This document shows, piece by piece, positions 1 through 32,000 of a stretch of 32,000 bases of DNA. Both the position numbers and the translations under genes were made by a program. Position 1 is the first letter of the stretch. Each line of letters begins with the position of its first letter. The notes beneath the pieces are model-generated. The model had not been told where the DNA came from. It was given only the letters and a program-made list of their open reading frames with translations, and made no database searches. The DNA comes from Thermococcus kodakarensis KOD1 (GTDB taxonomy: Archaea; Methanobacteriota_B; Thermococci; Thermococcales; Thermococcaceae), in the NCBI RefSeq assembly GCF_000009965.1, contig NC_006624.1, forward strand, positions 480,001 to 512,000, in the 5' to 3' direction.

Positions 1-169
1 GGATGTCGCGGTCGGTTATTATTCCAACTATCTCCTCGTTCTCATCAACGACCACAGCACTGCCCACCTTGTTGCGGGCCAGTATTCTAGCGACCTTGTG
101 TATGGTATCGTCCGGCCTAACGAGCACTGCCTTCCTCTTGACAACCTGTCCTACGGTAATCTCTGCCAT
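1..169 (-). CDS. CBS-domain protein, N-terminal part only (gene continues beyond the left edge)
   Basis: Reverse-strand ATG at 167-169 with a GAGGTGG RBS at 174-180. Translation MAEITVGQVVKRKAVLVRPDDTIHKVARILARNKVGSAVVVDENEEIVGIITDRDI is a typical CBS-domain start. It is absent from the ORF track because it is truncated. Confidence 0.6.
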   Translation of the reverse strand, partial: MAEITVGQVVKRKAVLVRPDDTIHKVARILARNKVGSAVVVDENEEIVGIITDRDI

Positions 170-204
170 GTTACCACCTCTCAAGCGGAAATCCTCACGG
201 TATC

Positions 205-762
205 TTAAAAACGTTTCCGGAAACGATACTCTAAAACACCAAATACAAGAATAAACGTTAAGATTGCAATAATAACGGCAATCCAGTCGAGGGAGCTTTT
301 GGAAGCTTCCTTGGCAGTTTTAACGGTTAGAGTCCTAACGGTTTCGGACTGTTCTTCGCTCCCTCCCATCAAAAGCTTAACCGCAAAGTACATCCCAGTA
401 GAAGCCACGGCACTCACAGCGAGGTTTATGACGCGAAGCTTTTCCCACGTCCTATGCTTCTTCTTACCTCCCGGAAGAATCAGTATCGGCTTGCTTGAAG
501 CCCTGTACAGCTTTACCTCCTGGAGGCGCTTTCCGTACTTCTTTCCAGCGACTTCCACGAGCCCGACTTTGAGCATGCGGTCTATGTGGTATGAGACTGT
601 CGATATAGGAATCCCAAGCTCCCGAGAAATCTCGCTTATTGAACGGGGTCTCTCCTCTATTAACTTGAGTATCGAGAGTGCCTTCTCGTTTGAAAGTATC
701 TGGGCAAGCTCCTTAGCGCGCTCGTCGTGAATGTCGATGACCTCGTAATCCAAAAGGTCCAC
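205..762 (-). CDS. ArsR-family winged-helix transcriptional regulator with C-terminal transmembrane segments
   Basis: 185-aa ORF. The N-terminal part (ALSILKLIEERPRSISEISRELGIPISTVSYHIDRMLKVGLVE) fits the ArsR/SmtB wHTH pattern. The C-terminus has two hydrophobic stretches (LAVSAVASTGMYFAVKLL and WIAVIIAILTFILVFGVL). Confidence 0.7.
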   Translation of the reverse strand: MDLLDYEVIDIHDERAKELAQILSNEKALSILKLIEERPRSISEISRELGIPISTVSYHIDRMLKVGLVEVAGKKYGKRLQEVKLYRASSKPILILPGGKKKHRTWEKLRVINLAVSAVASTGMYFAVKLLMGGSEEQSETVRTLTVKTAKEASKSSLDWIAVIIAILTFILVFGVLEYRFRKRF

Positions 763-849
763 CGTGGAGAATCCGAAGGGAAGGTTATAAGAATTTCCAG
801 AGCTTCAAGAAAAACTGAAGCGTTTGAAGGAAAAGGAAAGGAATCAAAT

Positions 850-1125
850 TCACGGCTTCTCAAGGATGATCTCGATGGTTGAGGTGTTGGCAGTCCTGCC
901 GTCGGCAGTCGGGAGCTCCTCGGTACCGATCTTGATCTCCTTAACCCTGACCTCTGGGAGGAACCTGTTCCTGACGATCTCGGCGACGTCAACGGCCCTG
1001 CTGATAGCCCTACCGCGAGCCCTGATGCTGACCTCCTTGGCGCCCTCGTTGAACTGGGTTATCACAGCGAGGACGTAGTTCATAACCGGCTTCTTTCCAA
1101 TGTAGACGACGTGCTCCTCAGCCAT
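850..1125 (-). CDS. albA: DNA/RNA-binding chromatin protein Alba
   Basis: Sequence [56 protein letters not shown]... is canonical Alba (Sac10b family). I place the start at ATG 1125 (GGAGGTG RBS 6 nt upstream) rather than the track's GTG at 1134. Confidence 0.9.
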
Positions 1126-1321
1126 TTCTGGCACCTCCGGAAGTTTTGTCGTTAGGCTATCGCCGAGATGGGGTTAAATACTTTTCGGTCGTCTTCACCA
1201 AGCGGGAAACAAATTTGACACCTCCAAGGGGCTTTGCGAGCTTCACGAGATTAAGTTCTTACAAAATTATGGCAACATAAACATTTTAAGGCGCAAAAAT
1301 TGACTTAAACGTGGTGATAAA

Positions 1322-2686
1322 ATGGCCGTTCACCCGATTGACTACCGCTACGGGAGCGAGGAGATGAGGAGAATCTGGGACGAGGAGAACAAGTTGCAGA
1401 AGCTCCTCGACGTTGAAGCGGCGCTTGCAAGGGCGCACGCAAAGGTCGGCAACATTCCGGAAGAGAGCGCGCGCGTAATATCCGAGAGAGCGAACACGAA
1501 GTGGGTGAAGCTTGAAAGGGTTAAAGAGATTGAAGCGGAGATACACCACGACATAATGGCAGTTGTCAAGGCGTTAAGCGAGGTGTGCGGCGAGCACGGG
1601 AAGTACGTTCACCTTGGAGCGACTTCAAACGATATAATAGACACCGCAAACGCGCTCCTCATAAAGGAAAGCCTCGCGATAGTTGAGAGGGATCTGAAAG
1701 AGCTCCGCTCCGTTCTCAAGCGTCTCGCGATGGAGCACAAGTACACCGTTTGCATCGGAAGAACTCACGGTCAGCACGCGGTACCCACAACCTACGGCAT
1801 GAAGTTCGCGATATGGCTGGACGAGGTACAGAGGCATATAGACAGGATCAACCAGCTCAAGGAGAGAGTTCTCGTTGGTCAGATGAGCGGCGCGGTTGGA
1901 ACAATGGCCAGCTTCGGGGAGAGAGGCCTTGAAATACAGAGGTTAGTCATGGAAGGCCTCGGCCTCAAGCCCGCTAGAATAACCAACCAGATAATCCAGA
2001 GGGACGTTTATGCAGAACTCATGATGGTTCTCGCCTTAATAGCCTCAACCCTCGACAAGATAGCCCTAGAAATCAGAAACCTCCAGCGGACGGAAATACT
2101 TGAGGTAAGCGAGCCCTTTGGGAAGAAGCAGGTGGGCTCGTCAACCATGCCGCACAAGAGGAACCCGATAAGGAGCGAGAAGGTGAGCGGTTTAGCCAGG
2201 GTTCTCTACTCAAACGTGATTCCCGCGTTGTTGAACAATCCTCTCTGGCATGAGAGAGACCTCACGAACTCCTCTGTCGAGCGCGTCATCCTCCCGGAGA
2301 GCTTCGTTCTCCTCGACGAGATGCTGAAGACTACGATAAAGGTGCTTTCGGGCCTTGAGTTCTTCCCCGAGAACATTAAGAGAAACCTTTACCTTACCAA
2401 CAACCTCATAATGGCCGAGCCGCTGATGTTGAAGCTGACGGAGAAGGGTATGGGGAGACAGGAGGCCCACGAACTCGTTAGGCAGCTGGCCATGAAGGCG
2501 TTCCACGAAAAGAGAGACCTTCTTGAGGTCGTTAGGGAGAGCGAAGAGGCCATGAAGTACCTTACAGAGGAAGACCTTGAGTCCCTTAAGCCGGAGAACT
2601 ACATCGGGCTTGCACCACAGATTGTGGACAATGTAATAGCGTTTATAGGGGAAAAAGAGAGGGAAGAAGCTTTTATGGGTCGCTAA
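1322..2686 (+). CDS. purB: Adenylosuccinate lyase
   Basis: 454-aa ORF with a GGTGAT RBS. It carries fumarate-lyase superfamily signatures (GATSNDIIDTA, GRTHGQHAVPTT, and the signature loop GSSTMPHKRNP). Length and N-terminus (YRYGSEEM) are typical of archaeal PurB. Confidence 0.9.
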   Translation: MAVHPIDYRYGSEEMRRIWDEENKLQKLLDVEAALARAHAKVGNIPEESARVISERANTKWVKLERVKEIEAEIHHDIMAVVKALSEVCGEHGKYVHLGATSNDIIDTANALLIKESLAIVERDLKELRSVLKRLAMEHKYTVCIGRTHGQHAVPTTYGMKFAIWLDEVQRHIDRINQLKERVLVGQMSGAVGTMASFGERGLEIQRLVMEGLGLKPARITNQIIQRDVYAELMMVLALIASTLDKIALEIRNLQRTEILEVSEPFGKKQVGSSTMPHKRNPIRSEKVSGLARVLYSNVIPALLNNPLWHERDLTNSSVERVILPESFVLLDEMLKTTIKVLSGLEFFPENIKRNLYLTNNLIMAEPLMLKLTEKGMGRQEAHELVRQLAMKAFHEKRDLLEVVRESEEAMKYLTEEDLESLKPENYIGLAPQIVDNVIAFIGEKEREEAFMGR

Positions 2687-2750
2687 ATTCTTTTTTGAGC
2701 CTTTTAATACCTTTTTCTTTGCATGTTCTCTTATGATCATCGTCTCAATG

Positions 2751-2780
2751 TATCTCTCGGATTTTTAGGTGAATTGTTAC
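2751..2780. repeat. Left terminal inverted repeat of the 2751-4459 segment
   Basis: TATCTCTCGGATTTTTAGGTGAATTGTTAC matches the reverse complement of 4430-4459 at 27/30 positions. All three mismatches are G/A transitions. Confidence 0.75.
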
Positions 2781-3155
2781 GTTTTATACTCTTAAATCTA
2801 GAAATTTGTTTGCGTTTAATTTCATTTATTTAAATAAGACGCTTATATATTTCTATTTAACTTTTTATTTTAGCTAATATTAAAGTTTATCCAATATGCT
2901 TAGAAAATTTGAAGTTTTTTAGAAACTATTACCAATAGTAAAAAATGACAAATTAGTACTACTTCCTGGCGTTAAATAGACAAAGACGAACATTTAATTC
3001 CTAGAAATGGTCGAATGTCAAGAATGCTAATTATTCACTTGAGAAGCCCGCTATCACAAGACCAGTTTTTCATTACGATGAAAGATATTATCGACCGATG
3101 AGATTAGCAAGATTCTAATCTAAAAGACCTTCACTATCATGTTGATCGACCCCTT

Positions 3156-3500
3156 TTGAAATACCGACAACCCAAAAGTAGTCATTTCCAATGCTTCTAT
3201 GAGAGATATTGTCTCACTCCAAAATCTTATTTGAGAGTGCCCTGCCTCTGGAGACAAGCGAGAAAGCTGGATGTGATTCAAGCGATAAAAACTCCGTTTC
3301 TTATAAGATTAAGCGGGAGAGTCTTTGAGAATATCCTCTGGGATGATGTTAAACACGTTGCCGTTAATGATTCCATGTGGTCACTTTTAGGGCAGGTAGT
3401 TTACTTGGCTTCACATTATTTGAATAAGCACCCCACAATAACGAGACCAGCGATGAAGGTCGGCTTATTGGAGAAACTGGTTCCCATAAGAAGTTCCTGA
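3156..3500 (+). CDS. Doubtful hypothetical ORF (114 aa) inside the TIR-bounded segment
   Basis: It is the only ORF of at least 60 aa in the 1.7-kb segment. It has a TTG start, no obvious RBS, a Cys/Trp/His-rich low-plausibility sequence and no recognisable motif. Confidence 0.2.
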   Translation: MKYRQPKSSHFQCFYERYCLTPKSYLRVPCLWRQARKLDVIQAIKTPFLIRLSGRVFENILWDDVKHVAVNDSMWSLLGQVVYLASHYLNKHPTITRPAMKVGLLEKLVPIRSS

Positions 3501-4429
3501 TGAATAAATCCTGCCACGGGTTAAGTAGAACACTGTGCTAGCTACCAGCTGAAGCTATATATGTCTTGCTCTTTTGGTTAACTATGATGTAAGTGCCCAT
3601 TTTTGTACTGCAGTTTTTGATATAATGTACCTTATATGACAAACTAATGAACAATAGCGAGCATAGAAAAGAGAAAAATTGGGGGATTATGCTTACATCT
3701 TGGTGGGGAATAAAGAGGGGCCCAACTCTCTACTTGTGGTGCATGTCTAACGCTCCTATGCCAGACCGGGATTAGTCCAGAGCTATTGCCTGTTGCCCCC
3801 CCTGTTCTATTTTTCGCAGACTCGTATTTGCGTCGTTCGAGAGCCCGCTCTTTTTTGGCCTTCTGGAAAAGGTAGTATACTCTTCGTGGTTTATGAGGAT
3901 ATATCCGGCCTATAGAAACCCTTAAGCTTACTTCTCATATCTTGGAAAGGGCCTAGGCAGGTACTTTTTGTGAATTCCTGGCTTTCGAGTAGTTTGTGAG
4001 TAGGCCTTCTCCACTGGGAGGGGTAGTATAGGTGACTGTGGGCTCAGCTTCTATCTCTTTCCAGCTTCCTCTTCACGTTGATCCATAACCACCTTTAATT
4101 GTAACTGGAATTTGGTTGTGTGATAGCTGGCTTATTTATGCAACTTTCCCTGTTTTGAGTGCATGTTTTGAGCGGACCTGCTAATTCATTCATTGCTCCT
4201 TGTCGCTGGTAGCTCAGCCTTTTCTGCTGGCCCTCTATTGACTATAGTTTTGCCCCTTTAACAACTTGGTATTGTAAAAACTTGTGATTTTATACACAAT
4301 TAAAACGTAATTTTATTACCCATTTTATTTAAAACATATTCAAATTTCTTTGTTTTGTATTTATATCACGAGCTTTTTATATAAATTTTATGAAATTGAT
4401 ATTTATCAGTTTATTTACGCTATATTAAA

Positions 4430-4459
4430 GTAACAACTCACCCAAAAATCTGAGAGATA
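4430..4459. repeat. Right terminal inverted repeat of the 2751-4459 segment
   Basis: GTAACAACTCACCCAAAAATCTGAGAGATA is the reverse complement of 2751-2780 at 27/30 positions. Confidence 0.75.
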
Positions 4460-4575
4460 ACTCTGCAGGGAAATTTTAGGCTGCCCTAACAAAATTCAAA
4501 AGGGCTTTAGATGCCGAGAACACCTAAGAAAAGACACAAGATGCCAAATCTGGCGAATAAAAACTTGTTAAGGCT

Positions 4576-4917
4576 TCACTCGTCTGCTCCCCTTGGAACC
4601 TCATTTCCCCCGGGGAGAATTATAAGCTCCCTGCCCTCGACGAGCATCTGTGCAACCTTTTTCCTTGCAGAGGTCAACGCCCTCCATACTGTGCCCCTTG
4701 AGACACCCATCCTCTGACCGGCCTCTTCCTGAGTTAAGCCTTCATAATCTACAAGTCTTAGTGCCTCGAACTCCTCATAAGTCATGAAAATCGGGGGTTT
4801 TGGTTGAAACACTGGTGGCTGGGCAGGATAGAAATGCCTGACCTGTGGAATAAACCCTATCATCCTCATCTTTCGTCTTCTTCCCCTTCCTCTGCCCCAG
4901 CCCATACCCCTCGGCAT
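4576..4917 (-). CDS. DUF134 (UPF0251) family predicted DNA-binding protein
   Basis: 113 aa with an Arg/Gly-rich N-terminus (MPRGMGWGRGRGRRRK). This is followed by a sigma-70 region-4-like HTH (EEFEALRLVDYEGLTQEEAGQRMGVSRGTVWRALTSARKKVA), as in DUF134 proteins. Confidence 0.75.
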   Translation of the reverse strand: MPRGMGWGRGRGRRRKMRMIGFIPQVRHFYPAQPPVFQPKPPIFMTYEEFEALRLVDYEGLTQEEAGQRMGVSRGTVWRALTSARKKVAQMLVEGRELIILPGGNEVPRGADE

Positions 4918-4987
4918 TCCAACACCTTCCCAGCTTTGGCCAGCAAGGGTTATAACTTTATTGCCTCCTTTAGCTTACGGTGAGAAA

Positions 4988-5452
4988 ATGAGTGGAAACT
5001 TCAGGGTAGTTGAGAGAAAGATAAGCTGGAACAAGGACTTCGACAGCTCCCACTTCCTTGCACTGCCGTACGAGAGCAAGTGCCTCAGGATTCACGGCCA
5101 CACTTACCACGTTGATGTGGAGATATGGGGCGAGCTAAATGAGAGCGGCATGATATTTGACTTCAACCACCTGAGCAACCTTGTCAAGCTCCTCGACCAC
5201 CGAATCCTCGTAAGCGAAAACTGGGTAAAAGAGCGCAGAGATGGAGCTGTCATAATTGAGAAGAACGACAAGCGGCTTGAACTGCCCGAAAGCGAGGCGG
5301 TAATCCTCAACAAGCCCAACGTGACGGCCGAGTACATCGCCGAATGGTTCGCAGAGAGGGTTGCGGAAAAGGCAGGGGACAACGTGAGGAAGATAAGGGT
5401 AAGAATATGGGAGGACCCAAGAAGCTATGCTGAGGTAACCCTCGAACGTTAA
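4988..5452 (+). CDS. queD: 6-carboxy-5,6,7,8-tetrahydropterin synthase / 6-pyruvoyl-tetrahydropterin synthase family
   Basis: It has the Cys-x3-His-Gly-His motif (CLRIHGHTYHVDV), then MIFDFNHL and a C-terminal WEDP-type end, matching the QueD/PTPS fold. I place the start at ATG 4988 (GGTGAG RBS) rather than the track's TTG at 4961. Confidence 0.8.
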   Translation: MSGNFRVVERKISWNKDFDSSHFLALPYESKCLRIHGHTYHVDVEIWGELNESGMIFDFNHLSNLVKLLDHRILVSENWVKERRDGAVIIEKNDKRLELPESEAVILNKPNVTAEYIAEWFAERVAEKAGDNVRKIRVRIWEDPRSYAEVTLER

Positions 5453-6015
5453 CAGCCCTTTCCTTTTTCCACCATTGCGACATCTGTTCCGCATTTTTCT
5501 CTCAGTTCATCAAGTATTCCATTGGCCGCTTTGAACAGTTCATCGTAGTACTCATCGTTGAACTTCTCCATGGCCTCCCTGGCCAGCTTTGCTATGACAA
5601 CTGCGTAGGCTCCAGTGGTCTCGCAGTCCTCGTTCTCCACGATCATCGGCATCATGCTCACTAGGTAGCCAACGAATGACGCCAGGAGCTTTTCCCAGTC
5701 CCTTTCAAAGCCGTTTTCGTTGAGCCATCCCTTCAGGGTTATGAAGACCTTGACCACCGGCTTGACAACCGCGTACTCGTTGAAGCGGCGGTAGCGGATG
5801 AGGAGGTACTGAAGGAGCGACACCAGAAAGCTCCTGACGACCTCCTTTCCAAGCCCATTTTCCTCAACGAACTTCTGGAATTCGACTAAGCCTTCCCTTC
5901 CAGATTTCTCAAAGGCGTCTATAACTCCGGGATAAGGCGGGTTGAACTGAGAGAAGTCAACATCTCTCATCCCCTCGATCTGCGGCAGGATTTTCATGAC
6001 GGTTTCAGCTTTCAT
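5449..6015 (-). CDS. Hypothetical protein (188 aa)
   Basis: Clean ORF with a 4-nt overlap with the end of the convergent queD gene. Composition looks coding. No motif recognised. Confidence 0.5.
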   Translation of the reverse strand: MKAETVMKILPQIEGMRDVDFSQFNPPYPGVIDAFEKSGREGLVEFQKFVEENGLGKEVVRSFLVSLLQYLLIRYRRFNEYAVVKPVVKVFITLKGWLNENGFERDWEKLLASFVGYLVSMMPMIVENEDCETTGAYAVVIAKLAREAMEKFNDEYYDELFKAANGILDELREKCGTDVAMVEKGKGC

Positions 6016-6071
6016 TTCCTTACACCCAAAGCGTTAAAGCTTCCTAGGTTTATTAGGGTTGAGGTGAGAGC

Positions 6072-6491
6072 ATGGAATTTAAAGCTGGACGGACCTTCCT
6101 CTTCAGGGTTCCCGCGGGGGAAGACCTTCTGGAGGCCATAAACCGCTCTGCTGAGAGTAGGGGCATTAAGACCGGAGTCGTCATGGGTATTGGCTCCCTA
6201 AGGAATCCTGTGGTGGGATACTACTCTGAGGAAGAGAAGAGGTACAGGAGCATCGAGCTCAGCGGAACTTTTGAGCTCCTCTCCTTGAACGGCAACATAA
6301 GCCTTAAAGATGGAAAGCCCTTTGCACACCTTCACGTGACCCTCGGCGATGAAGAGGGGAGAGTTTTTGGCGGCCATCTTATCAGAGGAGAAGTCTTCGT
6401 TGCTGAAGTCTACATAGAGGAGCTAATTGGGAAACCACTTGAAAGAAAAGATATGGGAAACAACCTCTGGCTCTGGGAGACTGAGCGTTAG
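6072..6491 (+). CDS. PPC (DUF296) domain protein
   Basis: Pattern GTFELLSLNGNIS...PFAHLHVTLGDEEGRVFGGHLIRGEVFVAEVYIEEL matches the PPC/DUF296 core (FEILSLSG ... HLH ... GGHL ... EV). Confidence 0.72.
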   Translation: MEFKAGRTFLFRVPAGEDLLEAINRSAESRGIKTGVVMGIGSLRNPVVGYYSEEEKRYRSIELSGTFELLSLNGNISLKDGKPFAHLHVTLGDEEGRVFGGHLIRGEVFVAEVYIEELIGKPLERKDMGNNLWLWETER

Positions 6492-8986
6492 CGTATCATC
6501 CTCCCTTCTTCTATCTCCCTCTTCAGTATCTTCGCCCCCTCCTCGGTCTTTCTCACGCGGAAGACCCTCGCTATCCTCTCGATGGCTTCGAGCTTCCTAA
6601 CTATGCCGTCGAGCCACGTGAAGACGTCGCCCGGATAGACTATCAGCCCATAGACCTTCCTGAAGTGCTCCGCTATCTGGGTCGGGTGCTTTCCGCTCCT
6701 CCTGAGCTCAATTATCAGGTTGCTCACCCTCTCCATGGCATATTCGGTGCAGTCCTCCTCAGGGCACATGAAGAACTCCTGATAGATGGTGAACAGCCTC
6801 TCAGCGGCATTTGGGCTCAGCTCGGGGATAACCTTATCGAGTTCTTCAAGGATCGAGGCGAAGCTCGGTGAGAAAACGTTGGCGCTCAGTCTTCCTCTAA
6901 CTGCCCCCTCAAGCTCTCTCTGGAGAGTTCCGCTGAGGTAGATGTTCTCGAACGGAAGGAGCTTGACCGCTATCCACCTGGCTTCCCTCTTTCCAAGGTT
7001 TCCCCTGATGAAGGTTGCCTCCTTCGGCAGGAGGAAGCTCATGCTGACTGCCCTTCCGTAGGGGGTAACCTCAACGATCGGCCGCTTCATCTTCACGAAG
7101 TCGAACTCCTCGAGCTTTTCAAGGACTTTTTCTGCGCTCTGGTTCGCCCCTAAGCACATAGATTGGACTTCTTCGATGACGTCCAGTCTATTGAAGACGC
7201 AGGAGTGAGCTAAGACGTTGTCCTGCTCAAGCTCGTCACTCCACTCCACCTGGACTGGCTCGATGGGTGCAGTCAGAAGCTTGAAGGCGACCTCATCTTC
7301 AGTTCCTTCCATCTGGGCTGAATACTTCCTTCCGGGTTCGACGAGAAGGTAGACTTTACCCTTCTCGTGGTAGAGCGGCCTTCCGGCCCTTCCCAGCATC
7401 TGGTGGAACTCCCTAACGCTGAGCCACTTGTTGCCCATCGCGAGACTCTCAAAGATTACCTGGGAAGCGGGAAAGTCCACTCCTGCTCCGAGCGCCGCCG
7501 TCGTAACCACGACGTCGAGCCTTTGAGCCAAAAACTCCATTTCCGTGAGCTTCCTCTGCTTGTAGGGAAGGCCGGAATGGTAGGGCTTCGCCTTCAGCCC
7601 CTTGCTCGTCAGATAAGCGGCCAGCTCGTGCGTCCTCTTTCTGGAGAATGTAAAGACTATGCTCTGTCCCTTGTAGCCCTGCTTAGACTTTCTCATGGCC
7701 TCGGCCCTGCACAGGTTAGCTATGTGCCTCCACTTCTCGCTCTCGTTCCTCACTATGATTATGTGCCTCTCCAGGTCAACGGGCCTCTCGTCGTAGAGCA
7801 CTAGTTTTAATCCGAGCTCCTTAGCCAGCTCGTCCGGGTTGCCGACAGTTGCAGAGAGCCCTATGAACTGGGCCTTTGGATAGAGCTTCCTCAGCCTCGC
7901 TATAAGGCCGTCCAGCCTTGGTCCGCGTTCCTCGTCGTCGAGCGTGTGTATCTCATCTATCACTATGGTTCCGACGTTTCCTATCTTTCTCCCGGCGCGG
8001 AGGAGGTAGTCTATGCCTTCGTATGTTCCGACGATGATGTCAGCATCTATCCCCGTATCAACGACCACGAGCTCGTCCTTGGTCTTTATCCTGCTCATGC
8101 CAACTCTTATCGCCACCCTGAGGCCGAGCTTAGAGTAGCGCCTTTTGAAGTCCTCGTACTTCTGGTTGGCCAAAGCTACCAGCGGGACTAGAAAGAGGAG
8201 CTTTTTACCCTGCATGGCCTTCGGTACTCCCGCCAGTTCGCCTATTAGGGTCTTCCCGCTGGCCGTTGCGGAAACAACCAGGAGGTTCTCTCCATCGAGG
8301 AGACCGTTTTTGACGGCGAGGCTTTGGACCGGGAGGAGTTCTCTTACGCCCTCAGACTTCAGAACTTCCTTGAACTTCTCGGGGACTGGAAGCTCGTCCA
8401 CCTTGATCTTCTCGACTTTAACGTGCTTGGCCTTGAGCTCGTCCCACTTGGTTATCTCCGGGTGTTTAGTCGGGTCAAAGCGCGGGTCGAAGGCGTAGAG
8501 GACTTTATCAAGGTCGCGAAAACGTTCAAGAAGCTTTTTGGCCTGGTCAAACATGGCTATGCTTTTGAAGCGGAAGCGGAGCTCTCTCTTCAGCTCGTCC
8601 TCGGCACAGCGTTCGCAGATGTACTCGTTGTGGTACTTTATGCGGTTGCCCTCAGTCAGGACGGTTATCCTGCCCTCCAGCAAACAGAGGCGGCACAGCT
8701 CGGCTTTCTCGACTCGCTTGTTCTGGAGCCTCCTCTTGAAGTAGTCCTCCCACTCGTCGGCGTTGACGAGCACGATTCTGGATTGGCGGAGAAGCTTCTC
8801 TATCTCCTTCGGATTCCGGTACTGACTTCCCTCAAGTACTTTGAAAAGCCTCCCCTCTCTCATTATGAAGCGGTAAATCCGGTCAGCTTTAAGGTTCTGC
8901 ATTTGGGATAGCTTTTCGGGCTCGTTCTCGATGAAGAACGCCTCAAGCTCGTTCTTCTTCCTTCCCGGTCTCACGACGAAGAGCAT
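6488..8986 (-). CDS. Ski2-like SF2 helicase with N-terminal 4-Cys zinc motif (Eta / ASH-Ski2 family)
   Basis: 832 aa with an N-terminal CRLC...CERC four-cysteine cluster. SF2 motifs are present: I SATASGKT, II VIDEIH, III SAT (GLSATVGN), V TAALGAGVDFPA and VI QMLGRAGR. Architecture and size match my recollection of the euryarchaeal termination/RNA helicase Eta (ASH-Ski2). Confidence 0.8.
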   Translation of the reverse strand: MLFVVRPGRKKNELEAFFIENEPEKLSQMQNLKADRIYRFIMREGRLFKVLEGSQYRNPKEIEKLLRQSRIVLVNADEWEDYFKRRLQNKRVEKAELCRLCLLEGRITVLTEGNRIKYHNEYICERCAEDELKRELRFRFKSIAMFDQAKKLLERFRDLDKVLYAFDPRFDPTKHPEITKWDELKAKHVKVEKIKVDELPVPEKFKEVLKSEGVRELLPVQSLAVKNGLLDGENLLVVSATASGKTLIGELAGVPKAMQGKKLLFLVPLVALANQKYEDFKRRYSKLGLRVAIRVGMSRIKTKDELVVVDTGIDADIIVGTYEGIDYLLRAGRKIGNVGTIVIDEIHTLDDEERGPRLDGLIARLRKLYPKAQFIGLSATVGNPDELAKELGLKLVLYDERPVDLERHIIIVRNESEKWRHIANLCRAEAMRKSKQGYKGQSIVFTFSRKRTHELAAYLTSKGLKAKPYHSGLPYKQRKLTEMEFLAQRLDVVVTTAALGAGVDFPASQVIFESLAMGNKWLSVREFHQMLGRAGRPLYHEKGKVYLLVEPGRKYSAQMEGTEDEVAFKLLTAPIEPVQVEWSDELEQDNVLAHSCVFNRLDVIEEVQSMCLGANQSAEKVLEKLEEFDFVKMKRPIVEVTPYGRAVSMSFLLPKEATFIRGNLGKREARWIAVKLLPFENIYLSGTLQRELEGAVRGRLSANVFSPSFASILEELDKVIPELSPNAAERLFTIYQEFFMCPEEDCTEYAMERVSNLIIELRRSGKHPTQIAEHFRKVYGLIVYPGDVFTWLDGIVRKLEAIERIARVFRVRKTEEGAKILKREIEEGRMIR

Positions 8987-8989
8987 CTT

Positions 8990-9490
8990 TCACCGCCTCG
9001 AAGGGAAGTTTTCGCTCCTTCTTCTCTCGCCAGTGAGAGACACCCAGCAGTTTTTAAGTTCTTCCAGAACGAGCGTCGCCTCCACGAACGTCAGGTTCAA
9101 TCCAAAAATGGCCTTCAGCCTTTCAATAAAACGTCTGAGTTCATCGGTATCGGCGACGTTTACCTTCATGATGACCTGACTCTCCCCTGTTCTCACATAC
9201 AAGAATTCGATGTTCTCCATCTTGGAAAGTCTTGAAAGGTACGGTCTCAAGGAATCATCGAACTCTTTGAAGTGTAGCTCTAAGATTGCTGACACGAACT
9301 CATCAAGAAACGCATGATCAACAACGGCCGAATATCCCTTTATCGCGCCGAGCCTCTCCAGTTTATCCAGTCGGTTCTTGACGCTCGCAGGGGAGAGGCC
9401 TACCCTCCTCCCAAGCTCGGTAAGAGTAATCCTGCCCTCTTTGCGGAGTATCCTGAGGATTTCTCTGTCCTTTTCATCTACGCCTGCCAT
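8990..9490 (-). CDS. Lrp/AsnC family transcriptional regulator
   Basis: N-terminal HTH (DEKDREILRILRKEGRITLTELGRRVGLSPASVKNRLDKLERLGAIKGY) plus a C-terminal RAM-like domain. I place the start at ATG 9490 (GGTGA RBS) rather than the track's GTG at 9499. Confidence 0.85.
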   Translation of the reverse strand: MAGVDEKDREILRILRKEGRITLTELGRRVGLSPASVKNRLDKLERLGAIKGYSAVVDHAFLDEFVSAILELHFKEFDDSLRPYLSRLSKMENIEFLYVRTGESQVIMKVNVADTDELRRFIERLKAIFGLNLTFVEATLVLEELKNCWVSLTGERRRSENFPSRR

Positions 9491-9523
9491 CTTCTTCACC
9501 GGGAACAGAAAAGAGAGGAAAAA

Positions 9524-10651
9524 TCACCGGGTTATCTTTATCTCCCTCATCAGTTCAAGGGGCTCGGGGTGTTTCTCGAAGTACTCCCTGACCGGCTTGA
9601 GGAGCTCGATGAGGTATTCGGCGACCGCGTTCTTGAGGTCAAGCGGGTGGAGCTTTCCTTCCGCGAAGTCCTTCTTTAGCTCCTCGAAGGTGGTGTATGT
9701 GACGTCGCCGCCGAACTTAGCCGGCCTGTGGATGGTGAACTCAGTCGGTTCTTCCCTGAAGATTATGTACTCGGCCCAGTCAAGGACGGGGTTGTACTTG
9801 ACCTCCCTAGCCGGGCAGAAGGCTTTCCTGAGCTTCTGCTTTATCTCCTCCGGGCTGTCGTGGATGAAGACAGCGGAGTAGGGCTTGCTCTTGCTCATCT
9901 TCATCTGGGTCTTGAGCTCCTTGAACTGCTCCTCGCTCTCTATCGGCCAGACAGGCGGCTCCTGCAGGCCGAGGAGAAGGTGGTGGTGGAGGGCTACCGG
10001 CTTTAGCTTCTCGCCCTTCCACTCAAGCGGGTGGTACTTGAGCTTCTGGGCGACCTCTATGGCAATAACGTGGGCCTTCCTCTGATCCATTCCGGCGTGG
10101 GCAATAGTGACGCCCTGGTAGAATATATCCGCCACCTGCATGGCTGGGTATATGAGCTTGGCGAAGTCTATGGCCTCCCCCATCTGGCGTCCCATGATGG
10201 TTATGGAGCGGAGCATTCTGGCAAGCGTAACGTTCTTGGAGATGTCTATGACCGTCTGCCAGTAGTCGCCCTTATCAAGTATCTCGCTCGCTAAGACGAA
10301 CTCGACCTTGTCCGGGTCGCCGCCCATGACCTTTATGCTCTGCTTCATCCCCTCCTTGAAGTACGTAAGCGCAACCTTCTGGATAACTTCAAGGTCTCCA
10401 CCGAGCTTGTCGTTTATCCAGCTATGCCAGTCGGCGAGGAAAATTCTCGTCTTCACGCCGGCCTTCTGGAGATCTGCTATCTTGGCGCCGGCCATCAGTC
10501 CGGTTCCGAGGTGAATGTAACCGCTTATCTCGAAGCCTATGTAGTGCTGAAGCGGAGCGCCGACCTCAAGCAGGTGTCTCAGGTTTTCCTCCGTTAAAAG
10601 CTCCTCCGTGGGTTTTTTCTTGATGAGCTCTATCTTCCTTTCTATGTCCAT
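9524..10651 (-). CDS. tyrS: Tyrosyl-tRNA synthetase (archaeal long form)
   Basis: 375 aa with a class-I HIGH-type motif (GFEISGYIHLGT, compare GFEPSGxIHLG of archaeal TyrRS) and KMSKS (MKMSKSKP). Length and N-terminus resemble my memory of Pyrococcus TyrRS. TrpRS is the alternative but fits less well. Confidence 0.8.
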   Translation of the reverse strand: MDIERKIELIKKKPTEELLTEENLRHLLEVGAPLQHYIGFEISGYIHLGTGLMAGAKIADLQKAGVKTRIFLADWHSWINDKLGGDLEVIQKVALTYFKEGMKQSIKVMGGDPDKVEFVLASEILDKGDYWQTVIDISKNVTLARMLRSITIMGRQMGEAIDFAKLIYPAMQVADIFYQGVTIAHAGMDQRKAHVIAIEVAQKLKYHPLEWKGEKLKPVALHHHLLLGLQEPPVWPIESEEQFKELKTQMKMSKSKPYSAVFIHDSPEEIKQKLRKAFCPAREVKYNPVLDWAEYIIFREEPTEFTIHRPAKFGGDVTYTTFEELKKDFAEGKLHPLDLKNAVAEYLIELLKPVREYFEKHPEPLELMREIKITR

Positions 10652-10774
10652 TCTATCACCACCGCTTGGAAAAAGGTGGGGTCCTTTAAGGACTTTGCGG
10701 AAGTTTTTCAGGCCTGTTAAAGTTCAGGCGATAAGATTTATAACTTAATCATGATTAAATCAAACGGTGATACC

Positions 10775-11851
10775 ATGAAGAAGGCTGCAATAATACTGGC
10801 GGCTGTTGTGTTGCTGTCTGTTTTTGGAGTTGTTGGAATGCCGAAGGTCAGCGCCGCTGGGGAGGTCGTTATAGCGGTCGACCTCGCCCACGGCGAGAAC
10901 CCGAAGGGGCTGACTGACGTTACTTACGAGAACGAGACCCTGACCGAAGGAATGCTCAAGGTTCTGACTGACTACACCTTTGTCTACTTCGGCGACTCTA
11001 AGTACGAGGCAGACCTCGGCATTAAGAACATTGGCGACAAGATAACCTACGAGGCCCTCAAAGAGAACAACGTTACAATATTGATCATTGGCCAGCCTAG
11101 GAGCCCGTTCTACCCGGAGGAGGTTGAGGCCATCAAGAAGTGGCTTGAGGAGGGCGGCCACGCCCTCTGGATTGCCGGCGATTCTGACTATGGAACCAGT
11201 GGTGTTAACACCATCAACTTCGTTGACAGCGTCCTCAACCAGCTCAACATGACTAACCTCAGACTGGACCAGGCTTCAGTTGAAGACCCCGTCAGCAACG
11301 CCGGAGCTCCCTACCGTGTCGTTGCCTACGCCGACCCGTGGGGGGACACACCCAAGAGGGACATCATCGTCCAGGGCTTCGAACACGATGGAGCAGTCCT
11401 CGCCCACGGTCCTGGTGTCGTTGCCTGGGTTGACGGTGTCGATGGTAGTGGTGACTGGCACAAGCTTACACCGGAGGAGAAGCCCGAGAACACTTACGTG
11501 CTGATTCGCAGTACCGGTGACTCTGTCATAAAAGAGAACGAGGATCCCGCCGCGAACGCTTACACTGCCGGTGAGCAGGGTGAGTTCCCCATTGCGGCTG
11601 CCCAGATTATCGAGCTTGAGGGCAAGAACCCAAGCGTGATCATCGTCAGCGGCGAGACCCCAATCGGCGGCTACGAGCCCATGTGGACCAGCGTTTACTA
11701 CCAGAAGCCGCTCGACGGGCCAAAGGTCGTCTCCAACATATTCAAGTGGAGCGTTGAGATCACCAAGGGTGAAAGCGGAAAGAGCACTTGCGGTCCGGCG
11801 TTCCTCGTCGGCCTTGCCGTCGTGCCGCTCCTCCTCAGGAGGAGGAAGTGA
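10775..11851 (+). CDS. Secreted protein with CGP-CTERM sorting tail, function unknown
   Basis: Signal peptide (MKKAAIILAAVVLLSVFGVVGMPKVSAAGE). C-terminus GKSTCGPAFLVGLAVVPLLLRRRK shows Cys-Gly-Pro, a TM helix and a basic cluster, which is the Thermococcaceae CGP-CTERM pattern. I place the start at ATG 10775 (context CGGTGATACCATG). Confidence 0.65.
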   Translation: MKKAAIILAAVVLLSVFGVVGMPKVSAAGEVVIAVDLAHGENPKGLTDVTYENETLTEGMLKVLTDYTFVYFGDSKYEADLGIKNIGDKITYEALKENNVTILIIGQPRSPFYPEEVEAIKKWLEEGGHALWIAGDSDYGTSGVNTINFVDSVLNQLNMTNLRLDQASVEDPVSNAGAPYRVVAYADPWGDTPKRDIIVQGFEHDGAVLAHGPGVVAWVDGVDGSGDWHKLTPEEKPENTYVLIRSTGDSVIKENEDPAANAYTAGEQGEFPIAAAQIIELEGKNPSVIIVSGETPIGGYEPMWTSVYYQKPLDGPKVVSNIFKWSVEITKGESGKSTCGPAFLVGLAVVPLLLRRRK

Positions 11852-11868
11852 CTTCCTTCCCTTCTTTT
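11822..11868. repeat. 47-nt block identical to 19164-19210 (end of CGP-CTERM coding, stop codon and 17 nt of 3' flank); contains a terminator-like hairpin
   Basis: GTGCCGCTCCTCCTCAGGAGGAGGAAGTGACTTCCTTCCCTTCTTTT is identical at both loci. TCCTCCT/AGGAGGA forms a 7-bp stem with a 4-nt loop (11829-11846), followed by a pyrimidine/T-rich tract. Confidence 0.8.
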
Positions 11869-11928
11869 TGTTTCATTCAACCGACATCCTTTTATTTGGT
11901 TCACTAAAGTTCTAACGGGGATGGTACC

Positions 11929-13383
11929 ATGAGGCGCTTTATTGGGATTCTCTTGATAATCGTTCTTGGCTTAAGCGTAGTCGCCAGCGGCTGTATAGGG
12001 GGAAACGAAGGCAGCAGCGCCGGATCTTCGGGCAAGGGAATAACACTGACCATCGTCACAAGGCATGATGCAACGATCCAGTATAAGGTGAAGCAGCTCT
12101 TCCTACAGAGCGACATCGCTAAGCAGTATAATATCGAGGACATCAAGTTCATAGGCGTTCCCGAATCCCTCTGGCCGAGCTACATCGAGAAGGGTGCCGA
12201 TGTCGGCTGGGGCGGAGGGCCAACGCTCTTCGACAACATGTACAGGATGGGCTACCTCGCCCCGATAACAGACCAGAAGATACTCGACCTCATAGGCAAT
12301 CAGATTCCGGAGGAGCTTGCGGGAATGCCGATGGTCAGGAAAAACGGGAGCCAGGTTTACTGGATAGCGGCGGCGCTTTCATCGTTCGGTTTCACAGTGA
12401 ACAAGGAGGTTCTCAACAAGCAGGGACTTCCTTTCCCGAATAAGTGGGAGGACATAGCTTCTCCTGACTGGGCCAGGGATCCGCAGATGTACGGCATAGC
12501 TGACCCGACGAGGAGCACCTCCAACACGAGGATATACCAGATTATCCTCCAGGCCTTTGGCTGGGACGAGGGATGGAGGATAATGACGCTCATAGCGGCC
12601 AACTCCAAGGTCTATGAGGCCAGCGACGCCGTCAGGGATGCGGTCATCAACGGTGAGATAGCGGCTGGAAACACGATCGACTTCTACGGCTACACGGCGA
12701 TGAAGCAGAACCCGAACTGTGTCTATGTCATCCCAGCCGGAGAGAGTATAATCAACGGCGACCCGATAGCCCTGCTCAAGTACAGCAAGCATCCGGAGGC
12801 TGCTCAGGCCTTCATCTACTGGGTTCTCACAGAGGGACAAGCCGTATGGATGAGCCCCGAGATAAACAGGCTCCCGATCAACGCAGAGGTGTTCAACAAG
12901 ACCATAACTGAGGACGAGGCTAAGATACTCTTCAAGGGCGAAAACGCGGGGAAGACCTACTCTGAGGCGGTGCCGGCGCTGGTAAAGGCGTACGAGCTCA
13001 CGATATCCAGTGAGGGTATTCCCTTCGACGATGCCAGAGCGCTCAAGACCGTCAACTCCCTCCAGTACTACTTCAAGGCGACCCTCGTCGATGTGAACGG
13101 CCCGCTCCACCAGGCCTGGATGGCCCTGGTCAACGCTTACAAGGAAGGAAAGATTACTCAGGAGCAGTTTGAGAAGCTCAAAGACGAGCTTACCGCACCG
13201 ATAGAGTTCAAGGACCCTGAGACCGGACAGATGGTCACCTTCACCGAGGAGTATGCCGCCAAGATTAACGACAGGATCGCAACCGACGCGGGCTTCCAGA
13301 GCCAGCTCATGGACGAGTGGCGCAGTGCCGCCCAGGAGAAGTACAACAAGGTTCTTGAGGAGCTGAAAAAGATTACGGGTTGA
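11929..13383 (+). CDS. ABC transporter substrate-binding lipoprotein (family-1 SBP, Fe3+/thiamine/aminoethylphosphonate-like class)
   Basis: Signal peptide and lipobox-like VVASGC, then a Gly/Ser linker. At 484 aa, its size and its position directly upstream of the fused permease and ATPase fit an importer SBP. Substrate cannot be assigned from sequence. Confidence 0.78.
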   Translation: MRRFIGILLIIVLGLSVVASGCIGGNEGSSAGSSGKGITLTIVTRHDATIQYKVKQLFLQSDIAKQYNIEDIKFIGVPESLWPSYIEKGADVGWGGGPTLFDNMYRMGYLAPITDQKILDLIGNQIPEELAGMPMVRKNGSQVYWIAAALSSFGFTVNKEVLNKQGLPFPNKWEDIASPDWARDPQMYGIADPTRSTSNTRIYQIILQAFGWDEGWRIMTLIAANSKVYEASDAVRDAVINGEIAAGNTIDFYGYTAMKQNPNCVYVIPAGESIINGDPIALLKYSKHPEAAQAFIYWVLTEGQAVWMSPEINRLPINAEVFNKTITEDEAKILFKGENAGKTYSEAVPALVKAYELTISSEGIPFDDARALKTVNSLQYYFKATLVDVNGPLHQAWMALVNAYKEGKITQEQFEKLKDELTAPIEFKDPETGQMVTFTEEYAAKINDRIATDAGFQSQLMDEWRSAAQEKYNKVLEELKKITG

Positions 13384-13567
13384 AGTCTTTTATTTCTTTT
13401 CTCCTTATGTTTTGAGGAGTTGGCCCACACTTGTTTCCACTTGGACGTCTAATTTTGTCGCTTGAAGTACAGAATGTTCCTGGAATCACGACCAGAAACA
13501 TTTAAAACACGCTTATAGACCCCTCTCTGTTGGAACATACTGTAACTCAGCGAGAGGTGGTTGTCCG

Positions 13568-15415
13568 ATGAAGGTCAATAAGTGGAGCGAAAGGCTGTTC
13601 GGGACGCCGCTACCAGATGGCGTCGTCATAACGTCGTTCCTATTCCCTCTGCTCTACCTCGTGGCGTTTCTCATCATACCCACGTTCGTGATGCTAGCGA
13701 CGGCGTTTGAGTACAACGGCCATATCTCTGCCCACTGGTTCAGCAGCATCTTCAGGTCTGCCTATTACTTCAACCCGCTGCATCCTGATGGGTACCTCGT
13801 AAAGACGCTGACTTACGGCGGGAAGGAGGTCTATCACTTCTACGGCTGGGACTTCGGCGTTGTCATTAACTCCATACTGGTATCAATAGCAGTGATGATA
13901 CTGACGACGATCCTCGGAACGGTCTTCGCGTTCATAATGGCGCGCTACGACTTTCCAGGCAAGAACATAATGAGGGTTCTCCTCTTCATCCCGCTCCTGG
14001 TTACACCCTTCGTCAACGTGGTCGTCGTCAAGAAGATGTTCCTCCCCGACGGAATCATAAACTGGATATTCTACGAGCACCTCCACATCTTCCCGAAGCC
14101 CATCTGGATAGACGGGCTGGTCGGTGTCATCATCGCCCAGACCATAACTTACTACCCGATAGTTTACCTCAACGCCTACGCGAGCTTCATCAACATTGAC
14201 CCTTCTCTCGAGGAGCAGGCTGAAAACCTCGGAAGCAAGGGGTTCCACCTCTTCAGGACGGTTACCTTCCCGCTCGCCCTTCCGGGAATTATGAGCGGTG
14301 CAATACTCGTTGGAATATTCAGCCTTGAAGACCTCGCCGCGCCGATAGTCTTCCAGGGAAGCCCGATAGCGAAGAAGCTCATGTCCTACCAGATTTACAG
14401 CTCCTTCGTTTCGGGGTTCGCCATAGGCAACCCGCAGATGGCGGCTTTGGCCCTGGTGATGCTCGTCCTGGCAGTTATAATGTTCCTCGCGGTCAGGTGG
14501 TACGTCGGCCTCAGGCAGTACGCCATGCTCAGCAAGGGCGGAAGGTGGAACCCGAGGGTTGCAAAGCCCAAGTGGTGGCAGGCACTCCTTATAGCCTTTG
14601 TCGCAGTTCCGGTGCTCCTCATTACGGTGTTCCCGCAGATAGGCGTTCTCCTCCTGGCGTTCTCCAAGAGCTGGTACGGAACCTGGCCAAGCGGCTTCAC
14701 GCTTGACAATATGAAAGCGATAATAACACAGCCGGACATTGAGAGGGTTATCATAAACAGCCTTATGTACTCAACCGCCGCAGTCTTCATCATAATCCTG
14801 CTCTCCCTTACCTCAGCTTATGCCTCCAACAGGTTCAAGAAGGCCAGGCTCGCCCCGATAATAGACAGCCTCGCCACGATACCGATAGCGGTCCCTGGTA
14901 TCGTCATAGCGATGAGCTATTTCTTCTTCTTCTCGACGGTGCCGCCGTTTAAGGGAAGCAGCCTCGACCCCACCAACCTGCTGGAGTTCTTCCCTGGAGC
15001 GGCGCTGATACTGGCCTACTCGATCAGGCGTCTGCCCTTCGCCGCACGTTCAATCTCCGCTGGCTTACAGCAGGTTCACGTCTCCCTTGAGGAAGCGGCA
15101 ATGAACTTGGGAGCTGGAAGGTGGAAGGCCCTCACCAGCGTCATAATACCGATGATATACCTCAACCTCTTCGGAGGTGCAATGCTCAGCTTCGTCTACT
15201 GTATGAGCGAGACAAGCGTTGGCATCACCCTCGGTTCGATAAACTCGACCTGGTACCCGATAACTGCAAAGATGAAGGAACTCATCATCGGTGCAGTTGG
15301 AAGCGCAAACCTTGCCGCGGCCCTTGGTGTCTTCCTTATGGCCGTCCAGATAACGGCCATAGTCATAGCCAACCTGATAACCAAACAGAGGTACTCCTTC
15401 ATAGGCCTAACCTGA
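13568..15415 (+). CDS. ABC transporter permease, fused two-domain (FbpB/ThiP-like architecture)
   Basis: 615 aa and highly hydrophobic, with two EAA-type loops (EEQAENLGSKGFHLFRTVTFPL and EEAAMNLGAGRWKALTSVIIPM). Confidence 0.85.
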   Translation: MKVNKWSERLFGTPLPDGVVITSFLFPLLYLVAFLIIPTFVMLATAFEYNGHISAHWFSSIFRSAYYFNPLHPDGYLVKTLTYGGKEVYHFYGWDFGVVINSILVSIAVMILTTILGTVFAFIMARYDFPGKNIMRVLLFIPLLVTPFVNVVVVKKMFLPDGIINWIFYEHLHIFPKPIWIDGLVGVIIAQTITYYPIVYLNAYASFINIDPSLEEQAENLGSKGFHLFRTVTFPLALPGIMSGAILVGIFSLEDLAAPIVFQGSPIAKKLMSYQIYSSFVSGFAIGNPQMAALALVMLVLAVIMFLAVRWYVGLRQYAMLSKGGRWNPRVAKPKWWQALLIAFVAVPVLLITVFPQIGVLLLAFSKSWYGTWPSGFTLDNMKAIITQPDIERVIINSLMYSTAAVFIIILLSLTSAYASNRFKKARLAPIIDSLATIPIAVPGIVIAMSYFFFFSTVPPFKGSSLDPTNLLEFFPGAALILAYSIRRLPFAARSISAGLQQVHVSLEEAAMNLGAGRWKALTSVIIPMIYLNLFGGAMLSFVYCMSETSVGITLGSINSTWYPITAKMKELIIGAVGSANLAAALGVFLMAVQITAIVIANLITKQRYSFIGLT

Positions 15416-15425
15416 GGTGATGATA

Positions 15426-16487
15426 ATGGTCGATGTCAGGCTTGAAAACGTGGTTAAGGAGTTTGACGGCGTTCAGGCCGTCAAGGGGATAAACCTCCAC
15501 ATAAAGCACGGTGAGCTGTTTACACTGCTCGGCCCGAGCGGCTGTGGAAAGACCACAACACTGAGAATGATCGCCGGCCTAGACTATCCGACGAGCGGGA
15601 AGATATACTTCGGCGACCAAGAGGTCACTTACCTTCCCTCCTACGAGCGTGGTGCGGTCCTTGTCTTCCAGAACTACGCCCTCTGGCCACACATGACGGT
15701 CTTTGACAACGTCGCATACGGCCTCAAACTGAAAAAAGTGCCGAAAGAGGAGATAAAGAAGAAGGTCGAATGGGCGCTCGAGCTGGTCAAGCTCAAGGGC
15801 TTTGAGAACCGCTATCCGACCCAGCTCTCGGGCGGCCAGCAGCAGCGTGTCGCAATAGCCAGGGCTTTAGTGGTTGAGCCAAAGGTTCTCCTCCTTGACG
15901 AGCCCCTCAGCAACCTCGACGCCAAGCTCAGGCTCGAGATGCGCTCCGAGATAAGGAGAATCCAGCGCGAGCTCGGAATAACCGTTATCTACGTCACCCA
16001 CGACCAGGAAGAGGCCATGGCGATAAGCGACAGGATAGCGGTCATGAACGTCGGAACGGTAGAGCAGGTGGGAACGCCGAGGGACATCTACGAGAGGCCC
16101 CAGAGCGAGTTCGTGGCAAGCTTCATGGGCAAGACCAACGTCATTCCGGCCAAAGTCGTTGAAAGGGATGGGAACAAGGTTACGGTCGAGTTCGAGAGCT
16201 TCCGCCTCGACGGCCTTTACTACGACGGCGACAAAGATGACGTCGTCCTCGTCATAAGACCGGAGAGAATAAAACTTCACCCGGTTGAGAACGCGGTCTC
16301 CATCGAGGGTACCGTTGACCTCGTTGAGTACTACGGCTTCTTCACGGAGGTCGTCGGTCTCTTTGGAGATACTAGGATCATCGCGAGGACGATAAGCGAC
16401 AGGGAAGTCCAGGGACTTCGCCCGACCCAGCCCGTTACCTTCTACATCAACCGTGAGGACATAATCGTCCTGCCCAAGCAGCTTTGA
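15426..16487 (+). CDS. ABC transporter ATP-binding protein (PotA/FbpC/MalK-like)
   Basis: Walker A GPSGCGKTT, Q-loop, signature LSGGQQQRVAIARAL, Walker B LLLDEPLSNLD and the H-loop VTHD, plus a C-terminal regulatory/OB-like domain. The start could be 15417, 15420 or 15426; the GAGGTGA RBS favours 15426. Confidence 0.9.
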   Translation: MVDVRLENVVKEFDGVQAVKGINLHIKHGELFTLLGPSGCGKTTTLRMIAGLDYPTSGKIYFGDQEVTYLPSYERGAVLVFQNYALWPHMTVFDNVAYGLKLKKVPKEEIKKKVEWALELVKLKGFENRYPTQLSGGQQQRVAIARALVVEPKVLLLDEPLSNLDAKLRLEMRSEIRRIQRELGITVIYVTHDQEEAMAISDRIAVMNVGTVEQVGTPRDIYERPQSEFVASFMGKTNVIPAKVVERDGNKVTVEFESFRLDGLYYDGDKDDVVLVIRPERIKLHPVENAVSIEGTVDLVEYYGFFTEVVGLFGDTRIIARTISDREVQGLRPTQPVTFYINREDIIVLPKQL

Positions 16488-16518
16488 GCTCTTCTCTCTT
16501 CTTTTTGAGGTGAACACG

Positions 16519-17076
16519 ATGTTAGAGCTGATGAGGGAAGGTCAGGTTTACGAGCTCCTTCTAGTCTCAAAGTCCAACGTCACCCCCGTTGGCGTCGTAA
16601 GAAGGGGAGCGACGCTCCATTTCAAGCTCTTCCCTGGAAAAAGCTTTAGAGATTTGCTGGAAAACAACCGGATCGCCCTTCAGATGACCTGGGACGCCGA
16701 GCTCCTCGTGAAGACAGCCCTTAACCTCGACGTGGAGCTTTCCTTTGAGTCTCATGATCAGTATCGATGGATACAAGGACTCCCTGGCTGGCTGGGAGAA
16801 GCCCGGTGCAGAAGAGATGTCTGGACGGACGGGCTCGGGACTACAGAGGTTCTTAAATGTGAATTCTTCCCCGAGAAGAGGCTGGTAGGAAATGCCCGGC
16901 CAATTCCCTTTAGCAGGGCAGACTGCGTTCTTGTGGAGATGGCGGTTCTCTTCACAAGATACCTTGTCAAACCTACCTTGGAGCTTAAGAACAGAATCCT
17001 TGACCTTTACGCCCTCTACAGGCATCTCGGTGGAAACTCTGAGGCGGCAGAATACATCGTTGGACATCTCGATTGA
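16519..17076 (+). CDS. Conserved hypothetical protein, possibly DUF447 (split-barrel flavin-binding-like)
   Basis: About 185 aa. The N-terminal pattern YELLLVSKSNVTPVGVVRRGATLHFKLFPGKSFRDL recalls DUF447 proteins, but this is weak and from memory. A GAGGTGA RBS precedes ATG 16519. Confidence 0.45.
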   Translation: MLELMREGQVYELLLVSKSNVTPVGVVRRGATLHFKLFPGKSFRDLLENNRIALQMTWDAELLVKTALNLDVELSFESHDQYRWIQGLPGWLGEARCRRDVWTDGLGTTEVLKCEFFPEKRLVGNARPIPFSRADCVLVEMAVLFTRYLVKPTLELKNRILDLYALYRHLGGNSEAAEYIVGHLD

Positions 17077-17180
17077 ACCTGAATTCTGCGACTGCCGTGT
17101 TTTTCTTCTCCCCTGGTTCGAAAATAGCATCCAGAGGAAACGTTTTAAGCGGTGTGGATTTCTTATTACCCGGTGATACC

Positions 17181-19193
17181 ATGCTGAGGAAAGTCCTCTC
17201 CATGCTGCTTGCTATAACTGCCGTTTTGGCTGCCGCCGGCTACGTCTCGGCGGAAGAGTACTCCTACACCTACAGCGACTACCTCTACCAGCCGGCTCCC
17301 GTTGTTCCAGCGTTTGCACTCCCAGGAGAGAGCTTCGAGCTCTACGTTAAGGAGGGAGTCTCAGTAAGCTCAATAGAGGCCGTCTCAGTCCTTCACGGCC
17401 CGTACCAGCTGGAAATCCAGGGAACATCGCCGGGAGAAGACGGAATGACTGTAGTGAAGGTCAAGACACCGGACGACATAGCTCCTGACACATACTTCCT
17501 GCTCATAAAGACCGACAAGGGCACTCTCGTCCTCCCCAACGGCCTGAAGGTGTTCAAGGAGTGGCCGAAGGAGCTTAAGCTAGCCTGGACGAGCGACACC
17601 CACGTCACCACGGGTGCAAAAATCGGCTACGTCTGCGGCGACTACTTCCAGAGCAACATCTACAAGCTTGAGGAGATGTGCTCAAACCCGATTCCACTTC
17701 ACAGCGTCGTCGCTACCTACAGCGCCTACCTTTACTGGGGAATGAATGGAGCGACCCTGATGATAAACACTGGAGATGAAGTTGACACCAGCGGCGACAT
17801 GGTCGGTTACAAGATTATGTTTGACATAACCAAGGACACTTCCGCCGCCGACATGCCCGTTGTCGGAATCAAGGGAAACCACGATGACCCGCCGACGGTT
17901 TACACCCAGCTCCTCGGTCCGAAGTACTTCTACGTAACCATCGGCAAGTTCATCATAATTGGCCTCGACACCGGCGGTGACCAGGGATACCCGACGGAGG
18001 ATCAGCTCGATTGGATGGAGAAGGTTCTCGAAGAGCACAAGGACTACACGCCGATAATCCTGTACCACCACCCGTACTTCTTCGATCCGCGCTGGAACTA
18101 CCTCGGTGGAGTTCTCAAGGGCCTTGACCCAGATGCCGACTGGGATCAGATTAAGGGACACCTCCGCAGGAGCTGGTCATCACAGGAAGAAATCTCCAAG
18201 CGCTTCCTTGAGGACATAGTCAAGTACAACGTGCCACTCACCATGAGCGGTCACATCCACCACGATATGTACTGGCTCTACATTGACAAGAACGGCAACA
18301 AGCACTACTTCCTAACCCTAACATCAACCGGTGCCCCTGACAAGGAGCCCAACCCACCTGCAAACCCGAAGCACAGTCCGACATGGTATGGAAGCAACCT
18401 GGTTGTCATCAAGGAGGACGGAAGCGTTGAAATGCCCTATGTCAACGTCGAGATCAAGGACGACAAGGTTCAGAGCGACTTCATGAGCGTTCCCGTTCCG
18501 CAGAGGTTCATGGCCTTCAGGCACGTTTCCGAAGCGGGAACCGCTGTCAAGTTCATAAACCAGCTTGATGAGAGCGTCAGCGGCCCGATAGTTCTCCCGA
18601 TACCGGAGGGGGCAAAGGTTGATCCAGAGGCCACGAACATAACCTACACAGTCCTCGGTGAGAGGCAGATAGCCGACCAGTACTACATAATGCTGAACGT
18701 CACGATTCCGCAGGGTGTCTCCCAGCTCGTTATTGACACTGGTGCAGACACCGAGAAGCCAGTGGTTCAGATAGCCTACCTTCAGCCGAGCCACCCCAAG
18801 CCGAACGCCAACTTCATGGCATACTTCACAGCTCAGGACAACCTTGGTATAAGAGATCTCTACGCCGTCATATACGACGAGAACGGAAACCGCGTTAAGT
18901 ACGGCAAGGTCGACAAGTTCCCTGGAGAGCCCTCCAGTGGAAAGCCTGGAGACACCTTCTACATCGTCCAGCTCCCAGGTCTTGAGGAGGGCAAGTACAA
19001 GATTGAGATAGTTGCAGAGGACTTCCATGGAAACAGGGCGACCGCCACCAAGGAGATAACCATAACCAGCACCTCAAAGGCCGCTAAGACCACCACGGCC
19101 AAGCAGACGTCATCAGAGGGCAAGAGCACCTGCGGGCCAGCGGCCCTCGTTGGCCTCGCAGTTGTGCCGCTCCTCCTCAGGAGGAGGAAGTGA
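17181..19193 (+). CDS. Secreted calcineurin-like metallophosphoesterase with CGP-CTERM tail
   Basis: I place the start at ATG 17181 (context CGGTGATACCATG), which gives a signal peptide MLRKVLSMLLAITAVLAAAGYVSA. Metallophosphoesterase motifs are SDTH, NTGDEVD, GNHD, HHP and SGHIHHD. The C-terminus is GKSTCGPAALVGLAVVPLLLRRRK. Confidence 0.78.
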   Translation: MLRKVLSMLLAITAVLAAAGYVSAEEYSYTYSDYLYQPAPVVPAFALPGESFELYVKEGVSVSSIEAVSVLHGPYQLEIQGTSPGEDGMTVVKVKTPDDIAPDTYFLLIKTDKGTLVLPNGLKVFKEWPKELKLAWTSDTHVTTGAKIGYVCGDYFQSNIYKLEEMCSNPIPLHSVVATYSAYLYWGMNGATLMINTGDEVDTSGDMVGYKIMFDITKDTSAADMPVVGIKGNHDDPPTVYTQLLGPKYFYVTIGKFIIIGLDTGGDQGYPTEDQLDWMEKVLEEHKDYTPIILYHHPYFFDPRWNYLGGVLKGLDPDADWDQIKGHLRRSWSSQEEISKRFLEDIVKYNVPLTMSGHIHHDMYWLYIDKNGNKHYFLTLTSTGAPDKEPNPPANPKHSPTWYGSNLVVIKEDGSVEMPYVNVEIKDDKVQSDFMSVPVPQRFMAFRHVSEAGTAVKFINQLDESVSGPIVLPIPEGAKVDPEATNITYTVLGERQIADQYYIMLNVTIPQGVSQLVIDTGADTEKPVVQIAYLQPSHPKPNANFMAYFTAQDNLGIRDLYAVIYDENGNRVKYGKVDKFPGEPSSGKPGDTFYIVQLPGLEEGKYKIEIVAEDFHGNRATATKEITITSTSKAAKTTTAKQTSSEGKSTCGPAALVGLAVVPLLLRRRK

Positions 19194-19210
19194 CTTCCTT
19201 CCCTTCTTTT
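19164..19210. repeat. Second copy of the 47-nt CGP-CTERM tail/3'-flank block (identical to 11822-11868)
   Basis: Hand alignment shows 47/47 identity, with the hairpin at 19171-19188 followed by a T-rich tract. Confidence 0.8.
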
Positions 19211-19261
19211 ATTCCCGCCTACCGTAACTTTTATAAGAGCACCCCTCAAGTTCTCTCCAGA

Positions 19262-19338
<77 letters not shown>

Positions 19339-19552
19339 TTCTCCAGATAATAGCTTCCATGCGCGTCACCTTCTCTAAATGTTCCCGCAAAAGCTTGTTA
19401 ACGAGGGCCGACAGGCTATAACCGGCTTCTCTGAGACCGCCGACCACTTCTTCATCAAGGTACAAATGAACACGCGTCTTTCGCCTTCTTTCGGGCCGTT
19501 CTCGTTTGTGAGAGCCGCTATTTTTGTGGGCCATATTGGGCTTTTGTCCCAC
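19339..19552 (-). pseudogene. Probable N-terminal fragment of a split SSV-type integrase, int(N), with an RHH-like N-terminus
   Basis: The frame starting at GTG 19552 or ATG 19534 (MAHKNSGSHKRERPERRRKTRVHLYLDEEVVGGLREAGYSLSALVNKLLREHLEKVTR...) has no stop before the tRNA. It continues through the tRNA's complementary strand (WRMAGPAGFEPATSGLEG...). This is expected when attP lies inside the integrase gene. Confidence 0.45.
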
Positions 19553-19602
19553 TCTTTATCACCGAGGTCATATAGAGTATTATGATATATATGCATAGGG
19601 CA

Positions 19603-19956
19603 TCACCAGAGCTCTGCAACTTTGCCTATCTCAAACTTCCACATCTTTGCAAGATTCTCCATCCTCTCGGAGAAGCGGTCGGAGAGCTTATACACTCCAG
19701 CGTCCTCTCTGACCATACCGAGGGCCAGGAGCTTTTTCATAACCCTAAAGTATAGGACCTTGTCAGCACCGTCCACGCCGAGGGCTTCTTGGTATTCATC
19801 CTTGAACAGGCCACCGTTCTGCTTGAGGTAATCAACAACTTTCCTGGCTATTTCCAGAGTCTTGCCATCAAAGAGGAGTTCAAGAACACTGTTCGGCGGC
19901 TGGTACACGGGAACTCGGATCGAAACATAGTCAGGGAACTTCCGCCTGCGCGGCAT
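19603..19956 (-). CDS. Hypothetical protein, possible winged-helix (117 aa)
   Basis: GGGGTGGT RBS before ATG 19956. A central segment (ARKVVDYLKQNGGLFKDEYQEALGVDGADKVLYFRVMKKLLALGMVREDAGVYKLS) looks like a wHTH. Confidence 0.55.
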   Translation of the reverse strand: MPRRRKFPDYVSIRVPVYQPPNSVLELLFDGKTLEIARKVVDYLKQNGGLFKDEYQEALGVDGADKVLYFRVMKKLLALGMVREDAGVYKLSDRFSERMENLAKMWKFEIGKVAELW

Positions 19957-20134
19957 TATACCACCCCTATTATTTCGTTTACAACATTCATATTTTTCAC
20001 CGTCCAGGACGCTTCGGAAGTTGGGAGGAATAGGTACAGGGCTTGTATATTATCCTTGGTTTTCTGGCGAATAAGGTTGGTTGTACGGGAAAGGTCCTTG
20101 GAAAAGAATGATACTATACGGGAAGTGTTAGTAT

Positions 20135-20362
20135 TCAGCATGGCTTGGACACCACCCCTATAACTTTAGGACCGCTGAATGGTTCAATATTCACCTCATC
20201 CACCATGACCTCATCGAAGCATTGTTCGAAGTATTCTAATGCCAACCTTTCTGCACCTTTGTAATCCCAAGCAATTACAAGAACCTCCCAAACAGCTTCT
20301 TCCGCAAACGGGTCCAAATCTCTTGTCCAGACAGTTGCCTTGTATAACTTCAATTCACTCAT
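20135..20362 (-). CDS. Hypothetical small protein (75 aa)
   Basis: A GGAGGTGA RBS lies 7 nt before ATG 20362 (MSELKLYKATVW...). The track's longer version starts at 20383. Confidence 0.5.
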   Translation of the reverse strand: MSELKLYKATVWTRDLDPFAEEAVWEVLVIAWDYKGAERLALEYFEQCFDEVMVDEVNIEPFSGPKVIGVVSKPC

Positions 20363-20369
20363 CGCCCCG

Positions 20370-20948
20370 TCACCTCCCTCCAACCGCGTAGGCTGGCACC
20401 TGAGCCGGCTTCGACAAGTTCACACCGAGCAGGAGGCCGAGGTCATCCGCAAACTCCCCAAAGTCCCTGCTGACGACCACATCATCGAGGCTGATGACGG
20501 CGTAGTAATCTCTTGCCGAGCCACCGCGCCTGTACTCAAAAGAGGGCTCCACATTGGCGACATTGAACATCACGAACCGCTCCTGGCCCACTTGAATGAA
20601 GTAATAGAGCGGGAGAGTGAGGACTTCTGAAAGCGCCCTGAGCCTCTGAAACTGCCACCCATTCACGAGAAGCTCCCTCTTTGCCCATGAATCCTTAGCC
20701 ACGCGCCAACTAATGAACTTGAGTTCAAAAGCCGCTAAAGGAACCTCAGAATGCTTTCTGAACACAAGGGCATCGAGGTCATAGAGCGAGAACTGACCAG
20801 GAAGGGCCTCTTCTATCAGAGTGCTGAACAAGTACTTGTTCTCTGCACTCCTGATTTCTCTTTGCATATAATCGAAAAAGGGCCTGTACACGTGGCGGCC
20901 GTACCTGGCCGCCTGGCGGATCATTTCCGCTCTTGCCGCGACCATCAC
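20370..20948 (-). CDS. Hypothetical protein with PD-(D/E)xK-like motif (192 aa)
   Basis: 4-nt ATGA overlap with the upstream gene. The motif YDLDALVF-x10-AAFELKF has the D...E-x-K spacing typical of restriction-endonuclease-fold nucleases. This is a motif-level call only. Confidence 0.5.
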   Translation of the reverse strand: MMVAARAEMIRQAARYGRHVYRPFFDYMQREIRSAENKYLFSTLIEEALPGQFSLYDLDALVFRKHSEVPLAAFELKFISWRVAKDSWAKRELLVNGWQFQRLRALSEVLTLPLYYFIQVGQERFVMFNVANVEPSFEYRRGGSARDYYAVISLDDVVVSRDFGEFADDLGLLLGVNLSKPAQVPAYAVGGR

Positions 20949-21259
20949 GCCCTCACCCCGACGAACTGCTCCAGCGTCGCCTGGCCCTCGTGCGGCCTGA
21001 CGCGACGGAGCTCCTCGCGAAGATCCTCAACTTTCTGGAGAACCTCAAGCCTGTTCAGGCGCTTTGGAAAGAGTATTGGAACCCCCTCGCGCTTGGCCTC
21101 GCGCTCCGAGAAGACATGTATCTCAACATCCTCGGAGCGGAGCCGGCCCTCGTGGAGCATCAGAGCGGCCTGAGCTATCGCAACCTCCCAAGCCGCGAGC
21201 ACGTGAGGGGCTTCAGTGACGAACTGCTCGCCGTCGATGATGATGAGGTACTCGGTCAT
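20945..21259 (-). CDS. Hypothetical protein (104 aa)
   Basis: Translationally coupled, with 4-nt overlaps at both ends. No motif recognised. Confidence 0.55.
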   Translation of the reverse strand: MTEYLIIIDGEQFVTEAPHVLAAWEVAIAQAALMLHEGRLRSEDVEIHVFSEREAKREGVPILFPKRLNRLEVLQKVEDLREELRRVRPHEGQATLEQFVGVRA

Positions 21260-21480
21260 AGCCGTCCCTCCTGCACTTTCTTCTGAATGAAGCTGTCCTG
21301 ATACGCGTAGGCGTACATCTTCGTGTTGATCTTGCCCGCCTGAATGTTGAAGTCAGTCCAGGCCTCTGCGATGAGACTCCTTGCAACATAGCCGTCCCTG
21401 CTCATCTCGAACAGGTCAATGACATCATTCAGCATGCCTCTCAGTCTGAGAAGCTCAGTGTAAAGCTCCTCTTCGTTCAT
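21256..21480 (-). CDS. Hypothetical small protein (74 aa)
   Basis: ATG 21480 overlaps the upstream stop (ATGA). The track's version starts at GTG 21486. Confidence 0.5.
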   Translation of the reverse strand: MNEEELYTELLRLRGMLNDVIDLFEMSRDGYVARSLIAEAWTDFNIQAGKINTKMYAYAYQDSFIQKKVQEGRL

Positions 21481-21668
21481 CCCCACACCCCCCGGAGCGT
21501 GAAGCAGTACTCGTCCTTCACAACCGCGCCCTTGCGCCCGAGCTCGTCGAGCGCGCTGGCAACCTCTTTCGCGGGAAGGCCAGTCCTCCTGACCAGTTCG
21601 CTGAACGTGGCAGGGCCATCCTCGAGGGCCCTCTGGATTAGAAAGGCTGACGGGATGCGCGCGATCAT
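21477..21668 (-). CDS. Small winged-helix DNA-binding protein (63 aa)
   Basis: The pattern FSELVRRTGLPAKEVASALDELGRKGAVVKDE is HTH plus wing. Its ATG overlaps the PCNA stop codon (ATGA). Confidence 0.6.
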   Translation of the reverse strand: MIARIPSAFLIQRALEDGPATFSELVRRTGLPAKEVASALDELGRKGAVVKDEYCFTLRGVWG

Positions 21669-22426
21669 GAGCGACCCTCCTCGACTCTTGGTGCGATCAG
21701 GAAGCTGACCTCACCGGCATCCCGAACCATGTACTTCAGAAGCAGTGGTATGTCAAAGCCAAACCGAATGATGACTTCATCAGCATCAGCGAGACTCCTT
21801 AGGATGTCCTCGAGATATGCAACCCCGTACGCACTCTTCGCCTTTGTCATCTTGTGCTCCAAGTCAAGGAGACCTGGATCCTCCATAGTGAGAACGGTTC
21901 TAACCTCGGAGTCGTTGCCCTCCGCCTTGAAAGTCAATTTCTCAGGGGTAGCCATGAAGTAGATTGAGTCGGAGACAAGCTTTGCGGCCTTAACGGCTCT
22001 TTTCAGAGCTCCAGCGAGCACGACGGCCTTGACAGTCCATGGCAGGCTCGGAATTTCAATCTCAGGAGTATTGGCGTCTATTAGAGGGAGCTTGAACCAC
22101 GTGTTCTCATCACCGAGCAAGCCGACCTCGAGGAAATTCTCTCCACCCTTGCGGAGAACAAGCGTATCCCTGCTCCTTGCAAGCTTAAGAACCTTCAGGA
22201 AACGCTTTAGATCAAAGGCTATCGCTTCCTCACTCTCGACGGAGTACTTGGAGAAGAGCATTTCTGGAAGGTTGAGGTCAACGAGGACGACCCTGCTCGG
22301 GTCTATAGCACGCATCTGAATTCCTTCCATGTTAACCTGGAATACTGCCTCATCGAAGAACTTCTCAAGCGTGGCTATCAGGCTCTCAAACTCTCTAGCC
22401 GAATCAAACACAATCTCAAAAGTCAT
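21665..22426 (-). CDS. pcn: DNA polymerase sliding clamp (PCNA), element-encoded paralog
   Basis: 253 aa from ATG 22426: MTFEIVFDSAREFESLIATLEKFFDEAVFQVNMEGIQMRAIDPSRVVLVDLNLPEMLFSKY... ending in FLIAPRVEE. This is the characteristic archaeal PCNA N-terminus, two-domain length and C-terminal LAPR-type tail. The track ORF starts 15 codons upstream at a GTG. Confidence 0.88.
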   Translation of the reverse strand: MTFEIVFDSAREFESLIATLEKFFDEAVFQVNMEGIQMRAIDPSRVVLVDLNLPEMLFSKYSVESEEAIAFDLKRFLKVLKLARSRDTLVLRKGGENFLEVGLLGDENTWFKLPLIDANTPEIEIPSLPWTVKAVVLAGALKRAVKAAKLVSDSIYFMATPEKLTFKAEGNDSEVRTVLTMEDPGLLDLEHKMTKAKSAYGVAYLEDILRSLADADEVIIRFGFDIPLLLKYMVRDAGEVSFLIAPRVEEGRS

Positions 22427-22557
22427 GCCATCACCTCCTCGGAAGAAGATGAAGAGGAGGGCTCGTCGCACTCATTTAGATACTCTTTCGTGTCGTCGGC
22501 GAAGACGTCAATGTCATCGTAGTCTATCTTCACGAAAACAAACGAATACTCTCTCAT
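22423..22557 (-). CDS. Small acidic/Ser-rich ORF (44 aa), below the track threshold
   Basis: MREYSFVFVKIDYDDIDVFADDTKEYLNECDEPSSSSSSEEVMA. Its ATG overlaps the upstream stop and its TGA overlaps the PCNA ATG, so it fits the coupled chain exactly. Confidence 0.4.
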   Translation of the reverse strand: MREYSFVFVKIDYDDIDVFADDTKEYLNECDEPSSSSSSEEVMA

Positions 22558-22799
22558 GCCCTCACCTCCCTGCGCTCGATCTTCTTCAGCAGGTCTTCAA
22601 GCGCGTCCGCGTACCCCGTCCAGTAGGCCGCGTTCTCGCGCTCTCCCCTCGCAGAGAGGGAGAACGCCGTCTCCCTGGCGATGCTGGCCTCGCGCTCGAC
22701 GTACTCCAGCAGGGTCGGCACTTCCTCGACCTGCTCCAGCACCGCGTCCAGCTTGCGCTTCTCCAAAGCGACCCAAGACCAGATGGCGGACTCACTCAT
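22554..22799 (-). CDS. Hypothetical helical protein (81 aa)
   Basis: 8-nt overlap with the upstream gene. The antisense (+) ORFs here give Arg/Pro/Ser-rich nonsense, which supports the minus frame. Confidence 0.55.
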   Translation of the reverse strand: MSESAIWSWVALEKRKLDAVLEQVEEVPTLLEYVEREASIARETAFSLSARGERENAAYWTGYADALEDLLKKIERREVRA

Positions 22800-23037
22800 T
22801 CTCTATCACCTCCACGCCGTCGATGTCAAAAACCACTCCATAGTCCACGACCTCCCTTGCGAGCAACTCCCCCTTGAGCATCTCAATGGCCTCATCAGGG
22901 TCGTTATTGAGGAGCTCCTGGAACTCCTCGACGTCAATTCCCGGGGCTACACTCGAAAGGGCTTCAAGAGGCACGGCGGCCTCAATCTCCAGTCGAATAT
23001 TCACCCACTTGCCCATTCCTCCTCCCTCCTTAGCCAT
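22792..23037 (-). CDS. Hypothetical acidic protein (81 aa; alternative start 23016)
   Basis: ORF within the coupled chain. An AGGAGGGAGGAGGA stretch precedes the internal ATG at 23016, so the true start is uncertain. Confidence 0.5.
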   Translation of the reverse strand: MAKEGGGMGKWVNIRLEIEAAVPLEALSSVAPGIDVEEFQELLNNDPDEAIEMLKGELLAREVVDYGVVFDIDGVEVIENE

Positions 23038-23246
23038 ACGCGGAACAGCTTGTAGCTCGACTCGACCGAGCGAACAACGAAACCATCACTTTGCAGGGCT
23101 TCAACCGCCTTGAGGAAGCCCTGAAAATCCTCCCACGAGGCTGGCGTCGTGAGGCTCAGCACTACGGCACCAGGAACCTCCGAGGGCTTGGTGATGCTCG
23201 TCTTCGGGCCGAAGTCAGGAGAGTTCTCCTGGAAAGGCTCAGACAT
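23001..23246 (-). CDS. Hypothetical protein (81 aa from the internal ATG)
   Basis: The track ORF 23001-23339 overlaps the upstream gene by 100 nt. Starting at ATG 23246 (MSEPFQENSP...) leaves only an 8-nt overlap. Confidence 0.5.
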   Translation of the reverse strand: MSEPFQENSPDFGPKTSITKPSEVPGAVVLSLTTPASWEDFQGFLKAVEALQSDGFVVRSVESSYKLFRVWLRREEEWASG

Positions 23247-23484
23247 TGGAAGCCACCCCCATAGGGCTAAATCTGAAAACAAGCGCGTCACGGTTCCGGT
23301 GGAAGTAAATACGCTCCAACTGGAACCCCTCCGCACCAAACACGGTCTCCAGATACACTAGCTCGCTGGCCTTGACCCCGCCATAGACTACCACTTCCAC
23401 GCCGTTGCTGGCCGGCACTACATCAGCCCGGTTCGGAAAGGCCTTCACAACCTCCTCCCGGGCATACTCAAGCCCCGACATCAT
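23239..23484 (-). CDS. Small conserved element protein (81 aa), paralog of 27342-27572
   Basis: 4-nt overlap with the Rep stop codon. By hand alignment its C-terminal 46 residues share about 17 identities with the 76-aa ORF at 27342-27572 (GxExxxxGG...E...E...G..L(E/D)RIY(F/Y)HR..D.L..RF). Confidence 0.65.
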   Translation of the reverse strand: MMSGLEYAREEVVKAFPNRADVVPASNGVEVVVYGGVKASELVYLETVFGAEGFQLERIYFHRNRDALVFRFSPMGVASNV

Positions 23485-25568
23485 ACACGACCACCTCCCG
23501 TGACGACATACGTGTCAACAATCTCAAACCCAAGCTCCCTCGCTCGGGCCTTGTTCAGAGAATAGCGCCCATCCTTCGGGAGAATCACCAACTCCCGCTC
23601 AAGCTCAGTGATAACCTCTCTGAGCTCCTCCTCCTGGACATTGAGGATCTTCAGAAGTTCGTCAAACGTGAAGCTGTTCACTGCAAGGACATCCACAACC
23701 CGCTCAGCGAGCTTGAGGTCAGCCTCAATCTTTGACTCCGAGACCCCGAGGAGATCAAAGAACTTATCGAGGGTTGTAACGGCAACCCTAGGCCTTGCTG
23801 AACCAAGTCTCCGTTGTACAGGGTAATCCCAATTAAGAAGATCGCAAAGAGTCTTGAAATTATAAACATCTAGTCTGGTGTCCGCCCTGATGGCTTCAAG
23901 TAGAGACTTCTTGATTATGACTTCATTACCTCTCACGACAAAGTATGGACTAAGCTCATGCTCCAGCACATAGAAGACTCTGTCTTTTGGAGTTGTGGAA
24001 CTGTCCGCGTAGCGGGAATAACGGAAATAAGTCTCATCAAAGTGCCTCCTAAGCCATGTGACAACCTTTTCCCTCTTCTCATCATCAAGCTCCTCGCGGT
24101 AGTTATCCACCAGCTCGGCATTCTTTAGCCACTCAGGGATGTCAAGCCCGGCATACTCGTAAAGCCTCTTCACAAGTTTCTCGGCAAGATCTTCCCACGG
24201 TAAGGCAAGGAGTTCAGGCTCCTCTTTAATCACGTTGAAAACAAAGCGTCCAATATCAGCGAGGTAATCTAAGTACGGGACAATCGAAGTCTCAAAGTAG
24301 TGAGCGATCTCTGGAGGTATCTTATCCACCTTCGAGAACTCAACGGTGAAAAAGCGCCTCCTAATGGCCTCATCCTTAATCCCTGGCATATTAGCGTTGA
24401 AAGCAAGAGTTGCAAGGGCAGGATACGGCCTCCTGATGTTCTTCCCAACACTCTTGGTTCTGAAAAGGTATTGCTCGGGAGCGTTTTTAATGAGGTTGAA
24501 GAAATTGTCCCCCTCATCTCCAAAGTTCAGGGACTTGAATAGGGGCGCCGCCTCATTGATGACAATAACAGAAGCTACTGAAGAGATTGTTTCGCCAAAG
24601 TTGTAAACGCTCCAAGAAGAACCAATAGAGGTCACCTTACCAAGCGGCTTCCAAAGGTATGAAATTACCTTGGAGATGACCTGAGTCTTTCCTGTCAGAG
24701 ATTCGCCTATGAACAAGAGATAAGGGATCCAGCGGCGCTTCTCGTTGTAAACTTTATATGCATAACCGAGGCCCGCAACTAAGGCCCACTTGAATATCTT
24801 TCCAAACTTGACCGACCAAGACTCATACCATCTCTTATCAGGATTGGCTTTAACGATCTTATCTAAAAGCTTCAACGCGTCATAAATCCTGACGCGAGAA
24901 GGCATTTGTGTATCAAAGCCGTACGCCTCAAGTTGCCTAGTCTTGGGGTTCCAGTAAATTCCGGGGGCCAGAGGTTCATGCACATGCTCAACAGCCTCAA
25001 GGAGGCGAGCAAGGGCAAGAATAGTATCTATCGCTTCCTTTGCGAGAGCCTCACTCAGAAAGAGACCTCCAACCTCATTCAACTTGTCGAGAAGCTCAAC
25101 CTTTAAGGCAGGTCCAAGCTCTCGTATGTAAATCCCTGAGAGAGCTCTCTCGGCGATGACCCACCGATACAGGGTTGGAGCATCCATGTTGGCCTCCTCA
25201 GCGGCCAGCTCGATGGTGAAGTCGTGGACTTCTCTTATTGCAACAGGTACAAAGTTAAAGACAGTCCTGTCGTGAACAGCAAACTCTTCTTCAACTTCCT
25301 CGCCAGTATCTTCATCTTTATATTTCCTCTTCCGGATCCTGTAAAGCGCAACGCGGGGGTTCTTGTAGTCGAGGACCCAAAACTCCCTCCCCTTACGCTT
25401 GAAGAAGATTGTATACGGGTCGGGATCGTGAGGCCAGCCCCTGAACTCTGCAGGGAGAAACTCCATGTCGAGTTCTCCTGAGTCCTTGCTCGCTTTTGTA
25501 AGGAGGTCTCCGAATTTTATGACGATCGGTGAAAACTGAATGTTGTCACTGTTCCACTCTTCGTCCAT
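23481..25568 (-). CDS. Replication protein with SF3-type helicase P-loop domain and C-terminal winged helix (695 aa)
   Basis: Walker A LLFIGESLTGKTQV, Walker B-like SVIVINEA and motif C-like LAFNAN follow SF3 order and spacing. The C-terminus (FTFDELLKILNVQEEELREVITELERELVILPKDGRYSLN) is wHTH-like. I did not recognise the N-terminal 280 aa (no clear primase motifs). Confidence 0.72.
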   Translation of the reverse strand: MDEEWNSDNIQFSPIVIKFGDLLTKASKDSGELDMEFLPAEFRGWPHDPDPYTIFFKRKGREFWVLDYKNPRVALYRIRKRKYKDEDTGEEVEEEFAVHDRTVFNFVPVAIREVHDFTIELAAEEANMDAPTLYRWVIAERALSGIYIRELGPALKVELLDKLNEVGGLFLSEALAKEAIDTILALARLLEAVEHVHEPLAPGIYWNPKTRQLEAYGFDTQMPSRVRIYDALKLLDKIVKANPDKRWYESWSVKFGKIFKWALVAGLGYAYKVYNEKRRWIPYLLFIGESLTGKTQVISKVISYLWKPLGKVTSIGSSWSVYNFGETISSVASVIVINEAAPLFKSLNFGDEGDNFFNLIKNAPEQYLFRTKSVGKNIRRPYPALATLAFNANMPGIKDEAIRRRFFTVEFSKVDKIPPEIAHYFETSIVPYLDYLADIGRFVFNVIKEEPELLALPWEDLAEKLVKRLYEYAGLDIPEWLKNAELVDNYREELDDEKREKVVTWLRRHFDETYFRYSRYADSSTTPKDRVFYVLEHELSPYFVVRGNEVIIKKSLLEAIRADTRLDVYNFKTLCDLLNWDYPVQRRLGSARPRVAVTTLDKFFDLLGVSESKIEADLKLAERVVDVLAVNSFTFDELLKILNVQEEELREVITELERELVILPKDGRYSLNKARARELGFEIVDTYVVTGGGRV

Positions 25569-25579
25569 TGAAACTCACC

Positions 25580-25747
25580 TCAGGTTTGCTCTACAAGCTC
25601 AGGCATCACATAGGCGAGAAGCGCGCGGAGGGTTTCATCCTCCGTCACTTTCTTTCCCCGTTCCATGAACAATTTGCCTCTGAACTTCTGAAACAGTTGA
25701 TAGGTAGACTCCCGAACATACACAGCACGCCACCCTTCAGACGGCAT
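25580..25747 (-). CDS. Small RHH-like protein (55 aa), below the track threshold
   Basis: MPSEGWRAVYVRESTYQLFQKFRGKLFMERGKKVTEDETLRALLAYVMPELVEQT has a strand-helix-helix pattern. It ends 12 nt upstream of the Rep ATG and is the first gene after the promoter and iteron region. Confidence 0.5.
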   Translation of the reverse strand: MPSEGWRAVYVRESTYQLFQKFRGKLFMERGKKVTEDETLRALLAYVMPELVEQT

Positions 25748-25761
25748 CGTCACCACCATGT

Positions 25762-25802
25762 ATACTGTTTATCAGTATTATACTGATTTTCAGGATATAT
25801 AA
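25762..25802 (-). promoter_or_regulatory. Putative promoter and operator of the RHH-Rep operon
   Basis: On the minus strand, AAAGC-TTATATAT (plus-strand 25795-25802) looks like BRE plus TATA, about 50 nt upstream of ATG 25747. Between the TATA box and the start lies the palindrome ATACTG-TTTAT-CAGTAT (25762-25778), with a third ATACTG at 25780-25785. Confidence 0.4.
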
Positions 25803-25860
25803 GCTTTGTGTGGACCCTTTAAGACAGTATTGCTCAAAGGTGAGAATTTACAAATTCAAA

Positions 25861-26251
25861 TAGTAAGGGTGTCACAGTCTGGCCAGGTGTGACGCAAGTG
25901 TGACGGATGTGACGGGGGTCTAAGGGCTTTAAATCCTGAAAAAAGGAATCTGCGGGGAGTTTAGTGTCACACATGTCACACCCCATAAAAATGTGCCTAT
26001 ATTATTTCACATAGCAACTCTTCAATATTCGTTATTATGACAATATACTATGGTTTAAATTATAGAATATTTGTCATTATGACAAAATACCGCGCAATCT
26101 GAAATTAATACCTTTATATATTTTTATAGAGTGTGACACTGTGACATTAAAGAAGACAGGAGAATGGCTTATTTCAAAAATAAAGCGAAAAAACCCTGCG
26201 TCACACCCGTCACACCCCGTCACAGTTGGTGGAACTGTGACACCCTTACTA
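25861..26251. promoter_or_regulatory. Dyad-symmetric iteron field; putative replication origin or control region of the element
   Basis: An 18-bp perfect inverted repeat, TAGTAAGGGTGTCACAGT, forms the two ends (25861-25878 and 26234-26251). Twelve TGTGAC/GTCACA cores are present. TGTGACG x3 lies at 25888, 25899 and 25908, mirrored by CGTCACA x3 at 26199, 26208 and 26218. A TGTCACA pair at 25965 and 25974 is mirrored by a TGTGACA pair at 26132 and 26140. The central AT-rich region of about 145 bp contains the palindrome TTGTCAT-T-ATGACAA (26071-26085) and a direct repeat ATTATGACAA (26034 and 26076). Confidence 0.6.
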
Positions 26252-26671
26252 ATCATTATTGTAAATGCGCTCAAGTATCTTGCGCTCCTGCTGTTCGTCA
26301 ATGGCTTCAAATTGACTTTTTGGGGATAGGGTTGGCCCCATCTTGTTCGTTATGAGCGACTTGACATGGATGTAATCCACAAGCAGAATCTCTACAAAAT
26401 CGCCGACTTTAAGACCGAACCTGTCCCTGACGGGTTTGGGAATTGTGAAAACTCCACGATCATACAGCTTTGCTACCGCAAAAACGCGACCGATTATTTT
26501 GCGATTTTGATCTGGAATCCTTATTATTACTATAACAAAGTCTCCATCCTGCAAACCAAAGTATTCTCTGATATAAATAGGAACCATAACCCTACCCTGA
26601 GGTCTTACTCTGCTCTGAAACTTGGCTAGTGGCTCGACTACCTTTGCCTCTTGGTGATCCTGCTCGGTCAT
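26249..26671 (-). CDS. Tandem AbrB/SpoVT (swapped-hairpin) domain DNA-binding protein (140 aa)
   Basis: It has two SpoVT-AbrB-like units: RVRPQGRVMVPIYIREYFGLQDGDFVIVII and KLYDRGVFTIPKPVRDRFGLKVGDFVEILLV. Its first 19 codons form leader copy 1, which is repeated at 28749-28817 and 31411-31478. Confidence 0.75.
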   Translation of the reverse strand: MTEQDHQEAKVVEPLAKFQSRVRPQGRVMVPIYIREYFGLQDGDFVIVIIRIPDQNRKIIGRVFAVAKLYDRGVFTIPKPVRDRFGLKVGDFVEILLVDYIHVKSLITNKMGPTLSPKSQFEAIDEQQERKILERIYNND

Positions 26672-26684
26672 TGGTCTCAGCTCC
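26617..26684 (-). repeat. Leader repeat copy 1 (RBS, ATG and first 18-19 codons of the AbrB-like gene)
   Basis: GAAACTTGGCTAGTGGCTCGA (26617-26637) is identical to 28749-28769 and differs at 2 of 21 positions from 31411-31431. The invariant 13-mer GCTAGTGGCTCGA is at 26625-26637. It encodes M-T-E-Q-D-H-Q-E-A-K-V-V-E-P-L-A-K-F-Q. Confidence 0.8.
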
Positions 26685-26821
26685 GTTGGTTGTTTATCCC
26701 GTATCTATTCCGTATTTGTTATGGTTCTAATAAACTCTATGGTAGAAAAGGTTTGCGAAATTTTCTCCGCTATGGGAAGTTCCCCAAGGAGTGTTGAGAG
26801 AAAAGATAAAGAATTGGGTCT

Positions 26822-27340
26822 TTACTTGGGGAGGCCAAGGTTTCTTTTGAGTTGGGTGTCAATTTCCTCGAGGCATGCGTCACATATCCTGTCCTGTTGT
26901 TCTTGTGGGAAGTCTTTTAGGGCCTTGGCCATGGCTTTGTTGTACATATCCTCTAGTTTCCTAATCAAGGCGAAGATTTGTAGCAGGTGTTTGTAGTCTT
27001 GGGGTTCTATGTACAGCGAATAAATGATGGAACACTCTTTTTTCTGGTTTTCACAGTAGTATTTAGTAGCCTTTAGGATAAAGTAGAGGCTGTTGCCGAG
27101 GCATTGGAGTTCCATTAGGTAAAAGATGTATTTTCCTCCAGAGGTGCCGTCAGGATTGCGCTCAGTCCCTTTGAGTTCTATCTTTGCTATTTGGGTGGGG
27201 AGGAGGGTTATGTAGTCTTCGTAGGGTTCGTCGAATTCCCATTCTATGAGTTGTTTTAGGTGTTGGACTGTCTCAATAGTGTATGTTGTGGAGGTTGCAA
27301 GCTGGCTCCATACTTCGAATATTTTCCTCACTGTGCTCAC
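26822..27340 (-). CDS. Hypothetical protein (172 aa)
   Basis: GTG start one nt after the stop of the 76-aa gene. It is AT-rich, with several Cys residues (CLGN, CENQKKEC, CDAC). No family recognised. Confidence 0.5.
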   Translation of the reverse strand: MSTVRKIFEVWSQLATSTTYTIETVQHLKQLIEWEFDEPYEDYITLLPTQIAKIELKGTERNPDGTSGGKYIFYLMELQCLGNSLYFILKATKYYCENQKKECSIIYSLYIEPQDYKHLLQIFALIRKLEDMYNKAMAKALKDFPQEQQDRICDACLEEIDTQLKRNLGLPK

Positions 27341-27341
27341 C

Positions 27342-27572
27342 TCAGTCTCCTGGTTTCTTGAATCTGATTGCGAGGGTATCGCTGATTCGGTGATAATATA
27401 TTCTGTCGAGGACCAGTCCGCCTTTCCAGGCCGCGTTTTCTATTTCCCTAAATTCTTGGCCAGAAATGCCTCCATGGATGTGAATCTCTATACCTCCATC
27501 CGTGATTCCTACATGCCCCTTGGTGGACACTATACGAGATACAATGTCTTGGAGTTCTTTTATAGAATACAT
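27342..27572 (-). CDS. Small element protein (76 aa), paralog of 23239-23484
   Basis: See the hand alignment for 23239-23484. The shared C-terminal signature is LDRIYYHRISDTLAIRF versus LERIYFHRNRDALVFRF. Confidence 0.65.
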   Translation of the reverse strand: MYSIKELQDIVSRIVSTKGHVGITDGGIEIHIHGGISGQEFREIENAAWKGGLVLDRIYYHRISDTLAIRFKKPGD

Positions 27573-27695
27573 GGGATCACCTCAATTCTAGAACAATGAG
27601 TGGTAGCTAATAAGACTTTTGGGTTTCATTATATCTCGTATCAGATCAAAACAGTATTAAGGAGTAAATATCATTAAGAGTTTTGGTGAAGTTGT

Positions 27696-28703
27696 ATGGT
27701 GCGTGCTGTATATGAAATTGAAATTGGGGGGAAGATCTATACAATACCTTTCATAAACGGTGGTTCTGCAGGATATATTGTTGAAGAAGCCGAAGAGAAA
27801 AACGAACCGGCCGCATACATAGTCCCATTATCTTCTGGTCTTTTGGAAGTTATGATTGATTTAACAACGACTGAATTTGCACTGACTAAGGAGACTCAGG
27901 AGGTACTTAGGAAGCTGGTGCGAGAACTTCATAAAAAAGCTCTCTCAAATGATAATGAGCATGTGCCTAGAAATGAGTTGTGGTTTGAGGTCAACAGTGA
28001 TTGGGTGTCCTTTTCTATACCTAACAGCCTTGTTGATGAAGCGGTTGCCAATGTTGCAAAAATAGCACTTAATCCTGAGAATTGGAGAAAGATAACTGTT
28101 CTGAGGTGCCCTGTGTGTGGCCGTAGAGTTAGGGAAACTGAAACAGATTTAATCGGTATCTTCCCTGATGATGAGAATATTCAGATTTTATTCTGTCCTG
28201 AATTTGATCAGCGGTTTAGGGGTCAACATGTTGTGGCGTTCAAGTGGGATGGAGAGTGGAAGCAACCAAGTTATTTTTACCATAATCCCGAGCGGGACGG
28301 TTTGATTGAAGTCAAGAAAGGTAGTTATGACAATGTGACTCTTTACCTCTTGTACTTGGAGGCAATTTCAGGAGACAATGTTAATTTCAAACGTCCTAAC
28401 CTTGAGTGGATGAGGGCAAAGATCCTCTGGAAAAATGGGGAACCTGTTGGGTACTATGCATACTCGGTGGATGCCCATAAGTATCCGACACTTCATCAAA
28501 TATTCGTGAGGAAGAAGTTTAGAAGACAGGGGCATGCTACAATGATGCTCAATGATTTTCTTAACTCGTTTCCGGGAACTGTGCTGATAGAAGATCCTAA
28601 TGAAGCCACTCAAAATCTTCTTGTAAAGCTTAGCCTTGCAAGGCGCGTGGATAGAGGAATTGAATCAACCGGACGCATTATGTTTCTCCCTGGTGGAATA
28701 TAG
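27696..28703 (+). CDS. Fusion protein: unknown N-terminal domain with a Cys pair/zinc-ribbon-like segment plus a C-terminal GNAT acetyltransferase-like domain (335 aa)
   Basis: GGTGA RBS. The C-terminus LHQIFVRKKFRRQGHATMMLNDFL fits GNAT motif A (R/Q-x-x-G-x-G/A). The middle segment has CPVCGRRV ... FCPEF. It is the only plus-strand gene in this part of the element. Confidence 0.6.
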   Translation: MVRAVYEIEIGGKIYTIPFINGGSAGYIVEEAEEKNEPAAYIVPLSSGLLEVMIDLTTTEFALTKETQEVLRKLVRELHKKALSNDNEHVPRNELWFEVNSDWVSFSIPNSLVDEAVANVAKIALNPENWRKITVLRCPVCGRRVRETETDLIGIFPDDENIQILFCPEFDQRFRGQHVVAFKWDGEWKQPSYFYHNPERDGLIEVKKGSYDNVTLYLLYLEAISGDNVNFKRPNLEWMRAKILWKNGEPVGYYAYSVDAHKYPTLHQIFVRKKFRRQGHATMMLNDFLNSFPGTVLIEDPNEATQNLLVKLSLARRVDRGIESTGRIMFLPGGI

Positions 28704-28713
28704 AGTATATTTC

Positions 28714-28803
28714 CTATCTTTTCCTCTCACCGTGGTCTAACCTGGCATGAAACTTGGCTAGTGGCTCGATCACTCGCGTTCCCTGCTCGTCTTGGCCGGT
28801 CAT
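28714..28803 (-). pseudogene. Leader repeat copy 2: truncated AbrB-like 5' fragment (29 codons)
   Basis: MTGQDEQGTRVIEPLAKFHARLDHGERKR*. The ATG lies 7 nt after the stop of the 459-aa nuclease gene and shares the GGAGCTGA RBS-like block with copy 1. The nucleotide repeat spans 28749-28817, with the invariant 13-mer at 28757-28769. No AbrB domain body follows. Confidence 0.45.
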
Positions 28804-28809
28804 TACTCT

Positions 28810-30189
28810 TCAGCTCCTTTTGTCTTTTGGTGTGGTTTTGGGTGTGAGGAAGATTTTTATGTATTCGTCAATGTATTTTGTTTTGAATTTGCTTTCTAAT
28901 TCGCGTACGGCTTTTCCACAGGTCTCTCTAAACATGGGTATCTGTTTTTTGTCTATGATTTTTATCCTCCAGGCGTGTTTGTGTCTGTGATTTCTTTTGA
29001 GGTACCCTTTTAGGGGCCCTGTTGAGAGTCTTTTCAGTGAATCATTAACTCTTTTCTTGATTAGATCTCTGTATTCTCCGTGTAGGAACTGGTAGATTGA
29101 GTAGGCGCTTGAGGTGTATAACTCGTGTGCAAGCTCTCCTGTAGTAAATTCGCGTTCGGTTAGGGTGTTCATATCAACTTCAAGATCGATTAGCATAATT
29201 AACTCGGCTCTCATTTCGTCTAGGGCTTTGCCAGCTTTCAGGAGTAGGATGTCTTCTGAGATTCTAATTTCGTCTTCCTCTACTTCGTATTTTCCTGGAG
29301 CTATCTTTTCGAGGGTGTTTAATAGTTGTTCCCATTTTTGGTCTTGCTCGTTGGGATCATCGATGGGCAATTCGCTCTTTTTGATTATTTTTCCTTTTGG
29401 GATGATGATATCATCTTTAAAGACCATCCCTTTTGTTGGCAGTTCTTGTCCTAATGTTGCAAATTCTATTAGTTTGTTTATGATGTGGATTTGAAAGATC
29501 TCAGCGTCGTCATTTGGATCAAAGGGGAAGAGTACATAAGAAGGTTTGTCTTTTAGTCTCCATTTTATTGGGAATACTTGGTTTAATTCGGGGTTTTTGT
29601 ATTCTCCTTTTACTAACTCTATTTCTTTTACAACGGGATTGGTGGGGTCTTCGGATTTATCTGGTGGATTTATCTCGATGATTCTAATGATTTGGATCCG
29701 GGTCTCGTTGGAAAGCGTTTCGTTGTTATCTATGTCTTTATAAGAAAAGTATGAGACGTCCGCTTTGAGTTGAGTGGGACGTTTTTTGAAGGGTATTCTT
29801 GCTTGGTCAATTATTATTTCTGGATGCTCTATCAAGTAGAGATATTTTTGTAACTGTTCATGATTTGCTTGAAAGCTTTTACATTCAAAGACTACAATGT
29901 GTTCTTTCTCATAATTCGGAAGGATTATGTCGGGAGTTACCCCTTTCCCATTCAGGTCTTCTTTCTCTACATTCCTAAAATGGATGTGTGCTTCTATGCT
30001 GTTTTGTACTATTCTATAACCTTTTTTATAGAGATCGTTGGGGAATTTGGGTGTTGGGGTAGCAAGGTTTAGGATGATATTCATCAACTTAGTATGTGCT
30101 TTCTGGAATTTTGATAACTCTTCAAGAGTACGGATTGGGGTACCTTCATATTTAGATAGTTTAAGATATTTATCTAATCCTGATGCCAT
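28810..30189 (-). CDS. RecB/Cas4-like PD-(D/E)xK nuclease-domain protein with a long unknown C-terminal region (459 aa)
   Basis: I place the start at ATG 30189 (GAGGTG RBS 7 nt upstream); the track ORF extends to 30243. Nuclease motifs occur in order: IEAHIHF (E), GVTPDIIL (hhhD), VVFECKS (E-x-K) and QLQKY (QxxxY). The basic C-terminus has an HTH-like segment (FTTGELAHELY...RVNDSLKRL). The gene overlaps the upstream gene by 20 nt. Confidence 0.65.
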   Translation of the reverse strand: MASGLDKYLKLSKYEGTPIRTLEELSKFQKAHTKLMNIILNLATPTPKFPNDLYKKGYRIVQNSIEAHIHFRNVEKEDLNGKGVTPDIILPNYEKEHIVVFECKSFQANHEQLQKYLYLIEHPEIIIDQARIPFKKRPTQLKADVSYFSYKDIDNNETLSNETRIQIIRIIEINPPDKSEDPTNPVVKEIELVKGEYKNPELNQVFPIKWRLKDKPSYVLFPFDPNDDAEIFQIHIINKLIEFATLGQELPTKGMVFKDDIIIPKGKIIKKSELPIDDPNEQDQKWEQLLNTLEKIAPGKYEVEEDEIRISEDILLLKAGKALDEMRAELIMLIDLEVDMNTLTEREFTTGELAHELYTSSAYSIYQFLHGEYRDLIKKRVNDSLKRLSTGPLKGYLKRNHRHKHAWRIKIIDKKQIPMFRETCGKAVRELESKFKTKYIDEYIKIFLTPKTTPKDKRS

Positions 30190-31333
30190 ATTGGGGCACC
30201 TCGAGATAAGCTTTGGCATCATAAGTCTGTTGGATGTTTGCAAGGAGCCTTAGTGCAGTGTTCCCGCAGGAGCCCTTTGGGAGATATAATCTAGCCCACC
30301 AGGGAGTAACTTCTAACGAGAAATTATCTCCATTGTGAAGGTCAGTTCCGACTATAATATACATGTCTTTTTCTACTTGTTTTGCAAAGCCCCAAATCCT
30401 GAATGGCTCTTTGGGTGTTGTAATTGCTTTTGCAAAGAGATCTAAATCAGAGATTTCTTTTTTGAACTCATATACGAGTGGGATTTTCTTTTCCCAATCC
30501 CATGAGGAGTAATCAATAAGAGAGTCCTCTATGTATTTCAAGTTGTTTCTATATGTGTGTACAACACTATCGATAAATTCCAAATGTTCATCGAAGGATG
30601 TTCCTTTTGCTGTGAATTTACCCCAATAATACAGATCTTCTAAGACGAATTTGTCGGGGTACTCTTTCTCAACGAGTTTAATCCCAATTTTTGTTAGTCT
30701 GGTCATGTATCGGAACTTCTCATGCTCTTCAACGATCTCAAGGAGATCTTTAACCAATTCACCTGAGCCATCAATTCTTAGTTTGCTAACTTTGTTCTCC
30801 TTTTTTTCTTCCTCGGTGCTAAAAGCAGTCTCGTCATGTTTAATGGAGATGCTTCTAAGATAAACATCTTTAAAGGATATATGCATGAATTTCTTTAGAA
30901 GCTTGTTTGATAACCATAGTTTATCTAATCTCGATTTTATTTGGCTAACAAATTTGTTATAAGCACTATCAACGTCTTGGGCCTTGTCGAGAGTGAATAC
31001 TCTCCAGAATCTCGAATCTTTGGCATCTAAGAAGAAGTGAACTTGAAGTTTTTTATCCTTATCCGTGATATCTATTCTGTATAGTAGGTAATCTTCAAGA
31101 GGTTCTACTTTAATTGAATCAAACAAGCCTCTCAGGACGTATTTGAGGAATTTTGGTGAGATATTCGACTCAATGACATACGTTTTAACAAGATTTTGGT
31201 CTGGTTCCAATTTTTGTTCTTCCAGTATCTCAGCATAACTGCGAGCCATGTTTACCTCTAACCATTCGTAGAGATCTCCACGAGTCTTAATGTCTTGCAC
31301 ATGTGTTTGCTGTCCTAATGTTTGAGGACTCAT
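30170..31333 (-). CDS. Hypothetical protein (387 aa), partner of the nuclease gene
   Basis: A long clean ORF in very AT-rich DNA, which makes a chance ORF unlikely. I saw no P-loop or other recognisable catalytic motif. It is translationally coupled to the nuclease gene. Confidence 0.62.
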   Translation of the reverse strand: MSPQTLGQQTHVQDIKTRGDLYEWLEVNMARSYAEILEEQKLEPDQNLVKTYVIESNISPKFLKYVLRGLFDSIKVEPLEDYLLYRIDITDKDKKLQVHFFLDAKDSRFWRVFTLDKAQDVDSAYNKFVSQIKSRLDKLWLSNKLLKKFMHISFKDVYLRSISIKHDETAFSTEEEKKENKVSKLRIDGSGELVKDLLEIVEEHEKFRYMTRLTKIGIKLVEKEYPDKFVLEDLYYWGKFTAKGTSFDEHLEFIDSVVHTYRNNLKYIEDSLIDYSSWDWEKKIPLVYEFKKEISDLDLFAKAITTPKEPFRIWGFAKQVEKDMYIIVGTDLHNGDNFSLEVTPWWARLYLPKGSCGNTALRLLANIQQTYDAKAYLEVPQYGIRIR

Positions 31334-31360
31334 ACTTCATCACTCTAAATCTTTGATGAT

Positions 31361-31465
31361 TCAAATCTTAATTTTTTTGGTTAATGTTAATATGTCCTTG
31401 ACTCCATTCTGCAACTTCGCTAGTGGCTCGACGACTCTGGCTTCGCTGGTGTCCTGGTCGGGCAT
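31361..31465 (-). pseudogene. Leader repeat copy 3: truncated AbrB-like 5' fragment (34 codons)
   Basis: MPDQDTSEARVVEPLAKLQNGVKDILTLTKKIKI*. The nucleotide repeat spans 31411-31478, with the invariant 13-mer at 31419-31431. It sits 27 nt upstream of the 387-aa gene and downstream of a promoter-like AT-rich region. Confidence 0.45.
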
Positions 31466-31523
31466 TGGCTCACCCCTCTATGTTCTATCAAAATCAGAAT
31501 ATAATGTCTCCAAACATATTAAA

Positions 31524-31550
31524 ACGTTTTCCAGCGTTTGGCAACGTTTA
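31524..31550. promoter_or_regulatory. Three 10-nt-phased (A/G)CGTTT repeats in a divergent intergenic region (candidate operator)
   Basis: The units are ACGTTTTCCA, GCGTTTGGCA and ACGTTTAAAA. CGTTT occurs at 31525, 31535 and 31545, exactly 10 nt apart, and the first unit lies inside the palindrome AAAACGTTTT (31521-31530). The site lies between leader copy 3 (minus) and the 118-aa gene (plus). Confidence 0.4.
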
Positions 31551-31602
31551 AAAATTAAATCGCACAATAAAAGAGGGGAGTAACTAGAGAGGGGGTTAGT
31601 GC

Positions 31603-31959
31603 ATGCTCTCGGATGATAATAATTGGGTTAGTGGTTTTAATCCTTTCGATGAGGGTAGCAAGGAGGTCCAGCGCGAGATAGAATATAGCTTCTTCAAAAA
31701 GGCCGTTGTTGAGTTGCTACTGATCCCTCTGCTCGTGTGGTCTATAATGGTGCTCACTATAACTCCTTTCGGAGCCGATCCCAATTTTGAGTTGTCCTTT
31801 AGAAGTTTCCACGTTAAGGGATCTATGTTTGTGGTAGGGCCGTTTATAGTTATGCTGTTGTTCCTCTGTAGATTCCCAAGTGTATGGTATCAGATGTATC
31901 AGTTTAAACTCAAGTATATGGAAACGATATTAGAATCTCTTAAGCGTTCTCAAGAGTAG
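31603..31959 (+). CDS. Small membrane protein (118 aa, two predicted TM helices)
   Basis: GAGGGGG RBS and hydrophobic stretches VVELLLIPLLVWSIMVLTI and MFVVGPFIVMLLFLC. No family recognised. Confidence 0.5.
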   Translation: MLSDDNNWVSGFNPFDEGSKEVQREIEYSFFKKAVVELLLIPLLVWSIMVLTITPFGADPNFELSFRSFHVKGSMFVVGPFIVMLLFLCRFPSVWYQMYQFKLKYMETILESLKRSQE

Positions 31960-32000
31960 CGCAAAGCTGAGTATTCCCACAGGTACTGTCTTATAAATAT

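Follow-up and report, generated by a model that had tools for sequence, protein, structure and literature searches.

[quoted passage not shown]

The iteron plasmids of bacteria that replicate by the theta mode, such as pSC101, R6K, RK2, F and pPS10, use initiators of the RepA, RepE or pi type that contain tandem winged helices. In SV40, whose large T antigen reads GAGGC pentamers, and in the papillomaviruses, which use E1, the initiator is itself the helicase and the origin is dyad symmetric. Archaeal chromosomal origins (oriC) place inverted ORB elements on either side of an unwinding element that lies beside orc1/cdc6. To our knowledge, no origin of a theta-type plasmid of the Thermococcales has been dissected so far, and we know of no biochemistry for the Rep proteins of the t26-22p family.

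The closest described locus is that of plasmid pT26-2 from Thermococcus sp. 26/2. An origin has been predicted in the region between its genes t26-20p and t26-21p, whose repeats were called "reminiscent of iterons" (Soler et al. 2010, PMC2926602; PMC6972569). The protein t26-22p is described as distantly related to AAA+ proteins and was not obtained as a soluble protein (PMC2926602), and TK0587 of TKV3, an integrated plasmid of T. kodakarensis, is listed as t26-22p-like (PMC2926602, PMC6972569). Badel et al. (2019) reported no conserved consensus among origins of the pT26-2 family and placed the TKV3 origin "inside TK_RS02910" solely by GC skew, unsupported by dot plots (PMC6972569). Judged by its numbering, TK_RS02910 would lie near TK0587/TK0588. 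The origin reading has therefore already been published at the family level as a prediction, and for the TKV3 field described here it is largely a rediscovery.

The field lies within a window of 32 kb, the whole stretch of T. kodakarensis DNA that was analyzed, and its parts are listed in Table 1. A first-pass annotation made from the sequence alone had reported 12 TGTGAC/GTCACA repeats in mirrored orientation between the two halves of a perfect 18-bp inverted repeat, and both are as described. From left to right the iterons read -,+,+,+,-,- and, beyond the core, +,+,-,-,-,+, with mirrored pairs whose start and end positions sum to 52111-52113, setting the dyad centre at 26056 with agreement within 1 bp. 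TGTGAC occurs 18 times in the window (both strands), and 12 of the 18 fall within 25871-26241 against an expectation of ~0.07-0.14 per 391 bp (Poisson P ~1e-20 for the 12 observed). Start-to-start spacings are 17, 11, 9, 58, 9, 157, 8, 60, 9, 10 and 17, so that the triple arrays do have the reported pitch of 9-11 nt (11, 9 and 9, 10). The arms, 125 nt each, are 71% complementary overall and have GC contents of 0.50 and 0.45 versus 0.26 in the core, which measured 151 bp where about 145 bp had been estimated. A palindrome (TTGTCAT-T-ATGACAA, 26071-26085) and a 10-nt direct repeat, ATTATGACAA, at 26034 and 26076 (42 nt apart) were both located in the core as claimed; the direct repeat can be lengthened to 25 nt with 88% identity (26024-26048 and 26066-26090), and the dyad centre falls inside a palindrome at 26042-26071. 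The edges of the core carry family-conserved inverted blocks (AAAAA.../...ATAGG..TTTTT). As had also been noted, the right arm runs over the stop codon of the AbrB-like gene at a change of base composition; the change is real (GC 0.517 from the tRNA up to the field versus 0.404 to the right of the field) but gradual.

Table 1. Features of the TKV3 field and of the genes beside it, numbered from the first nucleotide of the window
Feature	Position	Strand	Remarks
Rep, TK0587, 695 aa	23481..25568	-	P-loop protein of the t26-22p family; two winged helices predicted at the C-terminus
Hypervariable beta-hairpin wing of Rep, residues 579-595	23784..23834	-	best tracks iteron type
55-aa small protein	25580..25747	-	t26-21p homologue; ORF call begins at 25759
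Element-specific palindrome	25758..25800	.	ATCAGTAT-T-ATACTGAT at 25771-25787; between TATA box and start codon
Putative archaeal BRE/TATA-like promoter block of the small-protein/Rep operon	25795..25813	-	CCACACAAAGCTTATATAT (minus-strand reading); kept in 14/15 aligned elements
Dyad-symmetric iteron field, putative TKV3 origin	25861..26251	.	seen in the sequence; 16 related loci have homologous fields
Left terminal 18-nt perfect inverted repeat	25861..25878	.	TAGTAAGGGTGTCACAGT; includes outermost reversed iteron
Rep-proximal outer iteron cluster	25871..25913		hexamers 25871(-), 25888(+), 25899(+), 25908(+)
Rep-proximal spacer, 52 bp	25914..25965	.	T-run block partly conserved between elements (alignment)
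Rep-proximal inner iteron pair (-,-)	25966..25980	.	TGTGACA type
AT-rich core, 151 bp, GC 0.26	25981..26131	.	presumed unwinding region
AbrB-proximal inner iteron pair (+,+)	26132..26145	.
AbrB-proximal spacer, 54 bp	26146..26199	.	has conserved block GGGTTTTTTCGCTTTATTTTTGAAATAAG (minus-strand reading)
AbrB-proximal outer iteron cluster	26200..26241		hexamers 26200(-), 26209(-), 26219(-), 26236(+)
Right terminal 18-nt inverted repeat	26234..26251		inverted copy of TAGTAAGGGTGTCACAGT; its final 3 nt form the stop codon of the AbrB-like gene (26249-26251)
AbrB/SpoVT-like protein, TK0588	26249..26671	-	t26-20p homologue; transcribed towards field

TKV3 has the gene order AbrB-like gene, intergenic region of ~450-500 bp, ORF of 52-56 aa and Rep, all on one strand, and this order is conserved in its relatives. 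We compared 17 Rep-linked loci, namely TKV3 and 16 others, and 15 elements were taken into the sequence alignment. The first-pass annotation had tied its origin inference to conservation of the position of the repeats in related elements, and all 16 of the other loci were found to carry a field of mirror layout. What is new here is that this layout, with the same orientation pattern (including the -+++ / ---+ outer clusters), is kept in 17/17 loci and that 16 of them (TKV3 and 15 of the 16 relatives) have it at the same distance from Rep, at -690 to -290 from the start codon; in the remaining locus, L009, the field is displaced to ~1.5 kb upstream of the Rep start codon. Also new is that the repeat core switches between elements and that the repeats, with exceptions, track a predicted wing of Rep. 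At least 10 core variants are found (TGTGACR, TGTGACC, TGTCATAG, TGTCACG, TGTAACC, TGTTACC, TGTTACG, RGTTACG, TGTAAGG and TGTAATG; consensus rGTnAnn), of which TGTGACR belongs to TKV3 and TGTCATAG to pT26-2, and blocks in the spacers and at the core edges, outside the iterons, align across all 15 aligned elements. The mirror layout itself, its conservation in the t26-22p subgroup and core switching are not described in those portions of the text of PMC2926602 and PMC6972569 that were available.

The divergence between pT26-2 and element L010 is mosaic. Both iteron arms are only 30-58% identical and the AT-rich core between them is 97% identical, while the Rep genes are 80-100% identical except for one 60-nt island at 63%. 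This island encodes the wing patch, with differences at 10 of its 14 residues; outside the patch the two Rep proteins are about 95% identical. The AbrB-like gene and the N-terminus of the small protein were swapped together with the arms. Beyond these elements, a scan of reference genome contigs returned nothing with a single Rep as query and one MAG contig with an alignment as query, and no relatives of Rep were found in viral contigs.

We read the field as the TKV3 copy of the origin that belongs to the t26-22p-type module of the pT26-2 family, an origin of the iteron type that is probably bidirectional (theta), and give this reading a probability of roughly 0.7. The origin inference of the first-pass annotation is supported by the fields in the relatives and by alignment of the TKV3 region, AT-rich and with many direct and inverted repeats, to the intergenic region of pT26-2 for which an origin has been proposed in print. 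The picture from GC skew is mixed. In the free plasmid pGE2 of P. abyssi GE2, in favor of the reading, the detrended cumulative minimum (5848) falls inside the field (5529-5985) and the maximum roughly opposite. The skew minimum of pT26-2, at 16719, lies 1.4 kb from its field and inside rep, and that of the window, at ~26.4-26.8 kb, is confounded by the change in base composition. In T. kodakarensis, no replication origins or origin peaks emerged from marker-frequency analysis with a coverage above 2000x, and small spikes at TKV2 and TKV3 were ascribed to recombination (PMC5663688). The field, if it is an origin, is silent or weak when integrated. The anatomy of the field, its conservation, the core switching and the mosaic divergence are shown by the sequences, and we infer the identity of the binding protein, the melting step, the bidirectionality and any activity of the integrated copy. 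In the searchable literature we found no experiment on origin function or autonomous replication for any member of the family, although a search for newer work was swamped by papers on prostaglandin "PGE2".

The putative origin of pT26-2 is the nearest counterpart of the TKV3 field, being homologous to it with the same flanking genes, alignable spacers and core edges, and a Rep that is about 50% identical (49.8% over 100% of the TK0587 query; the pGE2 protein is 49.9% identical). As in the bacterial iteron plasmids, the sites presumed to bind the initiator lie beside an AT-rich region and the rep gene, the Rep is predicted by modelling to have two winged helices, the repeat sequence varies by replicon, and sites near the rep promoter could permit autoregulation. 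However, the bacterial iterons are direct tandem units of 17-22 bp on one side, whereas those of TKV3 have cores of 7-9 bp at a 9-11-bp pitch, in both orientations and in mirrored arms on either side of the AT-rich core. Furthermore, the bacterial Rep is small and recruits the host helicase, whereas the TKV3 initiator would be a helicase-like P-loop protein of 695 aa that has no Pfam match at threshold, to the Rep_3/RepA family or otherwise, and whose predicted tandem winged helices are confined to the C-terminus.

In other respects the field resembles the origins of SV40 and the papillomaviruses, with short inverted repeats, two-fold symmetry, an initiator with its own NTPase/helicase-like domain, and a layout suited to head-to-head loading of two helicase rings and to bidirectional forks. 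It differs from them in that the repeats flank the AT-rich core and are not central, in its length (~390 bp versus ~64 bp for the SV40 core origin), and in that the DNA-binding module is predicted from the model to be a winged helix and not the origin-binding-domain fold; Rep also gave no Pfam or PDB sequence match that would place it in SF3. The arrangement of inverted elements around an AT-rich region next to the gene of an ATPase initiator with a C-terminal winged helix also recalls the archaeal oriC. Unlike the field, however, oriC has longer ORB elements of unrelated sequence, its initiator is Orc1/Cdc6, to which the TKV3 Rep has no Pfam match, and the repeats of TKV3 form phased arrays.

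The Rep protein gives no significant sequence match in Pfam, PHROGs or PDB, including none to Rep_3, although several members of the family have sub-threshold Pfam matches to winged helices. Motifs read by eye are a Walker A (GESLTGKT, 288-295), a hydrophobic stretch that ends in NE (333-339), and AFNAN (389-393) with RRRF after it (403-406), a set without the power to separate SF3 from AAA+. In an AlphaFold2 (AF2) model of the full-length protein the ATPase core has a pLDDT below 50, and the matches that Foldseek found in PDB and BFVD were for the most part winged-helix proteins, plus one unnamed viral protein. The label "SF3-type" that had been attached to Rep is therefore unsupported. Our own comparison and PMC2926602 both find Rep homologous to the helicase portion of primase-polymerase Rep proteins from Sulfolobus. 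The C-terminus is modelled with a pLDDT of 80, its best Foldseek matches are mostly winged-helix regulators, and the hypervariable patch forms a beta-hairpin that follows helix 571-577 of a predicted winged helix. The "RHH" label of the 55-aa protein also found no backing in profile searches, with no RHH, CopG or Arc match in Pfam, PHROGs or PDB and chance-level matches only (MntR, CENP-T); judged by eye alone, its size and a conserved [WY][KR]xIxV segment with helix-like segments after it are compatible with RHH.

The repeats track the 17-residue Rep wing better than the small protein or AbrB, with exceptions. Similarity of iterons correlates with similarity of the Rep patch (Mantel r=0.37, p=0.0008, 17 loci), a signal that persists when the rest of Rep, AbrB and the small-protein N-terminus are each controlled for, the p-values being only indicative for 17 phylogenetically related sequences. 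In addition, every patch class with several members corresponds to a single, coherent group of iterons, and the match is clearest in the 3' half. As exceptions, TKV3 and L015 share TGTGACR iterons and have dissimilar patches, and the wing core KKLNGRSVRVAV is the same in L009 and L017, whose iterons differ at position 4. These observations and the model suggest that Rep binds the iterons through wing 579-595. The small protein is unlikely to be the reader because its N-terminus, MPSEGWRAVYVRE, is identical in TKV3, pT26-2 and L019, which have three different iterons. AbrB is unlikely as the sole reader: AbrB proteins of type A (~80% identical) occur with three iterons, and L005 and L020 share one iteron and have different AbrB types. 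A per-column association test on the 17 related sequences could not tell Rep apart from AbrB or the small protein, and its strongest single association with iteron type is one AbrB column (z=4.9).

This AbrB column is among the points in favor of a second explanation, that the field is solely a transcriptional control region in which the repeats are operators for the AbrB-like or small protein, serving copy-number or lysogeny-like control, with replication starting elsewhere or depending on the host. The two flanking genes are of DNA-binding type, AbrB type and small-protein N-terminus were exchanged with the arms between pT26-2 and L010, and the Rep-proximal arm ends ~50 bp upstream of the conserved BRE/TATA block, in an operon that begins ~100 bp from the field. 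We nevertheless consider this explanation improbable. The mismatches between iterons and either protein noted above count against it, as does the extent of the field, since a 390-bp mirror around a 26%-GC core far exceeds what a promoter needs and is located upstream of the promoter and not over it. The AbrB-distal features are mirrored without a divergent promoter, AbrB being transcribed towards the field. Furthermore, CCACACAAAGCTTATATAT is the putative promoter of the small-protein/Rep operon, and the palindrome ATCAGTAT-T-ATACTGAT, common to TKV3, L004 and L019, covers the predicted start site and is a more likely candidate for the autoregulatory operator than the field. Because this separate conserved promoter and element-specific palindrome stand between the field and the small gene, the field is not simply the large operator that had been offered as the alternative to an origin; the Rep-proximal arm could nonetheless exert feedback on transcription.

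Plasmid segregation offers another use for phased repeats. The parC site of plasmid R1 has a layout that resembles a two-cluster repeat field, and a centromere-like partition site of this parC/ParR type, with a small DNA-binding protein coating the repeats, would be in keeping with the 9-11-bp pitch, the two clusters around a central region and the ~55-aa protein encoded alongside. Such a role is still less probable than transcriptional control, as a Pfam scan found no ParM/ParA-type NTPase among the neighboring genes, and the adjacent P-loop protein instead has the homology to Sulfolobus Reps described above. The small protein also does not covary with the repeats, the centre of the field is a conserved AT-rich block, and the operon promoter lies outside it. 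Finally, a foldback or MITE-like insertion, or an inert palindrome with no role in replication, could be imagined from the perfect 18-nt terminal repeats that bound a 391-bp non-coding segment at a composition change, but we reject this very improbable idea given that no further copy of the 18-mer was found in the window, in 24 retrieved loci or in a viral contig collection, that an imperfect continuation of the inverted repeat reaches into the flanks with no evident target-site duplication, and that 16 related elements have a syntenic, alignable field with element-specific cores, unlike a recent insertion.

If the field is an origin, its layout suggests how it may work. The two mirror-image arms flank the AT-rich core, and in each of them a conserved spacer of ~55 bp separates an inner pair from an outer cluster of one reversed and three direct iterons (7-9 bp each, 9-11-bp pitch). 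TK0587, helicase-like with two C-terminal winged helices, would bind the iterons, with the basic wing 579-595 of the first winged helix as the proposed reader, and the mirrored polarity would point two Rep assemblies at each other. The arrays, phased so that their repeats share a face of the helix, could then favor oligomerization and melting of the AT-rich core, where the ATPase domains would be loaded for divergent forks that use host polymerases and PCNA. The Rep-proximal arm may in turn feed back on transcription of the operon, and switching of the iteron core between elements may set replicon specificity (incompatibility) groups.

An extension of this scheme, which we put forward only tentatively and regard as somewhat doubtful, is that the t26-22p-type replicons comprise at least 10 orthogonal initiator/origin pairs, with iterons of 7-9 bp read by the wing and Rep rings loaded head to head. 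A few wing residues would then set specificity, residue 584 would track iteron position 4, and a KKxxG+ loop would track the ...ACC ending. New incompatibility groups would arise by a wing change together with a concerted change of all 12-14 iterons, while the AT-rich core and the rest of Rep would stay fixed, making the system an archaeal plasmid analogue of the double-hexamer origin of SV40 and the papillomaviruses.

With a base-precise map of the predicted origin, including arms, spacers, core, promoter and operator, the published prediction of an origin somewhere in the intergenic region is sharpened into parts that can be tested directly. The comparison also provides a panel of natural specificity variants and a 17-residue candidate specificity determinant in Rep, which could be used to build shuttle vectors for T. 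kodakarensis that are compatible with one another and could explain how the related elements TKV2 and TKV3 coexist in one genome. Among the remaining features of the region, an Rfam search of 25500-26700 gave a chance-level match only, and PADLOC returned nothing meaningful for the neighboring low-GC ORFs. The AbrB-proximal spacer may serve as an oligo-T terminator of the AbrB-like gene, and its conserved block is nearly identical in L015 and L019.

Direct reading of the field, a 391-bp dyad-symmetric array of TGTGAC/GTCACA repeats (iterons) around an AT-rich core, bears out the description in the first-pass annotation in every particular. Of 18 TGTGAC copies in the 32-kb window (both strands counted), 12 fall in mirror order within 25871-26241; the density outside the field, or shuffled sequence, predicts 0.07-0.14 per 391 bp (P ~1e-20). 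The strand order is -,+,+,+,-,- in the left arm and +,+,-,-,-,+ in the right, and the start and end coordinates of mirrored hexamer partners sum to 52111-52113, so the two halves mirror each other around 26056 with at most 1 bp of deviation. The 18-bp perfect inverted repeat claimed for the two ends is present, and its right copy takes in the AbrB-like ORF's stop codon at a change in GC content from 0.517 left of the field to 0.404 right of it, as had been described. Both the 7+7 palindrome and the 42-nt-spaced direct repeat reported for the AT-rich centre are also there, the latter extending to 25 nt at 88% identity. Three of the 18 TGTCAT/ATGACA hexamers in the window lie in the AT core (26037, 26072 and 26079), two of them forming the palindrome. 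This hexamer is the iteron core of the plasmid pT26-2, which has the same AbrB-like type and small-protein N-terminus as the element studied here, and the copies in the core could be remnants or represent another binding specificity.

Coordinates of the field and of neighboring features in the window
Feature	Coordinates	Strand	Remarks
Terminal perfect inverted repeats, 18 nt	25861-25878 and 26234-26251		ends of field
AT core	25981-26131		GC 0.26, against 0.50 and 0.45 in the arms
Palindrome in AT core	26071-26085		
tRNA-Arg (TCT)	19262-19338		marks one TKV3 end, ~6.5 kb from field
PCNA homologue	21665-22471	-	Pfam PCNA_N and PCNA_C; inside element, same strand as Rep and downstream
Small ORF, 81 aa	23239-23484	-	just after Rep; paralogue of 27342-27572 ORF
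Small ORF, 76 aa	27342-27572	-	two genes beyond AbrB-like gene; paralogue of 23239-23484 ORF
GNAT-domain ORF	27696-28703	+	in low-GC block
Two large ORFs	28810-30243 and 30170-31333	both -	in low-GC block; no meaningful family match

The 695-aa protein (Rep) is exactly TK0587 of T. kodakarensis KOD1 and the AbrB-like protein exactly TK0588, and the window carries the integrated element TKV3 of the pT26-2 plasmid family (PMC2926602; PMC6972569), for which Badel et al. (PMC6972569) give tRNA-Arg (TCT) as the integration target. Over its full length TK0587 shares 50% identity with t26-22p of pT26-2 and with the pGE2 homologue, and a central part of it matches a Sulfolobus neozealandicus primase-polymerase Rep. 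The paralogous ORFs of 81 and 76 aa (28% identity, E 2e-12) flank the replication module on both sides.

Soler et al. 2010 (PMC2926602) put the predicted origin of pT26-2 in the large intergenic stretch from t26-20p (AbrB-like) to t26-21p, with repeats described as 'reminiscent of iterons', and proposed a replicative helicase role for t26-22p, which they called distantly related to AAA+ and could not obtain as soluble protein. Badel et al. 2019 (PMC6972569) assigned predicted origins to 24 of the 29 members of the family, described these as lacking a conserved consensus and seemingly extremely variable in location and sequence, and placed that of TKV3 'inside TK_RS02910' by GC skew only. Marker-frequency analysis of T. 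kodakarensis detected no origins at all (PMC5663688), and our literature search found no experimental test of the predicted pT26-2-type or TKV3 origin. Because the family-level prediction was already published, the origin inference of the first-pass annotation is a rediscovery; what is new here is the mapping of the field to the base, the finding that its mirror layout is kept across the family with ten or more repeat specificities, and the singling out in Rep of a patch that may set specificity.

Rep homologues are few: 5.8 billion proteins yielded 17 clusters of the family. Homologues with upstream DNA came from pT26-2, pGE2, one MAG contig, nine metagenome contigs and contigs encoding eight database homologues, and 17 loci, TKV3 included, had enough upstream sequence to be analyzed. 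Read from AbrB to Rep, all 17 share one layout: one reversed and three or four direct repeats, a ~55-bp spacer, then one or two reversed repeats on the near side of an AT-rich core (80-150 bp) and one or two direct repeats on its far side, a second ~55-bp spacer, and two or three reversed followed by one to three direct repeats. Lack of conservation in related elements had been set as a refuting check on the origin; the layout is kept in every locus, and in 16 the field lies between -690 and -290 relative to the Rep ATG. The exception is L009 (4206-4540 and 5693-5995; TGTAACC type), where an insertion has moved the field 1.5 kb upstream of Rep. In this metagenome element a 100-aa AbrB-like ORF directly before Rep replaces the small protein, and in L015 (Thermococcus sp. 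21S7; 1105-2366) three tandem AbrB/MazE-like genes precede the field, whereas other elements have one.

The repeat core itself varies, and ten cores were tabulated among the compared loci: TGTGACR (TKV3, L015), TGTGACC (L017, L012), TGTCATAG (pT26-2), TGTCACG (L019), TGTAACC (pGE2, L009), TGTTACC (L003, L010), TGTTACG (L016, L011), A/GGTTACG (L004, L013), TGTAAGG (L005, L006, L018, L020) and TGTAATG (L007). A 15-way alignment finds conservation in the spacers, at the core edges (AAAAA... and ...ATAGGGGTGTTTTT) and at repeat positions G, T and A, with the remaining repeat positions changing between elements. A conserved BRE/TATA-like block, ccACAAAgCTTtTATA, lies between the field and the small ORF in 14 of the 15 aligned elements, and is followed by an element-specific palindrome. 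The DNA of pT26-2 (L001) and L010 is a mosaic, in which the AT core (-508 to -390 from the Rep ATG) is 97% identical and the flanking arms only 30-58%. A core of this pT26-2 type, which contains palindromes (TGAACAGATGTTCA for one), is also found in L003, L015, L017 and L019, elements that carry four further iteron types, and is constrained by something besides the iteron reader, for instance a host factor, primer start or RNA.

The field is probably TKV3's version of the origin already predicted for the pT26-2 type. It is linked to Rep in every locus compared, it is mirror-symmetric around a low-GC core, and its non-repeat blocks are conserved family-wide, with specificity positions that switch in concert in both arms. 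In pGE2 the detrended cumulative GC-skew minimum (5848) falls inside the field (5529-5985), with the maximum roughly opposite; in pT26-2 the minimum is inside rep, 1.4 kb from the field, and in the window the cumulative skew turns at ~26.4-26.8 kb, a position confounded by the composition change. A field that served purely as an operator, for transcriptional control only, fits less well, as the promoter and a separate palindromic candidate operator both lie outside it and the regulators encoded on either side show no covariation with the repeats. The same is true of a partition site: a plasmid centromere would sit here with no partition NTPase among the neighboring genes by Pfam, and with a small protein that does not covary with the repeats. 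Insertion of a mobile element also accounts poorly for a field that is syntenic across the family and whose terminal 18-mer has no other copies in the window, 24 loci or the viral contig collection.

Which protein would read the repeats at such an origin was approached by comparison between elements. TKV3, pT26-2 and L019, whose repeats are TGTGACR, TGTCATAG and TGTCACG, have one and the same small-protein N-terminus, MPSEGWRAVYVRE, and a WKQIVV-type N-terminus is found with three others; the small protein was therefore rejected as specificity determinant. Across pT26-2, L010, L015 and L019 its C-terminal 40 residues are nearly identical and its first 10-12 residues are of three types, each going with the neighboring origin arm, so that a recombination breakpoint appears to lie inside the gene. 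AbrB-like type A (~80% identity among TKV3, pT26-2 and L004) occurs with three different repeats, and L005 and L020 have a common repeat but different AbrB types, making the AbrB-like protein unlikely as sole reader.

The Reps of pT26-2 and L010 are ~95% identical although their repeats differ, and 10 of ~55 differences fall in one 14-residue patch (within residues 579-595 of TK0587). The rep DNA is 80-100% identical save one 60-nt island at 63%, which is this patch. AF2 modeling of the last 186 residues (pLDDT 80) shows it as a beta-hairpin after helix 571-577, the predicted wing of the first winged helix in a tandem pair. Most of the top Foldseek hits are winged-helix proteins (ArsR, MarR and IclR regulators, SelB), with weak E-values (>=6.5e-3). 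Over the 17 loci, patch similarity correlates with repeat similarity (Mantel r=0.37, p=0.0008), and the correlation persists when the remainder of Rep is controlled for (r=0.32, p=0.001), or when AbrB or the N-terminus of the small protein is; because the sequences are related, these p-values should be read as indicative only. Every multi-member patch class corresponds to one coherent repeat group: KK[LVI]xG[RK][SN]xR to ...ACC, KSIKG[TS]S[HY]R to TGTAA[GT]G, and RRLGGTP[ST]K to RGTTACG. Nevertheless, TKV3 and L015 have a common repeat but different patches, L009 and L017 have the wing core KKLNGRSVRVAV in common yet differ at repeat position 4, and in a per-column test single columns in AbrB and the small protein are as strong as in Rep. 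We give reading of the iterons by the Rep wing slightly less than an even chance.

Two protein labels of the first-pass annotation found no support. For 'SF3-type helicase' as a label of Rep, sequence searches of Pfam, PHROGs and PDB found no match, pLDDT is <50 in the ATPase core of the full-length model, and the P-loop motifs readable by eye do not discriminate SF3 from AAA+. 'RHH' for the small protein was not supported in profile searches, and such a fold is plausible from size and pattern.

At the proposed origin, Rep would use its C-terminal winged helices to bind the phased iterons, and the two mirror arms would point two Rep assemblies at the AT core, which would melt and allow ATPase domains to be loaded for divergent forks. 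Host polymerases and PCNA, of which the element also encodes a homologue, would complete the replisome. The operon promoter lies ~50 bp from the Rep-proximal arm and may be damped by it, the start-site palindrome may be a dedicated operator, and switching of the repeat core would create specificity (incompatibility) groups. By analogy, the field may work like an iteron origin, but bacterial iteron origins have 17-22-bp units in direct tandem and a Rep_3-type initiator, and the TKV3 field differs in unit length, arrangement and initiator. SV40 and papillomavirus origins resemble it in symmetry and helicase-type initiator, but have a DNA-binding fold other than the winged helix predicted for Rep, and the helicase class of TK0587 is putative.

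A low-GC block (26800-32000; GC ~0.34-0.46 in 400-bp windows) adjoins the putative origin. We infer that this block probably corresponds to the AT-rich variable portion of TKV3 that a study of a reverse-gyrase mutant described as heat-induced clustering region HICR2 (bioRxiv 10.64898/2025.12.08.692931). Two short low-GC islands lie outside TKV3, at 2801-3200 (GC 0.30) and 4001-4400 (GC 0.36) of the window.

Follow-up and report, generated by a model that had tools for sequence, protein, structure and literature searches.

A conserved AbrB gene start as a site of accessory-gene exchange in Thermococcales mobile elements

Why should an integrated plasmid carry the same gene start three times, when only one of the copies opens a complete gene of its kind? 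The window analysed here, 32,000 nucleotides of Thermococcus kodakarensis KOD1 (NC_006624, positions 480,001–512,000), contains TKV3, an integrated plasmid of the pT26-2 family located at a tRNA-Arg gene, and the three copies lie in the low-GC island that forms its variable region. The initial annotation took the copies to delimit two cassettes and suspected serial site-specific insertion, with repeated recombination of related elements at a conserved leader as the fallback. Our analysis keeps the leader as a marker of boundaries and adopts the fallback, but gives up both the two cassettes and the site-specificity.

The three leaders and the genes between them

The features considered are, in window coordinates:

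19262–19338, plus strand: tRNA-Arg(TCT), TKt09, attachment site and boundary of TKV3
23481–25568, minus strand: TK0587, t26-22p-like Rep/helicase, downstream of the AbrB position
25580–25759, minus strand: t26-21-like gene of 59 aa, downstream of the AbrB position
25760–26248, no strand assigned: putative replication origin between TK0588 and the t26-21-like gene
26249–26671, minus strand: TK0588, 140 aa, t26-20p homologue, with EPLAKF at residues 13–18
26617–26684, minus strand: leader copy 1, start of the intact TK0588 with its ribosome-binding site, ATG at 26671 and codons 1–18
26685–26821, minus strand: "head 6", promoter-like region 5' of copy 1
26822–27340, minus strand: TK0589, 169–172 aa, 62% identical to a 170-aa protein of the metagenomic relative L031
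27342–27572, minus strand: TK0590, 76 aa (8.5 kDa), own TSS at 27583
27696–28703, plus strand: TK0591, 335 aa, zinc-ribbon-like N-terminal part and C-terminal GNAT acetyltransferase domain
28714–28803, minus strand: leader copy 2, a stub of 29 codons
28810–30189, minus strand: TK0592, 459 aa, PF27326 "MJECL32", second gene of the module
30170–31333, minus strand: TK0593, 387 aa, PF25924 "MJECL33", first gene of a widespread two-gene module
31341–31378, minus strand: TK0593 promoter with the BRE/TATA-like AAAAAAATTAAGATTT (31363–31378)
31361–31465, minus strand: leader copy 3, a stub of 34 codons

The three annotated blocks of about 68 nt, all on the minus strand, were indeed present, each consisting of a ribosome-binding site, an ATG (at 26671, 28803 and 31465) and 18–23 codons. 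An independent repeat search returned a single three-member family of 68-nt direct repeats (26607–26674, 28739–28806 and 31401–31468) with the expected spacings of 2132 and 2662 nt, the other two copies being 66% and 74% identical to copy 1. The 13-mer reported as invariant, TCGAGCCACTAGC, is exact in all three blocks and occurs exactly three times in the 32 kb; with up to two mismatches there are four matches against 0.63 expected, a number reached in none of 100 shuffles. The identical run shared by copies 1 and 2 is real, its length being 22 nt rather than 21. As described, the open reading frames are of 140, 29 and 34 aa and encode M(T/P)xQDxxxx(K/R)V(V/I)EPLAK(F/L)(Q/H); only copy 1 continues into a full AbrB protein, copies 2 and 3 ending after 29 and 34 codons. 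The repeats revealed neither hairpin potential (z-scores −0.3 to +1.5) nor a known RNA family, and, in agreement with the annotation, no open reading frame between the copies has a recombinase domain.

The cargo is not promoterless, given that primary TSSs are mapped for each of TK0593, TK0590 and TK0591. That of TK0593 lies at 31341 (genome 511341), 8 nt 5' of the ATG, and AAAAAAATTAAGATTT, judged from its position relative to this TSS, is probably the TATA element. The "nuclease" label given to the 459/477-aa protein of TK0592 had to be dropped, as only the uncharacterised family PF27326 matched. In L031, the 170-aa protein follows MJECL33/32, and TK0589 therefore belongs with that module. 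TK0591, with its own TSS at 27685, is part of a TKV3-specific segment absent from L031, and no homologue of TK0590 was found in any fetched locus. The TK0593 product has been seen by mass spectrometry, and TK0590 has co-purified with Fen1 and MCM1-3.

A gene start conserved as protein

Each of the three blocks is the 5' end of a separate gene, the three genes being paralogues within the t26-20p-type family. Between the start codon and the invariant EPLAKF, each has a short N-terminal tail that varies. In pT26-2, t26-20p is a SpoVT/AbrB-like putative regulator adjoining the putative origin (Soler et al. 2010, PMC2926602). It is 66% identical to TK0588 over 99% of the length, and TK0588 is likewise syntenic with t26-21/22 and the putative origin; in both elements the gene stands before the origin gap, t26-21 and t26-22, the last two forming in TKV3 a conserved module downstream of the AbrB position (23481–25759). 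Unlike TKV3, pT26-2 has a single AbrB copy and lacks both stubs and any cargo separating t26-19 from t26-20, and its EPLAK codons differ from the TKV3 core at 3 of 13 positions. The putative origin of TKV3 has 49-nt inverted arms (25846–25894 and 26218–26266) and direct repeats of the GTCACAC type; an orphan TSS is listed at 26247 on the minus strand.

The AbrB assignment of copy 1 holds, with matches to Pfam PF04014 (25.6 bits; cut-off 24.7) and, in two stretches, to TIGR01439 (49.9 bits). TK0588 is a single-chain two-domain AbrB/SpoVT-like protein in which EPLAKF begins strand beta1; its AF2 model (pLDDT 84) has as top PDB match PhS018 of Pyrococcus horikoshii (2GLW; E=1e-6), on which it superposes with a TM of 0.83 at 31% identity. 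MraZ, which also has two AbrB-type repeats per chain, is matched weakly (E about 0.03–0.3). Compared with these single-chain pseudo-dimeric barrels, TK0588 has an additional helix region at its C-terminus, and its N-terminus carries the invariant EPLAKF.

Genes with the EPLAKF start form a small family, found only in mobile elements, whose N-terminal motif does not vary: it stays the same when 30%-identical paralogues are aligned and throughout the top ~30 clusters from a search of 1.84 billion proteins. We counted 111 such gene starts across 71 contigs, and every synonymous site of the core is polymorphic among them, which indicates that it is the protein, and not a DNA site, that is conserved. 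Cores are no more alike within a contig than between contigs (14.71 versus 14.73 of 18; permutation p=0.53), and thus there is no element-specific DNA core. The triple identity of the 13-mer in TKV3 is nevertheless somewhat unusual, with a probability of only about 0.017 that three random leaders share the first 11 nt of the motif, which fall inside the 13-mer, and could reflect crossover or gene conversion there. Further upstream of copy 1, head 6 contains a BRE/TATA-like AAACCTTTTCTACC (26741–26754) and a near-palindrome, CCATAACAAATACGG (26710–26724), and recurs in L016 and L031 ahead of three further types of AbrB body; it may work as a promoter, and the mapped-TSS data list no TSS for TK0588.

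Copies 2 and 3 are dead 5' stubs. Copy 2 begins 7 nt past the TK0592 stop, abuts the 3' end of the convergent TK0591 and resembles full-length paralogues of the "FHARLDKEGR" type up to 33 nt past the E codon; copy 3 resembles AbrB genes up to about 22 nt past it, and its A/T-rich tail is the TK0593 promoter. No mapped TSS lies directly upstream of either stub, that of TK0593 falls downstream of stub 3, and in L031 the orthologous stub has lost its EPLAK part and differs in length; the TSS positions and this loss characterise the stubs as decaying relics, probably with no present function. Full-length counterparts exist, AbrB genes standing directly upstream of MJECL33 in three relatives (L024, L043 and L056) and directly downstream of MJECL32 in three (L028, L040 and L079). 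Other elements contain stubs as well (L047, L051 with two, L072, L079 and L031), an in-frame chimera (L085) and frameshifted or internally deleted copies (L007, L030, L075 and L081).

Mosaic joints at the leader

Related contigs carry 2–5 AbrB paralogues each, interleaved with cargo that includes MJECL33/32 modules, and the proposal that the leader marks boundaries of variable content was borne out among them. One cluster of upstream heads is joined to up to seven clusters of AbrB bodies, and vice versa. Immediately before the EPLAKF codons, on their upstream side, endpoints of homology blocks show an 8-fold enrichment: leaders have 1.5 each, other gene starts 0.36 each, and the background is 0.17. 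These counts are inflated at AbrB gene ends by the retrieval of the contigs through AbrB similarity (AbrB stops score 1.17 per feature). Metagenome assemblers can produce chimeras at repeats. Both flanks differ in 7 of the 13 inter-leader blocks common to contigs, and both are the same in one. pT26-2 and L031 share an N-tail patch of ~43 nt with a single mismatch (35/36 nt identical over the first 12 codons), joined to different bodies.

The stub junctions are scattered from 0 to ~60 nt past the motif; the 8–9 independent non-homologous junctions all fall 0–60 nt past the E codon, or at most ~115 nt past it if the next gene is taken as the bound. Nine of the 11 shortened AbrB copies end within 25 codons of the motif, and orphan 3' AbrB fragments were not seen.

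L031, with the gene order MJECL33-MJECL32-134aa-170aa, carries a different gene where TKV3 has stub 2, the GNAT gene and TK0590. DNA homology between the two stops exactly at the MJECL32 stop codon and restarts at the ribosome-binding site of the 172-aa gene; because the gap ends at gene boundaries, stub 2, the GNAT gene and TK0590 form a replaced segment, neither end of which coincides with a leader core. With the 172-aa gene linked in L031 to MJECL33/32, the two annotated cassettes do not stand as units. The block that TKV3 and L031 have in common, consisting of the MJECL33 promoter, MJECL33, MJECL32, the 170/172-aa gene and the head-6-type promoter, has in each of them a leader stub at its left end, the heads there being unrelated, and at its right end a leader that runs on into different AbrB bodies. 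In L031, a perfect 24-nt leader repeat lies on both sides of a ~5-kb block; it covers leader codons 3–10, outside the 13-mer, and both copies carry two variants that L048 lacks. The notion that an insert brings its own target fits this geometry, but there is no sign of site-specificity.

Ordinary recombination and its alternatives

We favour, with moderate confidence, mosaic exchange that is driven by homology within a leader constrained at the protein level and that leaves scars behind. The agent is most likely ordinary recombination rather than dedicated cassette machinery, and we suspect host homologous recombination with occasional illegitimate joining. In Thermococcales plasmids and viruses, the t26-20p-type genes lie beside the replication origin and are interspersed with accessory or defence-like modules; EPLAKF, under strict purifying selection, is, together with the adjacent start, the sole DNA-level likeness between otherwise ~30%-identical paralogues, and homologous recombination of co-resident or co-infecting elements would for that reason cross there. 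The units exchanged or inserted would comprise an AbrB body, cargo or both, together with the promoter that follows, and would have a leader on either side; they would leave duplicated hybrid leaders and, wherever the partner sequence was something other than an AbrB body, short 5' stubs as well. In TKV3, TK0588 would have stayed intact while the bodies of two other paralogues were replaced by incoming DNA; the MJECL33/32 module, which has a promoter of its own, now comes after stub 3, and the GNAT/TK0590 segment after stub 2. On the other hand, a simple homologous crossover gives hybrid full-length genes and not stubs, and the clustering of junctions 0–60 nt past the E codon calls for selection against longer fragments or a putative targeted step; also the perfect repeat flanking ~5 kb in L031 looks att-like.

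It is conceivable, though in our view unlikely, that the leader is a universal dock for accessory or defence modules, captured as cassettes without a dedicated recombinase. A block from stub to promoter plus leader would circularise via its two leaders, or enter as linear DNA, and recombination over a short homology would then insert it into the leader of whichever AbrB paralogue is present. The leader-bounded block common to TKV3 and L031, the L031 repeat with its two variants, the bunching of stub junctions just past the leader and the relocation of inter-leader blocks with both flanks changed are what this would produce, but ordinary double crossovers between arrays give the same patterns. 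Moreover, it leaves inner copy 2 unexplained, given the TKV3/L031 indel ending at gene boundaries; homology arms of 13–45 nt are very short, and neither a circular form nor an empty/filled pair of alleles on the same backbone was found.

We regard pure gene decay as less probable still. Under it, TKV3 once had three full-length AbrB paralogues, in tandem or interspersed, and lost two by unrelated random deletions or insertions, the leader having no role in recombination and the repeats being merely what stays recognisable. Frameshifted and internally deleted copies in relatives and the further erosion of stubs, as in L031, are in line with this, and fragments are recognisable only if they retain the N-terminal motif; the truncation points are, however, far from uniform, and heads and bodies are reassorted far more commonly at the leader than at other gene starts.

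A dedicated system, in which the 13-mer would be an att- or attC-like core for a trans-acting recombinase and cargo would be inserted serially, is very improbable. The exact 13-mer in otherwise 66–74% identical copies, the low probability that the motif's first 11 nt are shared by chance and the direct repeats flanking cargo speak for the idea, but pT26-2 and most relatives have synonymous differences in the core, junctions are scattered, recombinases are absent from the blocks and their surroundings, the L031 identical segment lies elsewhere in the leader and the L031 polymorphism does not end at cores. Integron cassette arrays (attI/attC, IntI) similarly have same-orientation repeats parting gene sets in an accessory region; in TKV3, by contrast, there is no integrase at the repeats and no attC-like hairpin, the cargo comes with promoters of its own, the repeat lies in coding sequence and varies at synonymous sites, and block ends are not fixed. 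In tRNA-gene att duplication, including that by the TKV3 SSV-type integrase, whose att is the tRNA-Arg, an incoming target copy restores the gene and the displaced partial copy is left behind. L031 shows this geometry with its 24-nt repeat, but nothing links a recombinase to the event, and the identical segment varies, from 13–22 nt at EPLAKF in TKV3 to codons 3–10 in L031. Equally hard to credit is that the stubs are kept for a function, either as TK0588-bound operators controlling cargo or as translated micropeptides or uORFs: the opposite-strand core, TGGCTAGTGGCTC, has two TGGCT repeats, reminiscent of AbrB TGGNA half-sites, and the 34-aa frame has a good ribosome-binding site, but the TSS positions speak against it, the orthologous L031 stub is without the core, the TGGCT repeat is missing from pT26-2 and most leaders, and stub 2 faces the 3' end of a convergent gene.

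The best reading of the pattern, then, is modular mosaicism and not an integron-like system. In lambdoid and other phages, modules are exchanged at conserved boundary or "linker" sequences and immunity regions are swapped (Susskind–Botstein and Hendrix models), and AbrB leaders similarly present alternative, poorly related regulator alleles at one conserved position, joints concentrated at a short conserved segment and the same cargo with different flanks. Unlike the phage linkers, the leader belongs to the regulator gene, where it forms the first ~20 codons and is constrained by the protein; it recurs 2–5 times per element and leaves short 5' stubs, and the hosts of these leaders are archaeal plasmids and spindle-virus-like contigs. 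Short conserved recombination motifs reportedly border variable regions in Sulfolobus conjugative plasmids as well; those are said to be non-coding, whereas the TKV3 motif is a coding gene start. Overall, our analyses show that the conserved AbrB gene start is a habitual site at which such plasmids and viruses swap blocks of accessory genes.

Repeated leaders of the TKV3 island

The integrated plasmid TKV3, of the pT26-2 family, begins at a tRNA-Arg gene (19262-19338). Its low-GC island is the variable region already known for the element, AT-rich DNA previously singled out as horizontally acquired and prone to denaturation; the literature cites work in which its deletion impaired growth. A second low-GC stretch (0.37-0.43 vs about 0.53) lies at window 2500-4500, on chromosomal DNA far from TKV3. 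The gene table and the primary transcription start sites (TSSs) used here are those of Jäger et al. 2014; they agree with the window once shifted by exactly 480,000, which places it at 480,001-512,000 of T. kodakarensis KOD1 (NC_006624).

Features of the TKV3 variable region (window positions)
25846-26266: putative origin
TK0587: t26-22p-like Rep
26671, minus strand: ATG of copy 1, heading TK0588, AbrB-like protein
TK0589: 172 aa
27342-27572: TK0590, 76 aa
TK0591: GNAT fusion
28803, minus strand: ATG of copy 2 (stub 2)
28810-31333: TK0592 and TK0593, families MJECL32 and MJECL33 (precomputed Pfam on identical Logan contigs)
31465, minus strand: ATG of copy 3 (stub 3)
TK0594: 118 aa

The three leader blocks described in the initial annotation are borne out by their start codons, by the open reading frames of 140, 29 and 34 codons that these head, with the common N-terminus M(T/P)xQDxxxx(K/R)V(V/I)EPLAK(F/L)(Q/H), and by an unguided repeat search. 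The search returned a single three-member family of 68 nt, spaced at 2132 and 2662 nt, with identities of 66% and 74% to copy 1. The 13-mer TCGAGCCACTAGC occurs exactly three times, a count reached by no shuffle of the window; the run of identity shared by copies 1 and 2 is also real, at 22 nt instead of the 21 first counted. The AbrB domain is incomplete in the 29 and 34 codons of copies 2 and 3, which gave no match to the family HMM, and an Rfam search of the repeats found no family.

TK0588 scores 25.6 bits against PF04014 (cut-off 24.7) and 49.9 bits against TIGR01439 (cut-off 28.3), the latter matching two stretches. Its AF2 model (pLDDT 84.3, pTM 0.77) has as best PDB match PhS018 (2GLW; E=1.1e-6, TM 0.83), a single-chain AbrB-like barrel, with MraZ chains at E 0.03-0.3; EPLAKF forms the start of the first strand in the model. 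Profile matches and predicted fold place TK0588 in the AbrB/MazE/SpoVT swapped-hairpin, or cradle-loop barrel, group, and the fold, together with a CCRTA-N5-TACGG palindrome in the upstream head, suggests a putative role in DNA binding or regulation. TK0588 is 66% identical to t26-20p of pT26-2, a SpoVT/AbrB-like protein encoded next to a putative origin (Soler et al. 2010, PMC2926602), and the order AbrB gene, ~490-nt repeat-rich gap, 59-aa gene and 695-aa Rep gene recurs in TKV3, pT26-2 and six fetched loci (L005, L007, L016, L023, L048, L069); by orthology and synteny, TK0588 belongs to the t26-20p family. Inverted arms of 49 nt, 76% complementary and 323 nt apart, are found in the putative TKV3 origin, the right one overlapping the 3' end of TK0588; GTCACAC(N2)GTCACACCCC and direct repeats of 23-25 nt occur there as well, and a published orphan TSS, 26247(-), lies directly past the TK0588 stop codon. 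In published affinity purifications, TK0590p (8.5 kDa) was recovered with Fen1, MCM1, MCM2 and MCM3, and TK0593p with Fen1; thus, proteins of the island are made and may touch the replication machinery.

EPLAKF is the best-conserved stretch of the family. It is retained by all homologues of 30-40% identity, including paralogues at the t26-20 position of other elements (L016/L017, L048, L069), is present in essentially all family members of ~130-150 aa and is also found in the virus TPV1 and the plasmid pGE2. The family is small: 29 clusters were found at E<=1e-10 among 1.84 billion representatives. When 185,579 species genomes were scanned with the AbrB profile, in a collection that did not yield the source genome, TKV2 or most cultured relatives, one locus was returned, in a Thermococcus MAG. 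A scan of IMG/VR gave no match, and one of metagenomes gave 65 vent-derived loci, some carrying PAV1/TPV1-like PHROG families or MCM.

Leader variation and mosaic joints

The leader is conserved as a protein motif. pT26-2 has a single leader, in which EPLAK is written in other codons and 3 of the 13 core positions differ. Among 111 EPLAKF[QH] leaders from 71 contigs, all synonymous core positions are polymorphic and GAGCCACTAGC is found in only six; leaders are as alike within contigs as between them (14.71 vs 14.73 of 18; p=0.53), on which grounds concerted evolution was rejected; with the synonymous variation, this leaves no DNA core that is either conserved or particular to one element. That the 13-mer is the same in all three TKV3 copies is mildly unusual (P about 0.017, first 11 nt), and the family as a whole does not share this trait.

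Around the leader, heads and bodies are reassorted. One ~100-nt head is joined to up to seven types of AbrB body, and each common body to several heads. Endpoints of homology blocks are 8.4-fold enriched at -30..0; leaders have 1.50 each and other gene starts 0.36. Because the comparative loci were fetched via AbrB similarity, these figures come from a sample in which the ends of AbrB genes are over-represented, and AbrB stops score 1.17 per feature as well. Thirteen inter-leader blocks are common to different contigs; both flanks differ in seven of them and both are the same in one. These three observations uphold the idea that the leader marks boundaries of variable content. Contigs assembled from metagenomes may be chimeras at repeats; against this stand the finished sequences of TKV3 and pT26-2 and the recurrence of the loci L007/L008 and L051/L059 across independent samples.

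A conserved promoter-like head of this kind precedes four AbrB body types (window 26685-26790, L031:4995-5108, L031:6386-6497, L016:3615-3720). It carries AAACCTTTTCTAC and, ~20 nt on, the inverted repeat CCGTA-N5-TACGG, at the expected TSS, which makes the repeat a candidate operator; in the window, a TATA-like element lies at 26741-26754 and the palindrome at 26710-26724, and the heads of L031, a metagenomic relative of the TKV3 cargo, have GATAC-like repeats at ~11-nt spacing. A comparison of the 400 nt upstream of all t26-20-type genes, made for a native promoter, found no similarity.

Individual joints point the same way. A ~43-nt patch (35/36 nt, N-tail) is common to pT26-2 and L031, standing before different bodies in the two. 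The entire TKV3 block from the MJECL33 promoter to the head before copy 1 recurs in L031, flanked on the left by an unrelated head and stub and on the right by a different AbrB body. We regard homology-driven modular exchange at a protein-constrained leader as the probable explanation, with moderate confidence; the initial annotation had offered repeated recombination at a conserved leader as its alternative, and this is the reading adopted here. Capture of cassettes docking at the leader without a dedicated recombinase seems unlikely to us. Compared with locus L048, L031 looks like an AbrB gene split at the leader by ~5 kb, and the two halves have a 42-nt segment in common; this is the geometry of an insert bringing its own version of the target. 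The central 24 nt of the segment are identical within L031, with the same two differences from L048. The repeated segment corresponds to codons 3-10, outside the 13-mer, which argues for homology over a fixed site.

Cargo, stubs and paralogue arrays

L031 is also the closest relative in cargo (amino acid identity 83% for MJECL33, 73% for MJECL32 and 62% for TK0589). Its DNA homology with TKV3 runs from window 31326 to 28810, ending exactly at the MJECL32 stop codon. Past this point, L031 has a 134-aa gene, whose family is likewise found after MJECL32 in L007, L024 and L040, and TKV3 has stub 2, TK0591 and TK0590; homology picks up again where the 172-aa gene has its ribosome-binding site. Because homology ends and resumes at gene boundaries, the genes from copy 2 to copy 1 do not form a unit, and the division into two cassettes delimited by the copies has to be given up: both ends of the indel lie off the inner repeat and its core. 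Presence/absence ends fall roughly at the repeats for the outer TKV3 pair and for L031 vs L048. The idea that TK0590 is what remains of the 130-134-aa gene found after MJECL32 in other elements was rejected, the local alignment being trivial and the apparent upstream tblastx extension no more than the ribosome-binding site.

MJECL33 and MJECL32 overlap and make up a two-gene module of wide distribution, 49% and 35% identical to genes of the M. jannaschii extrachromosomal element. It occurs in M. jannaschii pDSM2661_1 (L020), in Halobacterium hubeiense (L021) and in Bacillus megaplasmids, and its neighbours, an OLD-type ATP-dependent endonuclease and VapBC, make it a candidate defence system; in Thermococcales elements, a third gene of ~130 aa often follows. 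The module has no match in PADLOC, the local copy of Pfam-A or the PDB, PADLOC found nothing in the cargo except a weak Cas6 match, and NCBIfam and PDB sequence searches gave none for MJECL33/32, TK0589 or TK0590; the label of nuclease once attached to a cargo gene is unsupported by such matches. A related element (L007:6016-8247, L008:263-2602) has a convergent OLD-family nuclease (AAA_15/21 + TOPRIM) between two AbrB genes, in the same slot and orientation as the TKV3 GNAT gene, both being defence-like cargo. In four T. kodakarensis Logan contigs (L003, L004, L012, L014; SRR29948422/430/425/426), MJECL33 is split into 184+195 aa, the TK0588 tail has differing frameshifts (P0001, P0002), Rep is 632 aa and TK0589 110 aa; other runs of the species (L010, L011, L013, L015) equal the reference. 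The differences are probably sequencing or assembly errors, possibly a mutated laboratory lineage, and the variant SRR299484xx contigs were left out as evidence of polymorphism.

Many contigs carry two to five same-strand AbrB paralogues with cargo between them. In L024, L043 and L056, a full-length AbrB gene stands immediately 5' of MJECL33 and overlaps its start; in L028, L040 and L079, one stands immediately 3' of MJECL32. TKV3 has stub 3 and stub 2, respectively, at these places. Stub 2 matches genes of the 'FHARLDKEGR' type to 33 nt past the Glu codon of EPLAKF, and stub 3 matches AbrB genes to 22 nt past it, homology being lost beyond. Other short stubs occur in L047, L051 (two), L072, L079 (upstream of MJECL33 too) and L031, and the eight or nine independent non-homologous joints all fall 0-60 nt past the Glu codon. 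No orphan AbrB 3' fragments were found, in a search for which short ones are below detection. In L085 (1948-2529), a 12-residue AbrB leader, MRETKEPLAKFQ, is fused in frame to a member of a ~120-aa family, LPADISDWLEETAKKKG..., that normally follows an AbrB gene, giving a chimera of 193 aa.

Two loci (L018:9243-13602, L019:1119-5478) carry, in this order, a 253-aa N-terminal fragment of MCM (MCM_N + OB), two AbrB paralogues and a full-length MCM of 929 aa, a 5' duplication of a replication helicase gene analogous to the AbrB stubs. In L022:5915-7359, FHAQ-type and t26-20-type paralogues stand divergently upstream of t26-21/Rep, an exception to the same-strand rule.

The L031 stub before MJECL33 is cut at the Glu codon (TTG ACC GAC CAA GAC AAC AAA GCT AAA ATC | GAA AAC ... 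TAA), so the core is dispensable and this stub is decaying. Pure decay as the origin of the stubs in general is improbable in our view, ranking below exchange at the leader, where a stub would arise whenever the partner has something other than an AbrB body 3' of the leader; selection against longer, possibly dominant-negative fragments would likely keep stubs short.

Known systems and the biology of the family

Site-specific insertion fares badly. Searches of the open reading frames of 19.4-32 kb with Pfam and NCBIfam found no recombinase domain, in line with the earlier statement that the gene sets contain none, and both strands of the three blocks, folded as DNA, gave z-scores of -0.27 to +1.54 vs shuffles. 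Integrons have an adjoining integrase, attC sites that fold as single-strand hairpins and mostly promoterless cassettes; in contrast, the TKV3 leaders have no integrase beside them and no hairpin potential, and TK0593, TK0590 and TK0591 have their own primary TSSs (31341, 27583 and 27685), that of TK0593 lying downstream of stub 3 with the A/T-rich tail of the stub-3 reading frame as its BRE/TATA-like element. Duplication of att sites by tyrosine or serine recombinases involves a fixed DNA core, whereas that of the leader is polymorphic, and serial site-specific insertion, the original proposal, is made less likely by this polymorphism, by the lack of a recombinase and by the inner indel ending off the cores. 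With neither hairpin, Rfam family nor recombinase found, we consider a dedicated site-specific system highly improbable. Functional stubs seem just as improbable: none of the published TSSs lies directly upstream of stub 2 or stub 3. TSS 31611 (-), classed as antisense to TK0594 and 146 nt upstream of the stub-3 ATG, is a possible source of stub-3 transcription.

Modular mosaicism is recognized by an excess of breakpoints at a conserved segment and by the same module in different flanks, both of which are found here. The t26-20p protein and the variable region were already known. The literature searched, on TKV3, pT26-2, AbrB in Thermococcales and MJECL32/33, describes neither these repeats nor AbrB arrays, and it gave no account of stubs or of a leader at which recombination joins sequences; together, these features appear to be a new variant of modular mosaicism. 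A bolder reading, which we advance tentatively and hold to be doubtful as a whole, makes the AbrB leader a universal, recombinase-independent docking site: blocks with a leader stub at one end and a promoter and leader at the other would circulate among Thermococcales pT26-2-family plasmids and spindle-virus-like elements and enter the 5' end of any AbrB paralogue already in place, each insertion restoring an intact regulator, leaving a short stub and building defence or accessory arrays beside the replication origin.

Exchange at the leader offers a proposal for the assembly of the TKV3 variable region, with plasmids and viruses exchanging accessory modules, MJECL33/32 included, where the genes of an origin-proximal family of AbrB-like regulators have their conserved start. 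The N-terminal EPLAKF followed by two AbrB repeats is a new, compact family signature that flags mobile elements of Thermococcales, and their accessory and defence islands, in metagenomes. The host of TKV3, T. kodakarensis, is the best genetic model among hyperthermophilic archaea, and leader exchange is open to experiment there: integration by short homology at TK0588 and leader-to-leader deletion products in deep sequencing are predicted, and TK0588 would be expected to bind the conserved upstream palindrome.

What the first reader, a model, noticed from the sequence alone, without database searches (positions are those of the whole stretch)
28810..31333. Overlapping gene pair: 387-aa unknown protein plus 459-aa RecB-like nuclease, a candidate undescribed defence or exclusion module
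Seen directly: two long ORFs in strongly AT-rich DNA overlap by 20 nt and are bracketed by leader copies 3 and 2.

The downstream protein has an ordered E / hhhD / ExK / QxxxY motif set (IEAHIHF, TPDIIL, VVFECK, QLQKY). This matches the RecB/Cas4 branch of PD-(D/E)xK nucleases (established motif knowledge). About 330 further residues are of unrecognised sequence with a basic, HTH-like end. I could find no P-loop, helicase, methylase or other catalytic signature in the upstream 387-aa protein.

Inference: a nuclease effector with a large unknown partner looks like a compact anti-MGE or superinfection-exclusion system. It sits in the accessory, compositionally foreign part of a provirus, next to an AbrB-type regulator and a GNAT protein. 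It does not match the architecture of the two-gene systems I can recall (Hachiman, Gabija, Septu, Shedu, Kiwa, PARIS), which have ATPase or helicase partners or a different nuclease placement.
Basis: partly seen in the sequence, partly recalled or inferred. Interest (0 to 1): 0.8.

Follow-up and report, generated by a model that had tools for sequence, protein, structure and literature searches.

The report
Conserved nuclease gene pair on mobile elements
Two overlapping genes in an integrated plasmid-like element of Thermococcus kodakarensis form a tightly conserved, functionally untested pair (a DNA-cutting enzyme and a larger partner built from nucleic-acid-binding-type domains) that recurs beside known immune genes in archaea and bacteria, which makes it a credible but unproven candidate for a new defence system.

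Summary
On the minus strand, a 387-aa ORF (30170-31333, TK0593) and a 459-aa ORF (28810-30189, TK0592) overlap by 20 nt. They lie in 38% GC DNA inside the variable part of TKV3, a pT26-2-type integrated element of T. kodakarensis KOD1.

Both proteins already belong to uncharacterised Pfam families: MJECL33 (PF25924) and MJECL32 (PF27326).

The two genes are adjacent in 43 of 46 sequence sources, usually overlapping. They occur in Thermococcales, Methanococcales, haloarchaea, Methanoperedens, Enterococcus, Bacillus plasmids and Acidobacteria. Their pairwise divergences correlate (r = 0.95).

- **TK0592** has a conserved E66/D87/E102-x-K104/Q112xxxY116 motif set. It gives consistent but sub-threshold hits to PD-(D/E)xK families, HSDR_N_2 best. 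It also has a basic C-terminal region that may be a winged helix, and a lineage-specific insert resembling the ribosomal P0 insertion domain.
- **TK0593** models confidently (pLDDT 89) as three alpha+beta domains, two with TBP-like topology. It resembles the RnlA N-terminal domains and viral TBPs only weakly. No catalytic family was detected.

Neighbours often include restriction-modification, CBASS, Hachiman, TIR, OLD and GmrSD genes, toxin-antitoxin pairs and recombinases. No PADLOC model matches.

Best reading: an undescribed two-gene nuclease module carried by mobile elements, probably for defence or exclusion (confidence about 0.5). Function is untested.

The parts
30170..31333 (-). Gene A: TK0593, 387 aa, 45.8 kDa, Pfam MJECL33 (PF25924), phrog_22469. 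Three alpha+beta domains, two with TBP-like topology. Candidate nucleic-acid-binding or regulatory subunit.
   Evidence: ORF. Identical to BAD84782/WP_011249548. Its mass matches that given for TK0593 in PMC2962436. phrog_22469 E = 4.9e-53. AF2 model has pLDDT 89 and pTM 0.89. Foldseek matches: RnlA N-terminal domains; viral TBPs and RnlA/LsoA N-terminal domains.
28810..30189 (-). Gene B: TK0592, 459 aa, Pfam MJECL32 (PF27326). N-terminal PD-(D/E)xK nuclease domain, a middle region, a lineage-specific insert, and a basic C-terminal region that may be a winged helix.
   Evidence: ORF. Identical to BAD84781. Family alignment. Pfam hits. Model and Foldseek results.
30170..30202 (-). Junction between A and B: 20-nt overlap (30170-30189) plus the Shine-Dalgarno-like GAGGTG (30197-30202) lying inside the end of gene A. 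This arrangement implies translational coupling.
   Evidence: Sequence. The distance from the A stop to the B start is an overlap of 1-35 nt in most of the 41 loci with A-then-B order. The largest gap is 13 nt. Three related loci give 68 nt by the automatic start call.
29842..29997 (-). Nuclease core motifs of B: E66 (IEAHIHF), D87 (TPDIIL), E102-x-K104 (VVFECK), Q112xxxY116 (QLQKY).
   Evidence: Coordinates. Conservation: K104, Q112 and Y116 invariant; P86 and D87 at least 90%. HSDR_N_2, DUF234, McrBC, NucS_C, YhcG_C, VRR_NUC and SfsA hits all map to this region; Mrr_cat and NERD are further single-member weak hits whose position is not shown.
29110..29439 (-). Insert in B (about residues 251-360). 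Present only in the Thermococcales and Methanococcales homologues. Fold resembles the insertion domain of ribosomal protein uL10/P0.
   Evidence: The alignment shows a gap here in all ~290-aa homologues. pLDDT is 76-94 over most of the insert. Foldseek: 3jsy_A probability 1.00, rmsd 3.7 over 92 columns; 6j3l probability 0.98. One family member gives a weak Pfam RL10P_insert hit.
28813..29109 (-). Basic C-terminal region of B (residues 361-459). Probable winged helix-turn-helix DNA-binding domain.
   Evidence: pI 10.2, with 26 K+R against 10 D+E. The model shows helix, hairpin, helix with pLDDT 70-89. MarR-family Foldseek matches are weak, probability 0.3-0.44.
30248..30343 (-). Most conserved block of A: D331-L-H333-N-G-D and S-C356-G-N-T-A-L-R362. 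D331, H333, C356, G357, N358 and R362 are invariant among 20 mainly archaeal homologues, and the motifs also occur in the bacterial copies.
   Evidence: Alignment A1. Bacterial copies: Enterococcus avium VDMHNGN / SCGNTVLR; Acidobacteria VDLHIGE / SCGNTALR; Bacillus cereus IDLHLWQ / TCGNTIHR.
31361..31465 (-). Upstream 34-aa ORF (MPDQDTSEARVVEPLAKLQNGV...). It is a truncated copy of the 5' end of the AbrB-family gene, preceded by GGGGTGA ('leader copy 3').
28714..28803 (-). Downstream 29-aa ORF (MTGQDEQGTRVIEPLAKFHARLDHGERKR). It is a second truncated copy of the AbrB 5' end ('leader copy 2').

Best explanation
TK0593-TK0592 is one instance of a widespread, obligately paired two-gene module (Pfam MJECL33 + MJECL32). 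It travels as cargo on integrated plasmids, ICEs, megaplasmids and defence islands.

Proposed mechanism:
- The two proteins are made in fixed proportion by translational coupling and act as a complex.
- B is the effector, a PD-(D/E)xK DNA endonuclease that is tethered to DNA by its basic C-terminal region, a possible winged helix.
- A is the larger and more conserved subunit. It is built of three alpha+beta domains of the TBP-like kind that bind nucleic-acid substrates in RnlA and RNase H3. It recognises the target or trigger and licenses or restrains B.
- The outcome is cleavage of incoming foreign DNA (a virus or a competing plasmid), which gives defence or exclusion that benefits the element carrying the pair.

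Shown: the pairing, the coupling, conservation of the nuclease motifs, the domain make-up, the genomic contexts, and expression of TK0593.

Inferred: formation of a complex, which subunit senses, the substrate, and the defence outcome.
For: **Pairing**
- A and B are adjacent in 43 of 46 sources.
- Searches started from B homologues also find A directly upstream.
- The genes overlap or lie at most 13 nt apart.
- Pairwise identities of A and B correlate at r = 0.95 over 464 pairs.

**Nuclease**
- K104, Q112 and Y116 are invariant, and P86-D87 and [E/D]102 are conserved.
- 8 of 25 family members hit HSDR_N_2, best E = 1.4e-4. Single weak hits go to McrBC, DUF234, YhcG_C, Mrr_cat, VRR_NUC, NERD, SfsA and NucS_C. 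All are PD-(D/E)xK families, and those whose coordinates were reported fall on the same segment.
- The C-terminus is basic.

**Partner protein A**
- The model is confident, with beta-alpha-beta4-alpha topology in two domains.
- Foldseek finds RnlA (probability about 0.9), and giant-virus TBPs and RnlA/LsoA N-terminal domains.
- TBP-like domains bind substrate in RnlA (PMC8266594) and RNase H3 (PMC3710099). They are also fused to defence Schlafen nucleases (PMC13056530).

**Genomic context**
- MmeI-type restriction-modification, CBASS and a resolvase.
- Two restriction-modification-type genes.
- Two ThsB_TIR genes.
- GmrSD, an SMC-like ATPase with Metallophos, and FitA/PIN.
- Hachiman and MazF.
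- An OLD nuclease, VapBC, PIN and EVE on the M. jannaschii extrachromosomal element.
- Cargo position in a Tn916-like ICE.
- Among 149 further neighbours: 5 integrases, 3 resolvases, OLD/GajA, MTase_II and mad3.

**Foreign origin and expression**
- GC content is 0.38 against 0.54 for the rest of the element.
- pT26-2 itself lacks the pair (PMC2926602).
- TK0593 peptides were detected by mass spectrometry (PMC2962436, PMC3152336).
Against: - There is no functional data of any kind.
- No PADLOC model matches.
- All nuclease-family hits fall below Pfam gathering thresholds. The nuclease domain modelled poorly, with pLDDT below 50 for residues 1-226, so the fold is not confirmed.
- The structural matches for A have TM scores of only 0.13-0.25, and no complex prediction could be run.
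- In the Thermococcales and Methanococcales elements (window, L001, L010, L050), the neighbours are not recognisable defence genes.
- A evolves more slowly than B in 97% of pairs. This is unusual for a sensor facing viral escape.
- T. kodakarensis KOD1 is naturally competent and routinely transformed (my own knowledge). The pair therefore cannot be a general barrier to DNA uptake.
- TK0593 co-purified at low scores with Cdc6, Fen1, RPA2 and GAN (PMC2962436, PMC3152336). This could point to a role in DNA metabolism instead.
- The neighbourhood evidence is descriptive. No enrichment statistic was computed.
Confidence: 0.5

Rival explanations
1. Addiction (toxin-antitoxin-like) module that stabilises the mobile element. 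B is a DNA-cleaving toxin and A, encoded upstream and translationally coupled, is its stoichiometric inhibitor. Cells that lose the element are killed. Any antiviral effect would be secondary, through abortive infection.
For: - The upstream-inhibitor, downstream-toxin gene order with overlapping genes is typical of type II TA operons.
- The pair is always on mobile or variable DNA.
- TA genes are frequent neighbours: VapBC, MazF, FitA/PIN.
- RnlA, the best structural match of A, belongs to a TA system (PMC8266594).
- Deleting TKV3 impairs growth, according to the bioRxiv paper 10.64898/2025.12.08.692931, which cites earlier work.
Against: - A is large (387 aa), well folded and more conserved than B. 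Type II antitoxins are usually small, labile and fast-evolving.
- A carries 26 invariant residues, including a D-x-H / C-G-N-T-x-x-R block. That suggests an activity of its own, not just inhibition.
- The gene order is reversed in L006 and L043.
- No antitoxin-type DNA-binding domain was found in A.
Confidence: 0.2
2. DNA-processing module serving the element's own life cycle (replication, recombination or repair), for example a nuclease plus a DNA-binding or clamp-like accessory protein. It would not be an immunity system.
For: - TK0593 co-purified with His-tagged Cdc6, Fen1, RPA2 and GAN (PMC2962436, PMC3152336).
- In three pT26-2-type elements the pair sits among replication-type genes: PCNA, Toprim, and a Rep/helicase homologue of t26-22p (PMC2926602).
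- Weak Foldseek matches of A to an RdgC-like phage protein (TM 0.25, probability 0.8) and to DNA polymerase III beta clamps.
Against: - The mass-spectrometry scores are low (MASCOT 73-153, 2-5 peptides), and TK0593 appears with several unrelated baits, as a sticky or abundant protein would.
- The pair is absent from pT26-2 itself and from most members of that family (PMC2926602).
- It also occurs in chromosomal defence islands with no element backbone and as cargo in an ICE that has its own Rep.
- The clamp matches have probability 0.05-0.14.
Confidence: 0.15
3. Restriction enzyme without a methylase, either modification-dependent (type IV-like) or sequence-specific. B has the DpnI-like layout of a PD-(D/E)xK domain followed by a winged helix. 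A acts as an accessory specificity or activating subunit. This is a specific sub-case of the defence reading.
For: - The domain order of B (nuclease, then a possible C-terminal winged helix) matches that of winged-helix fusion type IV enzymes (PMC11037411).
- The best Pfam similarity is to a restriction-enzyme nuclease domain, HSDR_N_2, and to McrC and Mrr.
- No methyltransferase is linked to the pair in any locus.
- GmrSD and an EVE-domain gene are neighbours in two loci.
Against: - Known winged-helix fusion type IV enzymes work as single polypeptides, whereas B is almost never found without A.
- The winged-helix assignment is weak (probability 0.3-0.44).
- There is no sequence match to DpnI, Mrr or MspJI-type readers above noise.
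- Nothing is known about the substrate.
Confidence: 0.15

Closest known systems
Pfam PF25924 (MJECL33) and PF27326 (MJECL32), named after adjacent ORFs of the Methanocaldococcus jannaschii large extrachromosomal element
   Same: TK0593 and TK0592 are members by the precomputed Pfam assignment. The M. jannaschii proteins are 49% and 35% identical to them and lie in the same order with the same overlap.
   Different: Nothing differs at family level. However, the families carry no functional annotation, and I found no paper that discusses them.
RnlA/LsoA (RNase LS) toxins of the RnlAB/LsoAB anti-T4 systems
   Same: Both have tandem TBP-like alpha+beta domains combined with a nuclease, sit in a two-gene operon, and have a defence or mobile-element context (PMC8266594).
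   Different: In RnlA the TBP-like domains are fused to a HEPN RNase, and the partner is a small antitoxin. Here the nuclease is a separate PD-(D/E)xK protein, A has a third domain and no HEPN motif, and sequence similarity is undetectable. The structural match is local only (TM about 0.16).
HSDR_N_2 (PF13588) and related restriction-type PD-(D/E)xK domains (McrC, Mrr, NucS C-terminal domain, DUF234)
   Same: They share the E...PD...ExK...QxxxY motif order. The weak profile hits whose positions were reported cover exactly this region.
   Different: Scores of 13-22 bits lie below the gathering cut-off of 25. There is no helicase or ATPase module as in type I R subunits, and no McrB-like GTPase partner.
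Winged-helix fusion endonucleases such as DpnI/HhiV4I (type IV restriction)
   Same: N-terminal PD-(D/E)xK domain followed by a C-terminal DNA-binding winged helix (PMC11037411).
   Different: Those enzymes act alone. B has an extra middle region (and in Thermococcales a P0-like insert) and an obligate 360-400-aa partner.
Two-gene nuclease defence systems (Hachiman HamAB, Gabija GajAB, PARIS AriAB, Septu PtuAB, Kiwa, Shedu)
   Same: A small operon with a nuclease effector, located in defence islands or on mobile elements. In B. cereus pBFR_2 the pair lies about 1 kb from hamAB.
   Different: No PADLOC model of any of these systems matches either protein. There is no ATPase or helicase partner.

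Membership tests
PD-(D/E)xK nuclease superfamily (protein B) | Catalytic D ... (D/E)xK motif, conserved across the family | tested here: met
   D87 is at least 90% conserved, position 102 is E or D, and K104 is invariant in 25 sequences. The motif is also present in the bacterial copies.
PD-(D/E)xK nuclease superfamily (protein B) | Significant profile match to a curated PD-(D/E)xK family | tested here: inconclusive
   HSDR_N_2 is hit by 8 of 25 members, best E = 1.4e-4 at 22.4 bits. The family consensus scores 21.3 bits against a cut-off of 25. Weak hits to at least eight other PD-(D/E)xK families; those with reported coordinates fall on the same segment.
PD-(D/E)xK nuclease superfamily (protein B) | Alpha-beta-beta-beta-alpha-beta restriction-endonuclease-like core fold | tested here: inconclusive
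   The AF2 model has pLDDT below 50 across residues 1-226.
RecB/Cas4 branch of PD-(D/E)xK nucleases | QxxxY motif after the ExK motif | tested here: met
   Q112 and Y116 are invariant.
RecB/Cas4 branch of PD-(D/E)xK nucleases | Cas4-type four-cysteine Fe-S cluster, or a profile match to Cas_Cas4 or PDDEXK_1 | tested here: not met
   No such Pfam or NCBIfam hit was found. Near the motifs only C103 is conserved.
Known defence systems in PADLOC-DB v2 (Hachiman, Gabija, Septu, Shedu, Kiwa, PARIS, Lamassu and others, plus PDC candidates) | Match of either protein to a system model | tested here: not met
   A gives 0 hits. B gives only Cas6_IIIa at E = 0.0019 and LmuC at E = 0.028, both at noise level.
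Pfam MJECL33 / MJECL32 | Assignment to PF25924 / PF27326 | tested here: met
   Precomputed Pfam domains are listed for P0001 and P0021 and for all their homologues. The two models are absent from the local Pfam copy.
RnlA/LsoA toxin family | C-terminal HEPN RNase domain with the Rx4-6H motif | tested here: not met
   No HEPN or RnlA Pfam hit was found. The structural match covers only the N-terminal TBP-like domains.
TBP-like fold (domains of protein A) | Beta-alpha-beta4-alpha domain topology and structural similarity to TBP-like domains | tested here: inconclusive
Type II toxin-antitoxin systems | Toxicity of one product, neutralised by direct binding of the other | not testable with these tools
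   This needs expression experiments or at least a complex prediction. Only the gene order and overlap are known.
Defence-island gene | Statistical enrichment next to known defence genes | tested here: inconclusive
   Known defence genes lie within 8 kb in at least 7 of about 14 individually inspected contexts (PLD nuclease). There are also scattered hits among 149 further neighbours. No background rate was computed.

The most novel reading that the evidence does not exclude
The MJECL33-MJECL32 pair is a previously undescribed immune system shared by archaea and bacteria, possibly of archaeal origin. A three-domain TBP-like protein with an invariant D-x-H / C-G-N-T-x-x-R site acts as a new class of nucleic-acid sensor, for example for replication intermediates or RNA-DNA hybrids of an invading element. 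It then licenses a partner PD-(D/E)xK/winged-helix nuclease.
Probability: 0.3. Interest if true: 0.75.

Novelty: new variant of a known kind. Interest (0 to 1): 0.6.

Why it matters
Archaeal immunity beyond CRISPR and restriction-modification is poorly charted. [quoted passage not shown]

This pair is a well-defined candidate:
- it is obligately paired;
- it spreads horizontally across both prokaryotic domains;
- it sits beside CBASS, Hachiman, TIR, OLD and restriction-modification genes;
- it is missing from PADLOC.

It is present and expressed in T. kodakarensis, the most genetically tractable hyperthermophile, so deletion and challenge experiments are feasible. Its partner protein has a confidently predicted architecture with no characterised relative. 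Establishing its role would add a new sensor or regulator type to nuclease-based defence.

If the pair proves instead to be an addiction or DNA-processing module, it would still explain a recurrent cargo of pT26-2-type elements and of the AT-rich variable region of TKV3, which affects genome stability at high temperature.

Tried and rejected
**Direct searches of the two proteins that found nothing useful**
- Pfam, NCBIfam and PADLOC gave only noise.
- tblastn against 50,697 phage records gave no match for either protein. Only one IMG/VR contig carries the pair, and it duplicates the Enterococcus locus. The pair is therefore not typical virus cargo, despite the PHROG hit.
- Profile searches against PDB sequences gave only spurious matches (HMGB1, Rad50 coiled coil), rejected as low-complexity or helical noise.
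- Rfam found nothing in 26000-32000. The promoter/terminator scan found no more than the shuffled controls.

**Other dead ends**
- hhalign of the three A domains against each other showed no sign of internal duplication, probability below 1%.
- The scan of viral contigs with the B alignment failed because no segment was conserved enough.

**Ideas considered and set aside**
- *The C356-x5-R362 spacing in A as a phosphatase or ArsC-type CX5R P-loop.* Rejected as a membership claim because the predicted helix starts two residues after the cysteine, which places R362 inside the helix and not in a cradle loop. The domain is also antiparallel alpha+beta, not Rossmann-like. It remains an unexplained invariant site.
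- *A caspase-like His...Cys dyad.* Rejected for the same reason of fold.
- *A as a sliding-clamp relative.* Rejected because Foldseek probabilities are 0.05-0.14.


Full report
**1. Observation**

The minus strand carries a 387-aa ORF at 30170-31333 and a second ORF ending at 28810. The second ORF is 477 aa from an upstream TTG, but the real start is the ATG at 30189. It is preceded by GAGGTG and a 7-nt spacer, and the closest homologues begin at the same residue.

The pair has 38% GC, against 54% for the bulk of the window. The 'leader' repeat is real, with three 68-nt copies. It is the 5' coding end of the AbrB/SpoVT-family gene at 26249-26671. The two copies bracketing the pair are truncated ORFs of 34 aa and 29 aa. 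The neighbouring AbrB-type and GNAT genes are confirmed above Pfam thresholds.

**2. Identity**

The window comes from Thermococcus kodakarensis KOD1. The two proteins are identical to BAD84782 and BAD84781. The 45.8-kDa mass of the first matches the value tabulated for TK0593, so the pair is TK0593-TK0592.

A tRNA-Arg lies at 19262-19338. The T. guaymasensis locus has pT26-2 core domains, Toprim and an integrase. Together these place the pair in the variable region of TKV3, a pT26-2-type integrated element. pT26-2 itself goes from t26-19p directly to the AbrB gene t26-20p and the Rep-like t26-22p, with no such pair (PMC2926602). The pair is therefore an insertion into that backbone.

A 2025 preprint maps an AT-rich, denaturation-prone region (HICR2) to the TKV3 variable region. 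It notes that other such regions carry OLD and McrBC defence genes (bioRxiv 10.64898/2025.12.08.692931). I could not verify that HICR2 coincides exactly with these two genes.

**3. The proteins are catalogued but uncharacterised**

The precomputed annotation assigns PF25924 (MJECL33) to TK0593 and PF27326 (MJECL32) to TK0592. TK0593 also matches phrog_22469, of unknown function, at E = 4.9e-53.

A full-text search for MJECL32, MJECL33, TK0592 and TK0593 found two papers. Both only list TK0593 as a low-score co-purifying protein in His-tag pull-downs of Cdc6, Fen1, RPA2 and GAN. This shows that the protein is made, and little more.

**4. The pair is an obligate unit**

I built HMMs from both families and applied them to every locus retrieved: 8 genome loci, 31 metagenome loci, 1 viral contig and several context look-ups. 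A and B are adjacent in 43 of 46 sources.
- One exception has no room on the contig (L036).
- One has A flanked by two copies of an unrelated 432-aa ORF (L016).
- One lacks B (L040).

The order is A then B in 41 loci and reversed in two. The A stop and B start overlap by 1-35 nt in most loci and are never more than 13 nt apart. Starting from B homologues also recovers A immediately upstream. Pairwise identities of A and B correlate at r = 0.95, and A is the more conserved partner in 97% of comparisons.

Hosts include Thermococcus, Methanotorris (two copies), Methanocaldococcus (the large extrachromosomal element), several haloarchaea, Methanoperedens, Methanonatronarchaeum, Enterococcus avium, Bacillus cereus-group, Lysinibacillus and Metabacillus plasmids, an acidobacterium and an armatimonadete.

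**5. Protein B**

The alignment of 25 homologues shows E66, P86-D87, [E/D]102-x-K104 and Q112-x3-Y116. K104, Q112 and Y116 are invariant.

Scanned individually, 8 of 25 members hit HSDR_N_2, best E = 1.4e-4. Single weak hits go to McrBC (its C-terminal nuclease part), DUF234, YhcG_C, Mrr_cat, VRR_NUC, NERD and SfsA. The family consensus hits HSDR_N_2, DUF234, McrBC and NucS_C. All these are PD-(D/E)xK families, and the hits with reported coordinates cover the motif segment, but every score is below its gathering threshold. I take the nuclease assignment as well supported (about 0.85) but not proven. The AF2 model was poor over residues 1-226.

Most homologues are about 290 aa long. The Thermococcales and Methanococcales proteins carry an insert of roughly 110 aa. 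It models well and matches the insertion domain of archaeal and eukaryotic ribosomal protein uL10/P0 (probability 1.0, rmsd 3.7 over about 90 residues). The last 99 residues have pI 10.2 and give weak MarR-type winged-helix matches.

**6. Protein A**

The model is confident, with pLDDT 89 and pTM 0.89. It shows three alpha+beta domains. The first (49-129) and third (286-370) have the beta-alpha-beta4-alpha order of the TBP-like fold.

Foldseek against the PDB finds only local matches, led by the N-terminal TBP-like domains of RnlA (probability about 0.9, TM about 0.16). Against viral models it finds giant-virus TBPs, RNase LS-like proteins and an RnlA/LsoA N-terminal domain.

No sequence family is detectable, even with the family consensus. 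The three domains show no detectable sequence repeat.

Twenty-six residues are invariant. These include K50, E55, D103, R108, D137, and the block D331-x-H333 ... C356-G-N-T-x-x-R362 ... D372. That block persists in the bacterial copies. Its role is unknown.

TBP-like domains bind substrate in RnlA and RNase H3 (PMC8266594, PMC3710099). They also occur fused to defence Schlafen nucleases (PMC13056530).

**7. Genomic context**

| Locus | Neighbours of the pair |
|---|---|
| Salinigranum marinum | Serine recombinase on one side, MmeI-type restriction-modification enzyme on the other, with CBASS and an SNF2/PLD gene beyond |
| Metagenomic archaeon (L012) | Two restriction-modification-type genes and IS elements |
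| Haloarchaeal contig (L013) | Two ThsB-TIR genes |
| Acidobacterium (L006) | GmrSD-Schlafen gene, an SMC-like ATPase with a phosphoesterase, FitA/PIN, two transposases |
| B. cereus pBFR_2 | hamAB and a MazF toxin |
| M. jannaschii extrachromosomal element | OLD-type endonuclease, EVE and PIN genes, VapBC |
| E. avium | Cargo between DUF961 and FtsK/Rep of a Tn916-like ICE |
| 149 further neighbours | 5 integrases, 3 resolvases, OLD/GajA, type II methylases, mad3 |

In the Thermococcus and Methanotorris elements the neighbours are unrecognisable small ORFs, PCNA, integrases and regulators. The association with defence genes is recurrent. It is descriptive only, because I computed no background rate.

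**8. Mechanism and rivals**

The best-supported reading is a translationally coupled two-subunit nuclease carried by mobile elements and defence islands. B cuts DNA. A, with its nucleic-acid-binding-type domains and higher conservation, recognises the target or controls B. The outcome is defence or exclusion (confidence 0.5).

Rivals:
- A toxin-antitoxin-like addiction module (0.2). Gene order and mobile-element context favour it. The size and conservation of A argue against it.
- A DNA-processing function for the element itself (0.15). The replisome pull-downs hint at this. The pair's presence in element-free defence islands and its absence from most pT26-2 relatives weaken it.
- A methylase-less, DpnI-like restriction enzyme with an accessory subunit. 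This is a specific version of the defence reading.

KOD1 is naturally competent (my own knowledge). A general barrier to DNA uptake is therefore excluded.

**9. Comparison and novelty**

The pair belongs to Pfam MJECL33/MJECL32. It is not a member of any system in PADLOC v2. It lacks the ATPase or helicase partners of Hachiman, Gabija, PARIS and Septu. It lacks the HEPN domain of RnlA and the Cas4-type cysteine cluster.

It works most like other two-gene nuclease systems in defence islands, but its partner protein has no characterised relative. I rate it a new variant of a known kind, with interest 0.6. The comparative-genomic case is solid, and the candidate can be tested in a tractable archaeon. 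On the other hand, it is one of many unvalidated candidates and has no functional evidence yet.

Noticed in passing
window 26607-26674, 28739-28806, 31401-31468 (minus strand): The 68-nt 'leader' repeat is the first ~20 codons of the AbrB/SpoVT gene (MxxQDxxxxxV[VI]EPLAKF). The pair is flanked by two truncated copies, each with its own start codon (34-aa and 29-aa ORFs). T. guaymasensis and a related metagenome contig have two full-length tandem AbrB paralogues and no remnant upstream of A. This looks like a recombination scar from cassette insertion between AbrB paralogues, or a reused promoter and leader.
   Followed up: partly
window 29110-29439 (residues ~251-360 of TK0592): A roughly 110-aa insert, found only in the Thermococcales and Methanococcales homologues, has the fold of the insertion domain of ribosomal stalk protein uL10/P0 (3jsy, 6j3l; Foldseek probability 0.98-1.0). 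A ribosomal-protein domain inside a mobile-element nuclease is unexpected.
   Followed up: partly
L016 461-1756, 2093-3232, 3259-4554: In one hydrothermal metagenome contig the A homologue (P0005) is not followed by B. Instead it is flanked on both sides by two near-identical copies of a 432-aa ORF with no Pfam match. This may be an alternative partner or a rearrangement.
   Followed up: partly
window 25846-26266: The intergenic region between the Rep-like 695-aa gene (t26-22p homologue) and the AbrB gene holds a 49-nt inverted repeat (76% complementary) and a 17-nt one (94%). It also holds repeated GTCACAC(C/A) units (GTCACACATGTCACACCCC / GTCACACCCGTCACACCCC). These could be operator or origin-like iterons of TKV3.
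   Followed up: no
L010 10001-12527 and L046 8001-10377 (Methanotorris igneus): M. igneus carries two diverged copies of the pair. One is in a pT26-2-like element with PCNA and an integrase. The other is chromosomal, next to an HFX_2341_N/winged-helix-domain gene, an 1101-aa UvrD/RecD-like helicase and a TPR protein.
   Followed up: partly
window 30170-31333 (TK0593): TK0593 peptides were recovered in His-tag pull-downs of Cdc6, Fen1, RPA2 and GAN in two independent papers (MASCOT 73-153). The protein is either sticky and abundant, or it associates with DNA or the replisome.
   Followed up: partly
window 27696-28703 (+): The 335-aa 'GNAT' protein has its acetyltransferase domain only at residues ~243-292. 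The N-terminal ~230 residues are unassigned and contain a CPVCGRR...FCPEF motif that may be a zinc ribbon. The gene is on the opposite strand, wedged between the pair and the rest of the minus-strand operon.
   Followed up: no
window 19262-19338 (+): tRNA-Arg(TCT) is the only tRNA in the window. It probably marks the attachment-site end of TKV3, which means only window 19.3-32 kb belongs to the element.
   Followed up: no
window 28810-31333; L001 10001-12515: The pair has 38-40% GC in two Thermococcus hosts whose elements are 50-54% GC, and 29% GC in M. igneus. TK0593 is 49-50% identical to the Methanococcales proteins. This fits recent acquisition from a low-GC Methanococcales-type donor. The AT-rich TKV3 variable region is reported as a heat-denaturation hotspot (HICR2) in a 2025 preprint.
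   Followed up: partly
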